Part shown: positions 1 through 64,000 of the stretch, piece after piece
Position numbering within the stretch: the stretch's first letter is position 1
How the letters are laid out: every line of letters starts with the position of its first letter
Source: Bradymonadia bacterium
GTDB lineage: Bacteria; Myxococcota_A; Bradymonadia; UBA7976; UBA1532
Assembly (NCBI GenBank): GCA_046290225.1
Contig: JBKAGE010000036.1
Location: forward strand, 352,001 to 416,000
Reading direction: 5' to 3'
Length of the DNA stretch: 64,000 nucleotides
Notes under the pieces: generated by a model
Database searches by the model: none
The model's input: the letters and a program-made list of their open reading frames with translations, nothing else
Told to the model about the DNA's origin: nothing
Translations under genes and position numbers: made by a program

Positions 1-1020
1 GATGGCCCCGGTGCCGTAGGTGGCCAGCACGTAGTCGCTGATCCACACGGGGATCTCGTTGCCGTTCACGGGGTTGATGGCGTACGCCCCCGTGAAGACC
101 CCGGTCTTCTCCTTCACCTCGGTCATGCGCTCCCGATCGCTCTTGCGGGCGGCAGCGGCGACATAACCTTCTACAGCCTCACGCTGGCTGTCGGTGGTGA
201 TGCGCTTCACCAGATCGTGCTCGGGGGCCAGCACCATGTAGGTGGCCCCAAAGAGCGTGTCTGGACGGGTGGTGAAGACCGTGATCACACCTGCTTCGTC
301 GCCTTCAGTGGCAGCGAGCTTAAAGTCCACCTCGGCGCCGAAGGAGCGGCCGATCCACTCCTTCTGCATGGTCTTGGTGCTCTTGGGCCAGTCCACCTGC
401 TCGAGATCGTCCATCAGGCGGTCGGCGTAGGCGGTGATCTTGAGCATCCACTGCTTCATGGGCTTGCGGATGACCGGGTGGCCACCACGCTCGCTCTTGC
501 CGTCGATGACCTCTTCGTTGGCGAGCACGGTGCCCAGAGCAGGGCACCAGTTCACGGGCACCTCGGCGATGTAGGCCAGGCCCTTCTTGTAGAGCTGGGT
601 GAAGATCCACTGGGTCCAACGGTAGTAGTTGGGATCAGTGGTGTTCACCATCCGGCTCCAGTCATAGCTGAAGCCCAGGGCCTTGAGCTGCTCGGTGAAC
701 CGCGCCACGTTCCGCTCAGTGGTGATGGCGGGGTGGGTGCCGGTCTGGATCGCGTACTGCTCTGCGGGCAGGCCAAAGGCGTCGTACCCCATGGGGTGCA
801 GCACGTTGAAGCCCTGGGCCCGCTTGTACCGGCTCACGATGTCGGTGGCGGTGTACCCTTCGGGGTGGCCCACGTGAAGGCCGGCGCCGGAGGGGTACGG
901 GAACATGTCAAGACAGTAGAACTTGGGCTTGGTGGTGTCGTTCGTGGTCTTGAAGGTCTCTTCGGCCGCCCAATACTTCTGCCACTTGGGCTCGATCTGG
1001 GCTGGGGTGTACCGGGACAT
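1..1020 (-). CDS. leuS: Leucyl-tRNA synthetase, 5' part (runs off the left edge)
   Basis: Not in the ORF track. Manual translation from ATG at 1020 gives [17 protein letters not shown]...[28 protein letters not shown]...[17 protein letters not shown], with the class I HIGH-type motif HVGH. Confidence 0.97.
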
Positions 1021-1068
1021 GTCGCTGTCGCTCCGTCGCTTCACATGTGAGCGGCGGAGGATACACGA

Positions 1069-4000
1069 TCACGAGGACTCGGGCACGAAGCCTCGCCTCT
1101 GGGTGTTTTCGGTGATGGTCCGGGGGTTCAGACACTGCAGCAAATAGTCAGGCCCCCCGGCCTTCGTGCCGCCGCCGCTCATGGCAAAACCACCAAACGG
1201 CTGCCGACCCACGATGGCGCCGGTGATGCTGCGGTTGATGTAGAGATTGCCCACCCGATACTCCGTCCGGGCCCGGGCGATGTGCGCTGGCGATCGGCTG
1301 AACACCCCGCCGGTGAGGGCATAGGCGGTGCCGTGGGCGATCTCCAGAGCATGATCGAAATCTCGAGCCTTGATCACCGCGAGCACTGGGCCAAAGAGCT
1401 CGTCCTGCGCGATGGGATCATCTGGGGCCACGCCGGTAAAGATCGTGGGCTCAATGAAGAACCCGGCGCCCTCCCTCACCCCGCCCACACGTCGTTCGGC
1501 ATATCCATCGGCGGCCTCGATGGCTGCCTGCAGCCGATCCCGAGACTCCGTGTCGATGACTGGCCCCACATGACACGCGGGATCAGTGGGCGGCCCCACG
1601 TGCAGACTCTTCGTGGCCTCCACCAGCCGCTCCACGAAGGCGTCGTGGTGCTCTTCGAGTACGATGACCCGAGAGCACGCGCTGCACTTCTGACCTGCAA
1701 AGCCAAAGGCGCTGGACACCACACCCAACACCGCCTCATCGAGATCGGCGTCGCCGTCGACGATGATGGCGTTCTTGCCCCCCATCTCACAGACAACGCG
1801 CTTAAGGTGCATCTGGTCGGGTCCGGTGATCCCGCACTGGCGCCAGATCTCCAACCCAACGGCTCTGCTGCCGGTGAAGAGCACCGTGGCCACTCGCGGA
1901 TCGGCCACCAGAGCCGCCCCCACTTCTTCGCCATAACCCTGGATGCACTGAAACACCCCAGGGTGAGCGCCGTGCTTGCGCATCACTGAATGCACCAGCG
2001 CCGTAAATCGGGCGCCGATGACCGCTGATTGCTCTGCAGGCTTCACGATGGTGGGGTTCCCCGTGACCAGGGCCGCAGCGGTCATGCCCGTGAGGATCGC
2101 CAAGGGAAAATTCCAGGGAGCGATGACCACAGCGGGGCCTCGACCGATGTAGCCGAGGTGGTTGGTCTCTCCGGGCAGGTCCTGCATAAGCCTGGGCACG
2201 TCGAGGCGCATCATCTCCCGGCCGTAGTACTCGAGAAAATCGATGGCCTCGCACACGTCAGCATCTGCCGAGGCCCGGGCCTTGCCCACCTCTCGTAGGA
2301 TGAGCGCGATCCAGGCGTCACGCTCAGCCCGCATGTCGGCGGCGATGTCGAAGAGCACCTGTGCCCGCTCTGCGGCGGGGGTGTCCCGCCATCCAGGGAA
2401 CGCCTCCGCTGCATGATCGAGGGCTTTCTGCGCGAGGGCCACGTCGGCCACAGCCACTGTGCCCACAATTGTCTGACCGTCAGCAGGATCGATGCTTGTG
2501 AGTTGCCGGCCCGTCTCGAGCACGAAGCTGCCACCCACGAGCGAGCCGGCATGGGCTGCGCCAGTCTTCAACGGCGTCCACTGCTGGAGCGCCCGCTCGA
2601 TGGCCGCCCGTTGAGGGGCCTCGGTGAGCTCTCGAAGCGGCTCGTTGACGAACTCACCAGGGTCGGTGGCCAGAGTGCGAGGCCCCGGCACCCCTCGAAG
2701 CATCGGATCTGCGTCCACCGGCTCTGGTTTGGCCAACAGCGTCGCAGTGTCGACGGCCTCGACAAAACCCATGCGTAGCCAGCTCTGGTTGCTGGTGTTC
2801 TCGAGCAGACGCCGCACGAGGTAGGCCATACCAGGAATCAAATCACCCACGGGGGCATAGACCCGCACTCGATAGCCGAGGTTGACGCAGGCGGCCTTTA
2901 TGGGCTCAGCCATGCCATAGAGGCACTGCACCTCGAAGGCCTCTTTTGGGAGCTTCTCTCGCTCGGCGATGGCCATGGCGTGGGCGAGGCTGCGCACGTT
3001 GTGGCTGCCGATGGCGGTCTTGAGGTGTTTGTGGTTCTTGAGCAGTAACTCGGCGCAACGCTCAAAGCACGCGTCGGTGTCGCCCTTGTGCAACCACACC
3101 GGCGAGGCCCAGCCTTCTTGATGGGCCTTCACGGTCTCGTAGTCCCAGTAGGCCCCCTTCACCAGTCGAATGGTGATCCGCTTGCCGCTGCGCTTGGCCC
3201 ACTGCACGAGGTCACGGGTGTCGGCCTCGGCAGAGCGCAGATAGGCCTGCACCACCACCCCGGCATCGGACCACCCCTCAAGGCTGGGATCGGACATCAC
3301 CTGTTTGAAGATGGCGTACGTGAGATCTTTGTAGGCGAACTGCTCCATGTCGACGTTGAGGAACACCCCCCGCCGTCTCGCCGCCTGAAACAGCGGCAGC
3401 AGCCGAGCGCTGGCCCGCTCGACGCTGTGGTCGAAGGCCTCGGCGCTCAGCTGGGAGTACATGGCGCTCACCTTCACCGAGACGTTCACTCTGGGGATGA
3501 GCCCCTTGTCGTCTCGCTCGAGCGTCTCGTCCTGGGTCCAATCCGCGCAGGCGTCGGCGAGGCCTTCAATCAGGGCGAGATACTTTGCGGCATACGCCTC
3601 GGCTTCTGCCTCACTGACGGTGGCCTCGCCCAGCAAATCGACGGTGAAGCCCTGCCTGGCATCACGGAGCTGTTTCAGCGTGGACAGCGCGCTCTCGGCG
3701 TCGGTCCCCACGATGAACCGCTTTGCCATACCTTCGAGATTCTTGGCGATCTGGCCTGCTGCGACCTTGGTGGCCATCTTGCCCAGCCCGGCGCCCTTGA
3801 GGGCCATCTTGATGACTGCAGGGGGCTTCACCCCGGGCCGCAGCAGGTATTCCTGAATGTGCCGCGCGATCTCTTCGGGGCTCTGCAGCACGGGGAAGAC
3901 GTCGACAAACCGGAACATCTCGGTTTTGAAGCCTTCGTCCTTCATGGCCCACTCAAGGACCTGGCCGCTCCACCACGCTTTGTTGAACAGGCCTGGGGTC

Positions 4001-4089
4001 TCCCCCTTCATCTCGGCGAAGAGCTGCTCGCCGATGGCCTGGATCCGCGACTCCAGGTTGGCTTTTGAACGAAAAAGCACCGCAGCCAC
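1069..4089 (-). CDS. putA: Bifunctional proline dehydrogenase / glutamate-semialdehyde (P5C) dehydrogenase
   Basis: PRODH motifs VDLLGE, RLVKGAYWD, YLVRRLLENTSN. ALDH motifs PWNFP, FTGS, EMGGKN, GQKCSAC, ELFGP. 1006 aa short form with no DNA-binding domain apparent. Confidence 0.96.
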   Translation of the reverse strand: MAAVLFRSKANLESRIQAIGEQLFAEMKGETPGLFNKAWWSGQVLEWAMKDEGFKTEMFRFVDVFPVLQSPEEIARHIQEYLLRPGVKPPAVIKMALKGAGLGKMATKVAAGQIAKNLEGMAKRFIVGTDAESALSTLKQLRDARQGFTVDLLGEATVSEAEAEAYAAKYLALIEGLADACADWTQDETLERDDKGLIPRVNVSVKVSAMYSQLSAEAFDHSVERASARLLPLFQAARRRGVFLNVDMEQFAYKDLTYAIFKQVMSDPSLEGWSDAGVVVQAYLRSAEADTRDLVQWAKRSGKRITIRLVKGAYWDYETVKAHQEGWASPVWLHKGDTDACFERCAELLLKNHKHLKTAIGSHNVRSLAHAMAIAEREKLPKEAFEVQCLYGMAEPIKAACVNLGYRVRVYAPVGDLIPGMAYLVRRLLENTSNQSWLRMGFVEAVDTATLLAKPEPVDADPMLRGVPGPRTLATDPGEFVNEPLRELTEAPQRAAIERALQQWTPLKTGAAHAGSLVGGSFVLETGRQLTSIDPADGQTIVGTVAVADVALAQKALDHAAEAFPGWRDTPAAERAQVLFDIAADMRAERDAWIALILREVGKARASADADVCEAIDFLEYYGREMMRLDVPRLMQDLPGETNHLGYIGRGPAVVIAPWNFPLAILTGMTAAALVTGNPTIVKPAEQSAVIGARFTALVHSVMRKHGAHPGVFQCIQGYGEEVGAALVADPRVATVLFTGSRAVGLEIWRQCGITGPDQMHLKRVVCEMGGKNAIIVDGDADLDEAVLGVVSSAFGFAGQKCSACSRVIVLEEHHDAFVERLVEATKSLHVGPPTDPACHVGPVIDTESRDRLQAAIEAADGYAERRVGGVREGAGFFIEPTIFTGVAPDDPIAQDELFGPVLAVIKARDFDHALEIAHGTAYALTGGVFSRSPAHIARARTEYRVGNLYINRSITGAIVGRQPFGGFAMSGGGTKAGGPDYLLQCLNPRTITENTQRRGFVPESS

Positions 4090-4396
4090 CTCCAGTGAGC
4101 GCCTCGACGGCCACCAACCGCGAGCGCTCGGTTAGATGTGTCTCTTTCCCACTGGAGATGATAGCGCACTCCGAACAAAATCGAGTGATGGTGGATGGAT
4201 ATGGTGGTTGATGAAGCGGGCCTTGGACATGCTGACTTGCTCTGAGCCGCCCTCCCACCACCCTAAACATCTAGAACTTAAAAACATCACCATATAGAAC
4301 GCCATAACACCGAAATAAAACGCACTGTTTTGCTGGCAGGGTGTGATCTATCTCTCGAGCGCTCTGGATGGTTTCAAAATGCCTGTGATTTCAGGG

Positions 4397-4728
4397 GTCG
4401 CTCCGCTGGCAAGAGAGTTTCGGGCACGGGCAAGGGCACGGGCACGGGCACGAGTTGATTCGGGTGTGGACCCGTGGTCCTGCATGATTCAGGACGAAGG
4501 TTGTCATTGAAGCTGAGACGGTACGCTTCGAAATGGCCTGAGAGTTCAGATCTTGGGGTGTATGGACCTCAAAACCTCCACTGAGGAGAGCGTGGGGCCG
4601 AGCAAAGCCTCCAACATCACAGACCCACGAGCGGAGTCATGCTGGGCCACGGGTCCACACCCGAATCAACTCGTGCCCGTGCCCGTGCCCTTGCCCGTGC
4701 CCGAAAACTGATCTGCGAGCGAAGCGAG
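4397..4728. repeat. Hairpin (MITE/REPIN-like) element, copy 1, with (GGGCAC)n arms
   Basis: Perfect 60-bp inverted repeat 4418-4477 / 4647-4706. The ~170-bp core is homologous (reverse complement) to 9538-9720. Right end TCTGCGAGCGAAGCGAG is shared with copy 2. Confidence 0.9.
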
Positions 4729-4804
4729 GATCTCTTCCCCTCCCATGTGACACCCTGACCACAACCGGACTCTCCCCCAACACAAGCACAACACCGAGCC
4801 CTCC

Positions 4805-5443
4805 ATGCCCCAGGCCCCCGAGCACGCCGACATCGCCTTCGCCCACGCCCTCGCCAATGGCGAGCGCGAGGCCGTGGTGCGTTTCGAGGCGCAGTATCGA
4901 CGGGTTATCCGGCATGCCCTCGGCGTGGCCATTCGGCGGTGGAAGCCCGAATCACCGGTGGAGCCCGAAGACTTCGTCCAGGACTTCATCGGCTTTTTGT
5001 TCACCGACAGAGGCCGTCGCCTGCGGAGCTTCGAGGGCCGTTCTTCCTTTGGTGGGTGGCTCTACACCGTAGCGTTGAGGCACTTCCAACGCGCCCTGTC
5101 CAAGCTCGCGAAGGACAGGCGCTCGGAGGTCGTCCTCACCCGGCTGCCCGAGCGCGAGGAGCGGCGACCTGACCACCTCGCAGCGGTGGCTGCCGACGCA
5201 GAGCGCTTGCGGGCGGTGGTGGGGCAGTTGCCAGAGCGTGATCGGCTTTATGTGCGCCTGTTCTATGTCGAAGGCCTCAACGCCAGCGAAGTGGCGCGCA
5301 CCCTCGGCAAGCGACCCTCAGCAGTGCGCATGCACAAGATGAGACTCCTGGAACGCCTGCGGGTGATGCTCGACGAGCCCCCGGAGGAGACCACCTCGAC
5401 GAGACCCGAGGCCACACGCCGTCGGGTCGGGGAGGATCCATGA
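4805..5443 (+). CDS. ECF-family RNA polymerase sigma factor
   Basis: Region 2-like EDFVQD...FEGRSSFGGWLYTVA and region 4-like LPERDRLYVRLFYVEGLNASEVARTLG; 212 aa. Confidence 0.9.
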   Translation: MPQAPEHADIAFAHALANGEREAVVRFEAQYRRVIRHALGVAIRRWKPESPVEPEDFVQDFIGFLFTDRGRRLRSFEGRSSFGGWLYTVALRHFQRALSKLAKDRRSEVVLTRLPEREERRPDHLAAVAADAERLRAVVGQLPERDRLYVRLFYVEGLNASEVARTLGKRPSAVRMHKMRLLERLRVMLDEPPEETTSTRPEATRRRVGEDP

Positions 5444-6543
5444 CCCACGAGCGACTGGAAGCTCGACTCAGAGTGCTCGACATGCAGTGGGACTCTGTGG
5501 GCGAGCACCTCGACGAGGCCGCGCTGCTCGAGATCGTCGGCGGGCGGGCGCCCGAGCCCCATGAAGCGGCCCACCTGGCCAGCTGCGACGAATGCACAGA
5601 GCTGCTCATCGTGCTCGGTGTTGGCCTCGAAGCCCTCGCTGCGGACATCCCCGAGGCCGCGGCCATGGTGCCGTTGGGCAACGCAGAGACACCCGTTGAG
5701 CCCCTGACAGAGGCACCCCTCGAGCATGCTGCTGGCCAGACGCCAGAATCACCTCCTGTATCTGGGGGCAAGCTCCTCTATCTCCCTCGGCCTGTGAAGT
5801 GGCTGATGATGGTGGCCATCGTCGCTGGGGTGGCCTTTGCAGGACACTCCACGTTGTCACCCTCTGCAACGGTACAAAATCTCGCGACGGCGACCCGAGA
5901 CCTGCCCACCCTCGAAGCGGCCCCAGCGCCATCAACCCAGATCGCCCCAGTACAACTCGCCCCAGTACAACTCGCCCCAGTACAACTCGCCACAGCACCC
6001 GCTCGACCTCTTCGTCCTGTGGAGGAGGTCGCCTCTCTGCCACATCCTCCGGTGCCTCGAGTCAAACGCTCCCTGGCCCTTCCCCCGCTTTCTCAACGCT
6101 CAGGTGTCGAAGATCTCACCCCAGCACCGCCTTCAGGCTGGTCTCCGCCTCCTGCGGTTGAGACGCCCAAAGTGATTGCCGAGGTACAGGCGCCTCGGCG
6201 TCGGATACGCAGAGCTCGCCGAGTCGCTCCAGATGTCGTCGAGGACACACCATTTCGGCGTCCGGGGCCCTCTGCACCCATCTCGGGCCGTCCCAGAGCC
6301 TTTGGCCAGCTGCAGTTGATCAGCAAGCCCCCCTCACGGGTCTACATCGACGGGCGAGATCGGGGCTGGACCCCCATCGTGAATCTGCGGCTGCCCGAAG
6401 GCCCCCACGACATCCGGCTGGTGTACTCGCACCCTCGGGCACGACAGGCCGAGGAGACATTCCGGGTGGTGATTCCGCCAGATAAAACCTGGCGGATCTC
6501 GCGGGACAACCTCGGCCCTGCTCGTGGCGGTGTGGGGCCCTGA
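5440..6543 (+). CDS. Putative zinc-binding anti-sigma factor with TM helix, Pro-rich linker and C-terminal PEGA domain
   Basis: HLASCDEC (HxxxCxxC ZAS motif), hydrophobic WLMMVAIVAGVAFAG, PEGA-like SRVYIDGRDRGWTPIVNLRLPEGPHDIRL; ATGA overlap with the sigma gene. Confidence 0.8.
   Translation: MTHERLEARLRVLDMQWDSVGEHLDEAALLEIVGGRAPEPHEAAHLASCDECTELLIVLGVGLEALAADIPEAAAMVPLGNAETPVEPLTEAPLEHAAGQTPESPPVSGGKLLYLPRPVKWLMMVAIVAGVAFAGHSTLSPSATVQNLATATRDLPTLEAAPAPSTQIAPVQLAPVQLAPVQLATAPARPLRPVEEVASLPHPPVPRVKRSLALPPLSQRSGVEDLTPAPPSGWSPPPAVETPKVIAEVQAPRRRIRRARRVAPDVVEDTPFRRPGPSAPISGRPRAFGQLQLISKPPSRVYIDGRDRGWTPIVNLRLPEGPHDIRLVYSHPRARQAEETFRVVIPPDKTWRISRDNLGPARGGVGP
5942..5991 (+). repeat. 15-bp tandem repeat x3 encoding APVQL
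   Basis: TCGCCCCAGTACAAC repeated exactly three times inside the anti-sigma gene. Confidence 0.9.
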
Positions 6544-6663
6544 CGCCCCGGGCGGAAGGGGCACTGGTCAGGACGCTTGTCACCAGCCACATCCCTGGGG
6601 CGGGCCCCGTCGCCTTGATGCACCCGCAGGCCTTTGGCATTGTTTGTGAAGTTCGAGAGGCTC

Positions 6664-6679
6664 TCGGTACATGTACCGA
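6664..6679. promoter_or_regulatory. Perfect 16-bp palindrome, possible operator
   Basis: TCGGTACATGTACCGA lies about 20 bp upstream of the AGGAG ribosome-binding site of the next gene. Confidence 0.35.
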
Positions 6680-6711
6680 TCCGAGCCGCTTCCCCTTCCA
6701 AGGAGTTCACA

Positions 6712-9306
6712 GTGCGTCGATCTGCATCGAGCCCCCTCCTCCCGGCGCTTCTCGCCGCGGCCACCACCCTGGCCGTCTGCCCCACGGCGAACGCCAACGT
6801 GACGCCCTTCGGAGAGCGGGTCAACGAGGCCATCGAGCGTGGCCTGACCTACCTGAGGAACATCCAACAGGGGAACGGCCGCTTCGGCGACAACAACACC
6901 TCTGGCGGGCCCACGGGCCTGGCGCTCCTAGCGTTCTTGGAGAAGCGGGCCAGCGCTGACTGGAACGCCGCTCACGTGGGCTATGAGAACTCCAGCCCTG
7001 ATGATCAGCAGCGCATCCGCAACGGGGTGCGCCACTGCATCGACAACGTGCCGGGCTTCCGAGGCGGCAACCCCTACTCCTACACCACGGGCTCATGCCT
7101 CATGGCCCTGAGCCTCTATCTCACCACCGGCGGCCCCAATGACGTAGGGGCAGGCGCCGCGGTGAACACCGCGGTGAACAACGCCGTGAATGCCCTGCGC
7201 AACACCCAGGGCAGCCAGGGCTCCAACCAGGGTGGCTGGAACTACACCACGCCCGACAGCAATGGCGATCTCTCCACGACGCAGTTCTCCATGGCAGGCC
7301 TCGCCGCGGCGGTCTCGGTGCGCCCGGACGCCGGCGACACCCTGCCCCTGGCGGTGAGCTTCGTCACCAACGCCAAGAACGGTGACGGCGGCCACAAGTA
7401 CCGCAGCGGAGGCAACTACAACAGCACCTCGGCGATGTCGGCCTCGGGCCTCTGGACCTACCGCCTCGCGGGCCTGCCCACGAGCGACGATCGGGTGCAG
7501 TCCGCCCTTGGCTGGCTGCAGAGCAACTATCGCTACAACAGCCTGATCACCATCAACGGTTGGCAGAGCCAGTACTACTACCTCTGGGCCGCCGCGAAGG
7601 GCTTCGAGGTGACCCCCGATGATGGCAATGGGGCAGCGATCTACGCCGACAACATCGGCGGCGTGCGCGATCCTGCCGGCGACGGGTTCCCCGAAGAAGC
7701 TCCGAACTGGTACTACGACTTCGCCTGGTACCTCATGGACGTACAGGCAGGGAACGGCAGCTGGGGCAGCAACCCCGGCAGCTGGGACGTCACCGCAGCA
7801 ACCTCGTACTCCATCCTCGTGCTGCAGCGCTCCCTCGGCGGGGTCTGCATCCTCGACGAGGACATGGACGACTTCTGCGACACCCTCGAAGACAACTGCC
7901 CCGGCATCCCCAACCCTGATCAGGCCGATCAAGACGGCGACGGCATCGGCGATGTCTGCGACAACTGTCCCGAGGAGGCCAACGTCGATCAGGTCGATGA
8001 GGACGCCGACGGCATCGGTGACGCCTGCGACGACATCATCTGTGTGCCCGACGGCAACCCAGATCTCTGCGACGGGCTGGACAACGACTGCGACGGCGAG
8101 GTGGACGAAGGTCCCGACGGCGCCGCTCCGGTGGCCCCGGGCACCTGCGCAACGGGCCTGCCGGGCCTCTGCGCCACGGGTCAGCGCGCCTGCATCGACG
8201 GCGAGGTGGTCTGTGAGCCCGACAACGAGCCCACGGACGACATCTGCGATCTCTACGACAACGACTGCGACGGCATGATCGATGAGGGGCTCTACAACGT
8301 CTGCGGCACCTGCGGCGAGGTCCCTCAGGAAGAGTGCAATGGCATCGACGACGACTGCGACGGCACCATCGACGAGGGTGGCGATCTCTGCGACATCGGC
8401 GCCACCTGCGCTCAGGGCGACTGCCGCACCAACTGCCCGGATCGTGAGTGTCTCAACGGCGGTGAGTTCTGTGATCCTGATCTGCTGCTCTGTGGCGAGG
8501 CCTGTGAGCTGGTGGAGTGTGGCTTCGGTCTCGCCTGTGATCCGCAAACGAATCAGTGCTTCGACCCCTGCGCTGGCGTGAGCTGTGGCGACGGCGAGCG
8601 CTGCTGGCTCGGCGACTGCGTGCCCAATGACTGTGAGTACACGGGCTGTGAAGCGGGCAGCATCTGCGACGGCAACGAGTGTGTGCCTGATCCCTGCGCA
8701 GCGGCGGAGTGCGAAGAAGGCGAGTTCTGTCGTGGTGGTCAGTGTATCCCCAGCTGCGCTCAGGTCAGCTGCACCTTCGGTGAGGTCTGTGTTGATGGCG
8801 CCTGTGTAGAGGATCCGTGTGGCGGGGTCACCTGCCCCGACGGCGAGGCCTGCATCGACGGCTTCTGCGAGGCTGATCCCTGTGAGGGTGTGAACGATTG
8901 TGGTGAGAACCAGTTCTGCCTGAACGGCGAGTGCATCTTCGATCCCTGCACCGACGTGGCCTGTCCTCCGGGGCAAACCTGTGAGGTGCGCCAGGGGACG
9001 GCCCAGTGCATCCGCATCGTTCAGCCCGAGCCGATGATGCCCCCTGGCCCCGACATGGGGGTCGGCGGCGCCGGTGGCATGGGCGGTATGGGCGGCGCTG
9101 GTGGATTCGGTGCTGGCCCTGGCGGTGCGGGTGGCACCGGCGGTGGTGGCATCACGCCTCCGCCCCCGGCACCTGACTCCGGCGTGGACGATGGCGGCTC
9201 TGGCGACGAGGCTGGGGGCTGCAACTGTGATGCTTCGACGGGCGGTGGTGCCTCCGGGCTCTGGCTGCTGGTCTTGGGCCTGGGGCTGTTGCGTCGGCGG
9301 CGCTGA
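6712..9306 (+). CDS. Large surface protein: prenyltransferase/squalene-cyclase-like helical barrel, TSP3-like Ca-binding repeats, [10 protein letters not shown] repeats, Cys-rich repeats, MYXO-CTERM-like tail
   Basis: AGGAG then GTG at 6712 and a signal peptide. QW-like motifs (QGGWNY, QAGNGSW), [24 protein letters not shown], three CxxxDxDCDG motifs, C-terminal GCNC...[16 protein letters not shown]. Confidence 0.85.
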
Positions 9307-9359
9307 GCTCTTCTATTGGGCTCTATCTGCAGCTCAGAATAAGTCTGACAGGTGTAGGA

Positions 9360-9794
9360 CTCGCTTCGCTCGCAGAGAGAGTTTTTCGGGCACGGGCACG
9401 GGCACGGGCACGGGCACGAGTTTCACGGGTGTGGACAGTGCAGCCTGAGGCTGCATGTCTTGGAGCGAGTGTAGGCCTGCGTAGCCGGCCGGAGGGAGCG
9501 GAAAGACACCCGGAGGGCTGTCCACTGGTCAACCTGACCCATGGCCCTGCATGACTCCGCTCGTGGGTGTGTGATGGTGGAGGCTCCACTCGGCCCCATG
9601 TGTCTCTCATTGGAGGTTTTGACCTCCATACACCCCAAGACCTGAACTCTCAGGTCGTTCTGAAACGCATCATTCCAGCGTCAGTCGTAGCCTTTGCCCT
9701 GAGTCATGCAGGGCCACGGGTTCACACCCGTAAAACTCGTGCCCGTGCCCGTGCCCGTGCCCGTGCCCGAAAACTGATCTGCGAGCGAAGCGAG
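9360..9794. repeat. Hairpin (MITE/REPIN-like) element, copy 2, with internal ~100-bp insert
   Basis: Terminal 17-bp perfect IR CTCGCTTCGCTCGCAGA (9360-9376) / TCTGCGAGCGAAGCGAG (9778-9794). (GGGCAC)5 / (GTGCCC)5 arms. Core homologous to copy 1 in opposite orientation. Confidence 0.9.
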
Positions 9795-9829
9795 CCCACC
9801 CCCATCACACCAACAACGTAGAAGTCTAC

Positions 9830-10624
9830 TCAATCCAGCTTGAGCGCCCGCAACTCAGTCGGCCTCATCCAAGCACCCGCACCATTCGGGAGAATGATGC
9901 CCACCCAGCCCTCTTCCTCCCCACGCACTTGCACCTTCACCCCAGCGTACACCTCGGCCACCGTTTTGTAGTTCGACTCCGGGCCCACCTTGGCCAGGGC
10001 CTTGTCGGCGATCACGATGGCGTAGGTGTTCTGGCTCACCACCAACTCGCGACCCAGGATCAAGCCCCCGGACGCCAGAGCGCCGAGGCCGACCAGCACC
10101 GCCGAGAACATCAACGCAGTGCGGCGACCCCCCACGGCATAGCGAATGGCCAACAGCAGCGCGAAGAGTGTCGTCCAGAACACAGCCGCCATGATCGTCA
10201 GCGTGCTCGGAGACAACGCCATGAAGAGATCAGTGCTCGTATCTGACTGACCAGGCACGATGCGTTTTTGATCGCTGCCCTCAGCGCCGATGCGTTCGAG
10301 CACCTGATCGGTGACCACCTTGAGGTTGTGTTGCGCGTCGGCATCTTCGGGGCGCAACAGCAAGGCTTGCTCGAAGGCCCACACGGCCTTGCCCAGATCC
10401 CCTGCCCCAGCGTGGGCGTTGCCGAGATTGAAGTACACATCAGCATTGCGGACCCCGGCGTCGATCACCTGACCATAGGTGGCGATGGCCTGCCTGTGTT
10501 TGCCTTGCCAGAACGCCTCGTTGCCCGCCTTGAAGTCTTCGACAGGGCCGCCGTGGGCCAGAGTGGCTGTCAGCCCGAGGGCCAGGGTGATGATGCACGC
10601 TTTGAGCACAGCGCTTTTGCTCAT
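9830..10624 (-). CDS. BatE-like TPR + TM + SH3-like protein
   Basis: Signal peptide, TPR (DVYFNLGNAH...AVWAFEQALLLRPEDADAQHNL), two TM helices, SH3b-like C-terminus (GW..I.LPNG..GAW); last gene of the Bat-like operon. Confidence 0.82.
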   Translation of the reverse strand: MSKSAVLKACIITLALGLTATLAHGGPVEDFKAGNEAFWQGKHRQAIATYGQVIDAGVRNADVYFNLGNAHAGAGDLGKAVWAFEQALLLRPEDADAQHNLKVVTDQVLERIGAEGSDQKRIVPGQSDTSTDLFMALSPSTLTIMAAVFWTTLFALLLAIRYAVGGRRTALMFSAVLVGLGALASGGLILGRELVVSQNTYAIVIADKALAKVGPESNYKTVAEVYAGVKVQVRGEEEGWVGIILPNGAGAWMRPTELRALKLD

Positions 10625-12405
10625 GACAGCTCCTGCTCGGCCTGCTCGATGAGACCTCGGGCGCGGCCCAGGGCTTCTTGGAGCTCTCCAGAGCGGCTCC
10701 CTGTGGGGGCGAATCGCGCGAAGTCACAGTTCTCGAGCTCGTCAGCGAAGGCCTTTGCGAGGGCATCGCTCAGACCGTGTGCCTTCAGGCTCGCCATCAG
10801 CTGGGGCCGCGTGAGACCTTGGACGGGGGTACCGAAGCGCTGGCCCAGGTAGCCATTGAGCGCCTTGGCAATGCCCATGAAGCCCTCAGCCCCAGAGGCC
10901 GAGGCAATGCCCCCAAGCACCTTCTGAGCATCACCTGCGGCGGCCTGAACCGCCCGAGCCCCTGCCCCCTCACCGTGACGTGCTGCCATCCGCTCTCGGA
11001 TGATCAGCACCCCAAACAACATCGGTGGCAACAAGACGAAGGTAACGAAGAGTGGAGAGGCGTACATTGGGAGCCCCTCAGTGGCCAGGCTACTCTCGCC
11101 TCTGATGGTGCGCAGGCCAGCGCCAGGCTCTGTGGTGGTCTGAGCATCAGAGTGGGTGGCCACATCGTCCACTTCACCGCTCACCTCGATCGACAGCGGA
11201 CGAGTACGGGCGATGCGGTACTTGCCAGACACCGGGTCGAAGTAGGGCAGCTCGATCTGTGGAATCTTCAGCTTGCCCGTTCTCGTGGGCCGCAGCAACC
11301 ACGTCGCCGTGCGGGTGCCCTGCAGCTGATCACGGTGGACGTTGGCGTCCTGGTTCTTGGTCGGATCGAAGACCTTGAAGCCCGGCAGATCAGGCAGCTC
11401 CAGCTCCGGCACGTTCTGCAGCAGACCCTTCACGCGGGTGAGGATCGTCAGTTGCACACCCTGGTTGCCCTTGATGCGTGTGCGATCCACCTTGGCGATC
11501 AGGTTGATGCGCCCCACAGCAGGCCCTGAGAACCCCTTGGGGCGCTTGGCCGAGGGCAGCGGCTTGACCTCGAGCTTCAGCTCGGGGGCCGTCCGAGTGA
11601 TGGCGCGGCTGCCGCGACCAAACCCCGCTCGGGCATCCATCGACACTTCCACCTCGGGCAGGCTCAGCTGGCCGGCTTTGAGGGGAAACAGCACATACCG
11701 ATTGCTCTGCTGCCGCACATAGGATCGACCGTTCACGGTCACCGTCCGCGCCCGCTCGTTGCGACCGTTCACCGGCTGATTCCAGAAGCCCTCGAGGTTG
11801 ATGTTGCTCGACCCGGTGGGGTTGATGCTGAGGCGGCGATTCACATAGAAGACCAGGCTGGCGTTCACCTGCTCGCCGAGCCAGGGATTCTCCTTGTCGA
11901 CCTCCCATCGCAAGAAGACCAGCTCGTCGGTCCCGTCAGATCCAGTCTTGCTGTCTCCGAAGATGCCCTGTGGTGAAGGTGGTGCCGGACCGTCGCCGGT
12001 GACTTTGATGGTGACAGGCTGACTCTTGTGCACCTGCCCACCGGACTTCAGAGAAAACGCGCCGATGGTGAGATCGCCCACCCCTTCGGGGCGCATGGTG
12101 AGATCGATGGTGGTCTGTCGCTGACCGCTGATGCCGTCGAACCGCATCTGGCGACTCTGATTGGTGACGCTCCACTGCCCCAGAGGAGGCATCTCCACGT
12201 CACCGCCGCCGCGACCGCCCTGACGCACGACGACCCGCAGACGCATGGTCTGTCCATAGGCGATGGAGCGGGCGCTCACCTGTACCTGAATGGAGGGCTT
12301 CTGGGCGCTGCCCTTCGGCTGGGCCATGGCGAAGCTGCACAGGCCGAGGCACGCCGACAGGGCGAGGGCCCACACTGACACAGATCTGAGCGCAGAGGTG
12401 CTCAC
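10621..12405 (-). CDS. BatD-family protein
   Basis: Signal peptide, repeated Ig-like BatD segments (LFPLKAGQLSLP; VKPLPS..RP.GFSG.AVG; LPYFDPVSGKY), C-terminal TM and CDFARFAP. Confidence 0.88.
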   Translation of the reverse strand: MSTSALRSVSVWALALSACLGLCSFAMAQPKGSAQKPSIQVQVSARSIAYGQTMRLRVVVRQGGRGGGDVEMPPLGQWSVTNQSRQMRFDGISGQRQTTIDLTMRPEGVGDLTIGAFSLKSGGQVHKSQPVTIKVTGDGPAPPSPQGIFGDSKTGSDGTDELVFLRWEVDKENPWLGEQVNASLVFYVNRRLSINPTGSSNINLEGFWNQPVNGRNERARTVTVNGRSYVRQQSNRYVLFPLKAGQLSLPEVEVSMDARAGFGRGSRAITRTAPELKLEVKPLPSAKRPKGFSGPAVGRINLIAKVDRTRIKGNQGVQLTILTRVKGLLQNVPELELPDLPGFKVFDPTKNQDANVHRDQLQGTRTATWLLRPTRTGKLKIPQIELPYFDPVSGKYRIARTRPLSIEVSGEVDDVATHSDAQTTTEPGAGLRTIRGESSLATEGLPMYASPLFVTFVLLPPMLFGVLIIRERMAARHGEGAGARAVQAAAGDAQKVLGGIASASGAEGFMGIAKALNGYLGQRFGTPVQGLTRPQLMASLKAHGLSDALAKAFADELENCDFARFAPTGSRSGELQEALGRARGLIEQAEQELS

Positions 12406-12408
12406 AGC

Positions 12409-14325
12409 TCAGTAGTCCTCCATCTGGGGCACTGAAGGCAGGTTGCGCAACATCTTCTCGAGCTGGGGGTTCCCTGGCTGCTCGTCGAGGGCGTCGATGA
12501 GTTGTTGTACGTCCACCTGCTCTTCATCTTTGGGCTGCTGTTCTTGGTCCTGTTGCTCATCCTGATCCTGATCTTGTTGCTGATCCTGATCCTGTTGCTG
12601 GTCCTGATCCTGTTGGTCCTGCTGCTCATCCTGATCTTGTTGATCCTGATTTTGCTGCTGGTCCTGGTTCTGATCCTGGCCAGACTCCTGGGGCGGCTTG
12701 AAGGTGACGTCGTAGGTGTTCTCTTTCTCTGCGGTGGTCACCCTGGCGAGGAACACACGCTCGTCGTCGGCCTCTTTGAAGCTGAGCATCTGGCCTTGCT
12801 GGTTCTGGCGAGCTTTGCGCAGCATGGTCTTGCCGTCTACATCGTAGAGCTCGACGTCGAGCAGCGCCCGCTCGGTGTCGTGGACCACGGTGAACTCCAT
12901 GGCCTCGTCGGCGGGGACCGTGAACTTGAACCAGTCAGCATCCCCGACACACGACTTCAGGCCACGAACGGCTTCTCCTTCGACGGCTGTGGCAGCATCG
13001 GGTACGTCGTTCTCTTCGTGGGCATCGTCGGCGGGGCACGGCGGCGCCACCTCGACCTTCACGGTGTAGTTCAGCTCACCACGACCTTTGCCCATGATGC
13101 GAAACGCCCAGGTGCCTTCTTCGTCGACGATGCGCACCCCGAGGCGGGCCTTGCCCTTGACGAACTTCGAGACGTTGGCCAGTCGCATGCCCGCCTCGGT
13201 AGGCTGGTACAGCAGAACCTCGGCCTCTCGCTCTGCCCCCCAGGCCTCGTCGACCTCGCCGCTCACGGTGACGAAGAGCCCCTCGTTGACCCCCACCGGC
13301 ACGGCGAACCAGTCCTCGTCGTCGGGACAAAGAATGTACTCCGCAGGCTGGGGCTCCTCGCCCTGACCCGGAGGCGCCCCAGGTTGGCCCTGGGCCTGTG
13401 TGGGAGGCAGCGGTGGCTTGGCCTGGAACAACGAGTCGTCTTCCTCGTGGGGATCATCCCGCTCGGCGCAGGGGGGCAGCGCCTCGAGGGTGATGCCATA
13501 GCTGATCTCGGCCTTGCCGGGACCGGCGAGCTGCACCAGCCAGGTCCCCGAGGTGGGCAGCTCCGCCACGCCGATACGCGCCTCACCGCCCTCAAGCTTC
13601 ACAGTGCGCATGGGCGCATTGCCGTTGGGGGCGTAGAGGTTCACCACCGCATCGCGGGTGTCGTCTTCTTCGGCCTCGATCGAATGGTTGATCACCACCC
13701 GGAGAGCGCCACCGGCCTGAGCCTCCACGGCGTACCAGTCCTCGTCCGCAGGGCACAGCAGCCGATCTTTCTGGGGGCCTTCCTGCTCGGCGTCCTGTGG
13801 AGGTGCCTCGAGGGGCTTTGCCTGGCCCCGGGCGTCGTCGGGCTCGTGATCATCGTCCCGGACCGAGCACGGCGGATGCAGCTTGAACCACGCCAGCTCG
13901 AGGTTCCAACGCGCGTCTTCGTCCTCGGGGTGGATTTTGAGGACCTCCCCAAAGAGACGATGGGCCTTGGACCAGTCTTCTTTCTCAAGGGCCAGCAGGC
14001 CCCGGGCGAACGCGATGCGGGCCTTGAGGTCGAGCAGCTCTGGGGGTTTGGGATCTTCGGCCTCGATGAGAGCATCGAGGGTCTGCCGCCACGCCAAATC
14101 GAGTGAGGTGCTCGCGGCCTCGCCGTTGTCCGTGGCCATTTGAGCGAGGCCCCGGGCGAAGTGCACTTCTGGGGCATCGTCGTCCACGCGGCCGAGGGCG
14201 TCGATGGCCCCCTGGCCATCCTGTGCAGCGAGGCGCCGCCCCGCCTCGTCCACATCTCCATCGGCGCAGACAAAGGGCCCGAAACCCACAAGCCAGAGCG
14301 CAGTCAACGCGATCTTGAGCCTCAC
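12409..14325 (-). CDS. BatC-position protein: TPR, three PPC-like repeats, Gln/Asp-rich tail
   Basis: PEDEDARWNLELA TPR end; three PPC..DD.HE.(D/N)D...C..D.DW repeats; QD-rich tail ending EDY; located between batB- and batD-like genes. Confidence 0.72.
   Translation of the reverse strand: MRLKIALTALWLVGFGPFVCADGDVDEAGRRLAAQDGQGAIDALGRVDDDAPEVHFARGLAQMATDNGEAASTSLDLAWRQTLDALIEAEDPKPPELLDLKARIAFARGLLALEKEDWSKAHRLFGEVLKIHPEDEDARWNLELAWFKLHPPCSVRDDDHEPDDARGQAKPLEAPPQDAEQEGPQKDRLLCPADEDWYAVEAQAGGALRVVINHSIEAEEDDTRDAVVNLYAPNGNAPMRTVKLEGGEARIGVAELPTSGTWLVQLAGPGKAEISYGITLEALPPCAERDDPHEEDDSLFQAKPPLPPTQAQGQPGAPPGQGEEPQPAEYILCPDDEDWFAVPVGVNEGLFVTVSGEVDEAWGAEREAEVLLYQPTEAGMRLANVSKFVKGKARLGVRIVDEEGTWAFRIMGKGRGELNYTVKVEVAPPCPADDAHEENDVPDAATAVEGEAVRGLKSCVGDADWFKFTVPADEAMEFTVVHDTERALLDVELYDVDGKTMLRKARQNQQGQMLSFKEADDERVFLARVTTAEKENTYDVTFKPPQESGQDQNQDQQQNQDQQDQDEQQDQQDQDQQQDQDQQQDQDQDEQQDQEQQPKDEEQVDVQQLIDALDEQPGNPQLEKMLRNLPSVPQMEDY
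12536..12680 (-). repeat. Low-complexity CAG/GAT(C) repeats encoding (QDQQQ)n
   Basis: Repeated TGATCCTG/TGCTG units within the CDS. Confidence 0.8.
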
Positions 14326-15389
14326 GAGACCACCTCCTGCCGGCGGCGCTCACGGATCCAGAGCTCAGCGATCAACAACAGCAACGCCGGGCCCAGGATG
14401 TACTGGTACTTCTCCCCGAAGGCCTGCCGCAGGCTGCTCTCCATCACCGCCCGTTGCAACGTGCCCAGGGCGGCGATGAGCTCGTCGGCCACAGGGGTGC
14501 TGCCGTCGAACTGGAATACCCGTGGATCATCGATGGCCTCGGGATCAGCGAGATCGGCCAGCTGTTCGAGCAGCTCGATGTTGAGCTGGCTGTAGATCGG
14601 CTTGCCGCTGGAGTCCTTCTGATAGCCCGCGTGGGTGCCGTCCTCGGCGACAATGGGGATCGGCTCCCCAAGCTTGGTGCCCACAGCGACGGCAAAGATC
14701 CTCACGCCCGCCTCGGCGGCTTCCTTGGCGGCGGCCTGAGCGGCCTCGCCCTTGTCGCGAGCAACATCTTCGCCATCAGTGATGAGCAAGATCACCCGGC
14801 TACGCTGCCCGCCCTCGTCGGCCTTGTCACCCACACTGGTGAGCAGGCGCAGGCTCTCTCGGATGGCCATGGCGAGGTGGGTTCCGCCCACAGGCATCTT
14901 CTGTGGGTCGAGGCTGTTCATGTAGAGCTTGATGGCGCTGTCGTCGTGGGTCAGCGGGCTCTGGGTGAACGCCACCCCCGCGAAGGGCACCAAAGCCACT
15001 CGATCACCGGTGAGGCGCTCGATGAGGGTCAACAGCTGGCTGCGAGCGGCGCTGATCCGTGAAGGCGACACGTCGCGGGCAAGCATCGACTTGCTGATGT
15101 CGAAGGCCACGGCGATGTCCATGCCAGTGCGCTTGAGGGTGCGCGGCTGCACGCCGAACTGCGGGCGTAAGAACGCGAAGACCATCAGGCAGAGGGCGAG
15201 GCCGGTGAGCAGCTGCTTGAGCAGCCGCGCTTCGGGGTTGAACCGGGCCAGGAGTCGCTGCACCAGAGGGTGGCGGCCGAGCTGAGCCACAAGGGCTTTG
15301 TGCCGCACCGAGGCATAGACCCACAGGCCCGCAGCGATGACCGGCAGGGCCCACAGCCACCACCACGCGTCGTCGGCGCCGAACCTCAT
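14322..15389 (-). CDS. BatB-like VWA-domain membrane protein
   Basis: MIDAS DISKSM, LITDGED, RPQFG, N- and C-terminal TM helices. Confidence 0.9.
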   Translation of the reverse strand: MRFGADDAWWWLWALPVIAAGLWVYASVRHKALVAQLGRHPLVQRLLARFNPEARLLKQLLTGLALCLMVFAFLRPQFGVQPRTLKRTGMDIAVAFDISKSMLARDVSPSRISAARSQLLTLIERLTGDRVALVPFAGVAFTQSPLTHDDSAIKLYMNSLDPQKMPVGGTHLAMAIRESLRLLTSVGDKADEGGQRSRVILLITDGEDVARDKGEAAQAAAKEAAEAGVRIFAVAVGTKLGEPIPIVAEDGTHAGYQKDSSGKPIYSQLNIELLEQLADLADPEAIDDPRVFQFDGSTPVADELIAALGTLQRAVMESSLRQAFGEKYQYILGPALLLLIAELWIRERRRQEVVS

Positions 15390-15435
15390 CTCATCTTCTC
15401 CATGACACAGTTCGAGGGCGTACGGCGTGTGCTCG

Positions 15436-16509
15436 TCATGGGAACCTCCGCAGTACGGTCTGGCTGAGCAGCACCTCGAGGAACAACAGCAACAGCGCAG
15501 GGAACAGCGCCCAGTGGAAAGCCTCGGTCCGCTCCGCAGCGGCGAGATCCACCAGGCGGCTCTTCTCGAACCGATCGAGAATGTCCTGGAAGTCTTCGGC
15601 GAGCTTCTTCTTGTCTGTGGCCCGGTAGAAGGTGCCGTCAGTGACCTGAGCGATCTCCTCGAGCAGGGCTGGATTCACCGGGGACGTCACCTTCTGGTAC
15701 ACCGGCTGCTGCGTGAACATGTCCACCCGCCCCGTGGGCTGACGGGACTGATCGTCGGTCCCCACCAGAATCGGGAACACGTGCACCTTCTGTCGAGCGG
15801 CCTCCTTGGCCATCTCCAAGGGAGACACGTTGCTCCCGTTGTCCTCGCCATCAGTGAGCAGGATCACCAGTCGGGTCTTGGCCTCGCTCTCTTTGAGGCG
15901 GGCGAGGCTCATGGCCAGGGCGTTGCCGATGGCCGTGGCCGAGCCGTCGATGTCGTCGAGGGCCATCTGATCGAGTATCCGCAGCATCACCGCGTAATCG
16001 AGGGTGAGCGGGAACATCAAGAAGGCCTGCTTGCCAAAGGCCACGAGACTGATGCGGTCGTACTTTCGCGACTTGACGAAGTCCCGCATGACGTCGGTGG
16101 CGATGGCGAACCGATCTTGCGGCGCCTCGCCTCTGGACAACAGATCGGCGAGCTCGGCGTCGGTGATGTCCACCATGGCCATGGAGCCGGAGAAGTCGAA
16201 GGCCACCACGATGTCGATGCCTTCGACCTCGGCGGTCTCGGCCTCGGTGAGCTGAGGCCTTGTGAGCGCCAGCAGCCCCAAGAGAATGGCTCCGAATCGC
16301 AAGGCGAGGGGTAGGTGAACCAGCCTGACCTTCCAGCCCGGGTTCACCCCCTTTAGCCGGCGCTCGGCGGGGAACTTCATGCCCGGGGTGCGACCACGCC
16401 GATCGCGCCAGACGATGAGCGCGGTGACGACGGCGAAGAGGGACAACAGCCCGAAGACCACCCAGAACCACACAGGGTAGTCAGGCCACACCAGATGCTC
16501 GGTGCTCAT
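15436..16509 (-). CDS. BatA-like VWA-domain membrane protein
   Basis: EGIDIVVAFDFSGSM, TAIGNAL, VILLTDGEDN, C-terminal LRRFP. Confidence 0.92.
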   Translation of the reverse strand: MSTEHLVWPDYPVWFWVVFGLLSLFAVVTALIVWRDRRGRTPGMKFPAERRLKGVNPGWKVRLVHLPLALRFGAILLGLLALTRPQLTEAETAEVEGIDIVVAFDFSGSMAMVDITDAELADLLSRGEAPQDRFAIATDVMRDFVKSRKYDRISLVAFGKQAFLMFPLTLDYAVMLRILDQMALDDIDGSATAIGNALAMSLARLKESEAKTRLVILLTDGEDNGSNVSPLEMAKEAARQKVHVFPILVGTDDQSRQPTGRVDMFTQQPVYQKVTSPVNPALLEEIAQVTDGTFYRATDKKKLAEDFQDILDRFEKSRLVDLAAAERTEAFHWALFPALLLLFLEVLLSQTVLRRFP

Positions 16510-17759
16510 GTGGATGCCTCCTCTTCTGCCTCAGAGGGCTCTTCAGGGGACGCCACGATGAGGTGTGTCTTGGCAGAGGGGGGCTCTACGACAGGCGCTT
16601 CCGAGGGCGCCACGGGGGTGTCGGGCACACGGGTCAGCTCCACGATGCCCCGGGCCGCCCGCATCACGGTGTCGATGGCGCTCTCACTCGGCGCGAAGCC
16701 CGCAAACTTCACCAGGTCAGACTCGGCGAGGAAGTCTTCCACAGCTTGATGCCCCTCCACCGAGAGCGAGAGCTCGGGCAACTTGGACCGGATCTCGTCG
16801 GTGGTCATCTCCAGGGCATAGAAGCCGAACCGGCGCTCGAAGTAGTCGCGGATGATCTCGGAAAGACGCGAGTAGTACTGCTTGATGAGGCCCTCGGCGG
16901 GCAGGCCCTGCTCCTCGAGCTCAACGAGGGCGGCGAGGGCGATGACGTGGGCTGGTCGCGGATCGACCCACGGCGCTTCTTCCACCTCGCGCTGGTCGAG
17001 CCAGCGCCGTACGGCCCAGGCAATGGCGAAGCCGATCCCACCGGCGCCGAAGACGATGAGGGCGATGATGAGCGGCCAGTTGGTGATGAGATATGGCGTG
17101 GGGCCATGGGCTGACCAGAACGCCGACACCGCCGCTTGGTCAGCTTCGGAGAGCGCGGGCTTCTCTTCACCCTCTGCAACGCTCTGCTGGGGCGCGCGGC
17201 CCAGCGGCTCGGAGAGCGTACGGAAGCGCGTATCCAGCTGACCGGCGGTGGTGAGCGTGATCGGCACCACCATGCCCGCGACGTCGACATGGCCCACAGC
17301 GCCGTCGGGCTCGTGCCAGGTCAGGGTGAGGGTGGGCACCTTGACGTCTCGGGGTGTGAGGCTGGTGATGGAGAACCGACGCACCCACTGACGCTTGCCA
17401 TCGGGCAACACTTTCGTGCCTGCTCCCGAGGCAGCACCTGCCTTAGAGGCCCCAGGGGCATCGATGCTCTTCACCGTGGACAAGCCCACGCTGGCGGGCA
17501 CGGGCACTTCGACCCGTACACCGTCAGGCGCCACGGCGGTGAGGGTGCACACAAGAGGCTCCCCCATCTTCACGGGGTTGGGACCGCACTCGAGCGTCGC
17601 CTCGGGCGGCGGGCCCTTTGCTGGTGGCGGCGGCGCAGGCTCAGCGGCGGCGGGCTGCCCAGTGGCGGGCTGCACAGTGGCGGGCTGCCCAGTGGCGGTG
17701 GGCGTCCCCCCCGCGTCAGGGGCCAGCAGGGCCACGAGGAGGGGCAATACGATGCTCAT
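16506..17759 (-). CDS. Bat-operon membrane protein (BatD-like / DUF4381-like)
   Basis: Central TM, then PAHVIAL..L, YYSRLSEIIRDYFERRFG..ALEMTTDE, DLVKFA, typical of the gene following DUF58. Confidence 0.8.
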   Translation of the reverse strand: MSIVLPLLVALLAPDAGGTPTATGQPATVQPATGQPAAAEPAPPPPAKGPPPEATLECGPNPVKMGEPLVCTLTAVAPDGVRVEVPVPASVGLSTVKSIDAPGASKAGAASGAGTKVLPDGKRQWVRRFSITSLTPRDVKVPTLTLTWHEPDGAVGHVDVAGMVVPITLTTAGQLDTRFRTLSEPLGRAPQQSVAEGEEKPALSEADQAAVSAFWSAHGPTPYLITNWPLIIALIVFGAGGIGFAIAWAVRRWLDQREVEEAPWVDPRPAHVIALAALVELEEQGLPAEGLIKQYYSRLSEIIRDYFERRFGFYALEMTTDEIRSKLPELSLSVEGHQAVEDFLAESDLVKFAGFAPSESAIDTVMRAARGIVELTRVPDTPVAPSEAPVVEPPSAKTHLIVASPEEPSEAEEEAST

Positions 17760-18643
17760 CAGCCTCTCCTTGCCCGCAGTCGGAAATAGTCCACCAGAGG
17801 CCCGGCGAAATCTCGAGCGTCAGTGCTCACCCGGATCGGGCTCACGCGATAGCGTCTGAGATCGGAATCCCGGGCCTGGCGGGCCTGGGCCTGACGATCG
17901 GCGTACCCCTTCCGCACGCTGGCATCGCCGGTGTCGAGGGCCATGAGGGCCCCGGTCTCCGCGTCCTCGAGCATGAGCAGCCCCAAATCGGGCAGCTCGA
18001 GCTCTGCAGGATCTTCCACTGTCATGGGAATGAGATCGTGTCGCCGGGCGGCGACGTGCAGGGGGCGCTGGTAGCCCTCGTCGAGGAAGTCCGAGATCAG
18101 GAACACGATGGCCTTGCGCCGGGCCACTCGGCCCACGAACTCCATCGCCGCGCCGATGTCAGTCCCCTGCCCCGATCCTTCCAAGGTCAGGATCTCGTCG
18201 ATGAGGCGCAGCACGTGCTTGCGGCCCTTCTTCGGGGGCACGTAGCGCTCCACGGTGTCGGTGAAGGCCACGAGGCCCACGCGATCACCGTTCTTGATGG
18301 CGGAGAAGGCCATGAGGGCCGACAGCTTCGCCGCCACCACCCGCTTCTCGTCGCGGGCGGTGCCGAAGCCCATCGAGCCCGACATGTCGACGACGAGCAG
18401 CACCGTGAGCTCGCGCTCTTCGGTGAAGGTCTTGATGTGGGGCTGCCCGGTCCGGGCGGTGACGTTCCAATCGATCACGCGGGGATCGTCACCGGGGGTG
18501 TATGGACGCACCTCGTCGAAGGCCATGCCCCGGCCCTTGAAGACCGAGTGGTACTGACCAGCCATCTGCTCAGTCACCAGCCTGCGGGTGACGATCTCGA
18601 TGCGTCTGATCTCGGCGAGCAGCTCTCGGGAGAGGGCAGCCAT
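17759..18643 (-). CDS. DUF58 family protein
   Basis: SVFKGRGMAFDEVRPYTPGDDPRVIDWNVTAR, EEREL, DMSGSM, ISDF. Confidence 0.95.
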   Translation of the reverse strand: MAALSRELLAEIRRIEIVTRRLVTEQMAGQYHSVFKGRGMAFDEVRPYTPGDDPRVIDWNVTARTGQPHIKTFTEERELTVLLVVDMSGSMGFGTARDEKRVVAAKLSALMAFSAIKNGDRVGLVAFTDTVERYVPPKKGRKHVLRLIDEILTLEGSGQGTDIGAAMEFVGRVARRKAIVFLISDFLDEGYQRPLHVAARRHDLIPMTVEDPAELELPDLGLLMLEDAETGALMALDTGDASVRKGYADRQAQARQARDSDLRRYRVSPIRVSTDARDFAGPLVDYFRLRARRG

Positions 18644-19623
18644 CAGGGGACCTCCACCACCTCCAACACCCGGGAGACGATGGTGTCGGCGTCGATCTCC
18701 TCGGCCTCGGCCTCGTAGGTGGGGATCACGCGGTGGCGCAGGATGTCGGGGGCGATGGCCTTGATGTCTTCTGGCAGCACGTAGGCCCGGTGCTTCATGA
18801 AGGCGTGGGCCCGTGCGGCCTTGGCCAGGGCGATGCTGGCCCGGGGGCTGGCCCCGTACTGGATCATGCGAGCAAAGCTCTCGAGCCCCTTGGTTTCGCC
18901 GGGGTTCCGGGTGGCGAAGACCACATCGAGGATGTACCCCTTCACCTTGTCATCCACGTAGATCTCGTTCACCACCTTGCGGGCGTTCAGGATCCGCTCG
19001 GGGGTGATGATCGGCCGCACCTGAGGCGGGGTCGGGTCGAGCTGGCGGGTGATGATCTCCGCCTCCTCTTCACGGCTGGGGTAGCCCACCTTCACCATGA
19101 GGGTGAAACGGTCCACCTGAGCCTCGGGCAACGGGTACGTGCCCTCCTGATCGAGGGGGTTCTGGGTCGCCATCACGATGAAGGGCGACTCCAGAGGATA
19201 GGTGGTGTCGCCGAGGGTGACCTGCTTCTCCTGCATGGCCTCGAGCAGGGCGCTCTGCACCTTCGCCGGGGCGCGGTTGATCTCGTCGGCCAGCACGATG
19301 TTGGCGAAGATCGGGCCCTTCTTCGGAGAGAACTCACCTGAGTTCGGGTGGTAGATCATCGTCCCCACGAGGTCGGCGGGGAGCAGGTCGGGGGTGAACT
19401 GGATGCGCTGAAACTTCGCATCCAGGGTCGACGCGAGGGTGTTCACCGTGAGGGTCTTGGCGAGGCCGGGTACACCCTCGAGGAGCACGTGGCCCCCGGT
19501 GAGCAGACCCAGGATCACCCGCTCCACCATGTACGTCTGGCCGACGATGACCTTGTTGACCTCGTTGACCACCTCGTCGACGAAGGCGCTCTCCTGTCGA
19601 ACCAGCTCTCTGACGTCCTGCAC
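18643..19623 (-). CDS. moxR: MoxR-family AAA+ ATPase
   Basis: HVLLEGVPGLAKT, RIQFTPDLLPAD, LADEINRAPAKVQSALLEAM, ATQNP, EGTYPLPEAQVDRF, GASPRA. Confidence 0.96.
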   Translation of the reverse strand: MQDVRELVRQESAFVDEVVNEVNKVIVGQTYMVERVILGLLTGGHVLLEGVPGLAKTLTVNTLASTLDAKFQRIQFTPDLLPADLVGTMIYHPNSGEFSPKKGPIFANIVLADEINRAPAKVQSALLEAMQEKQVTLGDTTYPLESPFIVMATQNPLDQEGTYPLPEAQVDRFTLMVKVGYPSREEEAEIITRQLDPTPPQVRPIITPERILNARKVVNEIYVDDKVKGYILDVVFATRNPGETKGLESFARMIQYGASPRASIALAKAARAHAFMKHRAYVLPEDIKAIAPDILRHRVIPTYEAEAEEIDADTIVSRVLEVVEVP

Positions 19624-19849
19624 CGCGTGACCTCTCAGTGTGCGTGCCCCCGGGGTTCACCGGCGGGTTTTCGAGTGAATGATGTGCGTAATTTGCGTTC
19701 CGGCAACCGACGGGCGACGGCGGTTATTCCCTAAGGTCGCTCACCACGCCTGCGCCGTGCGCAGCAGTGCTCTATACACCGACACGGCGATGTCAACATC
19801 ATGAATGTCATGAGAGGCGCCCCGGCCCGTCGTGGTATAGTCCCGCGCC

Positions 19850-21004
19850 ATGTCCAGACCCCCTAGATTTTTCGCCACCTGTGGCCAGGGCATCGAGCCC
19901 TGGCTGTTCCAAGAAGCTCAGGCCCTCGGTCTGCCCGGCGCCACCCAGGCTCCTGGCGGAGTGGCCTTCGACGGCGATCGCGTCGACGGCATGAGGGCCT
20001 GCCTGTGGTTGCGCAGCGCCACCCGGGTCCTCGAGGTCGTGGGCGGCGGCCCCGCTCGCAGTGAGACAGGGCTCTACAAGGCCGCCAAGGCTGTGCCATG
20101 GGAGCGCTGGCTCACCCCGGAGACCACCTTCCGCGTGGACGCCACCGTGGCCCACAGCGCCCTCACCCACAGCGGCTATGTGGCCCTCAAGACCAAAGAC
20201 GGCCTCGTCGATCGGTTGCGGCAGAAGCTCGGCAGCCGGCCCAGTGTCTCTGTGGACGATCCGCAGGCCTGGATCAGGGTGCGGCTCTATCGGGATCAGG
20301 TGACCTTCGCCCTCGACCTCGCAGGCTACCCGCTGCATCTGCGGGGTCTCGATCGCGACGGCGGCATCGCCCCCCTCAAGGAGACCCTCGCCGCCGCCCT
20401 GGCCCTGGCCACAGACTGGGATGGCACGTCACCGCTGTACGATCCGTTCTGCGGCACCGGCACCCTCGCCGTCGAGGCGGCGTGGATCCACATGAACCGC
20501 GCCCCAGGTCTCGACCGGGTCTTCGGGTTCGAGGGTCTCGCCGACCACGCCGCGGATCCGTGGAGCACCCTCATCGACGAGGCCCTCGCCGCGGTGAAGC
20601 CCCAGCCCCCCGGGCCCATCATCCTGAGTGACTGGGATGCCGAGCAACGCCATCGAGCCCGACAACTGCTCGACTCAGCCGAGATCAAGGCCGAGGTGAA
20701 GTCGGCGGACGCCCGCAGCTTTACGCCCACCGAGGGACCAGGGGTCATCCTGACCAACCCGCCATATGGTGAGCGCCTCGACCCCGAGGGAGGCATCCCG
20801 CGCCTCTATCGGGCCTTCGGTGACCGCCTGAAGAGTCACGGCACGGGCTGTACGCTGCACATGATCACCACCCCGGCTTGTCTGAAGACCCTGGGCCTGC
20901 GCACCGAGCGCAAGCTCCCCTTCTACAACGGTGATCTCGACTGCCGACTGGTGAGAGTGCCCCTGTTCCAAGGGGCGCGGAAGGATCAGCGGGGTCGACG
21001 GTAG
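19850..21004 (+). CDS. THUMP-domain RNA methyltransferase (RlmL-like)
   Basis: APLKETLAAA, DPFCGTGTLAVEAA, NPPYGERL, C-terminal YNGDLDC. Confidence 0.9.
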   Translation: MSRPPRFFATCGQGIEPWLFQEAQALGLPGATQAPGGVAFDGDRVDGMRACLWLRSATRVLEVVGGGPARSETGLYKAAKAVPWERWLTPETTFRVDATVAHSALTHSGYVALKTKDGLVDRLRQKLGSRPSVSVDDPQAWIRVRLYRDQVTFALDLAGYPLHLRGLDRDGGIAPLKETLAAALALATDWDGTSPLYDPFCGTGTLAVEAAWIHMNRAPGLDRVFGFEGLADHAADPWSTLIDEALAAVKPQPPGPIILSDWDAEQRHRARQLLDSAEIKAEVKSADARSFTPTEGPGVILTNPPYGERLDPEGGIPRLYRAFGDRLKSHGTGCTLHMITTPACLKTLGLRTERKLPFYNGDLDCRLVRVPLFQGARKDQRGRR

Positions 21005-22701
21005 ATGTAGGCCCGTCGCGGGGCACACAAGCTCTCGAGGCGCCCGCCGAGAGAGAGGCCCACGAGCTCCATGGGGGCACACAGCCAACGACGGGGGCGA
21101 CTGGCGATGATCTCGGGCTCGCCCCAGGTCCTCACCTCGTCCAGCAGCTTCTCTACCTGCTGAACACACGCCTCGTCGAGCTTGCCGGTCTTGTCCTTGC
21201 TGCCACAGTTCTCGGGTTGCCTGATGGAGTAGTCCCAGCTCTCGGGGCGGAACAAGAAAGCGTCGACCCCCTTCAACGGGTCGTCTCCCGTGAAGACCTG
21301 CATGTGAGCGTCTTTGTAGATGAAGGCCTTGTCGGGGTGCTGCGTGAGCACCCGCATCTGGGGAAGCATGGTGCTGAAGCCGTCGTAGTACAGCGACACC
21401 GAGTAGGTGTGATGATCCGTGGCGAAGACCGTCTGGGGCTCTGCCTTGACGGTCTCGACGAATTGCGACTCGAACCATGTGTTGGTGCCGTCGTCGAGGC
21501 CTGCCCCCAGTAGACCGCTCACAGCCACGCCGGCGATGCCCAGGGGGGCGACAAAGGTGCGCCCCTTCAGCCACAAATCTCGCGCGAAGATCGCCACGGC
21601 CACCATGAGGGGCAGGGAGATGACCGCGTAGTAGCGCGGCATTCTGCCCAGATGTATCCATCGAGCGGGTGTGGTGGTCCCGTAGGCCGTCCAGAGGAAG
21701 ACCACGGCGAACCACAACACGAGGGGTCGCATGGCCTGATGCTTCACGGCGGCATAGGCCAGCGCCGGCAAGCCCACGATGTAGTAGAGCGCGAACTCCT
21801 GGTTGAGAGCCGCCATGGACCATGGCCCCAACCAGAACGACGCCAGGGCCGTGCCCTCGATGAGTTGGCTGGTGCCCTCCCAGTTGACGATGAAGCCCCA
21901 GCCCAGGCCGTCGTTCTGAGAGCGGTTGGCCTGCTTGAAGCTGTACCACCACTCCTCGTGGAACACGTAGTAGGCAAAGCTCTCGGCGAAGAGGAATGCC
22001 ACCACCCCGGCCACCACCAGGCCCCACCCCCAGGTGAAGCGCTTGCGCCACATCAGCAGGTAGCAGCCGAAGAACAGGAACACGAAGAGCGAGGTGATGT
22101 GGATCAGATAGGCCATGCCCAGCACGCTGCCGATGAGCAGCCACTGTGTGGCCTTCACCGTCTCCCCACCCTCACGCTGTTTTTCAGCTTTGAAAAACAG
22201 ATACATGGCCCATGAGACGAAGAGCGCCTGGGGCTCCGTAGGCCACAACACACTGGCGAAAATGATGCTCAGGGGGAAACACGCCATGAGCCCTGCAGCG
22301 AGAAGGCCCACTTGCTCGGAGACGAAGAGGCGCCCGAAGCGATGGGCCAGCACGATCAGGCCCAGAGAGCACACAAAGGGGAAGGCCCCGGTGGTCCAGT
22401 CGGAGACCCCGAAGAGCGAGTAGAGCAGCGCCACAGGGAACACGAGGCCTTTTCGAAGGCTGTGGTGGTTGTGCACGAACTCTTCAGGCGGCGCTCCGAA
22501 GAGCGTGCTCGCCTCGATGCGGGCCAGATCGGCGTAGTTGAGATCGTCCGTGCCCCAGAGATGGCTCGCCATCGCCAGGCGCACCACGGCGCCAAAGAGC
22601 ACGATGGTCACAAGCCACGCCTGTGGACTCATACGTTCGTAGATTCGCTCGATGATGCGCACAGAGGTTTCCGGCCGCCTTTGGGTCACCTGATGGCTCA
22701 T
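20986..22701 (-). CDS. ArnT/PMT-like (GT-C) membrane glycosyltransferase
   Basis: About 11-13 TM segments, early DDLNY motif, LYSLFGVS, MPRYY. ATG at 22701 preferred over GTG at 22743. Confidence 0.78.
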   Translation of the reverse strand: MSHQVTQRRPETSVRIIERIYERMSPQAWLVTIVLFGAVVRLAMASHLWGTDDLNYADLARIEASTLFGAPPEEFVHNHHSLRKGLVFPVALLYSLFGVSDWTTGAFPFVCSLGLIVLAHRFGRLFVSEQVGLLAAGLMACFPLSIIFASVLWPTEPQALFVSWAMYLFFKAEKQREGGETVKATQWLLIGSVLGMAYLIHITSLFVFLFFGCYLLMWRKRFTWGWGLVVAGVVAFLFAESFAYYVFHEEWWYSFKQANRSQNDGLGWGFIVNWEGTSQLIEGTALASFWLGPWSMAALNQEFALYYIVGLPALAYAAVKHQAMRPLVLWFAVVFLWTAYGTTTPARWIHLGRMPRYYAVISLPLMVAVAIFARDLWLKGRTFVAPLGIAGVAVSGLLGAGLDDGTNTWFESQFVETVKAEPQTVFATDHHTYSVSLYYDGFSTMLPQMRVLTQHPDKAFIYKDAHMQVFTGDDPLKGVDAFLFRPESWDYSIRQPENCGSKDKTGKLDEACVQQVEKLLDEVRTWGEPEIIASRPRRWLCAPMELVGLSLGGRLESLCAPRRAYIYRRPR

Positions 22702-22765
22702 GTTCAACTTCGAACTCCCCCGGCCACGCCGCTGTGAGGGCACTGGCCGTCAAGACTCCATCGTA

Positions 22766-22816
22766 AGGGCGAGCACTCAGCGCGTTGACACATCAACCTC
22801 TGCGCATGCTCGCCCT
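22766..22816. promoter_or_regulatory. Stem-loop upstream of the glycosyltransferase gene
   Basis: AGGGCGAGCA (22766-22775) / TGCTCGCCCT (22807-22816) enclosing GTTGA-CACA-TCAAC. Confidence 0.45.
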
Positions 22817-22825
22817 ACAGTTCGA

Positions 22826-22995
22826 TTTCGACGTTGGGGGGCAAATCTTGAGTGATTCGCGGATGTTTGCGTTCAGAAGACCCATTGTTCAGATTCGGTA
22901 CACATGCACCGTACCGCATTCTTCGGGCCGCAATCGAGCCCTTGGGCCGTCTTTGAACGCACGGGTCGCCTGAACCAGGCCTGGGACACCGAAAT
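22826..22995 (-). ncRNA. Candidate structured non-coding RNA (family unassigned, possibly 6S-like)
   Basis: Nested stems: TGCGTTCAGAAGAC 22868-22881 / GTCTTTGAACGCA 22949-22961, CGGTAC/GTACCG hairpin, and an outer stem that closes with G-U pairs on the minus strand. Confidence 0.4.
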
Positions 22996-23055
22996 TTAAG
23001 GGAGGGGAAGTCTAAGGGAGGATGCTCGGCAAACGCTCGAGCACAATGGGCGGCC

Positions 23056-23412
23056 TCAGGCCTCGGCGGCTTCGGCAGTCTCGGCCTTGGGAGCCTCTTC
23101 AGCAGCAGCCTCGGGGGCCTCTTCGGCAGCAGCCTCAGCCTCGTCGCCCTTGGCCTCGTTGTTCTCGTCGCGGCGACGATCGTTGCGGCTGTCGCCACGA
23201 CGACGCTCACGGGTCTCGTAGACGTAGCTGTCGAGCTGGCCGTGGCTGAAGTTCATGGTGACGATGCCGTCGACGCGCTCCACGAGCACGCGGCCCTGGT
23301 GCTCGCTGCTCAGGGACTTGGCCCGAGCCACGGCCTCGTGATGACCGACGATGGCCTCCACCTCGGTGCCGAAGGTCACGTTGAAGGTCACGGAATCCTG
23401 CTCATTCGCCAT
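23056..23412 (-). CDS. Small hypothetical protein with Arg-rich then Ala/Glu-rich tail
   Basis: Strong GC3 codon bias, GAGAG before ATG 23412, compact N-terminal domain followed by a disordered tail. Confidence 0.7.
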   Translation of the reverse strand: MANEQDSVTFNVTFGTEVEAIVGHHEAVARAKSLSSEHQGRVLVERVDGIVTMNFSHGQLDSYVYETRERRRGDSRNDRRRDENNEAKGDEAEAAAEEAPEAAAEEAPKAETAEAAEA

Positions 23413-23629
23413 GATAATCACTCTCATGTTGGGGGCGCTGGAGGCTCACCAAGACCTCGCAGGGTGCATATATCTCGCGCACCCGGCGCCGCGCCGACGC
23501 AAATCATCCGCCCCGGCTCAGGTGAATGACGCACAAGGGGGCTTACAAGGTCGCGCATACTGCATTGGCGGTGTAGTGACTGTCAAGGACCCTGGCCGAT
23601 CCCACACCTGGCAATCTGGAGACCATCAG

Positions 23630-24079
23630 ATGAAAGCCCTCTCGATCCTCTTGCTCAGCCTGCTCCCCGCCCTGGGGCACGGAAAGTCAGCCCGGAGCTT
23701 CGGCGCGGGGGTCATCCTCGGCGATCCCACCGGTCTGTCGGCCAAATACTTCATCGATCGCACCCACGCCCTGGACGGGGCCCTCGATTATGATTTCGCG
23801 GACGAGGCCTATCACCTGCACGTGGGCTATCTGTTGCATCTGAGCCCTTTCAAGAAGGACTTCGTGCCCTATGTGGGCATCGGCGGGCGGCTGCGCATCA
23901 GAGATCGCGATGACAAGAAGGACGAGGAGCGACTGGGCGCCCGAGCCCCCCTGGGCATCGCCTGGATGCCCAAGCACACGCCCATCGACGTGTTCCTCGA
24001 GGTGGCCCCGGTGCTCAATGTGCTGCCGGACAGCGACATCGACATCGATGCAGGGCTGGGCATCAGATACTGGTTCTGA
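23630..24079 (+). CDS. Small outer-membrane beta-barrel protein (DUF3996-like)
   Basis: GGAG RBS, signal peptide, FGAGVILGDPTGLSAKY, C-terminal GIRYWF. Confidence 0.8.
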   Translation: MKALSILLLSLLPALGHGKSARSFGAGVILGDPTGLSAKYFIDRTHALDGALDYDFADEAYHLHVGYLLHLSPFKKDFVPYVGIGGRLRIRDRDDKKDEERLGARAPLGIAWMPKHTPIDVFLEVAPVLNVLPDSDIDIDAGLGIRYWF

Positions 24080-24106
24080 GAAGAGCAGGCAGGGCGAGGG
24101 GCCAGC

Positions 24107-24727
24107 TCAGAAGTTGGAGCGCAGGCCTACAGTGACGGGGATGTTGTCGAAGGTGGTGGTGTAGTCGTCGCCATAGGTGCGGGTGCAGTAGTAACCCACG
24201 TCGGCAAATGCGGAGACCGAGTTGTTGATGGCGAACGACCCACCGAAGGCGAAGCGGTAGCTCCACCCGAAGCGGGTGGAATCGAGGGGCTCAGCGTCAC
24301 CGGCGGAGGTCCAAATCGAAGGCCCGATGCCGAACATGGCGCCCACGGAGACCTTGTCACCGACAGGGAAGCTCATACGGGCCCGCACGTGGGGGCTCAT
24401 GATGAGGTGACGCTCGTCGGCGCCGTCGCCCTTGGCCCAGACGAACATGTACTCGGCGCCGAAGGCCACCGACTGCCCGAGCATCTTCTCCACTGCGGGG
24501 ATGATGGCGAGGGTCAGATCCGCATCTTGTGCGTCGAACTGCAGATTGGTGTCGTCGTGATCGAACTCGTACTGGCTGGCGATGCCCATCTGGAACCCCA
24601 GCGAGCCGACGACCTTGCCAGGGCGCTGAGTGGCCTGCTTCTGGACATCTTGAGCGGAGGCGGTGCCGACAGCGCCAGCGGTGAGCAGGGCGCCGGCGGC
24701 GAGGGCGGAGGCGAGGCGAAGAGACAT
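24107..24727 (-). CDS. Outer-membrane beta-barrel protein
   Basis: Signal peptide ending ASA, alternating beta-strand pattern, C-terminal GLRSNF. Confidence 0.75.
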   Translation of the reverse strand: MSLRLASALAAGALLTAGAVGTASAQDVQKQATQRPGKVVGSLGFQMGIASQYEFDHDDTNLQFDAQDADLTLAIIPAVEKMLGQSVAFGAEYMFVWAKGDGADERHLIMSPHVRARMSFPVGDKVSVGAMFGIGPSIWTSAGDAEPLDSTRFGWSYRFAFGGSFAINNSVSAFADVGYYCTRTYGDDYTTTFDNIPVTVGLRSNF

Positions 24728-24843
24728 GATTCTAACTCCCGGTACGTGCATTCCCATCACACGAAATCCTCTACTTCGTGATGGGAACGAGCGGCGTTCG
24801 GGCTTTCTTCTACCTCATCCGCCCTGATGAAAACCAAGAATCG

Positions 24844-26028
24844 TTATTTGATGATCTCCATGCGGCTGAGATCGCGGGTCATGTTCTTCTGGTGGGCCTC
24901 GATGGTGCCCCCGCCGATCTCGAGGAGCTTGGCGTCTCGCCACAGGCGCTCCACGTGGTACTCACCGATGTAGCCATAACCGCCGAGGACCTGGATCGCC
25001 CGATCGGCGACGTTCTTGGCCATGGTGGAGCAGTAGAGCTTCACCCCGTCGGAATCGAGGCGGTTGCCGGCCTTGTCGAGGCGCATGGCCTGGGCGGTGC
25101 TGTAGACGTAGGACCGGCCCGCCATGAACTCGGCGTAGCTCTCGGCGATGTGACGCTGAATCTGACCAAAGCGGTTGATGGAGTGTCCGAAGGCCTGCCG
25201 CTCGGTGGCGTAGCGGTTCATGACCTCGATGCACCGCCGGGCGATGCCCAGGCTCATGGCGGCGAGGGTGAGGCGCTCGAGCTCGAGGTTGCGCATCATG
25301 TGCAGGGTGGCGTCGCCTTCTTCGCCGACGCGGTTGGCCAGGGGCACCTCGCAGTCTTCGAAGACGAGCTCTGCCGTAGGCGAGGCCCGCATGCCCAGCT
25401 TGTCCTTGATGCGCTGGCCCAGGCTGAAGCCCGGCATACCCTTCTCCACGATGAACATGGAGACCCCGGCGGCCCCTCGGCCCTCCTGAGTGCGGGCGTA
25501 GACCAGAAACACGTCGCCGAGCTCGGTGTCGCTCACGGCGCCGTTGGTGATCCACATCTTGTTGCCGGTGAGCCGGTAGACATCGCCATCTCGTACCGCC
25601 CGAGTGGTCATGCCCAACACATCGGTCCCTGCCCCGGGCTCACTCATGCACATGCCGCCCACGAGGCTGCCGTCGCACAACCCCGGCAGCAAACGGGCCC
25701 GCTGGGCGTCGCTGCCGTTCTGGTCGAGGTTGTTCACGCACAAAATCGCGTGGGCGAGGTAGGCCAGGGTAAAGCCAGGGTCGACGGCGGAGAGCTCTTC
25801 GTGGGCGATGACCGCGGCCACGGCGTCCATGCCGGCGCCGCCATGATCCGGATCAGCGGTGATGCCCAGCACCCCCAGCTCCTGGCCGAGGCGGCGGAAC
25901 AGCTGGAGGTTGAACTTCTCTGCTCGATCGAACTCCGGCGCCTGAGGACCCACCTCCCGCTCGGCGAACTTTCTCAGGGTGCGGCGCAGCTCCGCGTGCT
26001 CTGACGTGGGGTTGAACAGATCAGCCAT
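24844..26028 (-). CDS. Acyl-CoA dehydrogenase (isovaleryl-CoA dehydrogenase-like)
   Basis: MSEPGAGTD, GNKMWITNG, KLGMRASPTAELVF, QVLGGYGY, RDAKLLEIGGGT. Confidence 0.93.
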   Translation of the reverse strand: MADLFNPTSEHAELRRTLRKFAEREVGPQAPEFDRAEKFNLQLFRRLGQELGVLGITADPDHGGAGMDAVAAVIAHEELSAVDPGFTLAYLAHAILCVNNLDQNGSDAQRARLLPGLCDGSLVGGMCMSEPGAGTDVLGMTTRAVRDGDVYRLTGNKMWITNGAVSDTELGDVFLVYARTQEGRGAAGVSMFIVEKGMPGFSLGQRIKDKLGMRASPTAELVFEDCEVPLANRVGEEGDATLHMMRNLELERLTLAAMSLGIARRCIEVMNRYATERQAFGHSINRFGQIQRHIAESYAEFMAGRSYVYSTAQAMRLDKAGNRLDSDGVKLYCSTMAKNVADRAIQVLGGYGYIGEYHVERLWRDAKLLEIGGGTIEAHQKNMTRDLSRMEIIK

Positions 26029-26277
26029 GGAATCTCTCTGCAGGTGGCCACCCTGATCCCGAGGTCACAGATGGCCACTCCAGTGGCCACCCACAAAACG
26101 CTCCAAAGGGCTCTGTAAAGGGGTGGTCAGGATGTTGTGAAAGGGCAAACAACTGAATTCAAGTGCCTTTTTACAAAATGCCCGAGCAGGACGCCACTGG
26201 AACGTGATGTGCATTCCTCATTGGTCATGTTTCGGCGCGGCCACTGGCCCCGCCACCTTCGACTCCGGGAGAGCATC

Positions 26278-28005
26278 ATGGCCCTTCAGCGCAGCACTCA
26301 GCTCAACCTTCTCTATGCACTGACGCTGGTCTTCGCCGCCGGTTGCGCCGGGGGCTCGGATGACGCCGGCCTCCCTACGGCCCCCGGGTCGGAGCAGATG
26401 GGTCCCGGGATGCCTGGGGCGGAGCAGCCTCCGGGCAACGAAGATCCCGGCGGCGATCGCGTGGCCCCTGGGGTGCGGCAGCTGGTCATCGACGGCCAGC
26501 TCAGTCACCTCGCCACCTTTGGTGAGCGCGTGGCCCTGCCAGTGTTCTACCTCGACTCCGCCGACGCCCCCATCGCCAACCAACGCGTCACCGCCCGCCT
26601 GCTCGACGCCCCTGGGGGCACCGACTTGGGCCCCGCAGCTGACGGCAGCGGCCTGGGCAGCACCCAGGTCACCACCGACGCCGCAGGCCTGGCGACCTTC
26701 GAGCTGCTCGCCGGCGCTGTGGACACCCGCTTCACCATCGAGGCCAGCGCCGATGGCGCCGCGCCGGTGTACTGGACCATCGCCGTGGGCGCCGCCCCCG
26801 GTGGCAGCCTCACCGTGATCATCGAGGCCAGCGCCGCCCCTGACCACGCCTATGTGGGCCTGCACCAGTCCCCAGGCTGCAACGCCGCTGAAGGCGGCGC
26901 TCCGGCCATGCAGCAGGTGGGCCCGGTGGACCTCCAGCCCCCGACCACCTCGGTGAACGTGGGCGATCTCGCCGCCGGTGTTGTGGTGAGCGTGGCGGTG
27001 ACGGGGCATGACGCCAGCGGACAGGCCGTGGCCTTCGGCTGCGTCGATGGGGTGCAGATCAAAGGCAGCGACGAGACGGTGGTCCGTGTGACCATCGACG
27101 ATGCCCCCCTCAACGTCGGCGGCACCTTCGCTGTGGTGCACAACTTCGACCTGACCCAGGCCCTCGGTGAGAACGCCGTGCTCCGGACCATCGGCGAGAT
27201 CGGCGGCGGCAACGTGAGCCGGGGCAGCGCCCTGGTGGATCTGCTCTGTGACAACATCGAGCTCAACGACATCATCTGCATTGGCCTGCGGGCCATCGGT
27301 GGCGGGGTCATCGACAACCTCATCGACACCCAGGTACCCCCTGAGACCCTCGAGGCCCTCGACGCCCTGGGCGATCTCTACGACGCGGTCTCGGACCTTA
27401 CGGTGCACGGGCAGATGACCCTCACCACCCCCAACGGCGACCGCCTCAGCGGCAACACCCAGCGCTGGACGGAGCTGAGCTTCCAGTGGCGTGACGGTTG
27501 CCCCTTCGACGATCCTGCCCAGTGCATGAACACCTTCTCCATGGCGGATCTCGAGGTGCCCGGGGGTGCCGTGGAAGGCACCTTCGAGGCCAGCCTCTCC
27601 GGCGAGACCCAGGTGAGCATCGAGTCCCACGTGATGCCCCTGCCCTACGGCACCGCGGTGCGGGTGGCGGCAGAGTACTGGGTGCTCCCCAACGCTCTGG
27701 GCCGCGGCGGCCCGGTCACCGTAGAAGACGTGGTGGCCGACCTGGTGCCCTGCGCCGCCCTCGCAGCGCAGGTCCCCGTGCTCTCTCAGGATTTCTGTGA
27801 AGACACCATCATCACCGCCCTTGCCGACCTGATCTACGACCAGTTCAGCCAACTCAACCCAGGCCTCGAGGGCATGCAGCTCTCGGGCACGGTGCAGACG
27901 GTGGATACGACGGGGAACCGTCAGGCGGATCGCCTGGAAGAAGGCATGTGGAACGCCACGGTCGATGGCCTCGGCGCAGTGACGGGGGTCTTCGGCAGTC
28001 GCTGA
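26278..28005 (+). CDS. Lipoprotein with Ig-like domain, function unknown
   Basis: Lipobox FAAGC after ATG 26278; TTDAAGLATFEL Ig-like motif; paired cysteines. Confidence 0.75.
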   Translation: MALQRSTQLNLLYALTLVFAAGCAGGSDDAGLPTAPGSEQMGPGMPGAEQPPGNEDPGGDRVAPGVRQLVIDGQLSHLATFGERVALPVFYLDSADAPIANQRVTARLLDAPGGTDLGPAADGSGLGSTQVTTDAAGLATFELLAGAVDTRFTIEASADGAAPVYWTIAVGAAPGGSLTVIIEASAAPDHAYVGLHQSPGCNAAEGGAPAMQQVGPVDLQPPTTSVNVGDLAAGVVVSVAVTGHDASGQAVAFGCVDGVQIKGSDETVVRVTIDDAPLNVGGTFAVVHNFDLTQALGENAVLRTIGEIGGGNVSRGSALVDLLCDNIELNDIICIGLRAIGGGVIDNLIDTQVPPETLEALDALGDLYDAVSDLTVHGQMTLTTPNGDRLSGNTQRWTELSFQWRDGCPFDDPAQCMNTFSMADLEVPGGAVEGTFEASLSGETQVSIESHVMPLPYGTAVRVAAEYWVLPNALGRGGPVTVEDVVADLVPCAALAAQVPVLSQDFCEDTIITALADLIYDQFSQLNPGLEGMQLSGTVQTVDTTGNRQADRLEEGMWNATVDGLGAVTGVFGSR

Positions 28006-28017
28006 GGTCTGAGCGCC

Positions 28018-28896
28018 TTACTGCTCGGCGCCCGTACCCGTACCCGTACCCGCCCGCACCTTCAGCTGCCCCTTCTTGATGCGCGCCTTCACCTGCTCGA
28101 AGGTCAGCTTGGTGCCCCGACACTTGTAGTCAGGCTTGCTGTTTCGAACCACCTTGTCACCGTAGCGGCTCTTGATCTCGTTGCCAATGTCCTTCATGCG
28201 CCGGTCGCTCGAGGGGTGTGACGACAGGAACTCCGGCATGCCCCCACCCTGCCCTGCGAGGCGCTCGAAGAAGTCCACGAGGCCGTAGGGGTTGTAGCCC
28301 GACTCGAAGGCGATCTGCAGGCCCACGCTGTCAGACTCGGCTTCGTCTTCACGGCTGAACTTGGTGCCCTGCAACAGCCCGAAGATGCCGTTGGCGGCAT
28401 CTTTGGTCAGGCCGTCTTCGAGGAAGAAGCCGGCGATCATGTCCACCGTGTAGGCCGCCTCGATGGACTTCACGCCGTGCTTCTGGGTCACGTGGCCCAG
28501 CTCGTGGCCCATGACCCCTGCCACCTCGGCGCAGCTGCCGGCCTGCAAGATGAACCCGGTGGAGAGGTAGGTGAAGCCTCCAGGGGCGGCAAAGGCGTTC
28601 ACCAGCTCGTTGTCGGCGATGACCTCCACCTTGTAGCCCCCGATGTCGTCGGGGTTGCGGAACGGCTTGCTCGAGGGCACGAGGCCCTTCACGAGCTGCC
28701 GCGCCCACAGCGCCACAGGATCGCTGTCTTCGAGCAGCTTGTACTGCTCTTCCAGGGCCTGGTCGACGCCCTGGCCGATCTCCACCTCTTGTTGATTGGT
28801 GATGAGGCCGCCACAGCCTGTGAGGGCGCCAAAGCCAAAGGTGAGGGCGAGACCGCCCGCGATCCGGATCAGATGTTTCATGTGCATGCTCTTCAT
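28018..28896 (-). CDS. M48-family metalloprotease lipoprotein (BepA/LoiP-like)
   Basis: Lipobox LTGC, VNAFAAPGG, HELGH, FSREDEAESD, FLSSHP. Confidence 0.92.
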   Translation of the reverse strand: MKSMHMKHLIRIAGGLALTFGFGALTGCGGLITNQQEVEIGQGVDQALEEQYKLLEDSDPVALWARQLVKGLVPSSKPFRNPDDIGGYKVEVIADNELVNAFAAPGGFTYLSTGFILQAGSCAEVAGVMGHELGHVTQKHGVKSIEAAYTVDMIAGFFLEDGLTKDAANGIFGLLQGTKFSREDEAESDSVGLQIAFESGYNPYGLVDFFERLAGQGGGMPEFLSSHPSSDRRMKDIGNEIKSRYGDKVVRNSKPDYKCRGTKLTFEQVKARIKKGQLKVRAGTGTGTGAEQ

Positions 28897-30440
28897 GCGG
28901 GTTGCTCCTCGGTGATCGCCTTGAGGACGGGGGCCGTGGACAAATAAATCAGGTGGTGATCCGACGGGATCAGGGTCTCGTCGGCGGGGTTGAGCTGCTC
29001 CTGCCCCGTCTCGGGGTGGCGAGTGCCGATGAGCAGCGCCCCCTTCTGCCCTCTCACCTGCTGGGAGAGGGCCTGAAAGGTGAGGGCCTCAGCGCGTTGC
29101 AGCTGCCCGACGTAGAGATTCTGTCGGCCTGCGGAGGCCACCTGGCTCAGGATCGAGCCGCTGCCGGGTACCACGGCGGCATGGGCCATGAGGGAGAAGC
29201 CCAGCCGGGTGGTCTCGATGACCTCGTCGGCGCCAGCGGCCCGGGCGTGGCCCACGTTTTCGGCGTCGAGGACCTCGGCCACCACGTACAGAGGACGTTT
29301 GCGCTCTGCCTTCGGCGGATGACTGCGCACATACCCTCGAAGGGTGAAGGTGGTGAGGATGGTGGTGGCATCGGCCTGCTGAGGGGTGATGCTCCGCGCG
29401 CCGACGATGATCACGCACCCCGCGTCGGAGACCCGCACCTTGTCGAGCTCGCTCTCCTTGGTGGGATCACCGCTCACCCAGGTGAATTCCGGGGGCACGT
29501 CCGGAGGACGCTCACCGGGGGCGAAGACCACCACCGGGGTCTCGGCGAGGCTGATCTCCTCGATGAGCGTGTCCAGCAGCATCCTGGCCCCGGGATCATA
29601 CCCGCAGACCACGATGTGGTTGATGAAGGCCCGCATGCGAAATTGCTCCTCCCTGATCCCGAGCACGATGTGCAGCAAGGTGTGGCTGACGATACCTGCG
29701 AAGAGCGCGAGGGTGAACATGCCCACCACCATGAGCAGGCCGCCGACGATGCGGCCGCCGAGGCTCGCGGGGCTGATGTCGCCATAGCCCACGGTGGTGA
29801 GGGTGACGATGGCCCACCACAGGCCGTCGCCGATGCTCTCGATGTTGCCACTCCCGGACTCTCCCTCGAACAGATAGAAGCTCACCCCGCCGATGAGCAC
29901 GGCGCCGCCGAGCACGCTGAGGGCGAAGAGGAACAACAAAGCGTTGTCGGCAAAGGCCCGCTGCAGGCTCAAGAAGACATCGTGATACCGGAACAGCTTG
30001 CTCGCCCGGAGCAACCGCAACAGCCGGAACGCCCTCAAGGCCCTCAGAGCAGGCACCACGGCGAGCACAGTGAGCAGATCAACGAGCACCATGGGCCGCA
30101 GCAGGAACGTGAGCCGCCCGATGATGTGCACCTTCAGGCGCCCGAGGGGGCTGAGGTGAAAAAAAGTGAGCGCGGGGGGTGACCAGGTCGCCACTCTCAA
30201 GAGCAGCTCGAGCACGAAGATGTAGAGCACGACGTCATCTACGGCAGCCACCCACGAGGCCCCGGCATCTCCTGAAGGGAGCGAGAGTTCCCAGGCGAAG
30301 AGACCGATGGAGAGCACCACCAAAGCGTAGATGAACCACTCCACCTTGGCGTAGAGCGGATCGTGCACATCGTGAAGGGCCCCCCGGATCACCGCCCACG
30401 GGGTCCGGGCATCTTTTGAGGCCGGCAGAGGGTTGACCAT
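28893..30440 (-). CDS. Voltage-gated-type potassium channel with C-terminal RCK (TrkA-N) domain
   Basis: S4-like LRALRAFRLLRLLR, filter TTVGYGD, HIVVCGY RCK start. ATG 30440 avoids overlap with the divergent gene. Confidence 0.92.
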   Translation of the reverse strand: MVNPLPASKDARTPWAVIRGALHDVHDPLYAKVEWFIYALVVLSIGLFAWELSLPSGDAGASWVAAVDDVVLYIFVLELLLRVATWSPPALTFFHLSPLGRLKVHIIGRLTFLLRPMVLVDLLTVLAVVPALRALRAFRLLRLLRASKLFRYHDVFLSLQRAFADNALLFLFALSVLGGAVLIGGVSFYLFEGESGSGNIESIGDGLWWAIVTLTTVGYGDISPASLGGRIVGGLLMVVGMFTLALFAGIVSHTLLHIVLGIREEQFRMRAFINHIVVCGYDPGARMLLDTLIEEISLAETPVVVFAPGERPPDVPPEFTWVSGDPTKESELDKVRVSDAGCVIIVGARSITPQQADATTILTTFTLRGYVRSHPPKAERKRPLYVVAEVLDAENVGHARAAGADEVIETTRLGFSLMAHAAVVPGSGSILSQVASAGRQNLYVGQLQRAEALTFQALSQQVRGQKGALLIGTRHPETGQEQLNPADETLIPSDHHLIYLSTAPVLKAITEEQPA

Positions 30441-30478
30441 GGGGCACCTTACATCGACAGGCAGCCGAGGCGAAGACC

Positions 30479-31420
30479 ATGGCCCTTGAACCTCATTCAG
30501 GACACGATCGAGCGGAGATCGCCGCACAACATCGGCGCCACACGCTCCACTCCCTGCTGATCTTGCTGGCCATCGGCGGGGTGCTCACGGGGAGCGCCTT
30601 CCTCGTGGCCGGGCGTCCGGGGGTGCTCCTTGCCGGTGGAGCCCTGGTGGTGACCTTTCTCTTTGCGCCCCGGTTCTCGGGCTCGATGTTGCTGAGGCGC
30701 CTGGGTGGCCAGCCACTCGACCCCTCCGAAGCCCCCTGGCTGTATCGGGCGGCGGCGACGCTCAGCAAGCGCGCGGGCCTGCCTCAACCCCCCATCATCT
30801 ATGGGCTGCCCTCTCAAGAACTCAACGCCGTCACCGTAGACACTGCGGGTCATCGGCCCATCATCGCCATCACCCGGGGCCTCGCCGAGAGCCTCAACCG
30901 CCGACAGATGGCCGGGGTGCTGGCCCACGAGCTCGCCCACCTGCGCAATGGCGATCTCACGTGGCTGCATCTGGCCACGCAAGGCATCCGGCTCACGACA
31001 CTGCTTTATCGGATGGGGCTGTTTTTGATGGTCTTCAGCCTGCCCCTGGCCTTCACGGGCCGCGGCAGGATCCCGCTCCTGGGCGGATTGTTGCTTTTCG
31101 CCGCCCCGGTGGTGGCTCAACTGCTGGCCCTGGCCCTCTCTCGAAGCCGGGAGTTCGATGCCGACGCCGTGGCCGCTGCGCTCACGGGGGATCCTGAAGG
31201 CCTGGCCTCAGCGCTCGAGGCCCTCGAAGGCCGCCAGCGACCTCTCTGGGCCAGGATGATGTGGCCCGCGGGCCAGCCACGCCGCGCAAGCCAGCCCCGT
31301 AATGTGAGCTGGCTGCAGTCTCACCCACCCCCTCAGGAGCGGGCGCGGCGTCTACGGCGTTTGTTGAAATCCCAGCGGCCGCCGAGGTGGTCCCCCTCAG
31401 ATTGGGACGACAGCCTCTGA
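30479..31420 (+). CDS. HtpX-like membrane zinc protease (M48)
   Basis: GVLAHELAHLRNGD, SRSREFDADA, LASAL, SHPPPQER. Confidence 0.9.
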   Translation: MALEPHSGHDRAEIAAQHRRHTLHSLLILLAIGGVLTGSAFLVAGRPGVLLAGGALVVTFLFAPRFSGSMLLRRLGGQPLDPSEAPWLYRAAATLSKRAGLPQPPIIYGLPSQELNAVTVDTAGHRPIIAITRGLAESLNRRQMAGVLAHELAHLRNGDLTWLHLATQGIRLTTLLYRMGLFLMVFSLPLAFTGRGRIPLLGGLLLFAAPVVAQLLALALSRSREFDADAVAAALTGDPEGLASALEALEGRQRPLWARMMWPAGQPRRASQPRNVSWLQSHPPPQERARRLRRLLKSQRPPRWSPSDWDDSL

Positions 31421-31441
31421 CATCTGCGATGCCAGCGTCGC

Positions 31442-32458
31442 TCACTCAGGGCGGGCGCAGAGGCACACCTGGTCTTTTTTGAGCTCACTGCAGGGGATCT
31501 CCCCGTCGTGGGCACAGGTGTCGTTGAGCTCGTTGAAGGCGATGAGGCAGTAGGTGCGGTAGCGGCCACAGACCGTATCGCAGCTCAGCTGTTCGGGATC
31601 TGACCGGCTCAGGACCTCGCAGTAGGGGGTGCCGTCGGTATGGGTCCCTTCTTCGCAGAAGGTGATGCCCTGGCCGACGAAGCCCACACAGCCTTCGGTG
31701 GGCGCGGGGCCGCCGTTGCCGCCACCTCCAGGTACGCCCGCGTCGACCTCTTCACCGATGGCAGGGCCACCACCGACGCTGCACACACCCCCGAGCATGC
31801 AACTGCCGTTGCCTCGACAGGGGGTACCCGGCGGCACCGGCCGCAGGGCGGGCTGGGCGTTGGCGGCGCAGCCCACGAGGGTCTGACACGGCCCTCGGGC
31901 CCGGATGACCTCTTCGCGGCCCTGATCGGCACACTCTGAGGGGTCGTTGACGGTGCGGCACTCGCCCTCGGCGGTGCAGTTGCCACCGTCAGGGAAGCTG
32001 AGCACCTGATAGCAGACCTCGTCCTCCCCTTCTCGGGCATTCTCGAGACGGTTGAACATGGCGCAGCCGCCGTCACCGCAGTCGGGATCGAAGGTGTCGA
32101 CGACGGGCTCTCGGGCCGCAGAGCAGATCTGGCACAGCTCGACCCGCTCTCCAGGCTCACAGCCGGGATTGGCGGCGCCGCCGAAGCCGCCCCCAGCGGC
32201 ACCAAAACCTCCGCCGTTGGCCCCGAAGCCCCCACCTGGGGTGCCCCCGAAACCACTGGGCGTGCCCCCGAATCCCCCCCCTGGCGGCGTGTTGCCCCCA
32301 GGTGGAGTGTTGATGCCTCCGCCCACGAGGGCGTCGGGCTCGCTGGAGCCCTCTTCGATGGCGTCGGAGCACGCACCGAGGGTGAGCAACGCCATCAACA
32401 ACGCGGGCCACCTCAAGCTGGTCGCCCTCAGGATTCGATGAGGATTGGGCACGTTCAT
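31442..32458 (-). CDS. Cys-rich lipoprotein with Gly-rich linkers
   Basis: Lipobox LGAC, GGFG repeats, many cysteines. Confidence 0.72.
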   Translation of the reverse strand: MNVPNPHRILRATSLRWPALLMALLTLGACSDAIEEGSSEPDALVGGGINTPPGGNTPPGGGFGGTPSGFGGTPGGGFGANGGGFGAAGGGFGGAANPGCEPGERVELCQICSAAREPVVDTFDPDCGDGGCAMFNRLENAREGEDEVCYQVLSFPDGGNCTAEGECRTVNDPSECADQGREEVIRARGPCQTLVGCAANAQPALRPVPPGTPCRGNGSCMLGGVCSVGGGPAIGEEVDAGVPGGGGNGGPAPTEGCVGFVGQGITFCEEGTHTDGTPYCEVLSRSDPEQLSCDTVCGRYRTYCLIAFNELNDTCAHDGEIPCSELKKDQVCLCARPE

Positions 32459-32536
32459 GGCCTACAGTGTCTCCACCCTGGCCATGGAACGCAAACGGTG
32501 GTGTCTTCTGCACCCCCTCGATGACGGATTGATCCC

Positions 32537-33211
32537 ATGGCTCTGGCACCTCCCGCCTTTCTCAAACGACCGCTCGACGCTCTCCTTCGAAGGCGGGCGG
32601 TCCGTATGCTCGCGCTCCTCGGTGTGTGTTGGGTGGCCATGGTGCTCGTGCCCGAGCTGGGGCCAGTCCGTAACCTGCTGGTGAAGCCGCTTGTGGTGCA
32701 CGAGCCCGAGGCACGCGGTCAGGCTGCCTATGTGCTCGGCGGCGGCAACGCCTTTCGCGAGCGCCTCGACGCCGCCGCTGACCTGATCCACATGGAGCGG
32801 GTCGACGAGATCTTCATGCTCATCAACCCGATCCGCGGACGATATCACTTCCCCTCTCAACGCGGACGCGCCGTGGCGGAGTGGGATGTGGATTATCTGC
32901 GATGGCTGGAAGTCCCCCTCGACAAGGTGAAACTCGTGGAGGGCAACCCCGGCGCTCGGCTGAGCACCCTCGACGAGGCCCGGCAGATGGCCCGCTTGCT
33001 CGCCGAACGCCCTGACATCACCGATCTGGTGGTGATCAGCTCGCCGGCCCATATGCGCCGGGTGACCATGGCCTTCGAGCACGCGCTGCCTGGGGTGCGG
33101 ATCCACCCCTTCGCCGCCCGACGCTTCATCCACAGCGCTGAAGCCGACCGACCCCTCTGGCGCGAATATGTGAAGCTCGCGGTGTACTGGTTGGTCATGG
33201 CCTTCGATTGA
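32537..33211 (+). CDS. YdcF/ElyC (DUF218) family protein
   Basis: YVLGGG, STLDEA, ISSPAHMRR, REYVKLAVY. Confidence 0.85.
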   Translation: MALAPPAFLKRPLDALLRRRAVRMLALLGVCWVAMVLVPELGPVRNLLVKPLVVHEPEARGQAAYVLGGGNAFRERLDAAADLIHMERVDEIFMLINPIRGRYHFPSQRGRAVAEWDVDYLRWLEVPLDKVKLVEGNPGARLSTLDEARQMARLLAERPDITDLVVISSPAHMRRVTMAFEHALPGVRIHPFAARRFIHSAEADRPLWREYVKLAVYWLVMAFD

Positions 33212-33284
33212 TTCCTGCAGAGCCGTCGGGCAGTCTCTGGCGCCTCGACCAGAACCGATCTCCCTCTCGGGGCATCTCTCAGCG

Positions 33285-35441
33285 ATGGCGCACCTTCGAT
33301 CACATGCATGGTTGCTGCTGACGCTCTTCTCGACGTCGGCACAGGCACAACCCGTCGAACCGGCCCAGCAGGTGTCGGCGAGCCACGTCACGGTCTCTCT
33401 CGTGGCCGATGGTCCTGGCGTCGCGGGCGGTGAAGCCACCCTGGGCCTGCGCTTCGACCTCGAGCCCGAGTGGCACGTGTACTGGTACACGCCGGGGGAC
33501 TCCGGGGAGCCGCCGAAGATCAAATCGTGGCAGCTGCCGGAGGGCTGGCAGCCTCAGGGGCTCCAGTGGCCCTTGCCCGAGCGCATGCAGCTGGGCCCCG
33601 TGGTGAACTTCGGCTACGCCGACACCGTGCTGCTCCCCGTGAAGGTGAAGATCCCCGCCACCCACGCCCCTGGACCCACATCGGTGGGGGCGACGGTGAC
33701 CTGGCTGGTCTGTAAAGAGGACTGCATCCCCGGGAAGGCAACGCTGTCGATGTCGCTCCCGGTGCTCCCTGAAGGGGCATCAGACTCATCGGTGACGGCG
33801 CCCGCGCCCACAGGCGAGACCCCGGATGCGGTCTCTGCGGCTTTCGCTGCGGCACATGACGCCATGCCGTGGATGGGCCCGGGCGGTGAAACGAAGGGGC
33901 CTCGAGGCAGCGCCAAATTCGACCTCGGCGAGGGCGGCGCCGTGCACCTCTCGGTGAGGGCCCCCGGGCTGCCTACGGCGGCGCTCAAGCGCTTCCAGTT
34001 CAGCATCTACCCTGACCAGCCCGGTTGGATCGATCTCTCTGCCCCACAGCAATTTAGCTACGACGAGATCGACGGGCGGCTCCACTTCACCCTGAAACGG
34101 GGCGAGCTGATGCCTGAGGATCCTCAACGGTTGACGGGACTCGTGGTGGCGGAGTCAGAGGCCCGTCGCAAGAGCTACGCCCTCGATGCCGCCCGGGGCG
34201 CTGTCACTCCTGCAGAGCAGCCCCCTGCACCCAAGGCACCTGCAGAGCCATCGATCTCGCTCTGGTTCGCGGTGGGACTCGCGCTGCTCGGGGGACTGCT
34301 GCTCAACCTCATGCCCTGTGTGTTCCCCGTGCTCAGCCTCAAAATCATGGGCTTTGTGCACCAGGCCCACGGTGATCGGCGCACCCTCAGGCGCCACGGG
34401 CTGGCCTTTACCCTCGGCGTGTTGCTGAGCTTCTGGACCCTCGCCGGCGTGCTGCTGGCCCTCAAGGGCTCCGGCGCCGCCGTGGGCTGGGGGTTCCAGC
34501 TGCAGTCGCCTCCCTTTGTCTTTGGTCTCGCTACGCTGCTGTGGATCCTCGCCCTGAGCCAGTCTGGTGTCTTCGAACTCGGCCTGGGGCTCACACGCCT
34601 CGGCGAGGTCAGCGGCACTGGGGTTTGGGGCTCACTGCTCACGGGCGCCCTGGCCACGGTGGTGGCCACACCGTGCACCGCCCCCTTCATGGGTCCCGCC
34701 CTCGGCTATGGACTCACCGCCTCTACGGGAGAAGCCATCGCCGTCTTCACCGCCCTCGCCGTGGGCATGTCGGCGCCCTACCTCGCCCTGTCCTGGTGGC
34801 CTGCGGCGCTGCGCAAGCTGCCGAAGCCGGGGCCGTGGATGGAGACCTTCAAGCAGCTCATGGCGTTCCCGCTCTATGGCACCGCGCTGTGGTTGTTGTG
34901 GGTCTTCGGCGCTCAGCGGGGTCACGATCCGCTGTTCAAGGCTGCCGGCGGCCTTTTGCTGGTCTCTGCAGGCCTCTGGCTGTGGGGGCGACTTCAGCGT
35001 GGTGGCCAGCATCGTTGGTGGGGGCCCCTGCTCGCAGCCGGTGTCACCCTCGCCGGGGTGAGCGCGGGCCTCAACGCAGGTCGGCCCGCCCCCCCGGCGC
35101 CAGAGCTCTGGTCCCCCTGGTCTCACGAGGCCGTGGCCACCACACGGGCGGAGGGCAGACCCGTCTTCGTGAACTTCACCGCAGACTGGTGCATCAGCTG
35201 CAAAGTCAACGAGTCGGTGGTCTTCGAAGACGCCGACGTAAAGGCTGCCTTCGCCGAAGCCGGTGTCGTGGCCCTCAAGGCCGACTGGACCCGCAAAGAC
35301 GACGTCATCGCCGCCGCCCTCGCTCGACATGGCCGTGAAGGCGTGCCGCTTTATCTCTACTATGCCCCCGGCGCCTCGACGCCGGAGGTGCTGCCCCAGA
35401 TCCTGACCCCGGGGCAGATCCTGAAACACGTTCGACCCTGA
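33285..35441 (+). CDS. dsbD: Thiol:disulfide interchange protein DsbD family
   Basis: WHVYW..PGDSG, CKEDCIPG, NLMPCVFPVL, TPCTAPFM, FTADWCISCK. Confidence 0.93.
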   Translation: MAHLRSHAWLLLTLFSTSAQAQPVEPAQQVSASHVTVSLVADGPGVAGGEATLGLRFDLEPEWHVYWYTPGDSGEPPKIKSWQLPEGWQPQGLQWPLPERMQLGPVVNFGYADTVLLPVKVKIPATHAPGPTSVGATVTWLVCKEDCIPGKATLSMSLPVLPEGASDSSVTAPAPTGETPDAVSAAFAAAHDAMPWMGPGGETKGPRGSAKFDLGEGGAVHLSVRAPGLPTAALKRFQFSIYPDQPGWIDLSAPQQFSYDEIDGRLHFTLKRGELMPEDPQRLTGLVVAESEARRKSYALDAARGAVTPAEQPPAPKAPAEPSISLWFAVGLALLGGLLLNLMPCVFPVLSLKIMGFVHQAHGDRRTLRRHGLAFTLGVLLSFWTLAGVLLALKGSGAAVGWGFQLQSPPFVFGLATLLWILALSQSGVFELGLGLTRLGEVSGTGVWGSLLTGALATVVATPCTAPFMGPALGYGLTASTGEAIAVFTALAVGMSAPYLALSWWPAALRKLPKPGPWMETFKQLMAFPLYGTALWLLWVFGAQRGHDPLFKAAGGLLLVSAGLWLWGRLQRGGQHRWWGPLLAAGVTLAGVSAGLNAGRPAPPAPELWSPWSHEAVATTRAEGRPVFVNFTADWCISCKVNESVVFEDADVKAAFAEAGVVALKADWTRKDDVIAAALARHGREGVPLYLYYAPGASTPEVLPQILTPGQILKHVRP

Positions 35442-35463
35442 ACCCCTCTCGAAAGGACGCTTC

Positions 35464-36087
35464 ATGTCCATCACACGCAGCTTTCGCACCCTCGCACTGG
35501 CAGCCCTCGCCCTGACAGCGCTCACCGTCAGCGCCGAGGCCGTGGAGGTGGGCAAGGCCGCCCCGGCCTTCAGCGCCACCGACCACGCCGGCACCACCCA
35601 CACGCAGGAGACCCACAAGGGCAAGTACGTGGTGGTAGAGTGGCTCAACCACGGCTGCCCCTACGTGCGAAAGCACTACGACAGCAAGAACATGCAGGCC
35701 CTGCAGGCAAAGTGGACCGCCAAGGGTGTGGTCTGGCTCTCGGTGATCTCCTCGGCTCCGGGGAAGCAAGGCCACAGCGACGCCGCCAAGGCCAAGAGCG
35801 ACTACGACGCCAAGGAGGCCAAGGCCACGGCAGTCCTGCTCGACCCCGAGGGCAAGATGGGGAAGGCCTACGGCGCCCGGACCACCCCGCAGATGGTCAT
35901 CATCGACCCGCAAGGCAAAGTCATCTACAGTGGTGGGATCGACAGCACGGCTTCTGCTGACCCCGCTGACATCGCTCAGTCGACCAACTACGTCGACCAG
36001 GCGCTCACCGAGGCCATGGCCGGCAAGGCGGTTTCCATGCCGAAGACCCAGCCGTATGGGTGCTCGGTCAAGTACGCGGCCCAATGA
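35464..36087 (+). CDS. Exported redoxin (AhpC/TSA / thioredoxin-like)
   Basis: Signal peptide, EWLNHGCPYV, YGARTTP, PYGCSVKY; follows dsbD. Confidence 0.9.
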   Translation: MSITRSFRTLALAALALTALTVSAEAVEVGKAAPAFSATDHAGTTHTQETHKGKYVVVEWLNHGCPYVRKHYDSKNMQALQAKWTAKGVVWLSVISSAPGKQGHSDAAKAKSDYDAKEAKATAVLLDPEGKMGKAYGARTTPQMVIIDPQGKVIYSGGIDSTASADPADIAQSTNYVDQALTEAMAGKAVSMPKTQPYGCSVKYAAQ

Positions 36088-36142
36088 GGTCCCCTGCCCC
36101 TCGACACGCTGAGGCAGGCACAATCAAGCAAGGGAGACGGCG

Positions 36143-37246
36143 GTGAAGGCCCCTGGACGCAATGAGCTCTGCCCCTGTGGCAGCGGCAAGAAGTACAAGC
36201 ACTGTCACGGGCGGACCCCGGAGCTGGTGGCAGAGCTGGCGGCGATGCTCGAGGGTGGCGCCAAGACCGCGAGCGCGGGTGCACTCCCCGGGCTGCCCCA
36301 GAAGAAGGCCCCTACGGTCCTTCCCGGGCGCCTGAGCCCACCGAGAGAGGTGCCACCAGAGATTCCTCGGCCCGAGTACGCCGAGTCGGGCACACCGACA
36401 CGCTCGCCCCGCCGCACTCACGTGAAGAACGCCGACGAAATCGCCCGGATGCGAGCGGCGGGGGCCGTGGCCCGAGAGGTGCTCGACATCGTGCTCGCCG
36501 CGGTGAAGCCCGGCATCACCACCGACGCCCTCGACGCCATCGCCCACGCTGAGACGATCAAGCGAGGGGCCTACCCCAGTCCCCTCAACTATCACGGGTT
36601 CCCCCGCTCGCTGTGCACCTCGGTGAACGAGGTCATCTGCCACGGCATCCCTGACGATCGCGTGCTCAAAGAAGGCGAGATCATCAACTGTGATGTGACG
36701 GTCTACTACCAGGGCATGCACGGTGACTGCTCCGAGACGGCTTTCGTCGGCCGCCCCGATCCGGTGACCCGCAAACTGGTGGAGGTCACCTACGACTGCA
36801 TGATGCTGGGCATCGGCGCCGTGAAGCCCGGGGTGCGCATCAACGCCATCGGCAAGGCGATTCAGCAGCACGCCCACAAGCACGACTTCACCGTGGTCCG
36901 CGACTTCAGCGGCCACGGCATCGGGGAGCGGTTCCATATGCCCCCCAACGTGCTCCACTACTACGATCGCATGGCCCGAACCCGCATCGAAGCGGGCATG
37001 ACCTTCACGGTAGAACCCATGATCAACGTCGGTCGCCCCGACTGTCGTGTCTGGGCCTCCGACGGCTGGACCGCCGTGACCATCGATCTCGAGCGCAGCG
37101 CCCAGTTCGAGCACACCCTGCTCGTGACCCGCGACGGCACCGAGCTGCTCACCGGCGGCGGCACCCCATGGTTCAAGCGGCAGCTCGAGGCCTTCGACGC
37201 AGAATCTGCTTCAGGGCAGAGCGGCGCGAGTTCCTCACCCGCCTAA
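36143..37246 (+). CDS. map: Type I methionine aminopeptidase with N-terminal SEC-C motif
   Basis: GRNELCPCGSGKKYKHCH; CTSVNEVICHGIP, HGDCS, GHGIG, EPMIN, SAQFEHT. Confidence 0.95.
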   Translation: MKAPGRNELCPCGSGKKYKHCHGRTPELVAELAAMLEGGAKTASAGALPGLPQKKAPTVLPGRLSPPREVPPEIPRPEYAESGTPTRSPRRTHVKNADEIARMRAAGAVAREVLDIVLAAVKPGITTDALDAIAHAETIKRGAYPSPLNYHGFPRSLCTSVNEVICHGIPDDRVLKEGEIINCDVTVYYQGMHGDCSETAFVGRPDPVTRKLVEVTYDCMMLGIGAVKPGVRINAIGKAIQQHAHKHDFTVVRDFSGHGIGERFHMPPNVLHYYDRMARTRIEAGMTFTVEPMINVGRPDCRVWASDGWTAVTIDLERSAQFEHTLLVTRDGTELLTGGGTPWFKRQLEAFDAESASGQSGASSSPA

Positions 37247-37429
37247 ACACTCTGAACCCCAGCAGAAATCTCCCACCCAGCCCCCCCTGAGCAGAAAAAA
37301 TCCTCGGCGACGCCTTCCCAAGGCAGGTGTCCTCTGGTTAGTTATCACGCCCTGAACTGCGGTGGTCCCTGCTCCGCTGAGCCAGAGGGTGCCCCGGTCT
37401 CACACCGAGGACCTTCGAGGAGAAGAACA

Positions 37430-40237
37430 ATCAGCAAGCCACTCGTCATTGTGGAGTCTCCGGCCAAGGCCAAGACCATCGGTAAGTACCTCGGTGACGG
37501 TTTCCACGTGGAAGCCTCCGTGGGTCACGTCCGTGATCTCCCCGAGACCGCTCGGGACATCCCCGAGTCCGTCAAGAAGGAGAAGTGGGCCCGGACCGGC
37601 GTCAACGTCGAGAAGGACTTCGACCCGCTCTATGTGCTCACGACCCGAGGTCGGGAGACCATCAAGAAGCTCAAGCCGCTGGTGAAGCAGGCCCCTGAGA
37701 TCTACCTCGCCACCGATGAAGATCGCGAAGGTGAGGCCATCGCCTGGCATCTGTTCGAGGTGCTCAAGCCCAAGGTGCCCGTGAAGCGGATGGTGTTCCA
37801 CGAGATCACCCCCCGGGCCATCAAGGCTGCCATGGCAGCCCCCCGCACCCTGGATATGCAACTCGTACGGGCCCAGGAGACGCGGCGCATCATCGACCGC
37901 CTCTTCGGATACAACGTGTCGCCCGTGCTCTGGCGCAAGGTGCGGCCCAAGCTCTCCGCGGGTCGGGTGCAGTCTGTCGCTGTGCGCCTCATCGTGGCCC
38001 GGGAGCGGGCCCGGCTGAAGTTCGTCGCCGCCAGCTGGTGGGATCTCGACGCGAAGTTCACCACGGACAAGGGCCCCTACCAGGGCACGCTCACCGAGCT
38101 CGGTGGCCAGCGCCTCGCTCAGGGCCGGGACTTCGACCCGGACACAGGCAAGCTCAAGAGCAGCGGCGACAACGCCCCCTTGATCCTCGACGAGGCCACG
38201 GCCACAGCCATCGCCAAGGCCCTCGAAGGTGTCACGGGCGCCGTGAGCGAGGTCACCCGCACCCCCTTCAAGGAGCGGCCCTCGCCCCCCTTCACCACCT
38301 CGACGCTTCAACAAGAGGCCAACCGCAAGCTGCGGTGGTCGGCGCGGCGCACCATGAATGCCGCGCAGAGGCTGTACGAGAACGGGTGGATCACCTACAT
38401 GCGTACGGACTCCACCCACTTGTCTCCCGAGGCCATCAACCTGGCCCGGAACACGATCACCAGTCGGTACGGCGCGCAGTTCCTGCCGCCGTCTCCGCGG
38501 TACTACAAGACCTCGGCCAAGGGTGCTCAGGAAGCACACGAGGCGATCCGCCCTGCAGGGGACACCATCAAGGATCCGAGTGCATGTGCTCGGGATCTCG
38601 GCGATGACGAGGCCCGGCTCTACAGCCTCATCGTCAAGCGCACGCTCGCCTGCCAGATGGCCGACGCCACCGGGGTGCGCATGACCCTCGACACCGAGGT
38701 GCCCACCCCCACCCACGGCGCGGCGCGGTTCCGCGCCACGGGCAAGAGCTACACCTTCCAGGGCTTCCGTCGGGCGTACATCGAGGGCAACGACGACGGC
38801 GCAGAGGGTGGCGAAGTCGACAGCAAGGGCGCCAGCAACGAGCGCCTGCTCCCCGACCTGAACGAGGGTGATGCCTCGACGGTGAGCAGCTCCGACGCCA
38901 AGGGTCACACCACTCAGCCCCCTTCCCGGCTCACCGACGCCTCTCTCGTGAAGGAGCTGGAGTCCCGGGGCATTGGCCGGCCGAGTACCTACGCCTCGAT
39001 CATCGAGACCATCGAGCGACGCAAGTACGTCTTCAAGCGCGGCACCGCCCTGATCCCCACCTGGACGGCCTTCGCGGTGACCAATCTGCTCGAGCAGCAC
39101 TTCGATCACCTCGTGAACTACCAGTTCACTGCGCAGCTTGAGAGCGGCCTCGACAACATCGCCGAGGGCGAGCGCGATCCAGTGGCGTACATGCGGGCCT
39201 TCTACGAGGGTGCCGGCGGTGAGGCCGCAGATCATAGCCGCGTAGGTCTCGTCGCTCTCATCGACAAGGCCCAGGAGGAGGCAGATCCTCGGGCGATTTG
39301 TTCGATCCCCATCGGCAACGTCGAAGGGGTAGACATCGTGGCCCGTGTGGGCCGCTACGGGCCCTTCATCGAGCACAATGGGGTCACCGTCTCGCTCCCT
39401 GACGATCTCGCCCCAGATGAGCTGACCATGGGCAAGGCCCAGGAGCTCATCCAGGCCGCCGCTGAGGGGCCGAGGGTGCTGGGTCAGGATCCGGCGACGG
39501 GCCTCAACGTCACCGTACAGATCGGTCGATTCGGCCACTATGTACAGCTCGGTGAGACCGAAGAAGGCAAGAAGACCAAGCCCAAGCGGGAGAGTCTGCT
39601 CAAGGGCATGGACCCCGCCACCATCGATCTCGAGACCGCGCTCAAGCTGCTGTCGCTCCCCCGAGAGCTGGGCAACGACAAAGAGGGCAACCCCATCCAC
39701 GCCCTCAACGGCCGCTACGGGGCCTACATCAAAGCCGGCAAGGAGTCCCGCAGCCTGCCTGACGGCGTCACCCCTCTCGACGTGACGTTGGAGCAGGCCC
39801 TCGAGCTGCTGGCCAAGCCCTCCGGGCGCCGGGCCGCAGCGGCGGTGCTGGCCGAGCTGGGTCAGGATCCAGAGGGCGCAGCCATCGTGGTGAAGAGCGG
39901 TCGCTATGGCCCCTATGTCACCGACGGCACGGTGAACGCCACGTTGCCCAAGGGCACTGATCCCGCAGCACTGTCCCTCGCGGACGCCCTGGCCCTCATC
40001 GAGAAGAAGCGCGCCTCGGCACCGGCCAAAAAGGGTCGCAGGAAGACTGCAGCGAAGAAGCCCGCCGCAAAGAAAGCACCCGCCAAGAAGCCCGCAGCCA
40101 AGAAGACGACTGCGAAGAAGACGACCGTGAAGAAGCCTGCAGCCAAGAAGACGGCGGCCAAAAAGCCTGCAGCGAAGAAGCCCGCTGCGAAGAAAGCACC
40201 CGCCAAGAAGCCCGCAGCCCCCGACGACGCTTCCTGA
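37430..40237 (+). CDS. topA: DNA topoisomerase I (type IA) with Toprim_C repeats and Lys/Ala-rich tail
   Basis: LVIVESPAKAKTI, ATDEDREGEAIAWH, SAGRVQS, ITYMRTDS, GIGRPSTY, GRYGPY repeats. Start placed at ATC 37430 after GAGGAG; the ORF track starts at GTG 37451 inside the conserved motif. Confidence 0.96.
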   Translation: MSKPLVIVESPAKAKTIGKYLGDGFHVEASVGHVRDLPETARDIPESVKKEKWARTGVNVEKDFDPLYVLTTRGRETIKKLKPLVKQAPEIYLATDEDREGEAIAWHLFEVLKPKVPVKRMVFHEITPRAIKAAMAAPRTLDMQLVRAQETRRIIDRLFGYNVSPVLWRKVRPKLSAGRVQSVAVRLIVARERARLKFVAASWWDLDAKFTTDKGPYQGTLTELGGQRLAQGRDFDPDTGKLKSSGDNAPLILDEATATAIAKALEGVTGAVSEVTRTPFKERPSPPFTTSTLQQEANRKLRWSARRTMNAAQRLYENGWITYMRTDSTHLSPEAINLARNTITSRYGAQFLPPSPRYYKTSAKGAQEAHEAIRPAGDTIKDPSACARDLGDDEARLYSLIVKRTLACQMADATGVRMTLDTEVPTPTHGAARFRATGKSYTFQGFRRAYIEGNDDGAEGGEVDSKGASNERLLPDLNEGDASTVSSSDAKGHTTQPPSRLTDASLVKELESRGIGRPSTYASIIETIERRKYVFKRGTALIPTWTAFAVTNLLEQHFDHLVNYQFTAQLESGLDNIAEGERDPVAYMRAFYEGAGGEAADHSRVGLVALIDKAQEEADPRAICSIPIGNVEGVDIVARVGRYGPFIEHNGVTVSLPDDLAPDELTMGKAQELIQAAAEGPRVLGQDPATGLNVTVQIGRFGHYVQLGETEEGKKTKPKRESLLKGMDPATIDLETALKLLSLPRELGNDKEGNPIHALNGRYGAYIKAGKESRSLPDGVTPLDVTLEQALELLAKPSGRRAAAAVLAELGQDPEGAAIVVKSGRYGPYVTDGTVNATLPKGTDPAALSLADALALIEKKRASAPAKKGRRKTAAKKPAAKKAPAKKPAAKKTTAKKTTVKKPAAKKTAAKKPAAKKPAAKKAPAKKPAAPDDAS
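40027..40218 (+). repeat. KKPAA/KKTTA pentapeptide repeats in the TopA tail
   Basis: Repeated AAGAAGCCCGCAGCC-like units. Confidence 0.85.
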
Positions 40238-40255
40238 GCCGGACGTGGCCCCACG

Positions 40256-41770
40256 TCAGGGGCCGTCTACAGCCTTCTCACCTGCATCAGGGGCCATGTC
40301 TGGCACCACCGGAGCTTCGAGCTCGACAGGCTCGGGCTTCGGTGCCAGCAACCTCAGCTCCGCCGCACCCCCAGCAACCCCTCGACTGTTCACAGCCATG
40401 ACCTGGACCGTGACATCCTGCCCTTCCGGGAGGTCGAGCGTGTAAGCAGGCTCGGGGCCTTCTTGCGCCACAGTGCCGTTCACCCTGATCTCGAAATGAT
40501 CAAAGTTCGGCGTGAACGTGCCCAAGATCAGCTTCAATTGTCCCTTCGAGGTGCTCTCGAAGGCCATCGTCACGCTGTTCACCGCCCAGTACATATCCGC
40601 GAGGCGGTCCGTGGCCACGACATCATTGAGCCGGGACCATTTCCCGGTCCCGTCGGTGGGCAGCGTCAGGGCGAGGCCTCGGCCAGGGTGGCCCATGGGG
40701 TACGTGTGGCTCAGGAAATCGCTGCGCATGGGGATGGCATAGGAGAAGTATTGCTCGATCCCCCGCTTGGTGGGGCTGCCGATGGCCCAGCGGTGTTTGA
40801 TCTCGTCGGTGGCCCCAGGACCCCAGCGCATCACCACCTGATCCACGGGCTCCAGATGCGCCCGGGTGAAGTCGAAGAACGTACGATGCTCGAGGTGGTA
40901 GGGCGCGTTGTGGGTACGGGTGTCTTCTTGATGCGTAGCCCAGAGGTGCTGGTCGTACGCCCACTTCACCTGACGGGCGAGCCAGGCCACCTCGTAGGTG
41001 CTCAGTGGCTGGCCGTTCACGGTGTAGATCATGTTGTAGTCAGTATCGACGAGGATCCACTTCTGGAAAGTCGGCGACCACACCTCAGCCACCCCATGGG
41101 TGGGCTGCTCACCAGATGAAGAGACTGCGATGAGCCGTGCCTGATGGCCCAGGGCCAGAGCGGACTGCACGAAGAGCAGGGAGTACGTGTGACAATAGAG
41201 CGTACCCCCGGCATCGACCATGTCGAGCAGCTCGAGAGCACCCTCTGCAGGGGAAGCATCAGGAAAGGCCTCAGTATGACCCGCGAGGCCACGAATCAAC
41301 CCGCTGAGCCGCAGGAAGTAGTCGAGCTCGTGCTCACCCGCTGCAGGCCGTTGCCCGATGCGCTCGGAGAGCTTGAGGCGAGCGTCGAGATCTCTAAGGC
41401 CCTCCTCGGCGAGGTCTTGATACAAAAACGGGTACCGGCTCACTTGCCGCGGCCCCTGCCGAAGGCTGGCGATCTGGTGGGGACTGCCAGCAGCCTCAAG
41501 CGCCTGCTTCAGCGTGTCGACGTCGACACGTTCGATGGCACCTTCTGGCAAGGGCGGTCCAAAGGCCTTCGGGCCATCGCTGCTCACCGCCCATTCCATC
41601 ACCGGACCGAGCAGTGTGCGGGCCGCGCGCCGTAAAGCACCAGGCTCGTGCTGGTTGAAGGTGTTGAGCAGGATCAGGAGCGCTGTGGTGCTCCCGAGGG
41701 CCGTCAGTGAGACGAGAAGAACGAGCAGCTTCCGCAGGCGGGATCTACGGGGAGAGGCAAGTGTGGTCAT
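40256..41770 (-). CDS. Membrane-anchored transglutaminase-like domain protein
   Basis: N-terminal TM. YCHTYS...ALGHQAR...HGVAEVW...KWILVDTD gives a Cys-His-Asp triad pattern. Confidence 0.78.
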   Translation of the reverse strand: MTTLASPRRSRLRKLLVLLVSLTALGSTTALLILLNTFNQHEPGALRRAARTLLGPVMEWAVSSDGPKAFGPPLPEGAIERVDVDTLKQALEAAGSPHQIASLRQGPRQVSRYPFLYQDLAEEGLRDLDARLKLSERIGQRPAAGEHELDYFLRLSGLIRGLAGHTEAFPDASPAEGALELLDMVDAGGTLYCHTYSLLFVQSALALGHQARLIAVSSSGEQPTHGVAEVWSPTFQKWILVDTDYNMIYTVNGQPLSTYEVAWLARQVKWAYDQHLWATHQEDTRTHNAPYHLEHRTFFDFTRAHLEPVDQVVMRWGPGATDEIKHRWAIGSPTKRGIEQYFSYAIPMRSDFLSHTYPMGHPGRGLALTLPTDGTGKWSRLNDVVATDRLADMYWAVNSVTMAFESTSKGQLKLILGTFTPNFDHFEIRVNGTVAQEGPEPAYTLDLPEGQDVTVQVMAVNSRGVAGGAAELRLLAPKPEPVELEAPVVPDMAPDAGEKAVDGP

Positions 41771-43857
41771 ATGTGTTCACAAACATAATCCAGACACACC
41801 TTGTACCACATCTTGATGTTCGCAGGCCGGTTTATCCAGTGCCCCTCGTCAGGGAAGATCATCAGCTCTGAGGGCACGCCTCGCCGCTGCAACGCTTCGA
41901 AGAGCATGATGCTCTCGCCGATGGGCACTCGATAGTCTTTCTCCCCGTGGGTGATCAGCGTCGGCGTCTTCCAGTGTTCGATGGCGGTGTGAGGCGAATA
42001 TGAGACCTCTGGACGCGCGCCGTCGGGCGCGCCGCCAATCTGCAAGGCGAACCAGCCCGGCTCGTCGGTCATGCCGCCAAATGCGCTGAAGCGATAGATG
42101 CCTGCATGGCTCACGAGGCAGCAGAACCGATCGGTGTGACCTCCGATCCAGTTGGCCATGTACCCGCCGAAGGATCCGCCGAGCACGGCGATCTTCTGGG
42201 GATCAACACCCTCGAGCGCCTCGGTGTGATCGGCCACGGCCATGACATCGGTGTAGCACGCCTCACCCCACGCATTGTGCCAGATGTCTTCGATGAAAGT
42301 CTGACCGTAACCCGTGGAGCCTCGGGGATTGGGCAACACCACAGTGCAGCCCGTGTGCAACGCGCCGATCAGCGCGTTCCACCGCCAGTGCCAGCCGTCG
42401 GCGTGGTGGGCGATGGGGCCCCCGTGAATCCAAATCATGGCGCCCCGACCCGTCTTGGGCACCTTGGGGCTGACCACCAGCATCTCCACGGGCGTTCCAC
42501 CCGCCCCAGAAGCATGATGGCGGGCCACTGTGATCTCTTCACCGATCGAAGGGTCGAAACCGCTCATCCGCGCCAACACCCGTGGGCTGCCACCAGCGAC
42601 GCAGATGAAAGGCTCTGGTGGTTGGATCAACGTCGAACGCACCCCGACGAGGGTGAGCACGTCAGTGCCAGGCAACAGCTCGATGCTGGTATGGCTGCCC
42701 CCGTGCTCCGATGAGATCAACCGTTCCGGTGCCCCATGCACGGGGATCTTGAAGGCTGTCACGGTGGCCTCGACGTCGGCAGTGACCAGCACCCCGTCAC
42801 CCTCTGGGCTCCAGCAGAGCAACTGAGGCCAGAGATCACAGGCCTCACCGAGGGGCACACCTTCTGAGTCGCTGCCATCGCTGGCGTATCGCCACAGGGT
42901 GGGCTTGCCTACAGCGTCGATGTGACGCTCATGACGCACAGTGGCGATAGAGCGGCCGTCAGGGCTGAAACACACGCCTACATGATCGACACGCTCTGAG
43001 TGCCCGACAATGCGCCACTCACATTCTGGCAGCGTGGCCAGGGCGATCGTGCGATCGCGTACGCCATCGGCTCCCCTGCGGTTCACAGTCACCGCGATCC
43101 GGGTGCCGTCGCGGGAAAGATCGTAATCCGCCTCTCTCAACGCATCAGCAGGCCATGGGCCTTCGATGATCTGACGCTGCTCTCCTTCTCCGTCGCACAC
43201 CACCAGCCGGCTCTCCGAAGCACCGAGCCAGTGATCCCAGAACCTCACTGTCATCTCGGTGTAGCGCAGTGCGCTGCTGCCGTGCTTCTGGCGTTCGCGC
43301 CATGTGGAATGCTGCTCACTCTCGGGCACACCAGGCAAATGGGGACACAACAACACCAGGTGCCCGCCACGGACGATGAAGCCCGACACCCCGAGGGGCT
43401 CGTGGGTCAACGGTCTGGGCTCTCCACCCTGGGCAGGCAACACCCACACTTGCTGTCGGGTGTCTTCTCCACTCTTGCCTTCTTTGAGATCGCGATTGCT
43501 GAGGAACAGCACTGCGCCATCAGCCCGAAAGCTGGGGCTGTGGTCACGGCTGCTGCCCCAGGTCAAGGGCACCGGGTCACCACCATTGATCTCCACCCGC
43601 CAGAGGTCGTGGGTGTATTTCCCCTTCTCCTGATCGAGGGTACTTACTTCGCACACCAACCACTGGCCATCCGGGGCCACTCGAGTCTTGCCGACTCGGG
43701 TGAGGGCGACGAAGTCGTCGATGGTGAATCTCGACTGCGGATCGCTCGCAGGTTCTACTGTCTTTCGATCTGCGGATGCCGCTTTTATGCCCACAATAAA
43801 TCCGTAGAGTGAGAGATGTACATGCAGGTGCGCACTTGTGCCTCCTGGTGCTGGCAC
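41767..43857 (-). CDS. S9-family (acylaminoacyl/prolyl oligo-) peptidase
   Basis: WIHGGP, NPRGSTGYG, GGSFGG nucleophile, HGEKDYRVP, FPDEGH. The true start is probably downstream of 43857. Confidence 0.92.
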   Translation of the reverse strand: MPAPGGTSAHLHVHLSLYGFIVGIKAASADRKTVEPASDPQSRFTIDDFVALTRVGKTRVAPDGQWLVCEVSTLDQEKGKYTHDLWRVEINGGDPVPLTWGSSRDHSPSFRADGAVLFLSNRDLKEGKSGEDTRQQVWVLPAQGGEPRPLTHEPLGVSGFIVRGGHLVLLCPHLPGVPESEQHSTWRERQKHGSSALRYTEMTVRFWDHWLGASESRLVVCDGEGEQRQIIEGPWPADALREADYDLSRDGTRIAVTVNRRGADGVRDRTIALATLPECEWRIVGHSERVDHVGVCFSPDGRSIATVRHERHIDAVGKPTLWRYASDGSDSEGVPLGEACDLWPQLLCWSPEGDGVLVTADVEATVTAFKIPVHGAPERLISSEHGGSHTSIELLPGTDVLTLVGVRSTLIQPPEPFICVAGGSPRVLARMSGFDPSIGEEITVARHHASGAGGTPVEMLVVSPKVPKTGRGAMIWIHGGPIAHHADGWHWRWNALIGALHTGCTVVLPNPRGSTGYGQTFIEDIWHNAWGEACYTDVMAVADHTEALEGVDPQKIAVLGGSFGGYMANWIGGHTDRFCCLVSHAGIYRFSAFGGMTDEPGWFALQIGGAPDGARPEVSYSPHTAIEHWKTPTLITHGEKDYRVPIGESIMLFEALQRRGVPSELMIFPDEGHWINRPANIKMWYKVCLDYVCEHI

Positions 43858-43908
43858 GTTATGGACTTCGTCCTCAGGAGTCCACTTGTATTCGGGAAGG
43901 TGTCGACC

Positions 43909-44451
43909 ATGTTGAGAGGCCTCCTTCTGCTCTACCTCGGTCTCGGCGTACTGGGGTGTGATGATTTAGGCGAAGACGACCCTCTTGCCGGGGGTGATCC
44001 GTGTATGGCCCGCGAGATGGTGGCCTGCGGCAACACCGAAGGTGAGATCAATGTGTCCCAGGGACAGCCCCTCGCAGGCTTTGTCGGCCGCCAGCCCTGG
44101 TTCTGGGTGCAAGGCCATGTGCAGTTGCTCGATACCGAAGACGATCCGGCGTTCATCGCCTATCTCTTCGACACGGAGTATGTTCCGTGTAACAACGACT
44201 TCCCCATGGGGGTGAGTCACATCCTTGCAGATCTGCCCCTGTCGACCGGGTCATATACACTCTCTGGTCAGCGAAACCTCACCTTCGTCACCTATGATGC
44301 CGAAGGTCAGCTGACAGGCAATGTCATGGCGCTGAGCGGCGATCTGATCATCGAGGAGATCACCTCGGAGCAGGTCACGGGAGCGCTCTACAGTCGCGCG
44401 AGCGATGGTCACGAGCTCAACGGCCGCTTCTCTCTGACGGTGTGCCCCTGA
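43909..44451 (+). CDS. Lipoprotein, unknown function
   Basis: Lipobox VLGC after ATG 43909. Confidence 0.7.
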   Translation: MLRGLLLLYLGLGVLGCDDLGEDDPLAGGDPCMAREMVACGNTEGEINVSQGQPLAGFVGRQPWFWVQGHVQLLDTEDDPAFIAYLFDTEYVPCNNDFPMGVSHILADLPLSTGSYTLSGQRNLTFVTYDAEGQLTGNVMALSGDLIIEEITSEQVTGALYSRASDGHELNGRFSLTVCP

Positions 44452-44484
44452 TCGGGGCAGGATGAAGGCTGGGAATCACTTGGA

Positions 44485-47232
44485 ATGATCACGCCCGACG
44501 CACTCTATGTTCGACGTCCAGCAGACTTTCAGCTGCCCAATGCCCTGGGCAAAGGCAGGCTGTGCGCAGTGGTGGGCCCCCGACAGGTGGGCAAGTCCAG
44601 CCTGCTGAGCCGCTCGATGCAGACACTGCAGAGCAAGGGTCGTCGATGTGCCTTCGTCGATCTCGGCAGCCTCGGACACTCGGAGACGTCTGAGCAAGAC
44701 TGGTTCTACGGATTGTTGCTCGAGGTGGCGGGGCAACTCTCTCCAGAGACACCGCAGCGAGGGGCCGAGCTGTGGGCCGCAAACGAAGGCCTGAGCCCGA
44801 TCCACCGCTGGACCAGAGCCCTCTGTGGTCCCTTGCTCGAAGGCGCTGAGGCTCCAGTCACTTTGTTCTTCGACAACCTCGACCCACAGCATCTACCGAC
44901 GACGGCCCTCGATGGCCTGCTGTCCTCGATTCACAGCGTCTACGACGCGCGCTTGCGCCAGCCTGCGCTGCGACAGTTGAGCGTGGCCATCGCTGGGCCG
45001 ACCTCGCCTCATCGCCTCGCCGCCACCGGGCACCCTGCCTTGCCTGAAGGGCTGGTGTTGTCCGTCGCCGACTTCACCGTGATGGACGCCCGTGAGCTCA
45101 AGGGCAGTCTCAGTGGCCTGGGTTTTGATCCCGAGAGCCTGCTCGATGCGATCATGGCCTGGACCGACGGCCACCCCAGCCTGACCATCAAGCTCTGCCG
45201 CGCTCTGCGCGAGGCACCTCCAGGCCTCGCAGCCTCGGCAGAAGAGTGGGTCGGTGAAGCCGTGCAGCGCACCTGCCTCGATGGCGGCCGAGAAGGCATT
45301 CCTGAGCTTGCAGAGGCCCGCCAGAGGCTGCTCGCCCCCCCTCACCCCCAACGTCGAGTGCAGGTCCTGCGGCAGCTGCTTCAGGGTGAGCCCCTGGTGT
45401 TCCAGAGCGGCGATGAGCCACAAGAGAGCCTGATCGAGGCCGGCCTGGTCAGTCAACGCCGCATCGGCGGCCAGCCTATGCTGGTGGTCCGCAACCGCAT
45501 CATCGCCACCTTGTGTGATCGTCCATGGCTCGACGGCCTCACACCAGGGGGTGTCGCTGTGGCTCGGTTCCCAGATGGGGAAGATGTCACCGATCCAAGC
45601 CTTGGTGAGGTATTCGACGGAACCGGCATCTCCGTCTTGCCTGCGACGGACACGCATGCAGAGCAGTCCGGCCCATCGACATCGACACCGCCACCTGCCC
45701 CGAGCGCGGCTTTTGACGGCCCCGGAGAAAACCAGGGCTCCGATCTCTTGCCACCGCCCACCCCAGCACCCTCTGATGCGCTGGACGATCTCTCGGTCGA
45801 GGGTGCGCTCGACGAGATCACCCCCGCGGTCGTGCCAGACACCCCCGAGGTGAGTGCCCTGGGCAGCGCTGCGGTCACGCCGCCCCAACCCATGGCGTCG
45901 GCCTCTCCAAGTGCGGATCCGCTCCAAAGCCCCGTGGGCTCATCCAGCCCTGCGGCCAGCCCACCGCCGAGCCCAGCCCTCGGCACGGCCCAACCACCCC
46001 CAAGCAGGCCATCGCCTGCGACGAAAGCGCCAGCCCCTGCCCGCTCCGAAGGTCGTAGCTGGTTGGGCTGGGCCGCAGCGGCGATCTTTGCCGGCGCGGT
46101 GGGGCTCGTGGCCTACACCCTGGGCAAGGGTCAGCAGGGTGACGAGGTGCAGCTCACTCAGCTGCGCACAGAAGTGGACGAAGCACGGGCACAGGCGCAG
46201 CAGGCCAAAGCCGAAATGAACGCCCTCCGCGATCAGGCGACGGCATCGGAAAATCAGGCACAGAACGCAGCCGAGGCTGCAGCCTCTCTCGAGCAGCTCA
46301 AGGCTCAGCTCGCCGCCGCACGAAACGCCCGAGATGCTCTGCTCGAAGAGCGCAACGCAGCCCGCGAGAAGGTCAAGGCCACCGAGCAGGCCTTGCAGGC
46401 AGCTCAAACGGCCCAGGGAGAGCTGACACACACCACTGAGCAGATTCAGAGCCAGCTCGCCGAAGCTCAGGCACAGGCCAAAGCCGCTCAGCGACGGGCC
46501 GTGGCCGCTCAGGCTGCACCTCAGACAGGGGCATCACCTGCGCAGATGTCCAAGCTGAAGGCAGAAGCTGACGCCGCACGGGCCGCCTCGAACAAGGCCC
46601 AAGCCCAGGCCAAGGCCCTCAACGCTCAGCTTCAGGCCGCTCAATCCGCTCAGGCAAAGGCGCAAGCCGAGGCCCTGAAGCGAGAGTCGGATCTCCAACG
46701 CGCCCTCGAAACTCAGAAGGCCGAGGCCGCACGCATTCAGGAAAAGCTGGCCAAAGCAGAGGCTGCCCTCGAAGGGCAGGCACCACGGACCGCCTCACGG
46801 CCCAAGCGCACAGTGCGGATCATCAAAACCAGCAATGCCACCGCCAGCCAGTCGCCCCCTGCCCCGAAGCCCAAGGCACCGGTCAACAACACGGTCTCTG
46901 ATGATGTGGCGCCTGTCGACACGGCCCCAGAGCCCACACCATCAGCGATCAAGGTCGTAGAGAAGGCGCCGGAGCCCGAAGCCCCCAAAGAGGAGGACTC
47001 TGCAAAGAAGGACACTGCAAAGGAGAACTCTGCAAAGAAGGATGTGGCTGAGCAGCCTCCTACAGCCCCAGAAGAGGCGGCGCCCGAGAAGGCACCTGTG
47101 GCCGAGGCACCCAAGCCCGCAGCCCCTGAGTCGGAGAGCCCGAAAACGGAGACGCCTCAGCCTGAAGCCAAGTCGGCGGCGCCTTCTGCAGATCTCAGCG
47201 GAGACGAGCTCGACTTCGAGTCGCCCTACTAG
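44485..47232 (+). CDS. AAA_35-like P-loop protein with Pro-rich linker, TM helix and long coiled coil
   Basis: LYVRRPAD, GPRQVGKSSL, WTDGHPSLTIKLC, VRNRI; TM WAAAAIFAGAVGLVAY; Ala/Gln coiled coil. Confidence 0.82.
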   Translation: MITPDALYVRRPADFQLPNALGKGRLCAVVGPRQVGKSSLLSRSMQTLQSKGRRCAFVDLGSLGHSETSEQDWFYGLLLEVAGQLSPETPQRGAELWAANEGLSPIHRWTRALCGPLLEGAEAPVTLFFDNLDPQHLPTTALDGLLSSIHSVYDARLRQPALRQLSVAIAGPTSPHRLAATGHPALPEGLVLSVADFTVMDARELKGSLSGLGFDPESLLDAIMAWTDGHPSLTIKLCRALREAPPGLAASAEEWVGEAVQRTCLDGGREGIPELAEARQRLLAPPHPQRRVQVLRQLLQGEPLVFQSGDEPQESLIEAGLVSQRRIGGQPMLVVRNRIIATLCDRPWLDGLTPGGVAVARFPDGEDVTDPSLGEVFDGTGISVLPATDTHAEQSGPSTSTPPPAPSAAFDGPGENQGSDLLPPPTPAPSDALDDLSVEGALDEITPAVVPDTPEVSALGSAAVTPPQPMASASPSADPLQSPVGSSSPAASPPPSPALGTAQPPPSRPSPATKAPAPARSEGRSWLGWAAAAIFAGAVGLVAYTLGKGQQGDEVQLTQLRTEVDEARAQAQQAKAEMNALRDQATASENQAQNAAEAAASLEQLKAQLAAARNARDALLEERNAAREKVKATEQALQAAQTAQGELTHTTEQIQSQLAEAQAQAKAAQRRAVAAQAAPQTGASPAQMSKLKAEADAARAASNKAQAQAKALNAQLQAAQSAQAKAQAEALKRESDLQRALETQKAEAARIQEKLAKAEAALEGQAPRTASRPKRTVRIIKTSNATASQSPPAPKPKAPVNNTVSDDVAPVDTAPEPTPSAIKVVEKAPEPEAPKEEDSAKKDTAKENSAKKDVAEQPPTAPEEAAPEKAPVAEAPKPAAPESESPKTETPQPEAKSAAPSADLSGDELDFESPY

Positions 47233-47253
47233 GCCCAGTCTGGGCCTGGAGGG

Positions 47254-48690
47254 TCAGCCCACCTCTTCCGGCCGCACATCATTGAGAATCACGCCCAACA
47301 AGCGCTCTCGACCGATTCGCTCGAGCGCACGCTCCACATCCCGCAAGTCAGTGAACTCTGCCCGCAAGACGAAGAGCATGCCGTCGACCTTGTCGTAGAT
47401 CACCAGAGCGTCGTCCTGCCCGAGCAACGGGGGGGCGTCGATGATGATGAGATCGAAGAGCTGCTGCAGATGATCAAGCATCACGTCGAACTGAGGTGAA
47501 TTGAGCACCTGCAGGCTGATGTCGCTGCCGTGGCCAGCATGAAGGAAATAGAGGTTTCGATGTTCGAGCTTGCGCAGAGCCCGCTCGAGGGGCACATCTC
47601 CGCCGAGCACCTCCAAGATCCCCGGAGAGTTGCTCGGCATGCCCAGTCGACGGGCCACCGAGGGCTTCCTCAGGTGTAAATCAACGACCGCGATTTTGAG
47701 CCAGGGGTTCTCGCTCATCACCACCGCGAGGTTCATCGCGGTGGTGGTCCGGCCTTCTTGTGAACAGGTGCTCGTCACCGCGATGGTGCGATAGTTCAGA
47801 CGATCGACGGCCTGCTCGAGGTTGCGCTTCAAAATGCGGAACTGAGTCAGGAAGGGGCCATCGGGCTCAGCGAGGGCCACCACCCGCTCGGCCACCTGGT
47901 GCACCGGCAACTCCATGATGGAGCCGTGCGTCTGCCCCACAGGGACGATCTCGTGCACGGTCTCGTTGACCATGTCTTCGTCACGTGTGCTGACCATGGG
48001 CCCCCGCTCGTCTCTGGTGACGAGTGGAGGGAGCTCGGAGCGCATCGACTCGATGAACGGCAGCGTGGCCTTCTCATCATCTTGCTCGGGTGTCACCACC
48101 ACAGGTTGATCCGATGACACCACCACAGGCTGGTGGGGCATATGGGGGACCGGGGTCCCCTGTGGATCGGGTTGCATCCTGACCTCTCCCTCTGGCGTCA
48201 AGCTCGTCAACATGTCGGTCCGGGGCACTCTCGGCCCTGGGCCCTGTCTCGGGATCGGCGTGATGATCACATCATCCACCGTCACTGGGTTGAATGGCTC
48301 CAGCGCCTCGACTCGCTCGTCTTCTGGCACCTCGAACATGTCGCCATTGAGTGCCCTGATCGCCTGAGGGTTCGAGAGGTCTCCATCTACAGTGGAGGCC
48401 ACAGGATCCACAGAGTCGTCCGCAGGGGGTGATCCGTCGACATCGAGCAAGGTGATCATATCGCGTACGGGATCGGGACCGCTTTCAGGTACAGGTCTGC
48501 CCTGACCCTGCTCGGCCTGAGTCCTCGACGCTGACTGGCTCTGCTCAACACCCGCAGTGGACCCCTCGGAGGTCGCGCCTGGGGGCGGAGCATCTTTCTC
48601 CCTCATCCAGTCTCTCCAGCGAGCCGCAGGGTGCTCGCGTGTTGCAGCATGGCGTGCTTCCGGTGACAGAGCCCGAATACACGCCATCAA
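47254..48690 (-). CDS. CpsD/CapB (BY-kinase-like) P-loop protein with long disordered N-terminus
   Basis: VTSTCSQEGRTTTAMNLA, VDLHLRKP, IIIDAPPLL, LLGVILND. Start uncertain. Confidence 0.8.
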   Translation of the reverse strand: MMACIRALSPEARHAATREHPAARWRDWMREKDAPPPGATSEGSTAGVEQSQSASRTQAEQGQGRPVPESGPDPVRDMITLLDVDGSPPADDSVDPVASTVDGDLSNPQAIRALNGDMFEVPEDERVEALEPFNPVTVDDVIITPIPRQGPGPRVPRTDMLTSLTPEGEVRMQPDPQGTPVPHMPHQPVVVSSDQPVVVTPEQDDEKATLPFIESMRSELPPLVTRDERGPMVSTRDEDMVNETVHEIVPVGQTHGSIMELPVHQVAERVVALAEPDGPFLTQFRILKRNLEQAVDRLNYRTIAVTSTCSQEGRTTTAMNLAVVMSENPWLKIAVVDLHLRKPSVARRLGMPSNSPGILEVLGGDVPLERALRKLEHRNLYFLHAGHGSDISLQVLNSPQFDVMLDHLQQLFDLIIIDAPPLLGQDDALVIYDKVDGMLFVLRAEFTDLRDVERALERIGRERLLGVILNDVRPEEVG

Positions 48691-48885
48691 AAAGTCGCTG
48701 CCCAGAGATGCCTCGCGTACACGATTTGTCTCTGCTCACCTCGCTGGCGGCGAGATTGGTGGGATGAGGGTCGTTCGTCAAGGAGGATACCCCGCGCTTG
48801 ACACCTACATGGTAGCCATTACACTTACATAGACATCGTGACGAATTTTCTGTCACGGTCTTCTGACTGTTCGCGAGGGAAGCCC

Positions 48886-49656
48886 ATGAGCGACTCCAAC
48901 ACCGCAGTTCATCACGTGCCATTCTCACGGCTCACCCTCTTCGGTGTGCTGTGCACCTTCGGCGCACTGGCATCGCCAGTTTCCGCGGCACCTGCACTGT
49001 GTATCGAAGGATTCGACACAAATGCCCCCCACCTTGAGCAGCGGCAGCAGGTGGTCTCTCACGATGTCGCCCCCGAAGGTCTGACCCTCAGCGAAGGTTG
49101 GACCCCCCAGTGGCAGTCGGTGAGTGCCCTGTGTGGCATTTCGTGGGCTGACACCTGCACCCCCCGTGAGCAGTTGATCACGGCCATCACCGATGTGTCG
49201 TCTTCTGATCCCACAGAGAAGGTGAGCGGCCGGCCCGGGGTGTTCACCTCTGATCGCATCCTGGTGGACGACGATGGCTTCATCGTCGACCTCAACGCCG
49301 CCCACGGGGCCCGAACCTACACCTTCACGATCACCGCCCTCGACGCCTCGGGCAACCGCGCTGAAACGACGTGTGATGTACACCTCGAGTCCCTCGTGCT
49401 CCACAGCGCCACGCCCACAGCTGGGGGGCTGCAGGTGGTGTACTCGAAGTCTTTCGATGCCTGTGTGACGGTCGAGCATGGGATGTCCGGGCCACGAGGC
49501 CCGGCGTTGTGCGCATCGGGCGAGCGCGTCACCGCTCTGGTGTCTCTGCCTGGCGAAGGTGCAGTGAAGCTCTGTCATCAAGGCGATCGGCGCGCCTGCT
49601 CGGCGGAGGTCCCTCGCGCCCCCACCATGGCCCTGGCTCTGCCCCGCCAGCCCTGA
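48886..49656 (+). CDS. Secreted hypothetical protein (HYR/Ig-like segment)
   Basis: Signal peptide ending VSA; YTFTITALDASGN..TTC motif. Confidence 0.65.
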   Translation: MSDSNTAVHHVPFSRLTLFGVLCTFGALASPVSAAPALCIEGFDTNAPHLEQRQQVVSHDVAPEGLTLSEGWTPQWQSVSALCGISWADTCTPREQLITAITDVSSSDPTEKVSGRPGVFTSDRILVDDDGFIVDLNAAHGARTYTFTITALDASGNRAETTCDVHLESLVLHSATPTAGGLQVVYSKSFDACVTVEHGMSGPRGPALCASGERVTALVSLPGEGAVKLCHQGDRRACSAEVPRAPTMALALPRQP

Positions 49657-49689
49657 GGCCTGCTCAACGGCCGCGTTCCATTCCAACGC

Positions 49690-51174
49690 TCAATCTCGAT
49701 GCAGCCAGAGCAGCCCGGCCCCCGTGTCGAGATCTCCGCCGTCACCCACCCACTCCTGCCAACGCTCGTCGCTGGGGAATGCCAGCTCGGCATTCATGTA
49801 GGTCACGTAGGCTGAGGTTCGGCCGTTGTTGAGCAGATAGCCTGATCGGAAGCGGGTGATGTACCGCTTGTAGACATTGAAGTACTCCACCGGCCCTGCG
49901 AGCCCACGGCCTGCGGAGTCGAAGGTCATGTAGTACGAGTCGTTGCCCCAGGCGTGATGCACCATGATCTCGTCGCCCCCGCCATTGGCGATGGTTTCGA
50001 GTTCGTGATCCACCTGAACGAAAATCACCGGATCACCATCCATGGGCAGCCGCCAGAGCTTGTGACGACCCGCCCGGCCCGCGATGACGTGGCCCTCGTC
50101 ATCGAGGGCGAAGCCCACGCTCACCTTGCGGTTGTTGAAGTCGGACCCATCTTCGGGCAGTTGCAGAGAGCCGAGATATTCGCCCTCGAGGTTCCACTGC
50201 GGAATCATCCCATAGGCGACGTTGTCCCCGAGCAGCACTCCACGGTTGGCGTCCCAGATCAGATGGAACGGACCATAGTTGTACATGTTGTCGTAGAGGG
50301 GGTTGCCCTCGAAGTCGGTCATGGTGAAGTCCGTGAGGCGCCGACCATCTGGCCCCAACCGGATGACCTCGGCAGGCTGCTCGTTGCTGCCCCGACCGCT
50401 CACCACGAACCCGCCCCCCTGTGATTCGGGGAGGGCGATGATGTCGTGCACACCGTTCTCGGTCCCCTGGGCAAAGCGCCCGAGCCGACGCCCGTCGCTG
50501 CCATAGGCGAGGATGGCGCCAGTGCGCCCGTCACCGATGAGGACGTCGCCCCAAACGGGTATCTGAACCTCGACCCGGCCCGCACACGTGCCATCAGGGC
50601 GCAGGCCTTCCACCTGCACGGTGACCGGGCCCGTCCACCAGGGCCACTGCAGATCGCTGCCTGGGGTGTACCGAACGGTGTCACCTACAGACGTGAGGGT
50701 GCCGCCCTCCACCGCTTCGGCGACGAGCTCGAGGGTCTCGACGCCGTCAGCGCTCAGGGTGATGACCTGCCCACGATCGATGGGGCCCTCTGCATCGAGA
50801 CGTACCTGAAATTCAGCAACCTCCGGGCAATCCACGAGGCCACCACCAACGCCGCCCATGCCACCACCACCGGCCTCGCCTCCAGCACCGGCGACACCGC
50901 CGCCCATACCCCCAGCGCCACCGCCAGCGCCTCCTCCCCCACCATCACCGGCGCCTCCGCCAGCGCCACCGGCGACGCCTCCACCAGCGCCACCAGCGAT
51001 GCCGCCTCCAGCGCCTCCGCCACCACCGGCGACCGAAGCATCTGCAGCGCCTGCGGCGCCTCCGGAGCCAGCATCTGGGGCATCTCCAGCATCACTGACT
51101 TCCTGGCAACCCAGGAGGGCAGCCAGCGCACTCGTCATCATCAAAGGCGTGAAGGAGAGAGATCGAATCTTCAT
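49690..51174 (-). CDS. Lipoprotein with Gly-rich linker and probable beta-propeller
   Basis: Lipobox LLGC, GGAGG repeats, blade-like repeats (YGSDGRRLGRF, LGPDGRRL, WNLEGEYLG, FDSAGRGL). Confidence 0.72.
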   Translation of the reverse strand: MKIRSLSFTPLMMTSALAALLGCQEVSDAGDAPDAGSGGAAGAADASVAGGGGGAGGGIAGGAGGGVAGGAGGGAGDGGGGGAGGGAGGMGGGVAGAGGEAGGGGMGGVGGGLVDCPEVAEFQVRLDAEGPIDRGQVITLSADGVETLELVAEAVEGGTLTSVGDTVRYTPGSDLQWPWWTGPVTVQVEGLRPDGTCAGRVEVQIPVWGDVLIGDGRTGAILAYGSDGRRLGRFAQGTENGVHDIIALPESQGGGFVVSGRGSNEQPAEVIRLGPDGRRLTDFTMTDFEGNPLYDNMYNYGPFHLIWDANRGVLLGDNVAYGMIPQWNLEGEYLGSLQLPEDGSDFNNRKVSVGFALDDEGHVIAGRAGRHKLWRLPMDGDPVIFVQVDHELETIANGGGDEIMVHHAWGNDSYYMTFDSAGRGLAGPVEYFNVYKRYITRFRSGYLLNNGRTSAYVTYMNAELAFPSDERWQEWVGDGGDLDTGAGLLWLHRD

Positions 51175-51232
51175 GGGGCACCTCGGCGTTCTGGAGGCAC
51201 CTTAGCGGCTGATCTCGCCGCCGCAACTCCGC

Positions 51233-54200
51233 TCAGCGCCCTCCGATGATCAGGACATTGATCGCGGTCACTTGATCAGGGCGCTCGAGACGAGCCCATT
51301 GCGCCCGGGAAAGCTCCAGGGCCCGCAGTCCTCGAACTCGATCTCCACGCTCCAGTGCCTTGGCCCCGGCGATCAACGCCATTCGGGCGGCATCGACATC
51401 GGCGAGTGCTGTGGCCTCAAGCGCAGCCTCGGCGATGGTGAGGTGGGCGTCGAAAATCTCGGGGGCGTCGAGCAAACACGGCAGGAGGCAGATGCGCAGG
51501 GCCGCAGTGTACTGGGCTCGCCCCTGGGCGCTGAACGCCTCGAGGGCGGCCTCGAGCAGCGGCCGGGCTTCGGCGTACGCCGCGCGCTCGATGAGGGCCA
51601 GAGCGAGGTTGGCCTGAGGGAACACGGCGTTTCCGGAGCCCACCTCCTCGTAGCGTGTCCAGGCGAGCCGGTAGCACGCCTCGGCCTCGTCCATCTGCCC
51701 CATCAACCGCGCCAGCTCTCCCCGCTGATTGAGGCAGGCCGCTTGCCCCGCCCTGAAACCCGCGAGGGCGAACTGATGCTCTGCAGACTGAAGCCACTGC
51801 GCGGCAGCCTGATAGTTGTTGCCCCGCTTCTCCACTCGGCTCAGCCCCACCATGCACCGACCGACGGCCTGGATGTCTTCGCCGCGCTGCCCGCCTTGCA
51901 ACGCTGCGCTGAACTTCACCGCGGCCTCTTCGGTCCGACCCTGGCCGAGGAGCACCCAGGCGAGCTCTTCGAGACACTTGGGTGATTTTGTCCCGTGGGC
52001 CAGGGCCGCTTCGAGCCAGCGCTCGGCACCCGGCAGATCGCCTCGATCTTTTGCCAGAGAGCCAAGCGTCAGCAGCAGATCCACGCGCCGAGCAGACCAG
52101 GCAGGATCGTCGAGCCACGCTTCGATGGACTTCGCCCACACTTCGGCCTCATCGAGCCGGCCGAGCATGCGCAGCCAGTCGCAGCGCAGCGCCCACCCCT
52201 CGGCGAAGCGAGGATCCCCCTCGCCCAGAGCGGCACGTTGGGCGCCGAGGAACCATCCGTCGATGAGGCGCTCAGCCTCTCGGTAGGCGCTGACGCTCAG
52301 GTGGGCCCGGGCCCCTTCGGCCAGGGGCGTCAGCGCTGGGCGCCAACGGCCTGCGGCGAGCAGGTGCAGCCCCTGACGACCCCGAAAGTGCCGCCCGGTG
52401 AGGGGCGCGAGCATCTGGGCACAGGCGGCATGTAGGGCAGGCAGCCGCCCTCGTCTGCGGGCGCGGGCTTCGAGGCTCTCTCGCAACATTCCGTGCACAA
52501 AAGCCCACCCTTCTCCCTCTTCAGGCTGGGCTAGGCCCTCTTCGACGAGTGTCTCCACCAAATCAGCGCTCGGGTGCACTTCGAGGTGGGCCAGAGCAGA
52601 AGACCACTCTCCAGGCTCTACGATGCGACCGAGTACTGCCGCCAGCTCCAGCGCCTCGCCATCTGCAGTGGCCCGCCCCTCGAGCAGCCGGTTGATGCGG
52701 GTTGCCCAGACCTCCTGCACGTCGGAGGGCAGCGCGATGTCGGCGCCCTGGCGCAGGGCGTAGCCGTCGGGGCCCGGGACGAGGAGCCCTCGGCGGACCC
52801 AGTCGCCGATCAGCTGCACTGCGAAGAGCGGGTTGCCCTCAGTGCGCTCGTCGAGGGCATCGATGAGCTGGCCTTCGAGGCCCAGCAATGCCGTGAGCAG
52901 CGCCGACCGCGCGTGAGACTCGAGGGCCCCCACGGAGATGGTGCGAGACATGGTGCGCTCGGCGAGGGTGCGGATCATTTCCGCAGCCCGTGGGCGATCG
53001 TGCAGAGCATCGGTCCGCGCTGTGGCCACCACCAGCACAGGGCATCGCCCCTCGGCGCGATGTTGCCAACGATTGAGCAAGTGCTCGATCCACCCCAGTG
53101 CGTCGACACCCCACTGCACATCGTCGAGCCAGACCACCACCGGGCGCTGAGCGGCCATGGCTTCGACCCAACGCTCGAGGGCCGCCCACCCTTCTTGTGG
53201 GCTCGCGAGCCGTACGCCTTGTGCAGCCGCTTCACCCGGCAGCATCAGCGCCCCCACTGAGAGCCACTGCCGGGGCTCGACGAGGCCAAGGGCCCGGCTG
53301 CAGGCCTCCAGGCGGGAGAAAGCTTCCAGAGGCGCCAGGCCTTGGAGTCTGGCGTACCGGGCCACCATGGCCCCCAGGCCATGACGACGACCTCTCAAGG
53401 GACCGTGAGAGGCCTTGAGCGTCGTCGCCGCGCCACAGTGATGGCTCGCCTCACACAACCACTCTGCGAGTCGGCTCTTGCCATAGCCCGAAGCCCCTTC
53501 GAGGAGCACCAGCCGCGGCCGCCCTTCTTCGGCCACCTGCTTCAGGGTGGACCACAACGCGTCTCGCTCCTCGGCCCTGCCGATGACCGGCAACGCCCGG
53601 AATGGGTACAACGCCATCCCCACCCCTCTCGGGGTAATGGAGGGCGCCTCGATCATCAACGATCGCCAGTCCGACGGCATCGGGGGCCTCGGCATCGGGG
53701 GCCCCGACATCGGGCGGTGCTCTCCCACCTCTGGAGGCAGGGTTTCGGCCACGAGGTGCGAAACGCGTGTGCGCTCAACCTCGGTGTCGCCCCCTGAGAT
53801 GGGGATATCCACTGTGGGTGCCGTGGCCAGCACACCAGGGGTGAGATCGGGGGCGCTCTCGAAGGCGCCCACGGGTACGAGAGCGTCGCCAAGCACGTTG
53901 AGGGCAAAGGCGGCGTCGGCCGCTCGGCGAAAACGGCCGTGCAGGCTGCGACACATCATCTGCCGCACCCAAAGCTCGAGACCCTCGGGGACTGGTCTCA
54001 CCGGGTGCCAGGGGGGCAAGGGATCGGTGAGATGTGCCACCATGACGTCCACTGGCGTCTGCCCGGTGAACGGCGGCCGACCACACACCAGCTCGTAGGC
54101 CATGCAGCCCAGGGCGTAGAGATCAGTCCATGGGCCAAAATCCCTCACCTGCCCTTGAATCTGCTCTGGCGCCATGTAGGCCGGGGTACCCTGAACCGTG

Positions 54201-54736
54201 CCTGTGGAGAGGCGATCGCTCACCTCGTCTTCGATGGCCTGGGCCAGCCCGAAGTCGGTGAGCTTGATCGTCTGTACGCTGCCCCCCCACAGCACGTTCT
54301 CCGGCTTGAGATCGCGATGGATCAATCCTCGGGCGTGGGCGTGAGCGAGGGCATCGAGCAGGCTGAGGAGCAGCCCCTTGATCTCTGGCCAGCCTGCCTG
54401 GGCCATGTGGCCTCTGATGGGGCCACCCTCCACCCACTCCATCACCAGGAACGGGCGCCCACCCTGGAGTGGCCCCACGCCTCGGTGAGGCAGACGACCA
54501 TAGTCGTAAATCTGCACCACGCCCGGGTGGCCGAGACCTGCCATGGCCCGGACCTCGCCCTGAAAGTCTCTCATGAAGCGCTGGTGCCCGACCCGGGGCA
54601 GGTTGAGCACTTTCACTGCCACTGGAAGCTGTTGCGGGCCATGGTGGCCGCGCCAGACCTCACCCATGCCCCCTTCACCGATGCGGTGGTGCAGTTCGAA
54701 TGGGCCCAGGCTCAGGGTGGTGAAGGTGTCAGACAT
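51233..54736 (-). CDS. Ser/Thr protein kinase with AAA (STAND-like) ATPase and TPR domains
   Basis: IGEGGMGEV, VAVK, HRDLKPEN, DFG, GTPAYMAPE; Walker A GASGYGKS; WLDDVQW; TEGNPLF; C-terminal TPR-like helices. Confidence 0.92.
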   Translation of the reverse strand: MSDTFTTLSLGPFELHHRIGEGGMGEVWRGHHGPQQLPVAVKVLNLPRVGHQRFMRDFQGEVRAMAGLGHPGVVQIYDYGRLPHRGVGPLQGGRPFLVMEWVEGGPIRGHMAQAGWPEIKGLLLSLLDALAHAHARGLIHRDLKPENVLWGGSVQTIKLTDFGLAQAIEDEVSDRLSTGTVQGTPAYMAPEQIQGQVRDFGPWTDLYALGCMAYELVCGRPPFTGQTPVDVMVAHLTDPLPPWHPVRPVPEGLELWVRQMMCRSLHGRFRRAADAAFALNVLGDALVPVGAFESAPDLTPGVLATAPTVDIPISGGDTEVERTRVSHLVAETLPPEVGEHRPMSGPPMPRPPMPSDWRSLMIEAPSITPRGVGMALYPFRALPVIGRAEERDALWSTLKQVAEEGRPRLVLLEGASGYGKSRLAEWLCEASHHCGAATTLKASHGPLRGRRHGLGAMVARYARLQGLAPLEAFSRLEACSRALGLVEPRQWLSVGALMLPGEAAAQGVRLASPQEGWAALERWVEAMAAQRPVVVWLDDVQWGVDALGWIEHLLNRWQHRAEGRCPVLVVATARTDALHDRPRAAEMIRTLAERTMSRTISVGALESHARSALLTALLGLEGQLIDALDERTEGNPLFAVQLIGDWVRRGLLVPGPDGYALRQGADIALPSDVQEVWATRINRLLEGRATADGEALELAAVLGRIVEPGEWSSALAHLEVHPSADLVETLVEEGLAQPEEGEGWAFVHGMLRESLEARARRRGRLPALHAACAQMLAPLTGRHFRGRQGLHLLAAGRWRPALTPLAEGARAHLSVSAYREAERLIDGWFLGAQRAALGEGDPRFAEGWALRCDWLRMLGRLDEAEVWAKSIEAWLDDPAWSARRVDLLLTLGSLAKDRGDLPGAERWLEAALAHGTKSPKCLEELAWVLLGQGRTEEAAVKFSAALQGGQRGEDIQAVGRCMVGLSRVEKRGNNYQAAAQWLQSAEHQFALAGFRAGQAACLNQRGELARLMGQMDEAEACYRLAWTRYEEVGSGNAVFPQANLALALIERAAYAEARPLLEAALEAFSAQGRAQYTAALRICLLPCLLDAPEIFDAHLTIAEAALEATALADVDAARMALIAGAKALERGDRVRGLRALELSRAQWARLERPDQVTAINVLIIGGR

Positions 54737-54794
54737 CCAACCGAGAATAGCAGCAGTTTAGAGTGCAGCGCCTTGATTCACGCGCTGCAGGCCT

Positions 54795-56681
54795 TCAGGA
54801 AGCGCCCTCTTCGAGATCAGCGAGGGCGTTGTCTTCTGGTGACTCACCGTGCAAGTCGTGCTCGAGGACCGCCTCAGCGGCGGGCATCCGGAACCAGAAG
54901 ATGCTGCCCTCGGGATGACCGGGCTCCACCCCCACCCGGCCCTTCATGGCCTCGACGAGGTTCTTCACGATGGACAACCCCAGACCGGTGCCGCCCATTT
55001 CACGGGATCGTCCTTTGTCGACTCGATAGAACCGCTCGAAGACCCGCGTGCGATACTTGGCCTCGATGCCAGGGCCGTTGTCTCTCACGTCGACGCGCAC
55101 CGAATCACCTTCATGGTGGGCCGTAGCGGTGATGTGACCCCCGTCGGGGGTGTACTTGATGGCGTTCTCCAGCAAATTGACCAGCACCTGCTCCAGAGCT
55201 TTGGGATCAGCCATGATGAGCAGGTCGTCGCTGATGTCGACCTCGACGGTGTGGTTTTTGGCCATGGCCTTCGGCTCCACCGAAGCCACCGCCACCAGCA
55301 CCGACTCCTGCAACATCAGCTCGGTGAGATCGAGCCGATAGCGCCCAGCCTCGATGCGAGAGATGTCGAGGAGATCGTTGATCAGCTGCGACAAACGCTC
55401 GGCATTGCGCAGGCTGGCCTCAAGGAAGCGCCGGGCGAGATCCGGCCGCTCCAACGCGCCGTCGAGCAGCGTCTCGGCGTTGGCCCGGATGACGCTGATG
55501 GGGGTACGCAGCTCATGAGAGACGTTGGCCACGAAGTCACGGCGCACGCGCTCCAGATGCCTCAGGGCTGTGACGTCCTGCATCAGGACCACGGTGCCAT
55601 GGCCACCGGGCTGTCGAGTGGCCCGGGCCAGCACCCGCCGACGCGGGGTCACGGGCAGTTCGAATTCAGCGGTCAGGGTGCCGGCGCCGAGCTCGGCGCT
55701 GTCGAAGTCCCCGCCTGTGTGAGGGCTCTGCTCTGCCTCGGCCACCAGCGCCCTCAGCTCGGACACATCGGTGATCTGCTCGAGTGTGCGACCTGTGGGA
55801 TCAATGGTGAAGCCCAGCAATGCTCGGGCAGCAGGGTTCACGAGACTCACCCGCCGCTGCCCGTCGAGGGCCATCACCGCGCCATCCATCGCTTCGAGCA
55901 CAGTGCCGATGCGATCGCGCTCTGCCGTGAGGGCGATCATCTTCGCCTCCACCCGGGCGAGCAGCTGGTTGAAGGCGTCTGCGAGCACGCCCACCTCGCC
56001 CTCACCGTGTACGGTGACGCGATCGGCCTCTCCCCCTCGAATGACTTCCTCGACGTTCTGAGTGAGGGCCCGCAGCGGCCGTGAAGCCAGGTGAGAGGCC
56101 AGTGCACTCATGAAGACCGCCACCACCGTGGAGCCCAGGCCGATCAGCAAGAGCAGCCACCGCAGCTCGGTCACAGCCTCGGCGATCTCTTCCAGGGGCC
56201 TCGCCACCCGCACCACGCTCTTACGGCCGCCGAGCTCGATGGGCGTGGCCACGTACAGCATCTCCTGGCCGAGGGTGACGCTCACACGCTCCGAGACCCC
56301 GAGGCCATTGGCGAAGGCTTGCTGAACCTCTGATCGCCCGCCGTGGTTCTCCATCTCGGCCACCCGGCTCTGGGAGAGCGCCGAGTCCGCGAGCACGCGG
56401 CCGTCGGCATCGATGAGGGTGAGCCTCGCGTCCACAGCAGCCTGCAGACGCTTCACGATGCGCTGCGCCTGCTCTGGTGAGAGCCCGGCGCCCGCGTTGC
56501 CTTTGTCGATGATCTCGATGAGGCCCTGAGCGGCCTTCACGTGATGTACCGACTCCTGCTCGATGCGGGCCTTGAGAGAGGCCGAGAGGCGGTATTCGAG
56601 GTAGATGCCGGTGGCGGTGCCGATGCTCAGGATGAGGGCCAGCGACAACCAGAACAGTTTGCCGCGGATGCCAGAAGACAA
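54795..56681 (-). CDS. phoR: PhoR-like sensor histidine kinase (HAMP, PAS, HisKA, HATPase)
   Basis: RRDFVANVSHELRTP, NLLENAIKYT, FERFYRVDKGRSREMGGTGLGLSIVK, ENHGGRSEV periplasmic motif. Confidence 0.88.
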   Translation of the reverse strand: MSSGIRGKLFWLSLALILSIGTATGIYLEYRLSASLKARIEQESVHHVKAAQGLIEIIDKGNAGAGLSPEQAQRIVKRLQAAVDARLTLIDADGRVLADSALSQSRVAEMENHGGRSEVQQAFANGLGVSERVSVTLGQEMLYVATPIELGGRKSVVRVARPLEEIAEAVTELRWLLLLIGLGSTVVAVFMSALASHLASRPLRALTQNVEEVIRGGEADRVTVHGEGEVGVLADAFNQLLARVEAKMIALTAERDRIGTVLEAMDGAVMALDGQRRVSLVNPAARALLGFTIDPTGRTLEQITDVSELRALVAEAEQSPHTGGDFDSAELGAGTLTAEFELPVTPRRRVLARATRQPGGHGTVVLMQDVTALRHLERVRRDFVANVSHELRTPISVIRANAETLLDGALERPDLARRFLEASLRNAERLSQLINDLLDISRIEAGRYRLDLTELMLQESVLVAVASVEPKAMAKNHTVEVDISDDLLIMADPKALEQVLVNLLENAIKYTPDGGHITATAHHEGDSVRVDVRDNGPGIEAKYRTRVFERFYRVDKGRSREMGGTGLGLSIVKNLVEAMKGRVGVEPGHPEGSIFWFRMPAAEAVLEHDLHGESPEDNALADLEEGAS

Positions 56682-56684
56682 TGC

Positions 56685-57380
56685 TCAGTCCTCTTCGCCA
56701 TCTGTGAAGCGATAGCCCACCCCACGGATGGTCTGGATGAACCGCCCGGCGGCGCCGATCTTCTGTCGCAGGCGCTTGACGTGGGTATCGACTGTTCTGG
56801 TGGTGACCTCGGCGCGGATGCCCCACACATCGTCGAGCAGGCGCTCTCGGGTCTGCACCCGACCCTTGCGCTGCAAGAATGTGTGCAACAACCTGAACTC
56901 CAGGGCGGTGAGGCTCACCTCTTCTCCAGAGATCCACACACGGTGCGCCTCCGGGTCGACCCGGAGCTCGCCATTGGTGAGGACCGCTCCGCCTTTCTCA
57001 GAGGTCTTCAAGCGACGCAGGACCGCCTGAATGCGCAAGAGCAGCTCTCTCACGCTGAAGGGCTTGGTCACATAGTCGTCTGCCCCCACCTCGAAGCCCA
57101 CAACGCGGTCGATCTCCTCACTCTTGGCGGTGAGCATGATCACGGGCACGCCTCGAGTGCGCTCTTCTTGTCTGATCTGTCGACACACTTCGGTGCCAGC
57201 GAGATCGGGCAGCATGAGATCGAGCAGCACCAGCTCTGGAAGAGGATCGATGTTCAGCCGGGCAAGCCCGGCAGCCCCGGTGGGGGCATGGAAGGTGTCG
57301 TAGCCCTCACGCTGGAGGTTGTATTCCAGCGTAGAGGCCAGATCAGGTTCGTCTTCGATGATCAGGATGAGCGCTGACAT
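56685..57380 (-). CDS. phoB: PhoB/PhoP-like OmpR-family response regulator
   Basis: LLDLMLP, MLTAKSEEIDRVVGFEVGADDYVTKPFS, RTVDTHVKRLRQK, TIRGVGY. Confidence 0.85.
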   Translation of the reverse strand: MSALILIIEDEPDLASTLEYNLQREGYDTFHAPTGAAGLARLNIDPLPELVLLDLMLPDLAGTEVCRQIRQEERTRGVPVIMLTAKSEEIDRVVGFEVGADDYVTKPFSVRELLLRIQAVLRRLKTSEKGGAVLTNGELRVDPEAHRVWISGEEVSLTALEFRLLHTFLQRKGRVQTRERLLDDVWGIRAEVTTRTVDTHVKRLRQKIGAAGRFIQTIRGVGYRFTDGEED

Positions 57381-57612
57381 ACGTAAGGTGCTCAAGCCCT
57401 TCAGTGGTCCATAGCCGAGCGATCAAATATCATGTCGATGAAGCCAAAGCGACCGTAAATCCTCCTCATAGTCAGGCGTGATGATGCATACATCTCACCC
57501 TCCAGGCTCAAGGCACGGAGCTGAAAGACCGACTGAGCAGTCAGGGCGAGTGGCGATGACCACATGAGGCCCCCGGCCCTGGTGCCGGTGTTGAGGTAGG
57601 GAGCAAGCGACA

Positions 57613-58830
57613 GTGCCACACGAGCAAGCACAACCCAGCAGCGCCTGGTCCACAGCGATGCAGGTCGTGAAGGCCCCCATCGCGGTCTTCACCCGGCAAG
57701 GTGGCCAGAGAGAGATGGCCAGTGGAGCATTTGCGGCGAGCCTCGAGAGCTTGAAGAGCCTGCATCAGCTCAACATCTCTCCCCCCCAGCCCGGCGCATC
57801 GATTCAATGTACCTACCAGGGCCGGGATCTGAGCCTCCATGGTCAGACGCACCAGGTCGTCGTCGAGATCGAGCCACCTCGCATCGATGCCTTTGTCGAC
57901 GAGATCAGCGCAGCCCTGCAAGAGGGTCTTCAGGCCCTGGAGAGCGCTCTGGCCGAGGCCGTACACGACTCCAACGGGTGCCTCTTACAGACCGGGACCG
58001 ACATCGAGGCCATCCTCAGGGTGGCCAGCGGTCATGCTGAGCAGGTGGAGCGGTTCCGTTCGCTTCAGCGCGACAGGGGATCGGACGTCACCGACGAGCT
58101 CTGCGCCAATATGCGAGAGAGCTTGTCCAACCTGCACAGTCTGGCCACCCAGCAGGCAGACACCGCCCAGGAATCTCTTGAGTTCACCAACAGCATCATC
58201 GGCACCAGCAGGAAGATGTCTTCGGTGAGCAGCGCCGCCCGAATCCTCGGACTCAACGCCCAGATCGAGGGGGTCCGGGCGGGCGAAGCCGGTGTGGGCT
58301 TCGTCGTCGTCGCCGAAGAGATGGGCTCCCTCGTGGATCGGCTCATGACCCTCAACGACGCCATCGCGGATCTGGGCAAGAAGATGGAATCGCATCTGCC
58401 TGAGATCTCTTCAGCGGCCCACGAGCTGGTGCAGACCTCCAACGAACGGATCGGCGCCCTCGATCAGAGCATACGTGAGTTCGCCGAGCGCACCCAGTCC
58501 TCGACGCATCGCGCCGAGACGTTGTTGTCGGCCGCACAGGACGGCGCCCTTGAGATCAACGACCGCATCAACAATGTGCTCATCAACCTGCAGTTCCAGG
58601 ATCGACTCGTACAGCGTCTCGCCAGCATTATGGAGGCCACTCAGGCGCTGGCCTCGAGCCCTGCGAGAGCGCTGAACGAGATCCAGGACGGCGGCCTCGA
58701 CGTCGGCCGCTTCGCCGCGCGGTTGCGACAGATTCACGCCAACGACTGTGTCCCTACTTTCTCCACCGTCTGCAACAGCGCCAGCCCCTCGCAAGACGAG
58801 GCCGAGACTGGCGAAGTCGAGTTTTTCTGA
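57613..58830 (+). CDS. Soluble methyl-accepting chemotaxis-like protein
   Basis: ILGLNAQIEGVRAGEAGVGFVVVAEEM hairpin tip, no TM helix, LQFQDRLVQRL, C-terminal GEVEFF. Confidence 0.82.
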   Translation: MPHEQAQPSSAWSTAMQVVKAPIAVFTRQGGQREMASGAFAASLESLKSLHQLNISPPQPGASIQCTYQGRDLSLHGQTHQVVVEIEPPRIDAFVDEISAALQEGLQALESALAEAVHDSNGCLLQTGTDIEAILRVASGHAEQVERFRSLQRDRGSDVTDELCANMRESLSNLHSLATQQADTAQESLEFTNSIIGTSRKMSSVSSAARILGLNAQIEGVRAGEAGVGFVVVAEEMGSLVDRLMTLNDAIADLGKKMESHLPEISSAAHELVQTSNERIGALDQSIREFAERTQSSTHRAETLLSAAQDGALEINDRINNVLINLQFQDRLVQRLASIMEATQALASSPARALNEIQDGGLDVGRFAARLRQIHANDCVPTFSTVCNSASPSQDEAETGEVEFF

Positions 58831-58833
58831 GCC

Positions 58834-59202
58834 ATGATGACCCGAATTCTCACCGTAGACGACTCCCCTACGATCCGGCAGCAGCTGCGGATCTTTCTCG
58901 AAACCCAGGGCTTCTCCGTGGCTGAAGCCGAGAGCGGTGAAGCGGGGCTCTCCGCAGCGAGATCGGGTCGGTTTGACTTGATCATCGCCGACGTCAACAT
59001 GCCGGGGATCAATGGCCTAGAGATGGTGACCGAGCTGAGGCAGATCATGGGGTACGACAAGACCCCCATCTTCATGCTCACCACCCAGGCACACAGAGAG
59101 ATGAAAGCACAGGGGCGCAAGGCAGGGGCCACGGCGTGGATCGTCAAACCCTTCAAACCCAAAGTGCTGCTCGCAGGGATTCAAAAAGCGCTCGGGCGAT
59201 GA
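58834..59202 (+). CDS. cheY: CheY-like single-domain response regulator
   Basis: ILTVDDSPTIR, ADVNMP, MLTT, GATAWIVKPF. Confidence 0.92.
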   Translation: MMTRILTVDDSPTIRQQLRIFLETQGFSVAEAESGEAGLSAARSGRFDLIIADVNMPGINGLEMVTELRQIMGYDKTPIFMLTTQAHREMKAQGRKAGATAWIVKPFKPKVLLAGIQKALGR

Positions 59203-59214
59203 AGGGGGGCTCTC

Positions 59215-62013
59215 ATGGCACAGGCATCTGCGCTCGATGCGCTTCCTGCAATGACGCTGGAGCTGCTCGGGCAACAACCATTCGCAGTGGCGCTGGTCGA
59301 TCCCGACTCTCTCGCCATCGTCTATTGCAATCCGCTCTTCTACGCATGGAGTGAAGGATCAGAGGCCGAGCCTCCTGCCTCTCTCAGGGCAGCGCTGCCC
59401 ACCCTCGATCCCGACAAGCTCGCCAAACGCATGGGCCGTCGGGGTGCATTCAAGCACGCCGACACCGCCCGCATCGAGAACGAGGCTCGTCGATTTCCGG
59501 TGGAGTACACCTTCGCCTGGTTCGAGTACGGCGATCAGAAGTGGCTCAACGTCACCGGCCACGATCGTAGCCCGGTACACGCCAAGGAGCTGATGCTCCA
59601 GTCGTACAGCACCATCATTGAGAAGCACACCCGCACCGTGGAGCGCCAGAAACGCGCCCTCGCCGAGCTGCTCGACAACATGCGACAGGGCATCTTCACC
59701 GTTGATGATGCATGGTGGATTCAGGGACCAGTCTCCCGATACAGCGACGCCCTCTTCGGGACGACGCTCGAGGGCAAGAACCTCTGGGAGACCTTGCTCA
59801 AGGACATCGATCCCAACTCGGACCTCAGCGCCACCATCGATACGGTGATGACTGTGGCCATCGGGGAAGACGAGCTGCAGTGGATGCTGGTGAGTGAAGA
59901 GCTCCCGACACACATCATGTGGCGTGATCCTGATGGAGATCTCCGGAAGCTCAAGGTGGCCTGGTGCCCCATCTGGGACGAAGAGGGGTTGCTTAAGCGC
60001 ATCATGCTGGTGGTGGAAGACGTCACCGAGGTGGAGCGCCTGGAGGCGACGCTCAAAGCCGAGCGTGAAGCCCAGGATCGACGGTTGGAGCTGCTGCAGG
60101 AGCTGGCTGATCTCGATCGCTCCATGCTCGAAGGTTTCTTCCCTGCGGCGGCAGAGGCCCTCAAGCGGGGGCGCCAGGCCATCGAGGCACACTGGCCTCC
60201 GACGGCGGAGACCATCAACCGGCTCTTTCGCGAGCTGCACACGCTCAAGGGCAATGCCAAGGCGTTGCAACTCTCGGCCATCGCCACAGCAGCCCACGAG
60301 GCTGAAGGCATCGCGGCCCGCGTCAGAGACGGCGAGACCCATCGAGATCTGCTGGATAAGTTGCGGGAGGGCATGCAAGGGCTCGAACGCACCATCGGCG
60401 AATACAACGCCCTCGCGCTGCGCGTCTTCGGGATCCACGATGCCTTCCAGGAGACCCTCGCAGACGAGATCCATGTCAGGGCCATCAAGCTCTCTGCGGC
60501 GCTTCAACGGCGCAACGACTCAGAAGCCCTCGGTCTCGCCACGAGCCTGCAGGAGATGCTCCGCGGCATGGGAGAATCGGAGACCGCCCGCGAGCACCTG
60601 GGCGCTGTCGTGGATCAACTCCGAGAAGAGATCCCCAAGCCCGCTCGCCTGACGCTCTGCGCTCGGAGCGCCTTGCACCACGTGATGCGCTTCTCGCTCA
60701 AACCCCGCCATCAGCTGGTCCCTGAAGGCCGGTCGTGGAGCGGGCTGCATCGCGCACTGCTCAATTTCACCGACGCCCTCACACGAGATCCCGTGGAAGG
60801 CGCCCTGGGTGCCCACGAGCTCGGCGAGCACGCCCGCTCGCTCCAGCTGAGCCACCTGGCTCACTTGTCGACGCTCTGTGAGCAAGCCATCCGCAACGGT
60901 CAGCATGCGCTCTGGCGCGCCACCCTGTGTCGTATCTGGCGCTTCGCAGGCTGGCTCGCAGGTCTGAGAGGCTGTCAGCTCTCTCTCGAAGGGCAGACGC
61001 CTCGTCGTGCCCTGCTCGATCTCGAAATGCTCCACCCCATCGAGCAGGCGCGGTGGCTCACCCACTTCGGCCAAGCGTTGCCCGAGAGCCAGTCTCTCTC
61101 CGAGTGGCTCGCCGCGGGTGATCCGGCCACTTTCTGTGTGGGCAACGTGGAGGCGACATTGCGGGGTGAGCTCGACCCCAAGACGCTGCTTCGCGGGCTC
61201 GCCTCTGAAGCAGACACAGGCAGCGCCATCGCGCGCATCACGACACTGCTCTTGTGGGGTGAGCCCCTCGATGCCCTCGGCGAGGGCTATCTCATCAAGG
61301 CAGACGTAATCTTCCTGCTCCAACAGCTGCGACAGGCTGCTGGGCGGAGCAGCAGCCTGCCTCGGATGGTGCCGGTCATCGAACACCACCTCAAAGCCGT
61401 CGAGCGGTGCTTGCACGAGGGCGGCGATCTGCCTCGGGCAGTCATACGCTTGTTCGAGCTGCCTGCTGGTGTGTTGTCGAGGCCCTTCTCTCCGCTGGTG
61501 AGCGACACCGCCCGCACCCTGAACAAGGATGTGAGCTTCGACTTCATCGGCGCAGATGTCGCCATCCACCGCGATCGCATGGGCCCTTTGCAAGATGCCC
61601 TCGTGCATCTGCTGCGCAACGCTGTCGATCACGGCATCGAAGACTCGGAAACGCGCAAGCTGAGGGGTAAACCCAGCCAGGGCGCCATCACGCTGAAGTT
61701 CTCCCGAACGCCATCCGACCTGCACGTCGAGGTGCACGACGACGGTGGTGGTGTAGATGCAGAGCAGCTGAAGGCCCGCTCGGTGGCCCGGGGCCTGCTC
61801 AGTGCCGAAGACGCCATCTCCATCGACGAAGAGGCCCTGCTGGCCCTGGTCTTCGCTGCGGGTGTGAGCACTGCGGAGCAGGTGAGCGAGGTCTCGGGCC
61901 GGGGTGTGGGCCTCGACGTGGCGCTGTCGAACATCAAGCAGCTCGGGGGCGACATCTCGATCAAGAGCGCTCCCGGTCAGGGCACGACTTTTTCCATCAG
62001 CTTGCCTGCATGA
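59215..62013 (+). CDS. Atypical CheA-like histidine kinase (PAS-like, PAS-like, Hpt, HATPase; no CheW domain)
   Basis: LFRELHTLKGNA (Hpt), HLLRNAVDHGIE, DDGGG, STAEQVSEVSGRGVGLDV; ends at GTTFSISLPA. Confidence 0.88.
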   Translation: MAQASALDALPAMTLELLGQQPFAVALVDPDSLAIVYCNPLFYAWSEGSEAEPPASLRAALPTLDPDKLAKRMGRRGAFKHADTARIENEARRFPVEYTFAWFEYGDQKWLNVTGHDRSPVHAKELMLQSYSTIIEKHTRTVERQKRALAELLDNMRQGIFTVDDAWWIQGPVSRYSDALFGTTLEGKNLWETLLKDIDPNSDLSATIDTVMTVAIGEDELQWMLVSEELPTHIMWRDPDGDLRKLKVAWCPIWDEEGLLKRIMLVVEDVTEVERLEATLKAEREAQDRRLELLQELADLDRSMLEGFFPAAAEALKRGRQAIEAHWPPTAETINRLFRELHTLKGNAKALQLSAIATAAHEAEGIAARVRDGETHRDLLDKLREGMQGLERTIGEYNALALRVFGIHDAFQETLADEIHVRAIKLSAALQRRNDSEALGLATSLQEMLRGMGESETAREHLGAVVDQLREEIPKPARLTLCARSALHHVMRFSLKPRHQLVPEGRSWSGLHRALLNFTDALTRDPVEGALGAHELGEHARSLQLSHLAHLSTLCEQAIRNGQHALWRATLCRIWRFAGWLAGLRGCQLSLEGQTPRRALLDLEMLHPIEQARWLTHFGQALPESQSLSEWLAAGDPATFCVGNVEATLRGELDPKTLLRGLASEADTGSAIARITTLLLWGEPLDALGEGYLIKADVIFLLQQLRQAAGRSSSLPRMVPVIEHHLKAVERCLHEGGDLPRAVIRLFELPAGVLSRPFSPLVSDTARTLNKDVSFDFIGADVAIHRDRMGPLQDALVHLLRNAVDHGIEDSETRKLRGKPSQGAITLKFSRTPSDLHVEVHDDGGGVDAEQLKARSVARGLLSAEDAISIDEEALLALVFAAGVSTAEQVSEVSGRGVGLDVALSNIKQLGGDISIKSAPGQGTTFSISLPA

Positions 62014-62090
62014 TTTGCCGATGACTTCCCCAAGACCGCAACACGGCATCTCTGCTGCGGTCGCTCACCATGCCCTCGGGGGAAGCACAC

Positions 62091-62447
62091 ATGTCCCAAT
62101 CGCTCTATGAGAAGTACGGCGGCTTTGCCACCATCAGCGCCGTCGTTCACGACTTCTACGACAAGATCCTGGCCTCTGACACGCTGAAGCCCTGGTTCGA
62201 GGGTGTCGAGATGTCCCGCCTCATCGACCACCAGACCAAGTTCTTATGCTCTGTGCTCGGTGGCCCGGAGCAGTACACAGGTCGGCAACTCGCCGCAGCA
62301 CACAGACGCCTGTCCATCACCCCCGAGGCCTTCGATGAGGTGGCCGAGCTGCTTGTCGAAGCCCTTGAGGACGCTGGCGTAGAGGATGCCGACATCCAGA
62401 CCATCGCCGGCGTAGTCACCGGCGCCAAGGGTGACGTCGTCTCCTGA
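62091..62447 (+). CDS. Group I truncated haemoglobin (GlbN-like)
   Basis: SLYEKYGG, VHDFYDKIL, HQTKFL...GGPEQYTGRQLAAAH, typical 2/2 globin pattern. Confidence 0.92.
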   Translation: MSQSLYEKYGGFATISAVVHDFYDKILASDTLKPWFEGVEMSRLIDHQTKFLCSVLGGPEQYTGRQLAAAHRRLSITPEAFDEVAELLVEALEDAGVEDADIQTIAGVVTGAKGDVVS

Positions 62448-62588
62448 ACCGCAGAGATCCCCCCACCTCCTTTTTCAGCCATTTTCAAAACCCACACATC
62501 AAACCCAGCTGGCGGCAAGCCGATGAGTTGTTCATCGGGGCGAACGCATCTATTTCACTCGACGTTCTGGTTGAAATGGGAGGTCGAC

Positions 62589-64000
62589 ATGTTCTCCACC
62601 ATCAGAAGCAAACTGATGTTGATCACTGCGCTGGGCACAGTGACTGTCTTCTTGACACTCGGGCTGGGCATGTACGCCCTCCGGGACAGCATCGTCAGCG
62701 AACGATTGCTCGCCGTCGAGCAACTCATCGACGTAGGCCATGGGCTCATCGTCGACGCGCATCGCCGAGTCGAAGCGGGCGAGCTGACCCGAGAAGCGGC
62801 CATGAAGCGCGTCGAGGGCGAGCTGAAGCAAATGCGCTTTGGCGACAACGGATACTTCTTCGTCTATGGCTACGATGGCACCAACCTGATCCACGTGGCC
62901 AAGCCCCAGCTCCAAGGCAAAAACCTCTACGACTTCAAGGATCCCAGCGGAAAGCTGTTGATCCAGGCCTTGATCAAGGCGGCTCAGAGTGAATCGGGCC
63001 GAGGCACGGTGGAGTACATGTGGCCCAAGGCCAAGGGTGAAGAGCCCGTGGCCAAGGTGGGCCACGCTCGAGGCTTCGCGCCGTGGAAGCTCTTCATCGG
63101 CACTGGTGCCTACGTCGACGACATCAACAGCGTGGCGTTTGGGCAGATGGCCTTCTTTGGTGGCATCGTATTGTTGCTTTGTGGCTTTGGCTTCGTCTTC
63201 AGCTGGCGGATCGCTGGGCGGCTCAGCGATCGGCTCTGCGCCCTTCGGAGGACCATGGGCCAGCTCGCCGAAGGCTCCACGCACATCGAGCTCGACACCT
63301 CGGAGGCGGGTGAGCTGGGAGAGATGGCCCGCTCCGTAGATGTCTTCCGCCAGCATGCCGAAGCGCGGACCCGCCTTGAGGCTGAGCAGGACCGCATCAA
63401 AGCTGAGGCTGAAACCGCACGGCAGGCATCGATCCGTCAAATCGCTGATGACCTTGAGACCCGACTCGGTCAGGTGGCCTCGGAGATGAAGCACATGTCC
63501 GGGCAGCTTAACCAGCAAGTCCAGATGCTCAACGACTCTTCTCACCGCACTCATGACTTCGCTCAGACTGTGAGCAGCGCGTCGCAGATGGCCACGGACA
63601 ATGTGGAGATGGTGGCCGCCGCTACGCAAGAGCTCGACGCCTCAAGCCGGGAGATCAATGGCCAGATGGAGCGCTCGGCTCAGCTGGCCGAGCAGGCCGC
63701 CCAGAGCGCCGAAGCCGCTGGTGGACATCTGACGGCGCTCTCCGAAGCCACTCGAAGTGTCGGCGAGATCACGGATGTCATCGGGGAGGTGGCGGAGCAG
63801 ACGAACCTGCTGGCGCTCAACGCCACCATCGAGGCCGCACGGGCCGGTGACGCGGGCAAGGGTTTCGCCGTCGTCGCCGACGAGGTCAAGAGCCTCGCTG
63901 GCCAGACTCAAAGCGCGATCAACAACATCGGCTCTCAAATCTCGGCCACTCAGACCACAGCCCGACAGACCGTCTCCTCAATGGGCGAGATCTCAGGCCA
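62589..64000 (+). CDS. Methyl-accepting chemotaxis protein with sCache_2-like sensor (runs off the right edge)
   Basis: Not in the ORF track. GGAGG then ATG 62589: [26 protein letters not shown]...KDPSGK...YMWPK...[13 protein letters not shown], then [31 protein letters not shown]. Confidence 0.95.

Follow-up and report, generated by a model that had tools for sequence, protein, structure and literature searches.

We analysed a window of 64,000 nucleotides, the whole stretch of DNA under study, from a Bradymonadia bacterium, and found that its two intergenic fold-back elements belong to a family with dozens of gene-less copies, that one arm pair of this family encloses an intact PF05635/TIGR02436 four-helix-bundle gene, and that genes adjoining the arms are depleted of C on one strand. 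Our preferred reading, to which we give about an even chance, is that these are the gene-less relatives of a PF05635 element, with arms that serve as polar single-strand sites read by a predicted pentamer and copies that spread by recombination. Movement of the elements, binding of the protein to the arrays and expression of the elements are putative.

A first-pass annotation of the window had reported two hairpins with five hexamer units per array, and both are present where it had placed them. Copy 1 (4397..4728) is a complete fold-back element without a gene, lying between divergent putA-like and ECF sigma genes. Its left end carries a GC-GGA-GC motif of the DNA mini-hairpin type (4400..4406, minus strand, which reads outward), followed by a AGAGAGTT-type junction motif (4413..4421, plus strand) immediately outside the left array of five GGGCAC-type units (4422..4451, plus strand). 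Then come an inner arm with a variable block matching the opposite arm (4452..4487, plus strand), a non-coding core of about 150 nt that is mosaic among copies and whose inner hairpins are nearly without covariation (4488..4636, minus strand), the five units of the right array (4673..4702, minus strand) and a right end motif GC-GAA-GC (4719..4725, plus strand, again reading outward). Copy 2 (9360..9794), also complete and gene-less, lies between convergent genes for a MYXO-CTERM protein and a TPR/SH3 protein. It has GC-GAA-GC at both ends (9363..9369, minus strand, and 9785..9791, plus strand), arrays of five units on the left (9388..9417, plus strand) and right (9739..9768, minus strand), and a non-coding core (9553..9700, plus strand). 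The layout that had been claimed for both elements holds for arrays, core and mirror arm, but copy 2 has an additional 102-nt module M (9434..9535, plus strand), which is itself repeated in the source genome (36 BLAST pieces). The claim of a shared end type likewise holds except at the left end of copy 1, a different variant (GTCGCTCCGCTGG) that is not of the CTCGCTTCGCTCGCAG type. The cores are inverted relative to each other, as had been seen, with 81% complementarity across 195 nt. Folding gave z-scores of -17.8 and -14.3, and none of 100 shuffles was equally stable. Neither copy contains the PF05635 gene.

The source genome (G000) is represented by an assembly that is 99.4% complete and lacks multi-copy elements and contigs below about 1 kb. 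Counting copies there gave 131 arms, in 49 paired elements and 33 single arms, so the family is far from being limited to the two copies of the window. The core is present in 45 of the 49 pairs. Arrays have five units in 94 of 121 cases, and five is also the mode in two other genomes of the class, G019 and G110. The junction motif, AGAGAGTT-type or its AGATCAGTT variant, was found at 116 of 121 arms, and the GCGNAGC/GCGNNAGC mini-hairpin fits 81 of 121 ends (none on the opposite strand), with GGA or GAA loops at 60 of the 81. The elements are intergenic between protein genes and do not lie within a 23S rRNA gene. In assembled contigs, arm pairs enclose no gene other than the PF05635 gene and, in one core, a transposase-like insertion. 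An IS110 profile search for the element inserted in arrays, the body of which is unassembled, gave no match. In collections from which close relatives may be missing, neither the arm nor the end of the inserted element was found in metagenomes, and the array was not found in viral sequences (0 matches each). One low-depth DNA sequencing run (share 0.05) yielded only short pieces of two stretches, with no bridging contig or informative junction. The possibility that the core is a decayed four-helix-bundle gene was rejected, as the clade profile matches only the two four-helix-bundle genes. The core of the window family showed no cross-match to the cores of two further families, 2 and 3, which are related to each other.

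The link between arms and protein comes from several comparisons. The arm pair that encloses the gene (G000:C72:82298-83330) has the same arms as the gene-less elements, and each of its own arms is lined by two tandem copies of module M. Both four-helix-bundle genes of the source genome sit within such arms. Family 2 (37 elements aligned) follows the same pattern, with gene-less copies and a single four-helix-bundle gene; for family 3 the assembly contains no copy with a gene. Relatives of the gene in several phyla lie between GGG-type hexamer arrays: a tandem array was found on at least one side at 68 of 80 related gene loci versus 11 of 65 control windows, and inverted arrays on both sides at 25 of 80 versus 0 of 65. 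The class of the repeated word is clustered on the protein tree, a quick tree, with 13 changes versus 26.4 when shuffled. Across 113 genomes of the class, only G000 (116 matches), G019 (35) and G110 (37) are rich in arrays, and these are also the three best matches to the protein clade. This co-occurrence of gene and array rests on two genera, G019 and G110 belonging to another genus than G000. In those two genomes the arrays on either side of the gene are not (GGGCAC)5 but GGGCAA arrays of 4-9 units in the reverse orientation. Of the 21 gene copies of one Chlamydiae genome, 20 are inside a larger repeated element, which shows that the gene can be a passenger; these copies were discounted as a sign of a self-moving gene. 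The closest structures, 2GSC and 2RLD, each consist of five chains, and a model of the protein gives a TM of 0.89 to 2GSC and of 0.76-0.80 to the Avd protein of diversity-generating retroelements (DGRs). To our knowledge the four-helix bundle has no known catalytic site, and we know of no function assigned to this common protein family outside DGRs.

The second line of evidence is a halo of C depletion in neighbouring genes. Next to an arm, four-fold codon sites are short of C on the GGGCAC strand, with a C fraction of 0.16 within 100 nt versus 0.47 in controls, and the deficit fades by about 500 nt from the arm. The fraction is lower near than far in 69 of 72 genes adjoining arms, including 19 of 20 genes transcribed away from the element. 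In the window, the 3' part of the TPR/SH3 gene beside copy 2 (9830..10270, minus strand) has four-fold C of 0.26 within 250 nt, 0.31 to 500 nt and 0.55 beyond, and the 3' part of the MYXO-CTERM gene (8890..9306, plus strand) is more mildly depleted (0.40, 0.47 and 0.59). The orthologous gene end has no halo in 19 genomes without the array, and none was seen beside 50 copies of another hairpin-rich repeat. A halo running both ways from the word finds no support in G019 and G110, where the G-over-C skew of the first 100 nt lies 5' of the word (+0.30 in 21 flanks and +0.28 in 8 flanks) and is +0.06 (43 flanks) and 0.00 (36 flanks) on the 3' side. Single arms of G000 are skewed on the 3' side too (+0.32), though that side is mostly non-coding remnant. 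Mini-hairpins were rejected as the cause, since family B has them and no halo. Families 2 and 3 have no hexamers yet show a comparable halo, which therefore does not depend on the hexamer. In gene cassettes of other phyla the predicted skew showed no clear trend (19 of 32, 2 of 7 and 11 of 20 cases). The halo likely marks a site where one strand is repeatedly left single-stranded.

Under our proposal each arm would act as a polar site, 5' of which the GGGCAC strand is left single-stranded again and again. The four-helix-bundle protein, as a pentamer, would bind the array with one unit per subunit; the arm or its vicinity would be nicked or broken, and removal or displacement of the other strand would then expose the G-rich strand. 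Exposed cytosines would then deaminate, and under the G+C bias of the genome mostly G would take their place. Matched arms and mosaic cores could arise when the opposite arm or another copy serves as the repair template, and such repair may occasionally seed a new copy in a gap behind a gene. Arms are indeed identical within a copy more often than when shuffled (15 of 34 exact versus 2.1), arm type is independent of core type (Mantel r of -0.11 and 0.00), and cores are mosaic among copies. The failure of the four-gamete test could also be explained by an old star-like expansion. With multi-copy elements and contigs below about 1 kb missing from the assembly, a mobilising enzyme may be hidden.

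The same gap in the assembly favors one alternative, a REPIN/TIRtron-like family moved by a lost or unassembled HUH or other transposase, with the gene as cargo and the halo as a by-product of single-strand cutting. We consider this unlikely, though likelier than the other alternatives. The first-pass annotation had pointed to RAYT and REP sequences, and the elements do form extragenic hairpins of two inverted units in many copies, with one master, gene-less doublets and two arm orientations, much as set out for REPINs (PMC3337134) and TIRtrons (PMC3733652). The DNA mini-hairpin ends, the GTAG-bearing units in families 2 and 3, which share the junction motif, and the cargo status of the gene in the Chlamydiae genome would also fit. 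Against this, and leaving the RAYT/REP lead unsupported, profiles PF01797 and NF047646 for a RAYT/IS200-like transposase found no match in this assembly without its multi-copy elements, which for that reason is no proof of absence, and the repeat was not seen there on either side of a RAYT (Y1 HUH) gene. The GTAG and GTGG tetramers reported at copy 2 exist (9354-9357 and, on the minus strand, 9796-9799) but do not characterise the family: of 81 arms searched up to 14 nt from the end motif, 4 have GTAG, 15 GTGG and 36 GGGG. The enclosure of both four-helix-bundle genes in such arms, and a gene clade and word that travel together across phyla, also count against this alternative.

The annotation had further suggested a structured RNA. 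A reading at the RNA level would make the element a stem like that of an intervening sequence (IVS), which is cut by RNase III or else terminates or stabilises mRNAs at their ends; the protein would bind the RNA stem, and the C deficit would arise from transcription (R-loops) or mRNA selection. The long stem does covary, as base pairs with changes on both sides fall in the terminal stem in 12 of 13 cases, and convergent gene pairs are enriched as a location (17 of 38 elements versus 17% of gene pairs). The Coxiella 23S IVS and the Avd pentamer on an RNA stem-loop, both discussed below, could be taken as precedents. For the core, however, the idea fails, with changes on both sides in 1 of 20 pairs of three core hairpins, and an Rfam search gave no match at the gathering threshold. 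The halo stays on the GGGCAC strand for either gene direction, core orientation does not track transcription (9 with, 6 against), G-U and A-C mismatches in the stem number 30 and 22, and end motifs of this type are more stable in DNA than RNA (PMC13037366). We regard an RNA-level element as quite improbable. Of the earlier interpretation, what stands is that the element is repeated, lacks genes, looks non-autonomous and fits no described family.

The copies are old, with a median core distance of 0.24 and a closest pair at 0.043. A third alternative, which we hold to be very unlikely, makes them passive palindromes, old remnants whose symmetry is maintained by template switching and which host hairpin nucleases break; resection from the breaks would give the halo, and no element-specific protein would act on them today. 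Their age, the arm matching that quasi-palindrome correction predicts and a halo polarity in G000 as expected of resection from a central break would all agree. Against it, the outer flanks of outward-facing palindromic pairs in G019 and G110 lack a halo, which single arms do have, 22 unique and much shorter perfect hairpins have none, and the unit number is held at five.

The locus offers a concrete candidate ligand for PF05635/TIGR02436, the five-unit hexamer array. The words of other clades provide internal controls, and the C deficit, which lies on one side and extends for about 500 nt, is a readout that can be measured in vivo. If our reading is true, this would be a kind of bacterial repeat system run by neither HUH nor DDE transposase; host genes would be altered by a mutation bias that is local and strand-specific, and there would be a lead on nucleic-acid recognition by Avd-type pentamers. 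Even under the rival explanations, the halo would be a directional footprint of mutation that calls for an explanation. A bolder version, which we advance tentatively and think will probably not hold in full, is that the TIGR02436 pentamer recognises five tandem hexamers by their sequence, that it makes the arrays directional single-strand sites and so drives a transposase-free selfish repeat, spread by host recombination, that rewrites neighbouring codons on one strand, and that such recognition by hairpin and pentamer was ancestral to target recognition in DGRs.

Known systems each share part of this picture. MITEs of DDE insertion sequences are short, non-coding and multi-copy with long terminal inverted repeats, as are the present elements with their inverted repeats around a non-coding core; unlike MITEs, these have no target duplication (in 40 elements the longest flank match equals that of shuffles), no sharp outer end and, in the assembly, no transposase with the same ends. 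Chi-type polar sites are directional words with a single-stranded tail on the 5' side and TRAP is a ring that reads RNA repeats; by analogy, the arms may combine such a word and tail with a ring protein matched to the repeat count. Like REPIN-RAYT and TIRtron-TIRYT systems, the family has one master gene between arms, many extragenic doublets, tandem modules and a role as insertion-sequence target, but its master is a four-helix bundle and not an HUH tyrosine transposase, its GTAG tag is not conserved, and a halo is not described in the available portions of PMC3337134 and PMC3733652. DGR targets are marked by DNA hairpins with a GRNA or GRA loop (PMC3240598, PMC4372165 and PMC10053308), and Avd binds an RNA stem-loop through all five subunits (bioRxiv 10.1101/2023.10.23.563531). 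The Avd-homologous fold and the GGA/GAA end loops recall these, although the end stems are 2 bp here versus 7-10 bp there. A search for a linked reverse-transcriptase partner found none: no reverse transcriptase, template repeat or variable repeat was seen inside or beside the gene cassette, and the two reverse transcriptase genes of the source genome, both at G000:C79, are unlinked to it. In the Coxiella 23S IVS a PF05635-family gene occurs together with tandem heptamers and with a terminal stem that RNase III cuts (PMC4990558). Our family resembles such ORF-bearing 23S rRNA IVSs (S23p, PF05635) in having the same protein family within a terminal stem and short tandem repeats by the gene, and differs from them, so far as that source goes, in its non-rRNA site, its dozens of gene-less copies between protein genes, its five-hexamer arms, its DNA-type end hairpins and the strand-specific C deficit in its neighbours.

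Both intergenic elements proposed by the first-pass annotation, at 4397-4728 (copy 1) and 9360-9794 (copy 2), were found in place, and both have the layout it described, with an array of five GGGCAC-type units on either side of a non-coding core, one inverted relative to the other. The two cores lie in opposite orientation, as it had claimed, and are 81% complementary over 195 nt; the left end of copy 1 is a different variant from the type it had given. Copy 2 carries an additional 102-nt module, and both copies fold well beyond their own shuffles (z of -17.8 for copy 1 and -14.3 for copy 2). The neighbours of copy 1, a putA-like gene and an ECF sigma gene, are divergent, and those of copy 2, a MYXO-CTERM gene and a TPR/SH3 gene, are convergent. 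The MYXO-CTERM match may point to a host akin to myxobacteria. Taken together, the observation is confirmed and its interpretation is partly supported. The window also holds ordinary low-complexity coding repeats (12409-14325, 40027-40240 and 50835-51057; Gln/Asp, PAAKK-type and Gly/Ala-rich).

Counted across the whole source genome (G000; C numbers are its contigs, and the window is C36:352001-416000), as had been proposed, the family comes to 131 arms, made up of 49 inward-facing pairs, 45 of them with the core, and 33 single arms. By the gene calls made in this analysis, the neighbours of the 38 pairs with both sides called are convergent at 17, co-directional at 17 and divergent at 4, whereas the convergent share among all gene pairs of the genome is 17%. 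The core of copy 1 was matched in 0 of the 40 other genomes searched, where the matches were to the hexamer arm only. From outside to inside, an arm consists of an optional end motif, a junction, the array and an inner arm that includes a variable block. Among the 121 arms uncut by an insertion, the junction is of type AGAGAGTT at 100 and of type AGATCAGTT at 16, and 94 have five-unit arrays. The end variants have GC-GNA-GC or GC-GNNA-GC in common, found on the outward-reading strand at 81 of the 121 ends, on the opposite strand at 0/121, and 6 times in the adjoining interval further out. Mini-hairpins of the GC-GNA-GC type are described, in the accessible text of PMC13037366, as very stable as DNA and less so as RNA.

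Insertion sequences or their ends lie within cores at G000:C50:55563-57123, where a transposase-like frame is accompanied by a short direct repeat, and at C12:5876-6231 and C10:51759-52031. The hexamer arrays are also the target of an insertion element that was not assembled, with examples at the contig ends C72:60-110, C35:1-97 and C4:80937-81034. Its junctions, 14 at the left end and 10 at the right, fall within an array without exception; orientation and register are the same throughout, two bases are repeated at the junctions, and a terminal inverted repeat is absent. We take it to resemble the IS110 type; the PF01548 profile had no match in the G000 assembly because the body of the element is missing from it.

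One copy carries a gene. At G000:C72:82298-83330 the same arms, with two 102-nt modules per side, enclose an intact gene of 117 residues (PF05635/TIGR02436) where the core would be. Its protein is predicted to be a four-helix bundle (pLDDT 92), and the structures closest to the model are 2GSC (TM 0.89), 2RLD and DGR Avd (0.76-0.80), with five chains in both 2GSC and 2RLD. For the best 80 of 380 related gene loci in species genomes, a tandem 6-7-mer array lies near the gene on at least one side at 68, on both sides at 30, and inverted on both sides at 25, compared with 11, 1 and 0 of 65 control windows. One Chlamydiae genome supplies 21 of the 80 loci (L018-L066, contigs CAWCVY01), with near-identical PF05635 genes, several with stops; 20 of these 21 copies lie in a larger, sharply ending repeat that from its appearance may be an IS5-type remnant.

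Of 113 genomes of the class, only three have the array pattern at high frequency: G000 (116) and two genomes of another genus, G019 (35) and G110 (37). G029 has a single match. The same three have the top clade-profile scores (181, 171 and 169 bits; next 144), and co-occurrence of gene and array in the class covers two genera. A quick tree of 81 proteins, from which two duplicate rows, one fragment and 20 almost identical Chlamydiae copies had been removed, places GGG-type words apart from CGT-type words (13 changes vs 26.4 shuffled); as kin share words, the result shows only that words cluster. Directly after NIAEG(A/S)G, the GGG-word clade has E where CGT-word proteins mostly have K or R (alignment A3, L166-L188); this residue is a candidate determinant of specificity, confounded with phylogeny. 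G019 and G110 (L159-L163, L189-L223) have mosaic clusters of GGGCAC, GGTCAA and GGGCAA arrays that include outward-facing pairs and have no conserved core.

The second PF05635 gene of G000, on C77, is frameshifted and stands in different arms, which also have a gene-less family (family 2; 39 pairs found, 37 aligned). Family 2, to which G000:C77:107001-107863 and a further 38 pairs belong, consists of fold-backs of about 515 bp with 190-bp mini-hairpin arms and a 135-nt core; the frameshifted gene is in one copy. A short family 2 remnant lies between two convergent reverse-transcriptase genes, retron-like by eye (L224/L225, G000:C79:178175-181442). Family 3 (20 pairs, e.g. C4:14982-15390 and C37:373716-374124) consists of fold-backs of about 400 bp with GTAG-bearing tandem arms; it often abuts a stop codon, the cores of families 2 and 3 are related, and no gene-bearing copy of family 3 was found in the G000 assembly. 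One palindromic piece of about 170 nt has entered two cores, one of family 3 and one of family 2 (G000:C78:372732-372944, C34:360658-361347). Family B (50 loci, e.g. C75:41891-42060) is a one-directional repeat of about 170 nt with a GTGCACGTGCCC-like relic at its start, and stands at a gene 3' end at 40 of 40 loci with a called neighbour.

Exchange seems to have taken place between arms and between copies. In 15 of 34 simple elements (2.1 expected) the two arms have the same 14-nt inner block, and the end class is concordant in 24 of 40 (11.7 expected). Arm type is independent of the core (Mantel r of -0.11 and 0.00), linkage within the core drops with distance (r2 from 0.22 to 0.04), and all four combinations are present at 781 of 806 distant site pairs. 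The copies are old, with a median core distance of 0.24 and 0.043 for the closest pair. This pattern fits recombination, but part of it would also be produced by an old, star-like expansion in which mutations recurred. In family 2, likeness of whole arms is not greater within copies (0.75) than between them (0.78); the outer 40 nt are more alike within (0.60) than between (0.50).

The flanks beside arms are G+T-rich, and adjoining genes have a C-depleted zone, or halo, on the GGGCAC (G-rich) strand. Where a gene ends at an arm (66 genes), the C share of four-fold sites rises outward in bins to 1000 nt (0.16, 0.31, 0.38, 0.44, 0.47, 0.50), against 0.47-0.50 at 1853 control gene ends. On the same strand, antisense there, 38 genes starting at an arm have 0.15-0.18 vs 0.27-0.30. 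C is lower near than far in 69 of 72 genes, compared with 60-63% of controls, where the difference is 0.03. Toward the element, C in the right-hand neighbour of copy 2 declines from 0.51 to 0.28; in 19 orthologues array-free within 400 nt the change is -0.16 to +0.37 (one flank short). The pairs in G019 and G110 are mostly outward-facing, so word direction can be separated from hairpin geometry. There (32 overlapping loci and 20 regions, respectively) the G-strand skew over the 100 nt immediately 5' of the word is +0.30 and +0.28, fading by 500-700 nt, and 3' of it +0.06 and 0.00. Since single arms in G000 also show the 5' halo, a partner arm is not needed; their 3' side, mostly non-coding remnant, has a skew of +0.32, which weakens strict polarity. 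The halo was not seen beside 50 mini-hairpin-rich family B copies or 22 unique perfect hairpins, and it is present without hexamers in families 2 and 3. In gene cassettes of other phyla the predicted skew gave a mixed outcome (19 of 32, 2 of 7 and 11 of 20).

Repeated single-strand exposure with deamination leaves a C deficit on the exposed strand. A one-strand deficit tied to arm direction and independent of transcription direction is, we infer, the expected trace of such exposure. Our preferred reading, in which we have about half confidence, is that the predicted pentamer would recognise the arm, a nick or break would leave the G-rich strand bare on the 5' side of the arm, and repair templated by the opposite arm or another copy would homogenise the element and at times seed its spread. 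A hidden HUH transposase, with the four-helix-bundle gene as cargo, is rather unlikely. The suggested RAYT lead was not borne out, with no Y1 or RAYT gene found in the G000 assembly, which is without multi-copy elements and contigs below about 1 kb. GTAG and GTGG, once proposed as tags, precede 4 and 15 of the 81 end motifs in flanks that are generally G-rich, and the MITE-like reading found no target duplication beyond shuffles in 40 elements. An element acting at the RNA level is improbable. In an alignment of 33 simple copies, the terminal stem holds 12 of the 13 base pairs with two-sided changes; such changes occur at only 1 of 20 pairs in the core hairpins, which speaks against a structured RNA there, and an Rfam search gave no match, as suspected. 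Least probable is a passive palindrome.

We found no description of this combination of features in full-text literature, with most subscription journals and supplements outside coverage. As far as the accessible text of the sources goes, REPINs and TIRtrons (PMC3337134, PMC3733652) are alike in layout and ORF-bearing 23S IVSs (PMC4990558) have the gene in common, but the family here fails tests that define each of them. A connection between PF05635 and Avd is made in the available part of PMC10053308. In Avd, one stem-loop is described as touched by all five subunits, with flipped-out bases between subunits (bioRxiv 10.1101/2023.10.23.563531, in part), which is a precedent for a pentamer reading the arm. 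A second precedent for the proposed mechanism is the requirement of DGR targets for a DNA hairpin whose loop is of the GRNA or GRA type, as described in portions of PMC3240598 and PMC4372165.
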